Program-made: the position numbers and the translations under genes
Virus record (IMG/VR): IMGVR_UViG_3300045988_005587
Location: 1 to 5,971 of that record
Length of the DNA: 5,971 bases
Origin: a virus
Strand: one strand, 5' to 3'
Shown: piece after piece, positions 1-5,971 of the stretch
How the letters are laid out: each line of letters starts with the position of its first letter
Numbering within the stretch: position 1 is the stretch's first letter
The notes under the pieces: generated by a model
The model's database searches: none
Told to the model about the DNA's origin: nothing
The model's input: the letters and a program-made list of their open reading frames with translations, nothing else

Positions 1-77
1 CCAATAAACAGGAAGACTACTTCATGATAATGGGAGGTAGTCTGATTGTAGACGGAGGAACCATAACAACTAATAAT
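1..77. repeat. Terminal redundancy copy 1, identical to 5895..5971. This is a linearisation overlap of a circular genome.
   Basis: Base-by-base comparison: ccaataaacaggaagactacttcatgataatgggaggtagtctgattgtagacggaggaaccataacaactaataat occurs at both window ends. Confidence 0.95.
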
Positions 78-1493
78 GGTAATGTATTCAGCAAAACAAA
101 CTATACTGGTATTTATGGGTGGTTAAACTTCAATTATGAAAATGTATTAACAGTAACATTACCCAAATCTCTATGGGAAACATATCAAAAAACGAAAGAA
201 TTAGAAACATGGTTTGAATTATTAGACGGAAGAACATTAAAATTTAACGCAGTTCTATACGGGGACGAAAAAGCCGAAACAAAAGGAGACAACGTTGTCT
301 TAACATTTGACCGACCACGTACAGGCAAATGGAGTATATCAAGTGGAGAACTAGAGAATAATACTAACTATGCTCTAACAGGAGTAAGTCATGTAGTAAG
401 TAAAGGGACAACTGTAGAAACCTACACAAGCTCATACAAACTGGAAGAAATCGACAACTTAAGAGAGTATATTCTGAAGCAGGGGAAAAAGGAAGTCTTG
501 ATAAAGGCTGATTCTACGGAAGAATGGATAGGAACATCATTCATTAAGGATGTACTAACAGGGACGGCAGAAACAGGAAATAGTGAACCAAAAGTCAAAA
601 TGCCAATTATCCAGATGGAGATGGGCGGACTGTGTCTGAAAACGCTGCAAAGCGACATCTTTAACAACTGGGTCAACAAAGAGTGGGTAGACGGAGATAA
701 CGGAATCAAAGCAATTACTGACGTAGCAATTACTGACGGGAAACTGAACCTGGACAGCCTGAACATTGCACAGAAAGTATACAACATGCTAAACCGTATT
801 GCAGTGTCAGGAGGAAGCTATAAGGACTGGATTGAGACGGTATATACTACAGACTATTACTTCAGAGCAGAAACACCGGTATACGAGGGTGGTATGTCAA
901 CAATAATTGACTTTGAAGCGGTGGTAAGTAACTCGGCAAGCACAGCTAGCGGGGTAGAGGAACCGTTGGGAAGTCTGGCAGGACGTGGATTCAACGGACA
1001 GAAGAAAGGCGGAAAGATTAAGATTAAAGTCAATGAACCTTGCTATATCATGGGTATTGCAAGCATTACGCCACTAGTAGACTACTCTCAGGGTAACGAC
1101 TGGGACAACTGGTTAGAGACTATGGATGACTTGCACAAACCGCAGCTGGACGGTATCGGTTATCAGGATTTGATGGAGAACAAGATGCACGGACTGGCAA
1201 GGCCGACACTAGCAATAGGAAAACAGCCTGCATGGCTGGACTACATGACCAATTTCAATAAGTCATTCGCAGACTTCGCAGCAGGAGGCAAGGAAAGCTA
1301 TATGGTGTTGAACCGTATCTACAATGTGAACAATGAAGGACACATCACCAACGCAACAACGTATATCAATCCAAAGGACTACACATATATCTTTGCGACC
1401 AACACGGAGACCAACAGGGACTTCTGGGTACAGATTGGTTGCGGAGTAACTGCAAGACGAGTAATGAGCGCAGCTCAGATTCCATTAATGTAA
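1..1493 (+). CDS. VP1: Microviridae major capsid protein (VP1/F family), C-terminal portion. It continues from 5378..5894 across the circular junction; the first full codon starts at base 3 and the stop is TAA at 1491-1493.
   Basis: The frame is open from the window start (NKQEDYFMIMGG...), not only from the ATG at 24. The same peptide ends the 5378..5971 frame. The joined product is 2010 nt (669 aa), typical of non-Bullavirinae microvirus capsids, and it is the largest ORF in a roughly 6 kb single-strand-coded genome. Confidence 0.9.
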   Translation, partial: NKQEDYFMIMGGSLIVDGGTITTNNGNVFSKTNYTGIYGWLNFNYENVLTVTLPKSLWETYQKTKELETWFELLDGRTLKFNAVLYGDEKAETKGDNVVLTFDRPRTGKWSISSGELENNTNYALTGVSHVVSKGTTVETYTSSYKLEEIDNLREYILKQGKKEVLIKADSTEEWIGTSFIKDVLTGTAETGNSEPKVKMPIIQMEMGGLCLKTLQSDIFNNWVNKEWVDGDNGIKAITDVAITDGKLNLDSLNIAQKVYNMLNRIAVSGGSYKDWIETVYTTDYYFRAETPVYEGGMSTIIDFEAVVSNSASTASGVEEPLGSLAGRGFNGQKKGGKIKIKVNEPCYIMGIASITPLVDYSQGNDWDNWLETMDDLHKPQLDGIGYQDLMENKMHGLARPTLAIGKQPAWLDYMTNFNKSFADFAAGGKESYMVLNRIYNVNNEGHITNATTYINPKDYTYIFATNTETNRDFWVQIGCGVTARRVMSAAQIPLM

Positions 1494-1504
1494 TAATTAA
1501 CAAT

Positions 1505-1837
1505 ATGGGAAAACCAAGAATAATCGAGAAAAGCCATAACGTGGGATTCTACGTGATGGAAGCCTATGAAGGCAAAACAATAGAACAGAGGTGCCGGGAA
1601 ATGGTGGAAACGGGTGAGCCAATCAAGGATACATCACCGTTAATATATACACCAAAAGAAAAAGGAGTAAGACCTGAATACAATGTACGAGCGGACAAGT
1701 GGGATATTGCTCAGGGAGCAATGGACGCGGTGAATAAGGAAAGGATTGCCAAGGGACAACAACCTCCTAATGTGAACAATGGAGAAGAAACGCCAATGGG
1801 CGCGCCTGAATCGAATCAGGCTGGGCAGCCGAGCTGA
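1505..1837 (+). CDS. Hypothetical 110-aa acidic protein between VP1 and VP2. It may be an internal scaffolding (VP3-like) protein.
   Basis: I prefer the ATG at 1505 over the track start at 1439, which lies inside VP1. The 12-mer AACAATATGGGA around this ATG (1499-1510) is repeated exactly at the VP2 start (1931-1942). The scaffold idea rests on size, charge and position and is only a guess. Confidence 0.6.
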   Translation: MGKPRIIEKSHNVGFYVMEAYEGKTIEQRCREMVETGEPIKDTSPLIYTPKEKGVRPEYNVRADKWDIAQGAMDAVNKERIAKGQQPPNVNNGEETPMGAPESNQAGQPS

Positions 1838-1854
1838 CACTCGGGTTAAACAAC

Positions 1855-1876
1855 TGTGCGTACTTCGGTACGCACA
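1855..1876 (+). other. Perfect 9-bp GC-rich hairpin with a C(UUCG)G tetraloop in the VP3-like/VP2 intergenic region. It could be a transcript 3' end, an RNA stabiliser or an ssDNA structural element.
   Basis: tgtgcgtac (1855-1863), ttcg (1864-1867), gtacgcaca (1868-1876). A 7-bp all-AT hairpin follows: tatatat 1883-1889 pairs with atatata 1896-1902. There is no trailing T-run, so it is not a canonical intrinsic terminator. Confidence 0.75.
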
Positions 1877-1936
1877 CAGCCGTATATATCGAGTTATATA
1901 TAATCGCTTTTGGAAAAAGCGCGAAAACAAAACAAT

Positions 1937-3022
1937 ATGGGATTCTTAGATTTTTTAGGAAACGGAGGGTCTGGCCTAATTACAGGACTTGCCAACACAA
2001 TAACAGGAGCCGTACAGAACAAGAAAGCACTGGCATGGCAGAAAGAGCAATGGCAGCAATCAATGGATTACGGTCGGGAGATGTGGGAGAAACAGAACGA
2101 GGCAGAAAATGAACGTATGGCACTGCAGAACCAGTGGAACAAGGATGCAGCAGCGCAGTCACAGCAGTATGCTAAAGAGATGTTTGACTATACGGGTTAC
2201 GAGAACCAGGTAAAACAGATGAAGGCCGCAGGACTGAATCCAGCACTGATGAACGGTGGCGGAGGTTCAGCAGGACAGGCAAGTGCAGGAGCTGAAGTAC
2301 AGCCTGCTCAGGCATTCCAGCCAATGGGCATTCAGATGGCATTACAGGCACAGCAGGTAATGGCCAACACTCAACTAGCTAATGCTCAAGCTCAAAAAAC
2401 AAGAGCTGAAGCCACGGCACAGAACATGCAGAACCTGATAGGCAGCAGCATAGACTTAGCTCAAAAGATTGGCGAGATAGGGAAAACAAAGCAGGAAAAG
2501 AAAAACCTGAAGGCTACATATGACAAGACAGTGAAAGAAGTCGAGATGGTTCAGGAAGAGGTTAATAACCTTATGCTACAGGGAGATATACTGAAAGAAA
2601 ACAAAGAGCTGCTTGAATTCCAGAACGGAGTGAACAGGATTATCAAGAATGGAGTATACTTCGATAGCAAGGGCAAAGAGGTAAATTGGCAGGAGGCGGT
2701 ACTCATAAGGTATTTCGGACCTCTCGGCAAGGAAATGTCACAGTGGGAGAAAGACGAAAAACAGGCATTGTTCGACAAAGGTGTCCTGGAGCGTCTGATG
2801 AATGACATAGATGCCATTGCAACAGGTAAGGTTAACGAGTACTCACTGTCAGGAATGAAATTTGACTTAATGCAGAAACAGTGGGAAAGAGAAGACTTCG
2901 AGCTGGAACAGGACAAAGCAGCATCCAATCTGCTTGAGGAGCTGACAGGCGAAGGAGAATATGCGAGATTGTTAGGCAAATTCTTGAAATTACTGTTAAG
3001 ATTCAACAAAGGCCGCAAGTAA
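1937..3022 (+). CDS. VP2: Microviridae minor capsid / DNA pilot protein (VP2, H-like), 361 aa.
   Basis: It has a Gly-rich hydrophobic N-terminus (MGFLDFLGNGGSGLITGLANTITGAV). The motif QVKQMKAAGLNPALM matches the AGLNP signature I recall from microvirus VP2 proteins. A Q/A-rich segment is followed by a K/E-rich, heptad-like C-terminal half. I prefer the ATG at 1937 over 1910 because of the shared AACAATATGGGA start context. Confidence 0.8.
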   Translation: MGFLDFLGNGGSGLITGLANTITGAVQNKKALAWQKEQWQQSMDYGREMWEKQNEAENERMALQNQWNKDAAAQSQQYAKEMFDYTGYENQVKQMKAAGLNPALMNGGGGSAGQASAGAEVQPAQAFQPMGIQMALQAQQVMANTQLANAQAQKTRAEATAQNMQNLIGSSIDLAQKIGEIGKTKQEKKNLKATYDKTVKEVEMVQEEVNNLMLQGDILKENKELLEFQNGVNRIIKNGVYFDSKGKEVNWQEAVLIRYFGPLGKEMSQWEKDEKQALFDKGVLERLMNDIDAIATGKVNEYSLSGMKFDLMQKQWEREDFELEQDKAASNLLEELTGEGEYARLLGKFLKLLLRFNKGRK

Positions 3023-3321
3023 GTCGCGCGCGTACGTATATCGCACACGCACGGAATCAACTTGACGATCATATTTTGGGCGTCTCCCTACGGGCCGGGC
3101 TTTCCGGCTCAGACAAATGCCCTACGGGCATACTCGCCTGCAATCCCTGACGCACTATGCAGAATTCGCTACTATGTGGCGCGCAATCGCCGCGCGGCTA
3201 GCATACATAACAACAAGAGGTCGGACCACCTGAAGATGATAGCATCATCGGAAGAAGTTTACGACCTCTTATTGTTATGTATGAATATTATATTAAAGTA
3301 AAACTTAAACAAATTATAATT
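3023..3321 (+). other. GC-rich, hairpin-dense noncoding region between VP2 and Rep. It is a candidate replication-origin or regulatory region.
   Basis: Hand count for 3023-3200 gives 104/178 G+C (58%) in an otherwise AT-rich genome. Hairpins: 3092-3110 (gggccgg/gcttt/ccggctc with one G-T pair), 3117-3131 (atgccc/tac/gggcat) and 3202-3283. The 10-mer CCCTACGGGC occurs twice (3086-3095, 3120-3129). CAACTTGA lies at 3058-3065. Confidence 0.7.
3202..3283. repeat. Long imperfect inverted repeat: 22-bp arms with one mismatch and a nested 6-bp hairpin.
   Basis: Arm 3202-3223 (catacataacaacaagaggtcg) pairs with 3262-3283 (cgacctcttattgttatgtatg). The only mismatch is C3214/A3271. The nested hairpin is gatgat 3235-3240 / agc / atcatc 3244-3249. 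Confidence 0.9.
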
Positions 3322-4263
3322 ATGTGCCTGTATACTAAGTATTTATTGAACAAAAAGTATTTACCGACAAAGAAAAATGAACATAATCCGCCAGTATGCC
3401 ACGATGAAAGGCTAAGATATGTACCGATAAAGTGCGGAAAGTGCATGGAATGCCGAAAACAGAAAAAAAGAGAATGGTATGTACGACTGTCTGAAGAGCT
3501 AAAAAGACACAAGGGAGCATTATTCCTGACTCTGACATTCAATGAAGATATGTATGAAGAGACGCGCAAAGCCGTGAATGCAGGAATCCATCCGACCTAT
3601 GAAGAGGAGAATGATATGTGCCGTTATGCAATAAGACACTGGTTGGAACTAATACGGAAGAGAACAGGAAAATCCGTCAAGCACTGGGTAATTACCGAAA
3701 AAGGTGAAGATTATAACCGCATACACATGCACGGTATAGTATGGTGCAGAAAGGAGGATGTAGACGCATGGCGTTACGGATATACCTACATAGGGGACTA
3801 TGTCAACGGCGAGACAATCAACTACATTACCAAGTATATGCTGAAAATCAACGAAAATTGTCCTGAATTCGAGGGGAAAGTATTCTGTAGCCAAGGCATA
3901 GGAAGAGGTTACGAAAAAAGCACAAATGCAAGACGAAACAGATATCAGGAAGAACGTACTATCGAGACATACAAGACAGCGGACGGACGAGAGCTGCCAA
4001 TGCCAAAGTACTACCACGACAAGATATACTCAGAAGAAGAGCGCGAAAAGTTATGGATTATCAAGCAGGAAAGGGGCTACAGATACATAGGAGGTGAAAA
4101 GTGCAGTACAGAAGACCTCGAAGAATGGGACAACCTGACAAGATACTATCAAAGACGGGGTGTAGAAGTGTTTGGAGACAGACCCGACGAATGGGAGAAA
4201 GAAAAGCAGCGCAAACGTCTGGAGCGTATGAAAATCGCCAGGCGTCGGATGCACGGAGGTTAA
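3322..4263 (+). CDS. VP4: Microviridae replication initiator protein (VP4/gpA-like HUH rolling-circle endonuclease), 313 aa.
   Basis: RCR motif 1 is FLTLTF (3523-3540). Motif 2 (HUH) is HMHGIVW (3724-3744). Motif 3, with two tyrosines, is YITKY (3823-3837). An N-terminal Cys cluster reads CH-x13-CGKCMEC. I prefer the ATG at 3322 (MCLYTKY...) because the upstream ATG at 3277 sits inside the right arm of the 22-bp stem. Confidence 0.9.
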   Translation: MCLYTKYLLNKKYLPTKKNEHNPPVCHDERLRYVPIKCGKCMECRKQKKREWYVRLSEELKRHKGALFLTLTFNEDMYEETRKAVNAGIHPTYEEENDMCRYAIRHWLELIRKRTGKSVKHWVITEKGEDYNRIHMHGIVWCRKEDVDAWRYGYTYIGDYVNGETINYITKYMLKINENCPEFEGKVFCSQGIGRGYEKSTNARRNRYQEERTIETYKTADGRELPMPKYYHDKIYSEEEREKLWIIKQERGYRYIGGEKCSTEDLEEWDNLTRYYQRRGVEVFGDRPDEWEKEKQRKRLERMKIARRRMHGG

Positions 4264-4321
4264 TAACCTGTTGATAACCTATCAAAATCGGTTAATAAAC
4301 CTGTTAATAAGTTGTTGATAA
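4258..4321 (+). repeat. Five phased copies of GTT(A/G)ATAA, organised as two roughly 20-nt direct repeats plus one extra copy. The array begins at the Rep stop codon.
   Basis: The octamers lie at 4259-4266, 4270-4277, 4291-4298, 4303-4310 and 4314-4321, with spacings of 11, 21, 12 and 11 nt. The larger units are GGTTAATAACCTGTTGATAA (4258-4277) and GGTTAATAAACCTGTTAATAA (4290-4310). Confidence 0.85.
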
Positions 4322-4369
4322 AAAGATGACTTAAAATTTGGAATATTGAAATATTTTAATAGGAAGGAA

Positions 4370-4466
4370 AGTTATGAACAATGCAAATAAATAAATGAAA
4401 AGTTATGAACAAAGTTATGAACAGGATAAATGATTGAAAATAAATGAATTAACATAGTTATGAACA
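4370..4466 (+). repeat. Iteron-like array: four exact copies of AGTTATGAACA interleaved with three copies of ATAAATGA.
   Basis: The 11-mer lies at 4370-4380, 4401-4411, 4413-4423 and 4456-4466. The octamer lies at 4391-4398, 4426-4433 and 4440-4447. Degenerate relatives are TATGAACA at 4590-4597 and TTATGGAACA at 4611-4620, the latter spanning the ATG at 4613. Confidence 0.85.
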
Positions 4467-4549
4467 GTTTCAACAGGCTATCATATACATATAGATTTAT
4501 TTTAATAGAAAAAAATATTATTAGATTATAATAGAATTTTGTTCAAAAT

Positions 4550-4580
4550 TTTGTGTTTTCAAAAACAATGCCTACATTTG
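4550..4580 (+). promoter_or_regulatory. Candidate Bacteroidota-type promoter: -33 TTTG, 19-nt spacer, -7 TAnnTTTG.
   Basis: TTTG lies at 4550-4553 and TACATTTG at 4573-4580, 33 nt upstream of the ATG at 4613. It is the only TAnnTTTG match I found in noncoding DNA and the only one with a correctly spaced upstream TTTG. Confidence 0.5.
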
Positions 4581-4612
4581 TAATGTAAATATGAACAATT
4601 AAAATAACAATT

Positions 4613-4825
4613 ATGGAACAGAATTACAGAATTACAATTTTTACTGCCGAAGGAGTCATAGAAGGAAATTTCTACAAAAAAGAAATAGCCATTAGTACGA
4701 TTGTAGAATTTAAAAAACGTTATGATGATTTCATAATAGGAATAGTATCAGAAAAAATCTACGGAAAATGGAACACTATATGTAGCATATCAAATGGAAG
4801 AAATAAAATTATTCATAATATTTGA
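4613..4825 (+). CDS. Hypothetical protein, 70 aa, first ORF of the small-ORF cassette.
   Basis: It is the first ATG after the candidate promoter. Its start context, AACAATTATGGA, resembles the AACAATATGGGA seen at two other genes. The composition looks protein-like, but I recognise no family. Confidence 0.55.
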   Translation: MEQNYRITIFTAEGVIEGNFYKKEIAISTIVEFKKRYDDFIIGIVSEKIYGKWNTICSISNGRNKIIHNI

Positions 4826-4967
4826 AACCGAATTCGTTAACGAAAAAACTGGACAGGTAGTAAACCTAACTACCACCTGCGGCAGTTATAAAGAGTTAGG
4901 AAAGTATTTAACAGACATGGAAAGAAAATCATGGAGAATGTTACAAGTAAAAAGGAAAGAAAACTGA
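4794..4967 (+). CDS. Hypothetical protein, 57 aa, absent from the supplied ORF track.
   Basis: Hand translation gives MEEIKLFIIFETEFVNEKTGQVVNLTTTCGSYKELGKYLTDMERKSWRMLQVKRKEN followed by a stop. It bridges the gap between 4825 and 4931, overlapping both neighbours (by 32 and 37 nt) in the compact style of this genome. The start context is A-rich, ATGGAA. Confidence 0.4.
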   Translation: MEEIKLFIIFETEFVNEKTGQVVNLTTTCGSYKELGKYLTDMERKSWRMLQVKRKEN

Positions 4968-5149
4968 TTAAGCTACTAGTAGTAGCATGGGTATTAGCAG
5001 CAACACTAGGAGGATGCGTGGTAAGTCTCAACATTCAGAAGAATAATCAAAACAGCACACAATCCGTATCGCAGGAGAATGAGGCGACTCAAAAAAATGA
5101 CAGTACCAACTTTAATATGAATACGAAAAATGGAAAAGAACAACAATGA
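4931..5149 (+). CDS. Small predicted lipoprotein, 72-aa precursor. It has a signal peptide with an LGGC lipobox and a 43-residue N/Q/S/T-rich polar mature tail after the lipidated Cys.
   Basis: The basic n-region is SKKERKLIK, the hydrophobic h-region is LLVVAWVLAATL, and the lipobox L-G-G-C places Cys29 at 5015-5017. The mature region contains no further hydrophobic segment. Confidence 0.6.
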   Translation: MENVTSKKERKLIKLLVVAWVLAATLGGCVVSLNIQKNNQNSTQSVSQENEATQKNDSTNFNMNTKNGKEQQ

Positions 5150-5381
5150 TTTTATCGAGGTTTACAAAGGAATCACAAGAATTGTAAAGACTAAGGAACA
5201 TGATGAAGATGTATGGTTTGCCGTAATTGGCAAAACAATTGTTTCACGTGGGACATTCAAAACAAAAAAAGAATGTATAAATGACCTGGAAAAGACTGAT
5301 TATGAACAGATTTGTAAGATTGCTCTTGCTGTTGTTACAGCTCTTAAGGATTATAAACCGGAAAAAGTAAAAGAAGTATGA
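5130..5381 (+). CDS. Hypothetical protein, 83 aa, probably translationally coupled to VP1.
   Basis: Its stop codon overlaps the VP1 start as ATGA (5378-5381). The start context is A-rich, ATGGAA. I recognise no family. Confidence 0.6.
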   Translation: MEKNNNDFIEVYKGITRIVKTKEHDEDVWFAVIGKTIVSRGTFKTKKECINDLEKTDYEQICKIALAVVTALKDYKPEKVKEV

Positions 5382-5971
5382 AAATAAACATAGGAAAGAA
5401 CACACTGGGTGACAACAATAAAATGTCCGTATCTCTAAGAGAGTATGGACGCAGTACACATGACCTGTCTTATGCGTGGAGGTCACCTATGGGAGTAGGC
5501 ACACTGGTACCGTTCATGAAGATACTAGCGTTACCAGGAGATACCTTCGATATCGACTTGGATACAAAAGTACTAACACATCCAACAGTTGGGCCTCTAT
5601 TTGGACAGTTCAAAATGCAACTGGACGTATTCACATGTCCATTGAGATTATACCAAGCTCAACTACATAACAATGCACTGAATATCGGGCTGGACATGAA
5701 AAAAGTGAAACTGCCTAAGTTTGCACATAGCTACAAATCAATAGAGGGTGAAAGCAGGGAAGGTACAAGAAGGTCAGGAGTAGGAAGTCTAGCAGAATAT
5801 CTTGGATTAAGATATGAACCCTTCAGGGACAAGGTTACCAATGCCAATGCAGTACCTTACTTTGCGTATTACGATGTATTCAAAAATTTCTACGCCAATA
5901 AACAGGAAGACTACTTCATGATAATGGGAGGTAGTCTGATTGTAGACGGAGGAACCATAACAACTAATAAT
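5378..5971 (+). CDS. VP1: Microviridae major capsid protein (VP1), N-terminal portion. The frame runs off the window end and continues at base 78 by way of the 77-nt overlap.
   Basis: Hand translation shows no stop codon: MKINIGKNTLGDNNKMSVSLREYGRSTHDLSYAWRSPMGVGTLVPFMKILALPGDTFDIDLDTKVLTHPTVGPLFGQFKMQLDVFTCPLRLYQAQLHNN... The blocks STHDLS, LPGDTF and LDVF-CP-RLY match the conserved N-terminal blocks I recall for Alpavirinae/Gokushovirinae capsids. The ORF is missing from the track only because it has no stop inside the window. Confidence 0.9.
   Translation, partial: MKINIGKNTLGDNNKMSVSLREYGRSTHDLSYAWRSPMGVGTLVPFMKILALPGDTFDIDLDTKVLTHPTVGPLFGQFKMQLDVFTCPLRLYQAQLHNNALNIGLDMKKVKLPKFAHSYKSIEGESREGTRRSGVGSLAEYLGLRYEPFRDKVTNANAVPYFAYYDVFKNFYANKQEDYFMIMGGSLIVDGGTITTNN
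5895..5971. repeat. Terminal redundancy copy 2, identical to 1..77.
   Basis: Same 77-nt string as at the window start. Confidence 0.95.

Follow-up and report, generated by a model that had tools for sequence, protein, structure and literature searches.

The 299-nt gap between the VP2 and Rep genes of this microvirus contains a 78-nt structured core, one member of a family of structured cis-elements that no database has curated. Gut microviruses and Bacteroides conjugative plasmids carry the family, both of them DNAs that reach the inside of Bacteroidota cells in single-stranded form. By analogy with known systems, we tentatively propose, with a probability of roughly 40%, that the core is a folded single-stranded DNA (ssDNA) entry signal, the Bacteroidota counterpart of Frpo/ssi of F or of the complementary-strand origin of M13. 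The stretch of 5,971 nt that was analysed (hereafter the window) represents a circular microvirus genome of 5,894 nt with a 77-nt terminal overlap, and the features of the gap are collected in Table 1.

Table 1. Structural features of the VP2-Rep gap (window positions).
Feature	Position	Strand	Remarks
5' GC-rich block	3023..3061	.	imperfect hairpin 3026-3037 / 3043-3054, arms CGCGCGCGTACG / CGCACACGCACG
Core structured element	3078..3155	+	78 nt; covariance-model match 3076-3156, 95.1 bits
P1 closing helix	3080-3084 / 3149-3153	+	
P2 variable hairpin	3086-3088 / 3092-3094	+	
P3 long-range interrupted helix	3097-3108 / 3136-3147	+	
P3 invariant pyrimidine-pyrimidine mismatches	3100-3144, 3103-3141, 3105-3139		
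Invariant asymmetric internal loop	3109-3116 / 3132-3135		
Invariant internal loop, complementary strand	3110..3117	-	TTTGTCTG in the window
P4 variable hairpin	3117-3122 / 3126-3131	+	
3' domain of the long form	3156..3200	+	hairpin stem ~3179-3183 / 3191-3195, conserved loop CAATCGCC
Long imperfect stable hairpin	3202..3283	+	22-nt arms; inner hairpin 3235-3240 / 3244-3249
AT-rich leader	3284..3321	+	adjoins the Rep start codon ATG 3322

The gap, which indeed extends from the VP2 stop (3022) to the Rep ATG (3322), is non-coding, compositionally foreign, structurally conserved and modular. Its initial annotation as a 58% GC island applies to positions 3023-3200 (58.4%), the GC-richest 180-nt segment genome-wide (genome mean 40.9%, sd 7.7%), but not to the gap 3023-3321 as a whole, which has 47.2% GC and is AT-rich over its last 40 nt. 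The strong folding attributed to it holds both as DNA (z -5.2, with none of 200 shuffles as good) and as RNA (z -4.7 on the + strand and -4.9 on the - strand, again matched by 0/200 shuffles). Most of the excess folding energy is supplied by the long hairpin, a stem that was correctly recognised and whose 22-nt arms (3202-3223 / 3262-3283) are 95% complementary. The core by itself is no more stable than its shuffles (z about -1.4 to -1.7). An ORF of 79 aa at 3062-3301, which had been named as a possible protein-coding alternative, is not a gene: only L024 and L051 preserve the frame, which is broken in six of eight close relatives, being frameshifted or stopped in L021, L065, L068, L064, L066 and L063. 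We could find no third-position bias (differences by codon position 8/3/3, 8/5/6 and 8/6/8) and no Pfam match for this ORF.

Two sets of copies, gathered independently of each other, show covariation in support of the core fold; in them 89.8% and 87.8% of the cells are paired and 12 and 13 pairs, respectively, are changed on both sides, a value reached by none of 500 shuffles. In an unbiased mutual-information scan, the top pairs were 3084-3149, 3102-3142, 3119-3129 and 3081-3152. The covariation is strictly Watson-Crick, with no wobbles among the 1,221 pair cells of the metagenome set and about five G-U pairs in some 950 cells of the first set. Such near-absence of wobbles is unusual for RNA and expected for short DNA helices, and the folding nucleic acid is probably DNA. 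Counting G-U against A-C pairs to pick the folding strand was uninformative, since wobbles are almost absent on both strands.

This fold changes the picture of stacked local hairpins acting as a unit: structure is present, but the unit is the 78-nt core with its long-range fold rather than the hairpins originally listed. The stem at 3117-3131 is real and covarying, and corresponds to helix P4. By contrast, the stem at 3092-3110 is an energy minimum that shows no compensatory changes and is disrupted in many homologues, covariation pairing 3097-3108 with 3136-3147 over a long range and not locally. Similarly, the 10-mer CCCTACGGGC is duplicated exactly at 3086 and 3120 but does not represent a conserved repeat; its two copies coincide with the P2 and P4 hairpins, which elsewhere differ from each other and are identical in sequence only by chance, in the window and three relatives. 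The covariation-supported fold is far from the minimum-energy structure both as DNA and as RNA, reaching -1 to -5 kcal/mol as naked ssDNA versus about -11 kcal/mol for the minimum-energy folds, and the complementary strand folds consistently some 3 kcal/mol better than the written one. So weak a fold would need a protein partner or non-canonical pairs. The element looks more invariant than it is, since most copies were retrieved by means of its own sequence patterns.

Together with its flanks, the core makes the gap a composite non-coding cassette. The 5' block is nearly invariant in eight close relatives and conserved there only, outside the wide family; where its + strand has three C-A mismatches, its - strand has G-T wobbles and is predicted to form a 12-bp stem. 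CRISPR-repeat mimicry was considered for this block, which starts with GTCGCGC and finishes with GGAATCAAC. The 3' domain (DNA fold -8.5 kcal/mol) persists in long-form copies from genomes with no more than 55-65% Rep identity, and its stem varies in a compensatory manner, from GCGC/GCGC to GAGC/GCTC in three relatives (L026, L033, L044), with CGTC/GACG in L064 and AGC/GCT in L068. The long hairpin (DNA fold -21 kcal/mol) stops 38 nt upstream of the Rep ATG and has 91% of its cells paired in nine close relatives, a set with too little variation for covariation, and about ten G-T/G-U wobble cells on the + strand. More generally, a long stem (at least 15 bp) lies 3' of the core in 83-94% of the microvirus copies, as against 52-57% upstream. 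The AT-rich leader is kept in all nine close relatives, core-less ones included; a dif/Xer site was considered here.

The core is the sole DNA-level match of this genome to other phage records. We found 140 copies (89 unique), in more than 100 other microviruses and in plasmids. The carrier phages fall by protein into two deeply divergent microvirus lineages, and the core occupies three intergenic positions in both orientations relative to the genes, being antisense in about half of them. Its distribution is sporadic and modular. Three relatives with a Rep identity of about 90% (L063, L064 and L066) have the core deleted, and it is absent from all 69 more distant Rep relatives. It is not the origin of this lineage, as which the region had been put forward, and under the refuting condition named with that suggestion it fails as an essential element; its dispensability in close relatives also counts against an ssDNA entry signal. 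The core is a horizontally exchanged module, which Bacteroides conjugative plasmids have as well and which an unrelated lineage of microviruses carries in antisense to its genes. An origin from a host RNA gene or attachment site was also considered, and a scan of 185,579 species genomes revealed no host source: one of its only two matches was a piece of a microvirus within a Chitinophaga assembly and the other arose by chance, and hence the core was not copied from a host RNA gene.

Beyond phages, plasmids of cultured Bacteroides uniformis carry the core, as do about 20 contigs from the gut that measure up to 120 kb. There is one copy per replicon, and a search of the plasmid for additional ones found none. 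It directly follows a traM-traN-M23 gene set and heads a co-directional operon coding for a ParB-like protein, a DUF2958 protein, N6 and C5 methylases and PAPS-reductase-like proteins. In pBuniCL06T06-1, the ParB-like/methylase operon points to a BfmA/BtgA-type mobilisation operon, and in pBUN1 the genes downstream of the core differ, which counts against an ssDNA entry signal. A parS site for the adjacent ParB-like protein was considered and fits poorly, as the stems covary yet their sequences differ. Frpo elements lie in plasmid leading regions that are rich in orphan methylases, across oriT from the relaxase (PMC11541004), and by analogy the placement of the plasmid core would match theirs. 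It would also fit the rule that the relaxase is in the lagging region beside oriT, given the plasmid oriT and transfer polarity that we infer.

In all 103 genomes considered, the orientation of the element tracks the T-accumulating strand without exception, and the same tracking is seen across 94 genomes in six placement/lineage groups. The asymmetry is mutational, since it is also present in polarised substitutions and in intergenic DNA. In ssDNA phages, it is accepted that an excess of NNT codons marks the strand that is single-stranded (PMC3278643). Our calibration on four-fold sites was mixed, phiX174, Chp2 and SpV4 being T-rich and phiMH2K A-rich, and the AT skew of +0.30 on the phiMH2K coding strand makes skew an imperfect proxy for the packaged strand; the polarised substitutions and intergenic skew were added after this result. 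On the coding strand of the window lineage, recent substitutions from G to A are far above those from C to T, and C to A above G to T, and its neutral sites, recent substitutions and intergenic DNA are all the mirror image of the canonical ssDNA-phage signature. Conceivably, if improbably, this whole lineage may package the gene-complementary strand and consist of negative-sense microviruses, in which the core upstream of rep would be an ssDNA promoter from which host RNA polymerase transcribes rep directly on the incoming virion DNA, just as Frpo serves the leading-region genes of plasmids, and which also primes the second strand. We could find nothing decisive in the literature on the virion polarity of gokushovirus-like phages.

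The invariant internal loop carries a promoter-like sequence on the complementary strand. In most other copies the loop reads TATGTTTG, which corresponds to TAnnTTTG, the -7 promoter box of Bacteroides as defined previously (PMC7366714). A perfect TAnnTTTG is present in 49 of 89 unique copies: 32/38 of the antisense class and 5/6 of the plasmid type (37/44 for these two together), as well as 12/45 of the sense class. The window copy, TTTGTCTG, has two mismatches to the box, as part of the 33/45 sense-class copies that are imperfect. By geometry, the box lies on the arm that would be non-template for transcription leaving via P1. Its fit to the conservation of the loop, T[A/T]TGT[T/C]TG, is poor, the two free positions being invariant while the A and one T vary. 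We could find neither an evident -33 box nor sigma-70 boxes (-35/-10 duplex).

We suggest that the core acts as folded ssDNA on the strand complementary to that of the window, which would be the active one. P1, P3 and P4 would form an irregular hairpin whose invariant asymmetric loop exposes, on its non-template arm, a pre-melted box of the -7 type that in most copies reads TAnnTTTG. The reader would be the host RNA polymerase, which may start at the loop and transcribe out via P3 and P1 into the flank. The resulting RNA might prime complementary-strand synthesis, as at the M13 complementary-strand origin and F ssi/Frpo, or alternatively provide early transcripts of the downstream genes (ParB-like/methylase in plasmids, rep in the window). 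The 3' domain and the long hairpin may serve as accessory structure or as the stop of the primer RNA. In the window the promoter-like loop strand is the non-coding strand, by convention not the one that is packaged, which counts against the model. This copy would fit it only in a lineage that packages the non-coding, antisense strand; otherwise it works differently or has a reduced role.

The ssDNA promoters known as Frpo/ssi belong to conjugative plasmids of the F-like and IncI types (Samuel et al., 2024; PMC11541004). Like the core, they are non-coding elements on DNA entering single-stranded, they form irregular hairpins with mismatches, which are essential in Frpo/ssi, and they head a co-directional operon of establishment and anti-restriction genes such as methylases; the proposed reader, host RNA polymerase, and the proposed dual role in primer RNA and early transcription would also be shared. 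Differently from Frpo, which spans about 300 nt, the core has about 78 nt, shows no detectable sequence relationship, is common to phages, and lacks the sigma-70 -35/-10 duplex, its candidate Bacteroidota -7 box being in an internal loop and not in a stem. Homology would not be expected, because hosts and promoter types differ. Frpo/ssi ssDNA promoters were reportedly already described by Masai and Arai in 1997.

Other known systems share some of these features. RNA polymerase primes the M13/fd ori(-), primase the G4 oriC, and phiX174 has an n'/PriA site. These are folded intergenic hairpins of small ssDNA phages, host-read to start the second strand, as proposed for the core; however, each is confined to its lineage and located on the packaged (coding) strand, whereas the core is patchy, plasmid-shared and found on either strand, and does not occur on the packaged strand of every lineage member as would be expected of a microvirus complementary-strand origin. 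The single-strand origins of rolling-circle replicons (ssoA, ssoT, ssoU, ssoW) are likewise modular cassettes exchangeable between replicons with unrelated Rep, dispensable, orientation-dependent with respect to the displaced strand, host-range-linked, and built as imperfect hairpins with conserved unpaired motifs. Their hosts are nevertheless Firmicutes rather than Bacteroidota. Neither an RSB site nor the CS-6 motif, TAGCG(T/A), which ssoA has in the terminal loop of a long hairpin, occupies any loop of the gap: TAGCGT is missing from those of P2 and P4 as well as from those of the 3' domain and the long hairpin, the sole near match being TAGCAT at 3199-3204, between hairpins. Finally, STAXI and similar gut motifs of Bacteroidota reportedly occur near anti-restriction, SSB and integrase genes (work attributed to Weinberg and colleagues, 2010). 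As with the core, these are structured non-coding motifs that mobile elements of Bacteroidota conserve beside DNA-handling genes, and they are suspected to act as ssDNA, but their architecture differs and the STAXI Rfam model matches none of the window, plasmid and antisense-class copies.

The core might instead be a structured RNA transcribed in the written direction. It would then serve the downstream genes as a cis-acting leader (rep in the window, the ParB/methylase operon in the plasmids) or be a small RNA gene with its own promoter, whose tertiary fold would rest on the conserved internal loops. We consider this unlikely, even though a supported fold that is not the minimum-energy one, with invariant loops and mismatches, is as in protein- or tertiary-stabilised RNAs, and though the core behaves as an accessory 'moron' cassette (foreign GC, patchy presence) that lies upstream of genes and in their orientation in the plasmids and the sense class. 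An AT-rich promoter-like sequence with TTTG adjoins P1 in all contexts, yet the spacing from TTTG to P1 differs between plasmids and phages. Against an RNA, G-U pairs are essentially absent despite abundant compensatory change, orientation follows mutational strand asymmetry and not gene direction, and half of the microviruses carry the core in antisense to all of their genes. Complementary-strand transcription units are regarded as highly unusual in Microviridae (PMC3394797). Moreover, although a structured RNA had been allowed for in the initial annotation, no curated family fits the core: none of the 4,227 models of Rfam 15 (including ribozymes, STAXI and phage/plasmid motifs) covers the window core at an E-value of 10 or below, nor the plasmid and antisense-class copies at 1 or below, weak matches being miRNA-like and on long hairpins. 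A tRNA/tmRNA scan found none.

The earlier suggestion of folded ssDNA used as a complementary-strand origin names what is still the likeliest kind of function, but does not hold for an origin of this lineage on the + strand. In that version, the + (coding, conventionally packaged) strand would fold, and primase, PriA or RNA polymerase would read it, a reading that we find distinctly improbable. It would account for a strongly folded intergenic region beside rep, for the + strand G-T wobbles tolerated by the long hairpin, and for what we take to be a phiX174-like CAACTTGA on the + strand at 3058-3065, just upstream of the core; these wobbles and CAACTTGA count against the - strand model. Both phiX174 and G4 use hairpins as complementary-strand origins. 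Similar origin proposals have been made for other microviruses (PMC9865509). However, besides its absence from near and distant Rep relatives alike, the core has its promoter-like box on the other strand, and since about half of the carriers have it on the other strand from the rest, a + strand reading cannot apply to both classes at once unless the packaged strand differs between them.

Very improbable, lastly, is a mobile or hitch-hiking site, be it an oriT-like nick/recognition site by which Bacteroides conjugative elements could mobilise the replicative form of the phage, or a selfish or recombination module that spreads between replicons and contributes nothing to phage replication: patchiness among close relatives with variable boundaries, three intergenic positions in both orientations relative to genes, near-identical modules in unrelated phages and conjugative plasmids, a junction with variable cargo in the plasmids, and a conserved ATCCCTG that presumably resembles the MOB-P nick consensus ATCCTG (a lead only) would suit such a site, but orientation is non-random and locked to strand asymmetry in every genome examined, neither target duplications nor terminal inverted repeats mark the deletion junctions, each replicon has a single copy, and in pBuniCL06T06-1 the mobilisation genes, and with them the presumed oriT, are some 10 kb from the core.

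To our knowledge, the phiX174/G4 group is the only one among microviruses for which a complementary-strand origin or ssDNA promoter has been defined, and conjugative elements of Bacteroidota have none defined either; the published Frpo surveys that we know of cover sigma-70-type elements only. A motif common to the commonest gut ssDNA phages and to Bacteroides conjugative plasmids would offer a testable handle on the first reading of foreign ssDNA in the dominant gut phylum, and the core would document the exchange of non-coding modules between phages and plasmids. The orientation of the element also provides an internal marker of strand identity, exposing a large lineage whose asymmetry is reversed relative to its genes. 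The negative-sense reading, if true, would reconcile all copies of the element and explain the mirror-image signature, and the textbook view of all microviruses as positive-sense becomes open to a simple strand-specific experiment.

The gap between VP2 and Rep (3023-3321) is present and folds far more stably than shuffled sequence (z -4.7 to -5.2); the observation made in the initial annotation was partly confirmed, and its reading as a candidate origin or structured RNA partly supported. The 58% GC attributed to the gap holds for 3023-3200 only, the whole being 47% GC. The duplicated 10-mer and the inverted repeat of 22 nt (3202-3223/3262-3283) are exactly as described, the former being no conserved repeat and corresponding to helices P2 and P4, which share sequence by chance in the window's clade. 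A local stem suggested at 3092-3110 displays no compensatory change. The frame of a 79-aa ORF, considered as a possible gene, is intact in the two closest relatives only and carries no synonymous bias, indicating that the region is non-coding. An Rfam scan matched no family, and a tRNA/tmRNA scan was likewise empty. The finding is richer than initially proposed, chiefly through a link with plasmids and a strand asymmetry.

When the whole genome was compared by megablast with 50,697 phage records, one match appeared, confined to window 3072-3234, and a more sensitive search recovered the same ~85 nt from 11 microviruses that are otherwise unrelated. Scanning viral and metagenome contigs with patterns, and then with a covariance model, brought the total to 140 copies of the element, 89 of them unique. 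In the alignments, the strands GGGCTnTCCGGCTCAnACAnAT and ATACTCGCCTnCnATCCCT are invariant, and the hairpins between them differ in sequence yet remain paired; since most copies were fetched with patterns drawn from these strands, how invariant they look is in part a product of the retrieval. In the first set 89.8% of cells are paired, with two-sided changes in 12 pairs, and none of 500 shuffles scored as high; the independently retrieved metagenome set gave 87.8%, 13 pairs and again 0/500. The top pairs of an unbiased mutual-information scan were 3084-3149, 3102-3142, 3119-3129 and 3081-3152, and pairs are also kept in divergent copies found by BLAST or model (L142, L062, L065, L068).

Features of the window and helices of the core element
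Feature	Position	Strand	Remark
Major capsid protein	~5378 through wrap to 1493	+	
Small ORF	1505-1837	+	
Pilot protein VP2	1937-3022	+	
P1	3080-3084 with 3149-3153		
P2	3086-3088 with 3092-3094		missing from short form of element
P3	3097-3108 with 3136-3147		long-range interrupted helix
Asymmetric internal loop	3109-3116 opposite 3132-3135		
P4	3117-3122 with 3126-3131		
Rep	3322-4263	+	Pfam REP_ORF2-G2P
21%-GC region	4264-4612		small ORFs after it

Wobble pairs occupy 0 of 1,221 pair cells in the metagenome set and ~5 in ~950 in the first set, whereas the neighbouring long hairpin (3202-3283) tolerates about ten. Their near-absence favours DNA, or a constraint on both strands, and a structured RNA appears unlikely. 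As RNA the supported fold reaches -12 to -15 kcal/mol against a minimum energy of -23 to -26, and as DNA -1 to -5 against ~-11; the complementary strand of the element scores consistently better. Because the supported fold is not the one predicted by energy minimisation, the structure seems to require a partner or non-canonical pairs. A long stable hairpin directly downstream of the core recurs, that of the window being 3202-3283: one of at least 15 bp is found in 83-94% of microvirus copies, versus 52-57% on the upstream side. In bajarodmic virus 65 (L003), where the element is antisense to the genes, a ~190-nt hairpin directly downstream of it (3961-4147) has weak Rfam miRNA-precursor matches and parallels that of the window.

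The 5,971 bases of the window make up a circular microvirus genome 5,894 nt in length, the ends overlapping by 77 nt and every gene lying on the + strand. Directly past the Rep stop, the 21%-GC region (4259-4612) holds iteron-like direct repeats: AAAGTTATGAACA at 4368, 4399 and 4411 (and in degenerate form near 4455 and 4586), GTTAATAAnnTGTTGATAA at 4259 and 4303, and GGTTAATAA at 4258 and 4290. The region could serve in Rep binding or as a viral-strand origin, or it could be a promoter region. A second hairpin cluster (GTGCGTACTTCGGTACGCAC, TATATATCGAGTTATATATA, CGCTTTTGGAAAAAGCG) lies between the small ORF and VP2 (1838-1936), its hairpins scoring as terminator-like on the - strand, and 1887-1944 is 81% conserved even where Rep is only 50% identical (L069, L070). 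Thirteen nt upstream of the core, CAACTTGA (3058-3065, +) is identical to the opening 8 nt of the viral-strand origin of phiX174 (CAACTTG/ATATTAATAAC), an 8-mer match with a chance of ~0.2 per genome; its TTGA core, as (C/A)TTGA(T/C)G, is retained in an alignment of close relatives (A6).

Concerning the core itself, the + strand origin initially proposed for this folded stretch is quite unlikely. The core is not lineage-wide in the window's lineage: the 69 Rep relatives with 37-48% identity all lack it, and it is missing in L063/L064 and L066 (Rep ~90% identical), with different deletion boundaries. Two close relatives, L065 and L068, carry a copy with the distal half replaced (2843-2934 and 5307-5398, respectively; 45-47 bits vs 95 for the window), where P1, P2 and outer P3 are retained and the internal loop and P4 are swapped for a partly duplicated segment (TTTCCGCTGCAAT twice). 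All these relatives keep the rest of the gap, namely the 5' block, part of the 3' domain, the long hairpin and the AT-rich leader. Moreover, a second, protein-divergent microvirus lineage (Rep 450-580 aa) also bears the core, antisense to all genes, in the capsid gene-VP2 or VP2-Rep gap; in the window's lineage it is sense, in the VP2-Rep gap or after Rep. Short-form modules with nearly identical sequences are found in both orientations. Contigs of 8.2-8.6 kb (L036, L038/L145) exceed one genome, carry two slightly different element copies, and may be dimers or assemblies merging two co-occurring variants. Gut metagenome contigs of 21-129 kb with microvirus genes and the element (L175, L195, L211, L144, L210) may represent microvirus prophages integrated in Bacteroidales genomes.

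The element also occurs outside phages. An 82-bit copy lies on a record titled 'Bacteriophage sp.' (L007, MT836100.1, 3292-7678) that encodes a Dam methylase, TraN (DUF4138) and an M23 peptidase and, despite its title, belongs to a conjugative plasmid or element of Bacteroidales. A context of this kind was found in ~20 of 80 metagenome loci, on contigs up to 120 kb, and two plasmids of cultured Bacteroides uniformis carry the element as well. The order is T4SS genes, traM, traN, M23 peptidase and three small genes, then the element, then co-directional genes for a ParB-like protein, DpnD/PcfM, DUF2958, an N6 methylase and a C5 methylase or PAPS-reductase-like protein, with a BfmA/BtgA-type mobilisation operon ~10 kb on. 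Cargo directly after the element differs between loci; ParB-like/methylase operons, a truncated PAPS-reductase gene or a PD-(D/E)XK nuclease are seen (L007, L212, L237). This site looks like a recombination hot spot; that the element is itself a mobilisation or recombination module is rated as very unlikely. A scan of 185,579 species genomes yielded solely a microvirus fragment in a Chitinophaga assembly, indicating that the element is not a host gene. This fragment (L054; Chitinophaga silvisoli NZ_QTJV01000043.1, 3,476 bp, from the whole-genome assembly of a cultured strain) has genes for capsid and Rep and an antisense copy of the element immediately upstream of rep; it suggests a Bacteroidota host from a non-gut setting.

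The DNA of microviruses and conjugative plasmids enters the cell single-stranded. Our preferred explanation, tentative at a probability of about 0.4, is that the element serves as an initiation or promoter signal made of folded ssDNA. In Proteobacteria, RNA polymerase makes primer RNA and early leading-region transcripts from Frpo/ssi hairpins carried by the transferred strand; leading-region genes prominently include orphan methylases, and the relaxase typically lies across oriT (PMC11541004). The plasmid-type context would fit this layout if oriT were placed upstream of the BtgA-type operon. Read on the opposite strand, the invariant loop CTCAAACATAT becomes ATATGTTTGAG and includes TAnnTTTG, which is the -7 box for the primary sigma factor of Bacteroidota (PMC7366714). 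This box would be unpaired, on the non-template arm for transcription exiting via P3 and P1 toward downstream genes. It is perfect in 32/38 unique copies antisense to the genes, in 5/6 plasmid-type copies, and in just 12/45 sense copies, the window having TTTGTCTG; the fit is imperfect, the motif's two free positions being invariant and the A and one T variable. In function, the nearest analogues would be Frpo/ssi, the M13 complementary-strand origin and the exchangeable single-strand origins of rolling-circle plasmids; none is considered homologous to the element, which cannot be claimed as a member of any. It is undescribed in the microvirus and plasmid literature searched.

As a strand-specific signal in ssDNA is not expected on opposite strands, we tested the sense class (element in gene direction, window included) and the antisense class for strand asymmetry. 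In ssDNA phages, T excess at synonymous sites is accepted as marking whichever strand is single-stranded for part of the time (PMC3278643); our calibration of four-fold-site AT skew was mixed, phiX174 (-0.64), Chp2 (-0.38) and SpV4 (-0.40) conforming and phiMH2K (+0.30) not. Coding-strand AT skew at four-fold sites is +0.56 in the sense class (n=55) and -0.56 in the antisense class (n=48); the window's own value is +0.45, and 75/75 Rep relatives are positive. On the same strand, G>A versus C>T per site is 0.52 vs 0.19 (p = 7e-5) in the sense class and 0.15 vs 0.27 (p = 0.07) in the antisense class, and C>A versus G>T is 0.16 vs 0.02 (p = 0.002) in the former, with no significant difference in the latter. 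With the element masked, intergenic coding-strand skew is +0.18 (45/45 positive) and -0.11 (31/33 negative), respectively; since the asymmetry reaches intergenic DNA, it is mutational rather than due to codon selection. The rule has no exception in 94 genomes from six placement/lineage groups: the T-accumulating strand holds the element's reverse complement in every carrier. In the window and loci L063-L139, coding-strand neutral-site composition is the inverse of the canonical ssDNA-phage pattern, with the same reversal in recent substitutions and intergenic DNA.

Another strand-specific process may set this asymmetry, sense-class copies, the window's included, then working differently. Alternatively, the window's large lineage may package the non-coding strand; a single mechanism would then suit every copy, with rep driven by the element straight off the incoming DNA.

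Follow-up and report, generated by a model that had tools for sequence, protein, structure and literature searches.

Clusters of DnaA boxes are well known on plasmids and on some double-stranded DNA phages. In P1 oriR, RK2 oriV, pSC101 and F oriS, host DnaA boxes lie next to an AT-rich region and recruit helicase loading. A different use of such a cluster is found at datA, a single-copy chromosomal locus outside oriC that requires IHF and acts on the availability of DnaA. Masai and Arai are said to have found that, in the A site of R6K, a DnaA box in a hairpin of single-stranded DNA nucleates the priming of the complementary strand. Boxes that depart from the canonical sequence have been described as well: in the injection-stop region of phage T5, eight DnaA or variant boxes, among them TTATCAACA and TTATTAACA, are grouped as pairs with 3 bp in between (bioRxiv 10.1101/866236), and in Mycoplasma hominis the DnaA box of oriC is TTATTAACA (PMC2751442).

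The DNA analysed here, referred to as the window, is a stretch of 5,971 nt that comprises the complete genome of a circular member of the Microviridae, with the initial 77 nt repeated at the end, so that the circle measures 5894 nt. The genome encodes an F-like capsid protein (5378, across the junction, to 1493), a conserved ORF of 132 aa (1439-1837), a pilot protein (1910-3022), the HUH rolling-circle initiator Rep (3277-4263, plus strand; PHROG 942, E = 3e-27; Pfam PF23343) and a cassette of small ORFs (4613-5381). The sole large non-coding stretch of the genome, 349 nt with a GC content of 21%, lies between rep and this cassette (4264-4612). It contains the only full match to a Bacteroides-type promoter in the genome, TTTG-N19-TACATTTG (TAnnTTTG), which is found at 4550-4580 on the plus strand, 33 nt 5' of the ATG at 4613, and is conserved in relatives. 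Scans for sigma-70 promoters and for terminators gave nothing exceeding chance, and no Rfam family was found in the window or in seven relatives.

Based on the gene content, the Parabacteroides phages among the capsid relatives, the human-gut metagenomes from which the close relatives originate and the type of promoter, the genome is that of an Alpavirinae-like gut microvirus, and its host probably belongs to the Bacteroidales. [quoted passage not shown] Few have been cultured, and we know of no replication origin or host-factor requirement that has been established for them.

Anatomy of the repeat region

The preliminary description of the window drew attention to four exact copies of an 11-mer in a low-GC non-coding block. 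The 11-mer, AGTTATGAACA, was indeed located at 4370-4380, 4401-4411, 4413-4423 and 4456-4466, always on the plus strand and with spacings of 31, 12 and 43, and the GC content of 4370-4466 is 0.22. This is one part of the repeat family only. An inverted half, which had escaped the earlier description, occupies 4258-4321 and lies directly 3' of the rep stop codon. Here, the core 9-mer of the repeat, TTATGAACA, recurs in reversed form as TGTTRATAA in five to six copies with a phasing of 10-12 bp. On the plus strand, the inverted copies read TGTTGATAA (4269 and 4313), TGTTAATAA (4302) and GGTTAATAA (4258 and 4290), and the corresponding minus-strand readings are TTATCAACA, TTATTAACA and TTATTAACC.

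A single site type, TTATNAACA, is found throughout the region, one mismatch away from the DnaA-box consensus TTATNCACA. In the seven exact TTATNAACA sites, the difference from this consensus is the replacement of C by A at position 6. Sites with at most one mismatch to TTATNAACA are concentrated here, with nine in 223 nt against 11 in the remaining 5504 nt. The repeats are probably relaxed DnaA boxes with the consensus TTATNAACA, a well-supported assignment to which we give a probability of roughly 0.75. The four 11-mers are best explained as belonging to a DnaA-box cluster that has two halves, in one of which they provide the strong sites.

The first half, array A, is on the minus strand at 4258-4321, with site starts at 4258, 4269, (4279), 4290, 4302 and 4313. 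Its first site, A1 (TTATTAACC, one mismatch to TTATNAACA; 4258-4266), is overlapped by the stop codon of rep and may instead be the remnant of a rep-terminal hairpin. Site A2 (TTATCAACA; 4269-4277) is conserved at 97-100% in its eight constrained positions. A decayed site at 4279-4287 is in register with the array, and relatives with about 50% Rep identity carry the canonical TGTGCAAAA at this place. It is followed by A3 (again TTATTAACC with one mismatch; 4290-4298), A4 (TTATTAACA; 4302-4310) and A5 (TTATCAACA; 4313-4321), the last of which has the canonical box TGTGAATAA (= TTATTCACA) as its homologue in the relatives L304, L305, L308 and L311.

The second half, array B, is on the plus strand at 4372-4475 and consists of four exact sites and two to three weak ones. 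The two arrays diverge across a 50-nt AT-rich spacer (4322-4371, 22% GC), in which a near-invariant AAAATTTGGAA is present at 4333-4343; ATTTGGAT also adjoins the arrays of the more distant microviruses L021 and L215. Sites B1 (4372-4380) and B4 (4458-4466) are the TTATGAACA cores of the first and the fourth 11-mer. B2 and B3 form the tandem TTATGAACA-AAG-TTATGAACA with a gap of 3 bp (4403-4423), an arrangement shared with bacterial origin regions. A weak site with two mismatches, GAATTAACA (4446-4454, plus strand), is found 3 bp upstream of B4, and its ATTAAC is conserved. Immediately after B4 there is a conserved GTTTCAACAGG (4467-4477, plus strand), a degenerate site that is complementary to 4263-4274. 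Array B is followed by a stretch of 12% GC (4478-4549), possibly an easily melted region, and then by the promoter.

Other repeats of the block are less constant. Three ATAAATGA motifs, reported to be interleaved with the 11-mers, are present at 4391, 4426 and 4440, between the B sites (4391-4447, plus strand), and an extra copy occurs at 5277. The first and the third copy vary among close relatives, so the motif is only partly conserved. Degenerate copies of the repeat had also been noted toward the promoter. Both exist in the window, namely AAATATGAACA at 4587-4597 and TTATGGAACA, which has one extra base and overlaps the ATG at 4613, at 4611-4620, but the first of them is not conserved in relatives.

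The recurrence of AGTTATGAACA is not explained by composition-matched shuffles, in agreement with the earlier view that it is very unlikely by chance. At up to two mismatches, the window holds 12 copies of the 11-mer where 2.78 would be expected, and none of 200 shuffles of the whole window attained 12. For a second null, the 349-nt non-coding region (21% GC) was shuffled on its own 5000 times with its dinucleotides preserved. Here, any 11-mer was seen at least four times in 28 of the 5000 shuffles (0.6%), mostly as a low-complexity run. Seven exact TTATNAACA sites were not obtained in any of the 5000, the maximum being three.

Conservation among microviruses and occurrence in bacterial origin regions

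It had been considered that the repeats might be absent from relatives. They are not: both arrays were found at the same positions in about 50 relatives from IMG/VR and metagenomes. In 29 distinct relatives, positions 1-4 and 6-9 of the sites are 97.4% conserved, compared with 80.5% for position 5 and 84% for non-site columns. Position 5 varies like the spacer, which means that the sites are free exactly where the DnaA consensus has an N. Read on the plus strand, both arrays have a purine at position 5, matching the purine excess of this strand, as should be expected for a neutral position.

The layout of the arrays was surveyed by an IMG/VR scan with a Rep profile, in which 80 sampled relatives were binned by Rep identity. 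The layout '----++++' directly after rep was present in 18 of 20 relatives with a Rep identity of at least 57%, in 9 of 32 at 46-54% and in none of 28 at 40-45%. Altogether, 27 of the 80 sampled relatives contain the arrays, always immediately 3' of rep. Where Rep is merely 57-64% identical, the non-coding DNA is still 82-90% identical, and the change from one level to the other is abrupt and falls at the rep stop codon. At homologous positions in the arrays, the lineages of about 50% Rep identity show the canonical boxes TGTGAATAA (= TTATTCACA) and TGTGCAAAA (= TTTTGCACA). Both arrays are also present in GenBank MG945288, the Rep of which is 48% identical. Three sites, GGTTGATAA-G-TGTTCATAA-GTC-TGTTGATAA, are located in the non-coding region of L215, a microvirus with a Rep that is 23% identical. 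No site cluster was found in phiX174, G4 or phiMH2K, with phiX174 and G4 having one isolated site each. Since clusters are missing from these three phages and from many related microviruses, the element is not universally required.

The same sites are found in bacteria. A tandem-pair pattern with 20 specified bases, GTTATNAACAAAGTTATNAACA, was used to scan 596 Gb of genome sequence, and at least 120 genome contigs matched, against one to a few tens expected by chance. The matches listed come from Bacteroidota, Bacillota, Spirochaetota, Pelagibacterales, Rickettsiales, Bdellovibrionales, Parachlamydiales and others, and they are almost always intergenic. Within 300 bp of the listed matches, the canonical box TTATCCACA is enriched 10-fold over distant flanks, compared with 0.5-2.3-fold for control motifs; a canonical box within this distance is absent from 92 of the 120 matches listed. 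DnaA is encoded in 15 of the 120 8-kb blocks around the listed matches, while about 0.3 would be expected for a single-copy gene, and in 14 of these 15 blocks the pair is located within about 610 nt of the dnaA match.

Several individual loci illustrate this. In the complete chromosome of Sporomusa aerivorans, the gap between dnaA and dnaN is filled by six such sites, and the order is six sites, a spacer, CTACTACTATTAC (DnaA-trios) and AT-rich DNA, an architecture of box, spacer, DnaA-trios and AT-rich DNA that has been described previously (PMC8287927). Upstream of dnaA in Clostridium disporicum, eight canonical boxes are accompanied by six variant ones, and the array includes 'tgttaataactttgttgataacctgttaataac', which is nearly array A of the phage. 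A Muribaculum contig has both box types mixed, beside rpmH-rnpA. As an observation in its own right, pairs of TTATNAACA sites are a marker of origin regions across many phyla, even where canonical boxes are few or lacking at the origin.

Comparison with described systems and a possible role in replication

The arrays are equivalent to chromosomal DnaA-box clusters. As in oriC, several 9-mers of the TTATNCACA family are present, tandem pairs are separated by 3 bp, and the phasing of 10-12 bp and the adjacent AT-rich DNA are shared as well (PMC8287927). The GTTATnnACAG flanks of the sites match those of the E. coli boxes R1 and R4, which diverge as arrays A and B do; the oriC sequence used for this comparison matched 5425 of 5426 E. 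coli genomes. Unlike chromosomal origins, the phage element is carried by a 5.9-kb rolling-circle single-stranded DNA phage with no dnaA nearby, its strong sites all have A at position 6, and no run of DnaA-trios is recognisable in it.

The resemblance to P1, RK2, pSC101 and F lies in the combination of an extrachromosomal replicon that has its own initiator with sites of the host DnaA-box type. However, these replicons use theta replication and a Rep that binds iterons, whereas the phage has an HUH nickase and packages single-stranded DNA. Rep iterons separate from the boxes were not identified in the phage region. The T5 region is likewise non-coding, with pairs 3 bp apart and inverted sets of boxes (bioRxiv 10.1101/866236). 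T5 differs from the microvirus in being a large double-stranded DNA phage, and the role proposed for its boxes is the arrest of DNA injection, not replication. With datA, the arrays have in common that they form a probable DnaA-box cluster outside oriC, which would act on the availability of DnaA, but no IHF-type site was recognised in the phage.

Within the Microviridae, the arrays may be compared by analogy with the PriA (n') site of phiX174 and the primase site of G4, as a non-coding cis element that would recruit host priming. The origin types of phiX174 and G4 differ between related phages, which is paralleled by the presence or absence of the arrays among relatives. In contrast to the arrays, the phiX174 and G4 origins are structure-specific single-stranded DNA signals for PriA or DnaG, without DnaA boxes or sequence similarity. 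In a full-text search of a collection of papers, no report was found of DnaA boxes in Microviridae, nor of DnaA in the synthesis of the microvirus complementary strand.

The first DNA synthesis of the phage depends wholly on host machinery. Together with the opposed orientation and the phasing of the arrays, the very AT-rich DNA next to them and their location in the only sizeable non-coding region, this dependence points to a role in replication. From these features, we infer that host DnaA would bind the arrays cooperatively and build an oriC-like nucleoprotein complex on the only large non-coding region. The complex would then bring the host machinery for helicase and primase loading to the phage DNA, where it could serve the synthesis of the complementary strand and of the replicative form. 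For the DnaA-box identity and the replication role taken together, we consider the chances to be evenly balanced. Among the ideas put forward in the preliminary description, a double-strand replication enhancer comes closest to this view, with host DnaA as the most likely ligand.

The complex could act on the duplex replicative form, like the DnaA boxes in the origins of P1, RK2 and pSC101. Another possibility is the viral strand in its folded form, in which pairing between the inverted arrays would rebuild duplex boxes like the A site of R6K. With regard to a likeness to the R6K A site and the DnaA-dependent ABC primosome, the centroid fold of the viral strand pairs 4300-4323 with 4403-4426, that is, A4-A5 with B3-B2. 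Unlike the R6K site, the predicted hairpin is weak (-9.5 kcal/mol) and has a mismatch at the centre (position 5) of each box, and compensatory changes or covariation in the A:B pairing were not seen among the relatives aligned. The fold of 4250-4500 is no more stable than shuffles, with z = -1.18 for the viral and -0.21 for the complementary strand, and the pairing of A with B is an automatic outcome of inverted boxes. Strongly folded substitute origins in the array-less relatives L025 and L026 were considered as well. This idea was rejected, since their GC-rich non-coding modules are not significantly folded (z = -0.9 and -1.1).

Every strong site in the window has A and not C at position 6, and all of them fall outside the stringent E. 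coli consensus TT(A/T)TNCACA of Schaper and Messer, as cited in 10.1101/866236. The affinity of a single site is therefore probably low, which suggests that binding would be cooperative. The unwinding module (BUS) of chromosomal origins was taken to require three or more DnaA-trios (3'-NAN-5', consensus GAT) no further than 16 bp from a box, with AT-rich DNA beyond them. The Sporomusa origin served as the positive control for the trio module and shows CTACTACTATTAC. After the B sites of the phage, no run of three or more DnaA-trios was found; the maximum was two consecutive trios, none matching the consensus. Beyond A3 and A4, there are three triplets, again outside the consensus, in the direction of the 3' end of rep and not of the AT-rich stretch. 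As there is no trio run, this module, which defines chromosomal origins, cannot be made out in the phage.

If the arrays recruit DnaA, a cis-acting replication region would be defined for the whole clade, and the phage would appear to borrow the host initiator DnaA to copy its own DNA. A further implication would be that one genomic position takes up different host-recruitment modules in related microviruses, in the manner of phiX174 and G4, and the arrays would provide a compact DnaA-binding cassette of practical use in Bacteroidales genetics.

Competing explanations

The first alternative accepts the sites as DnaA boxes and assigns them to regulation. The arrays could be a multicopy sink that titrates or inactivates host DnaA and so blocks rounds of host replication, or DnaA could work on the promoter at 4550-4580, either as a transcription factor or by sensing the growth state. 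All the evidence for the identity of the boxes applies equally to this explanation, and the missing DnaA-trios and the location of the arrays, 84-320 nt upstream of the only promoter, are in line with it. Nine sites per genome, multiplied by the copies of the replicative form, would presumably amount to a large sink. However, opposed and helically phased arrays that are flanked by very AT-rich DNA resemble an origin, not a sink, and they are rather distant from the promoter for direct control. Furthermore, interchangeable origin modules account no less well for their patchy distribution. We judge titration or regulation to be unlikely as the role of the sites, and it is nevertheless a live rival to the replication role.

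Secondly, the repeats could be iterons of the phage Rep, forming a double-strand origin or a rolling-circle enhancer, in which case the resemblance to DnaA boxes would be coincidental. The arrays start right at the stop codon of rep and are always found together with this gene, the TTGATA in TGTTGATAA resembles the nick-site core CTTG^ATA of phiX174 and pC194, and AAAATTTGGAA is conserved between the arrays. The last of these (4333-4343) is a candidate for the Rep nick site, only that. A search for a phiX-like nick site common to distant relatives yielded shared k-mers that were all of low complexity or coding. Rep-specific iterons should vary with their protein, yet the motif stays constant while Rep drops from 95% to 57% identity, and it recurs at 48% (L021) and 23% (L215). 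Position 5 toggles freely between G and A, so that no single TTGATA is invariant, and canonical DnaA boxes substitute at homologous positions. The same motif, with the same pair spacing, fills bacterial origin regions. Rep-specific iterons were rejected because of the lack of co-variation with the Rep lineage and the presence of the motif in bacteria, and we regard the iteron explanation as distinctly improbable.

A more far-reaching version of the DnaA-box reading was also considered. Two opposed DnaA assemblies and the 12%-GC melt zone could constitute a miniature origin that depends on DnaA and is independent of Rep, by which the replicative form would replicate in theta style and the phage would persist in Bacteroidales as a plasmid-like episome (carrier state). 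If this were true, an integrase-free microvirus would gain long-term residence in the gut without lysogeny. We hold this to be very doubtful.

The preliminary description favoured an operator for the transcription unit downstream. According to this explanation, a small protein of the phage or another host transcription factor binds the array and controls the transcription unit of the small ORFs and the capsid gene. It is true that the direct repeats lie upstream of the only promoter and that degenerate copies are found near the promoter in the window, but the promoter-proximal one (4587-4597) is not kept in relatives. No small ORF is common to the array-bearing lineages (the window's clade, L021 and L215) and yet absent elsewhere, and the small ORFs have no match to a DNA-binding domain. 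The occurrence of the 9-mer in the chromosomal origin regions of many phyla points to a universal host protein. This occurrence, and that in microviruses with Rep identities of 48% and 23%, speaks against an operator bound by a small phage protein, and no small ORF co-occurs with the arrays. An operator of either kind is very improbable as the explanation of the arrays.

The same description raised, more speculatively, a Xer/dif-like attachment site, which would allow integrase-free lysogeny as in the Bacteroidales microvirus proviruses. TTATG is the inner part of XerD arms, and the inverted arrays loosely recall the two inverted sites of the CTX phage. In addition, the ends of the proviruses BMV1-6 have been reported to carry dif-like sequences (PMC3091885). 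A dif site was taken to be a 28-bp imperfect palindrome of the form 11-6-11 with the inner arms ATAA-N6-TTAT, and three consensus sequences were searched. The window contains no ATAA-N6-TTAT core, the best 28-mers match the dif consensus sequences at 16-21 of 28 positions and are all outside the block, and the repeats are direct with spacings of 12-43 nt instead of 11-6-11. For this block, the attachment site is hardly credible. The proposal made in PMC3091885 for other Bacteroidales proviruses is not contradicted; it simply fails to explain this block.

The genomic context of the relatives bears on the same question. The approximately 50 close relatives are of the size of a unit genome (about 6 kb) or less, or head-to-tail repeats, and no microvirus proteins were found in the 120 motif-bearing genome contigs listed, all of which are non-viral and none of which holds a provirus. 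Prophage junctions had been suggested for this block, and no provirus junction was found in it among these relatives and motif-bearing contigs. The metagenome scan returned contigs of up to 6.4 kb and a single one of 12.6 kb, L288, which contains the only phage-bacterium junction found. This junction is located elsewhere, in the small-ORF module about 270 nt upstream of the capsid gene. It is marked by a microhomology of 11 nt that falls within a truncated transporter gene, and L288 is probably a chimera or the product of an illegitimate event.

Genome form and transcription

The 77 nt at the start of the window (1-77) are repeated exactly and in direct orientation at its end (5895-5971). The window is, therefore, a circular genome of 5894 nt that was opened within the capsid gene, which starts at 5378 and runs across the junction to end at 1493. 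The listed ORF at 5476-5670 is an out-of-frame overlap inside this gene. Only one full match to a Bacteroides-type promoter (TTTG-N19-TACATTTG) was found in the whole genome, at 4550-4580; the first small ORF begins 33 nt further downstream. This single match implies one predicted main transcription unit, in which the small ORFs would be followed by the capsid gene, the pilot gene and rep.

The non-coding region downstream of rep

When the window was compared with related phages (L010, L011, L013, L015, L016, L018 and L019), the similarity changed abruptly at the rep stop codon (4259), with the non-coding region sharing 82-90% nucleotide identity versus a Rep protein identity of 57-64%. This step suggests that the non-coding region either has been exchanged as a module or is constrained far more strongly than rep. 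In the lineages with a Rep identity of about 50%, a GC-rich module, conserved and about 250 nt long, stands between the putative DnaA-box arrays and the promoter; it lies about 350-600 nt after rep in L304, L306, L308, L311, L312 and L314, and was also found in L025 (4700-4760). The module, which contains a CCCCTAAAGGGG hairpin and GGAAGCTCGCACTCTGTGCG..., is missing from the window, and a comparison with Rfam matched it to no family.

The spacer that separates the two arrays holds a near-invariant motif, AAAATTTGGAA (4333-4343). The form ATTTGGAT also adjoins the arrays in MG945288 (L021:5295; Rep 48% identical) and in the distant microvirus L215 (Rep 23% identical). The motif at 4333-4343 is a candidate Rep nick site, for which the phiX174 nick site (CAACTTG^ATATT) serves as the comparison.

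In the relatives L304-L314, the end of rep is a hairpin that resembles a terminator (GGCGGTTAATAACCGCTTTTTTT). At 4255-4268, the window carries a palindrome, AGGTTAATAACCT, that lacks a T-run. Taken together, these features indicate that site A1 (4258-4266, minus strand), the first site of array A, may be a remnant of such a hairpin rather than a DnaA box.

A phage-bacterium junction

In one 12.6-kb metagenome contig (L288, OGXA01002617.1), a related phage whose Rep is 63% identical is fused to bacterial genes (EPSP synthase, HAD hydrolase, GHL10, PadR and a truncated Na:solute symporter). The two parts meet near 6009, at a point in the small-ORF module that is about 270 nt upstream of the capsid gene, and they share a microhomology of 11 nt there, AATCAAGAAAT. 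The end of the contig lies within the putative DnaA-box region. Either the assembly is chimeric or the phage DNA integrated illegitimately.

Putative variant box pairs in other genomes

In a Treponema MAG (L045, 56-110), 14 nt separate the tandem pair of variant DnaA boxes from a perfect parS site, TGTTTCACGTGAAACA, which is a further marker of origin-proximal DNA. Spiroplasma phage 4 (SpV4, L293) has a tandem pair, TTATAAACA-NNN-TTATCAACA, within its capsid gene (2953-2973), which could be a chance occurrence in an AT-rich genome or a putative coding-embedded DnaA site. Three contigs of Symbiothrix / Bacteroidia MS499 (L036, L066 and L146), two of them from one genome, share a unit in which a Bacteroides-type -7 box (TAcCTTTG) is followed by GTTATGAACAAAGTTATCAACAGGTTATCC and then by a poly-C run; this unit may be a repeated mobile or plasmid origin element.

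Follow-up and report, generated by a model that had tools for sequence, protein, structure and literature searches.

The window (the whole 5,971-nt stretch of DNA that we analyzed) covers one circular microvirus genome in full, with 5,894 nt plus 77 nt of terminal redundancy. A cluster of small open reading frames (ORFs) runs into the capsid gene VP1 (start 5378), and one member of this cluster encodes a 72-aa predicted prolipoprotein. The first 37 nt of this ORF are shared with an upstream 57-aa ORF (4794-4967) and the last 20 nt with a downstream 83-aa ORF (5130-5381), whereas the central 162 nt are free of any other plus-strand ORF. A candidate promoter lies 33 nt 5' of the cluster; it is a match in motif to the Bacteroides promoter consensus. 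The features of the locus are as follows:

4550..4580, plus strand: candidate Bacteroides-type promoter TTTG-N19-TAcaTTTG, by motif match to the presumed consensus
4931..5149, plus strand: predicted prolipoprotein ORF of 72 aa, complete with stop codon; frame kept in relatives, with dN/dS well below 1
4931..4972, plus strand: n-region M1-K14, net positive (KKERKLIK), with K/R within the first 7 residues
4973..5005, plus strand: h-region L15-T25 (LLVVAWVLAAT), uncharged and directly before the lipobox, from hydropathy and AlphaFold
5006..5017, plus strand: lipobox L26-G27-G28-C29; lipid attachment and cleavage are predicted at Cys29 (5015-5017)
5015..5062, plus strand: conserved block 1, C-V-V-S-L-N-I-Q-K-N-N-Q-N-S-T-Q, alternating hydrophobic and polar residues, then KNN
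5096..5122, plus strand: conserved block 2, N-D-S-T-N-F-N-M-N, an alternating, beta-strand-like pattern
5099..5107, plus strand: D57-S58-T59, matching the Bacteroidota O-glycosylation sequon; invariant in alignments A3 and A5
5123..5146, plus strand: variable C-terminal end TKNGKEQQ, differing in sequence among relatives

A core gene of a large microvirus clade

Purifying selection on ORF 4931-5149 marks it as a real gene. The earlier note had proposed surveying related microviruses for the frame, and it is kept in 91 of 112 sampled related genomes, a sample that includes a set picked by Rep and hence independently of the lipoprotein gene. Across family comparisons, dN/dS ranges from 0.03 to 0.26 in the mature part and from 0.05 to 0.31 in the signal part, and numerous codons vary synonymously while the amino acid stays unchanged. 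This retention, the purifying selection, and the synonymous-only codon change together place the ORF far beyond chance. The unusual invariance of the tail at the protein level and the overlap of both ORF ends with neighboring ORFs could suggest that there is no gene here and that a nucleotide-level element (an origin or packaging signal) or an overlapping frame is what is conserved. That explanation is effectively refuted: synonymous sites are free to vary (dS of 0.55 in the window's close clade), Ser codons swap between TCN and AGY from one lineage to another, the central part overlaps no other plus-strand ORF, and an Rfam search gave no matches.

The gene belongs to a large and undescribed family. 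Its members form over 4,300 clusters when grouped at 90% identity, or 117 at 50%, and are confined to microvirus genomes of about 6 kb and a Bacteroides prophage. A tblastn search of annotated phage and plasmid collections yielded no match or fragments only; the low-complexity filter most likely masked the query, so that this outcome carries no information on absence. The prophage, found with a scan of genome collections that used a five-type alignment, is integrated in Bacteroides sp. f07 and identifies Bacteroides as the host. Trees of VP1 and Rep place the lipoprotein gene in each of the three deep lineages and show two losses. Within the clade it has the behavior of a core gene, and from these trees it looks ancestral and lost at least twice. 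The name "FliL" given to members by JGI is spurious, arising from sub-threshold NCBIfam matches (17 bits against a cutoff of 187). Entries for family members in the NR database also bear a "toxin" label. Thousands of entries named "hypothetical," "FliL," or "toxin" could be re-annotated as one family.

Signal peptide and mature peptide

The N-terminal elements that the earlier note had read from the sequence, namely, the 72-aa frame at 4931-5149 with its basic KKERKLIK, a hydrophobic stretch, and an LGGC lipobox with Cys29 at 5015-5017, are all present. The n-region (MENVTSK-KERKLIK) agrees with the PROSITE-type K/R rule, as does that of nearly all family types. The h-region (LLVVAWVLAATL) reaches a Kyte-Doolittle peak of 2.66 in the window protein, and across members it undergoes conservative I/L/V/M exchanges. 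The window protein passes a PROSITE PS51257-style lipoprotein rule, with LGG directly before C29 and the Cys between positions 15 and 35. This Cys is invariant in alignment A3. With the double Cys of type C allowed for, about 98% of 454 members carry G, S, or A at lipobox position -1, and N, K, or D occurs there in a few divergent members. Position -2 is atypical in most family types (Q or H), and type C, with a Cys at -4, fails the strict PROSITE rule. From these features, we infer that the product is a signal peptidase II lipoprotein precursor that becomes lipidated.

The signal peptides also point to a relationship outside the viruses. In several family types, the N-terminal 29 residues (the helix and the Cys) match the Bacteroidales family DUF6486 (PF20096)/"smalltalk protein" (NCBIfam NF033879) with 30 to 56 bits against a cutoff of 22.7, and a further comparison gave 29.6 bits against a cutoff of 24.7; the window's own protein gave no match. 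Judged by these profile scores, several members have a signal peptide homologous to the DUF6486/smalltalk mini-proteins of Bacteroides. Smalltalk ORFs begin MKKETWKEI...LTALG..SC, as do those lipoprotein family types; unlike the lipoprotein family, however, they end 1 to 4 residues past the Cys and have no mature peptide. Their genes are chromosomal, downstream of an HU-HIG gene in primase/VapE-type modules, whereas the lipoprotein gene is viral. True smalltalk ORFs were found by a metagenome scan, while a search with a duplicated 29-aa query and a viral-contig scan each gave family members only. At one independent locus, a smalltalk gene lies directly 5' of an Amidase_2 (peptidoglycan amidase) gene.

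Cleavage before Cys29 would leave 44 of the 72 residues of the precursor, that is, the Cys and 43 residues after it, and N, Q, S, and T make up 59% of this mature part when the Cys is counted in. In an AlphaFold2 model built from a 13-sequence alignment, the mature part has pLDDT values below 50, consistent with no stable fold; helix residues 11-20 (pLDDT 84) are the sole confident segment. A profile search of PDB sequences found no match even at an E value of 10. The earlier description of the tail as N/Q/S/T rich and probably disordered therefore agrees with its composition and predicted structure, but the tail is not loosely constrained. In the window's close clade, it is more conserved than any other part of the protein, with a dN/dS of 0.03 against 0.31 for the helix, and in the family as a whole, the helix sequence is type specific while the tail is common to the types. 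K37 and N39 in block 1 are nearly invariant, and the residues that are invariant across the alignments are the putative lipid-attachment Cys and D57-S58-T59.

Conservation of the mature core exceeds that of the capsid. The core is 82 to 91% identical between lineages whose VP1 proteins are only 23 to 25% identical. At the nucleotide level, the same cores are 62 to 70% identical, and 14 to 18 of 24 to 28 codons for identical residues differ synonymously. Core identity combined with such abundant synonymous divergence points to a host target that is conserved and speaks against recent transfer; recent horizontal transfer is excluded by the nucleotide identity together with the TCN/AGY switches at Ser codons.

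D57-S58-T59 fits the Bacteroidota O-glycosylation sequon, D-(S/T)-(A/I/L/V/M/T) (PMC8550257, PMC12871550), and in periplasmic proteins this sequon suffices for glycosylation (PMC12871550). The sequon occurs in 433 of 454 members (95.4%), compared with 17.6% of shuffles, and its third residue across members is T, A, I, V, L, or S only. Since a sequon is found in about half of the non-cytoplasmic proteins of Bacteroidota, its mere presence counts for little and only its invariance is informative; on that pattern, the peptide is probably O-glycosylated in the host. The acidic LES motif, a surface-export signal (PMC6222051), was found in none of the 454 members. The mature lipopeptide should consequently stay in the periplasm.

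A putative role in lysis and alternative explanations

Among the sampled genomes that do not carry the lipoprotein gene, 7 have an M15 peptidase only and 14 have neither gene; the latter are mostly fragments, but two (L104 and L106) are complete. With loci added later, 94 genomes have the lipoprotein gene and none of these has M15, and 10 genomes have M15 and none of these has the lipoprotein gene. One of the two losses falls in a clade bearing Peptidase_M15_3, and the other in a clade where L111 has a candidate LAS-fold peptidase, recognized from a sub-threshold Pfam match. The M15 peptidases of these sister clades have no signal peptide or export signal. M15_3 peptidases were proposed in 2012 as endolysins of Alpavirinae and Gokushovirinae (PMC3394797), and phiHBP1 carries one as well, so the earlier statement that microviruses outside the phiX-like group have no established lysis gene was incomplete. 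In related microviruses, the M15 peptidase is presumed to be the lysis gene and would occupy the same niche as the lipoprotein. In the window genome, searches of Pfam and PHROGs gave no match to hydrolase, holin, or spanin families, and the lipoprotein ORF is the sole plus-strand ORF with a strong signal or transmembrane segment.

The model that we infer begins with Sec export, during which the 28-residue signal peptide would insert into the inner membrane. Cys29 would then be lipidated and the signal peptide removed by signal peptidase II, and Ser58 within D-S-T would be O-glycosylated by the general periplasmic system of Bacteroidota. For want of an acidic surface-export signal, the resulting 44-residue lipid-anchored glycopeptide would be kept in the periplasm, where its two conserved blocks, C-x-x-S-L-x-I-x-KNN and DST-x-F/I-N, may bind a highly conserved component of the Bacteroides envelope. 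The most likely outcome would be lysis and progeny release, making the protein a single-gene lysis factor that may act in the manner of colicin lysis lipoproteins or as a periplasmic inhibitor of cell wall synthesis, while being related to neither. We put the chance that this periplasmic lipo-glycopeptide acts as a lysis or release factor at a little short of even. The more specific proposition, that a lipidated and O-glycosylated peptide is the lysis effector of gut Alpavirinae-like microviruses and acts on a highly conserved periplasmic target in Bacteroides, is possible but doubtful. The idea of a lysis factor had been raised in the earlier note, and it survives as the best-supported guess (a core gene, the sole membrane-targeted plus-strand ORF, and never found with peptidases), though not in the amurin or spanin forms suggested there. 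Several observations weigh against lysis. The peptidase complementarity amounts to two independent losses only, with L111 representing the second; L104 and L106 have neither gene; the M15 peptidases, which have no export signal, are themselves presumed lysis enzymes; and the protein has no homology to known lysis proteins in Pfam and PHROGs or in comparisons with colicin lysis proteins, Rz1, and entericidin. Retention of the gene in the prophage would fit a role expressed in lysogens, such as exclusion, equally well.

Superinfection exclusion or receptor masking of the T5 Llp/Cor type would place the peptide on the periplasmic face of the outer membrane, blocking a receptor or DNA delivery, so that infected cells or lysogens are protected and progeny are not wasted on debris and vesicles. 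We consider both the masking mechanism and this protective benefit unlikely. The small, periplasm-facing lipoprotein architecture, the prophage copy, and the position as a separate small gene 5' of the capsid gene would all suit such a role, and there is a weak likeness to the NCBIfam entry-exclusion protein TrbK, which is not significant (E = 0.1). The gene, however, behaves as a core rather than an accessory gene, and the mature peptide is near-identical in phages whose divergent capsids probably use different receptors. An exclusion gene would not be expected to be missing precisely from the genomes with a peptidoglycan peptidase, as this one is. Searches of the profile databases PADLOC (nothing significant), Pfam, and PHROGs gave no match to exclusion proteins, including those of the Llp/Cor type. 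Were exclusion nevertheless the function, this would be the first exclusion factor in Microviridae and relevant to phage-host dynamics in the gut. Of similarly low probability is some other role for a periplasmic lipo-glycopeptide, such as remodeling of the envelope, capsule, or vesiculation or interference with host lipoproteins or glycans, with lysis left to an unrecognized overprinted gene. Overprinted genes occur in microviruses and are difficult to detect (PMC9239249), L104 and L106 presumably lyse their hosts with neither lipoprotein nor peptidase, and a 29-aa Leu-rich embedded ORF is present at 5281-5370. Only 4 of 12 close relatives, however, have that ORF in detectable form, the window has no other conserved membrane-targeted ORF, and the complementarity with peptidases would be left unexplained.

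It is less probable still, and in our view quite unlikely, that the protein stays uncleaved as a type II membrane protein or stable signal peptide whose transmembrane helix is the active part (holin- or pinholin-like, or otherwise membrane perturbing), with the Cys serving, for example, in a disulfide. The helix is long (28 to 30 residues before the Cys) and strongly constrained in types B to D (dN/dS of 0.05 to 0.13), the -2 residue of the lipobox is atypical, and the homologous DUF6486/smalltalk proteins, which consist of little beyond a helix and a Cys, can precede an amidase in a holin-endolysin-like arrangement. In the window's clade, however, the constraint is greatest in the tail, and it is the helix that differs by type. 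Both features needed by signal peptidase II, a small residue at -1 and a Cys at a set distance, are present, and the window's own helix has no DUF6486 match.

Lysis by microviruses outside the phiX174 group, which rank among the most abundant viruses of the human gut, has been an open problem for decades. The 72-codon gene offers a concrete and directly testable lysis candidate that is core to a very large clade. Point mutants at Cys29 and at Asp57/Ser58 suggest themselves in a host genus with good genetics, and the sister phages with an M15 peptidase provide a natural comparison. If the lysis reading is correct, the family would constitute a mechanistically new class of single-gene lysis protein and would imply that Bacteroides has a conserved target in the periplasm, with possible use in microbiome manipulation. 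If the effector is indeed the lipo-glycopeptide, it would be the first lipoprotein among single-gene lysis proteins and the first to depend on host glycosylation, and the identity of its target would expose a new weak point in the Bacteroidales envelope.

Comparison with known lysis and exclusion proteins

The Peptidase_M15_3 enzymes of Alpavirinae, Gokushovirinae, and phiHBP1 appear to share the niche of the lipoprotein and never occur together with it. They differ in being horizontally acquired enzymes of bacterial or phage origin, not lipopeptides, and lack a signal peptide. T5 Llp and Cor are likewise small phage lipoproteins facing the periplasm, where they bind an outer membrane component; their genes are accessory or early and linked to a single receptor (FhuA), whereas the microviral gene is core across very different capsids.

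With phiX174 E and the amurins, the microviral protein shares the status of a lysis candidate, as one small membrane-targeted protein in a tiny phage without an endolysin. The N-terminal transmembrane domain of E acts on MraY, its C-terminal part is dispensable, and its gene is overprinted in gene D. In the microviral protein, the signal or transmembrane part should be removed, a lipobox is present, constraint falls on the extracytoplasmic, presumably periplasmic tail and not on a transmembrane domain, and the gene is not embedded; the amurin-like (phiX174 E-type) reading of the earlier note therefore fails. We know of no Sgl that is a lipoprotein.

The o-spanins (lambda Rz1, PF06085) and u-spanins (T1 gp11) are also small phage lipoproteins of the outer membrane with a role in lysis. 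Membership in the Rz1 family was rejected (no Pfam match; hhalign probability of 3%), and the mature part does not have the proline-rich character of o-spanins. A u-spanin of the T1 gp11 type was rejected because hydropathy is negative throughout after residue 31, leaving no C-terminal transmembrane domain. With no i-spanin, endolysin, holin, or such a domain, the spanin-like reading put forward earlier does not hold. Homology to entericidin was likewise rejected.

An architectural parallel exists with the very small bacteriocin release (colicin lysis) lipoproteins, such as the pCloDF13 BRP and ColE1 Kil, from which signal peptidase II leaves a lipidated, unstructured peptide of about 28 to 35 residues rich in S, T, Q, N, and G. 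This lipopeptide alone permeabilizes the envelope and causes quasi-lysis, and the stable signal peptide adds to toxicity, a feature paralleled by the constrained helix of the microviral family. The shared small-prolipoprotein architecture is a resemblance only: against reference sequences validated with Pfam, membership in Lysis_col (PF02402) was rejected, with no Pfam match at E values up to 1 and an hhalign probability of 1.9% in which only the lipobox aligned. Colicin lysis genes are plasmid borne and belong to SOS-induced enterobacterial operons, whereas the microviral lipoprotein is encoded by a core gene of phages of Bacteroides. Its peptide is longer than those of the colicin lysis proteins and much more strongly conserved, and it has an invariant O-glycosylation sequon.

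Genome organization and the lipoprotein gene

The window is a circular microvirus genome, complete at 5,894 nt, with 77 nt of terminal redundancy; its genes lie on the + strand only:

5378 across the junction to 1493, +, VP1 (major capsid protein), 669 aa
1505-1837, +, VP3-like ORF
1937-3022, +, VP2 (pilot protein)
3023-3300, GC-rich non-coding stretch between VP2 and Rep, the rest of the genome being AT-rich
3322-4263, +, Rep/VP4
4264-4612, AT-rich, repeat-laden intergenic region after Rep
leading into VP1, +, four small ORFs of 70, 57, 72, and 83 aa, the 72-aa one (4931-5149) being the lipoprotein

All lipoprotein features that the earlier note had read from the 72-aa ORF were found: the n-region KKERKLIK, the h-region LLVVAWVLAATL, and the lipobox LGG/C with Cys29 at 5015-5017. 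The protein also satisfies the PROSITE PS51257-style lipoprotein rule, and the ORF is not a chance ORF. Within the close clade, many positions in codons 29-62 vary synonymously without amino acid change, and Nei-Gojobori estimates of dN/dS are 0.034 in the mature part (dS of 0.55) and 0.31 in the signal part; values in other clades range from 0.05 to 0.26. The mature part comprises 44 residues including Cys, of which 59% are N/Q/S/T. Its AlphaFold2 pLDDT is below 50, consistent with no stable fold. Contrary to the earlier note's picture of a probably disordered tail, constraint is stronger here than anywhere else in the protein. Variants with the Cys region deleted or the C terminus frameshifted occur in two related genomes (L094 and L088) and several protein-collection entries (e.g., P0254, P0256, and P0343). 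They could stem from assembly errors or defective genomes and, if real, might serve as natural knockouts.

The GC-rich stretch at 3023-3300 contains a 22-nt inverted repeat (arms at 3202-3223 and 3262-3283, 95% complementary, with a 38-nt loop) and the direct repeat CCCTACGGGC at 3086 and 3120. It had no match in Rfam and could be a terminator, an origin, or a structured RNA. A similar GC-rich stretch lies ahead of the lipoprotein gene in the phiHBP1-like genome L010, at about 2850-3300. In the region at 4264-4612, AAAGTTATGAACA occurs three times (4368, 4399, and 4411) besides degenerate copies, and GTTAATAA-N-N-TGTTGATAA occurs twice after Rep (4259 and 4303). These repeats resemble iterons and may serve as an origin or as binding sites for Rep. 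At 4550-4580 there is a match to the Bacteroides-type promoter motif TTTG-N19-TAcaTTTG, and the small-ORF cluster starts 33 nt downstream.

In comparisons within the window clade (L002, L006, and L008), the small-ORF module at 4794-5381, consisting of the 57-aa ORF, the lipoprotein, and the 83-aa ORF, is better conserved than capsid, pilot, and Rep. For example, the module is 86-89% identical between the window and L002, compared to 52-65% for VP1, VP2, and VP4, which suggests either stronger constraint or modular exchange. Inside the 83-aa ORF, in a different frame, lies a 29-aa Leu/Arg-rich ORF, MTWKRLIMNRFVRLLLLLLQLLRIINRKK, at 5281-5370. Just 4 of 12 close relatives have a detectable copy, and this ORF could be either a product of chance or an overprinted gene specific to the lineage.

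Diversity and distribution of the lipoprotein family

A large protein collection held 994 relatives of the single 72-aa sequence, and a family profile matched 4,342 clusters at 90% identity in the same collection. When 1.84 billion representatives were searched exhaustively with HMMER, 117 clusters at 50% identity were recovered, essentially all of 44 to 150 aa, with no cellular homologue of greater length. Members are 63-72 aa in total and always carry the Cys 28-33 residues from Met, with at least six signal-peptide types and the lipoboxes LGGC, VQSC, AQSC, GVSC, LQAC, TTAC, and ITGC. Only Cys29 and Asp57-Ser58-Thr59 are invariant in an alignment of 14 types; Lys37 and Asn39 are nearly so. 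Two blocks of the mature part are conserved, C-[TV]-x-[SM]-[LM]-x-[IV]-x-K-N and D-S-T-x-[IF]-N, and in each of them hydrophobic and polar residues alternate.

This conservation extends across deeply divergent capsids. Between L010 and each of L024, L016, and L113 (a Bacteroides sp. f07 prophage locus), VP1 identity is 23-25%, yet 82-91% of the mature lipoprotein core is shared. Nucleotide identity over this core is only 62-70%, and 14-18 of the 24-28 codons for identical residues differ synonymously, including TCN/AGY serine switches. This pattern indicates that the core goes back to an ancient common ancestor and has been held by very strong purifying selection, as opposed to having been transferred recently. 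The lipoprotein is common to three capsid lineages (VP1 23-26% identical; L010 5400-7274 and L113 8124-10490). By contrast, Kirchberger et al. (2022, PMC9239249) report that microviral families share hardly any genes, and the lipoprotein family may be a useful deep marker of Bacteroidales-infecting microviruses.

Among 80 genomes picked by Rep similarity alone and not by the lipoprotein, almost every complete genome carries the gene. The frame is conserved under purifying selection in relatives, being present in 91 of 112 genomes; 7 encode a Peptidase_M15_3 instead, and 14, mostly fragments, have neither. Three complete circular genomes of 5.0-5.6 kb (L104, L106, and L107) have no lipoprotein, peptidase, or obvious TM ORF. 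The place of the gene in the genome varies: in several clades it immediately precedes VP1, in the phiHBP1-like clade it lies ahead of Rep, and in the window one ORF separates it from VP1. When one genome per bacterial species was scanned, two Bacteroides records proved to carry the gene. In L113, the virus is integrated as a prophage of about 6.4 kb in a 3.7-Mb chromosome contig, flanked by a host gyrA-like gene on one side and other host genes on the other, and its genes run lipoprotein, VP1, VP2, Rep. A member of the sister lineage, phiHBP1, was the first Bacteroidota microvirus to be isolated and infects B. fragilis (PMC13064476).

In several family types, the helix up to Cys (the first 29 residues) matches Pfam DUF6486 (31 positions) and NCBIfam NF033879 "smalltalk protein" (29 positions) with scores far over curated cutoffs (up to 55.7 bits versus 22.7); the window's own signal-peptide type matched neither. 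Smalltalk is a widespread Bacteroidales mini-protein with a helix homologous to the microviral signal peptide. Genuine smalltalk ORFs from a metagenome scan (contigs L166, L167, L168, L170, L171, L175, and L176) have 30-36 aa and end 1-4 residues after Cys; the L170 copy lacks the Cys. The ORF directly follows an HU-HIG DNA-binding gene in five of five independent loci, and DUF3987/PriCT_2 or VapE-like genes adjoin. At one independent locus (near-identical contigs L175 and L176) it lies directly 5' of Amidase_2 (N-acetylmuramoyl-L-alanine amidase), which resembles a small-membrane-protein-plus-lysin pair.

Predicted location and possible role in lysis or release

The invariant D-S-T fits the three-residue Bacteroidota O-glycosylation motif, D-(S/T)-(A/I/L/V/M/T) (PMC8550257). 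This glycosylation is periplasmic, acts on non-cytoplasmic proteins with sites near-fully occupied, and can be conferred by an engineered sequon (2025 review, PMC12871550). The sequon lies 24-32 residues past Cys in 433 of 454 distinct full-length members (95.4%), compared to 17.6% of composition-matched shuffles; the acceptor is Ser in 432 of the 433, and the third residue is T in 398, A in 14, I in 10, V in 7, L in 3, and S in 1. Positions +2 to +5 are free of acidic residues in all 454 members. Surface exposure in B. thetaiotaomicron depends on the acidic LES motif CS(D/E)2, and lipoproteins without it face the periplasm (PMC6222051). Together, the sequon and the lack of acidic residues point to a periplasmic lipo-glycopeptide: the product would be a 44-residue lipid-anchored, O-glycosylated peptide retained in the periplasm.

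A role in lysis, as the earlier note proposed, or in release is plausible, and we hold it tentatively, at a little below an even chance. Apart from the lipoprotein, no + strand ORF of the window has a strong signal or TM segment, this genome encodes no hydrolase, holin, or spanin, and the lipoprotein gene behaves as a core gene. It also never occurs together with M15_3 peptidases: with later loci included, 94 genomes have the lipoprotein and no M15, and 10 have M15 and no lipoprotein. Roux et al. proposed these peptidases as microviral endolysins (PMC3394797). In phiHBP1 (L042) the peptidase is encoded at 84-488 on the - strand (Pfam E = 4e-17). The M15_3 proteins of the phiHBP1-like clade (L042, L048-L053, and L115-L117) are without a signal peptide, and no TM ORF was seen in the phiHBP1 genome. 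In the VP1 and Rep trees, each of the three deep lineages contains the lipoprotein, and it was lost twice: once in the clade that is sister to the phiHBP1-like lineage and bears M15, and once in a nested clade of the window-like lineage that includes L111. A 101-aa ORF of L111 (3929-4234) has H-x6-D and HxH motifs and a sub-threshold Pfam match to the Hedgehog N-terminal domain (E = 0.0015), which we take to share the LAS metallopeptidase fold; it may be a candidate LAS-fold, very small peptidoglycan peptidase.

Against lysis, independent loss events number only two, relatives with neither lipoprotein nor peptidase exist, the endolysin role of M15 is itself a proposal, and the lipoprotein lacks both a predicted fold and homology to any known lysis protein. 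Lower probabilities, about equal to each other, go to some other role in the envelope and to superinfection exclusion of the Llp/Cor type, the other function put forward in the earlier note. The mature peptide stays extremely conserved however far the capsids diverge, which is easier to reconcile with a conserved, essential host target than with a receptor. The smalltalk homology hints that the helix module may itself be envelope-related, by analogy with the stable signal peptide of colicin lysis proteins; a membrane effect centred on the helix is still harder to credit, given that constraint is strongest in the tail.

Comparison with known lysis and exclusion systems

Full-text searches found no paper tying microviruses to a lipobox or lipoprotein gene, and the gene is mentioned neither in the provirus paper (PMC3091885) nor in the 81-genome paper (PMC3394797). 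Small proteins with a mean of 65 aa, mostly without assigned function, link microviral families in a protein-sharing network (Kirchberger et al. 2022, PMC9239249), and the lipoprotein family may be among them. Public annotations of members read "hypothetical protein," "FliL," which is spurious, and in one case "toxin." The family is new as a described entity; phage- or plasmid-encoded small envelope-acting lipoproteins are already known as a kind. A long-standing question becomes directly testable in an important gut-phage group.

From the initial interpretation, the lipoprotein and the plausibility of a lysis candidate survive, but the spanin-like and phiX174 E-type forms do not. The spanin definitions do not apply, since a partner gene, a C-terminal TMD, and an endolysin are all absent; nor does that of E, since constraint falls on the periplasmic tail, the protein has a lipobox, and its gene is not overprinted. 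Using hhalign with reference sequences validated against Pfam, we ruled out relationships to Rz1 (probability of 3%) and entericidin (1.5%) as well as membership in the colicin lysis family (1.9%, with no Pfam match). By analogy of function, the colicin lysis (bacteriocin release) lipoproteins would be the closest counterpart: in that class, too, a small prolipoprotein yields a short polar lipopeptide, and the colicin-type peptide alone permeabilises the envelope.
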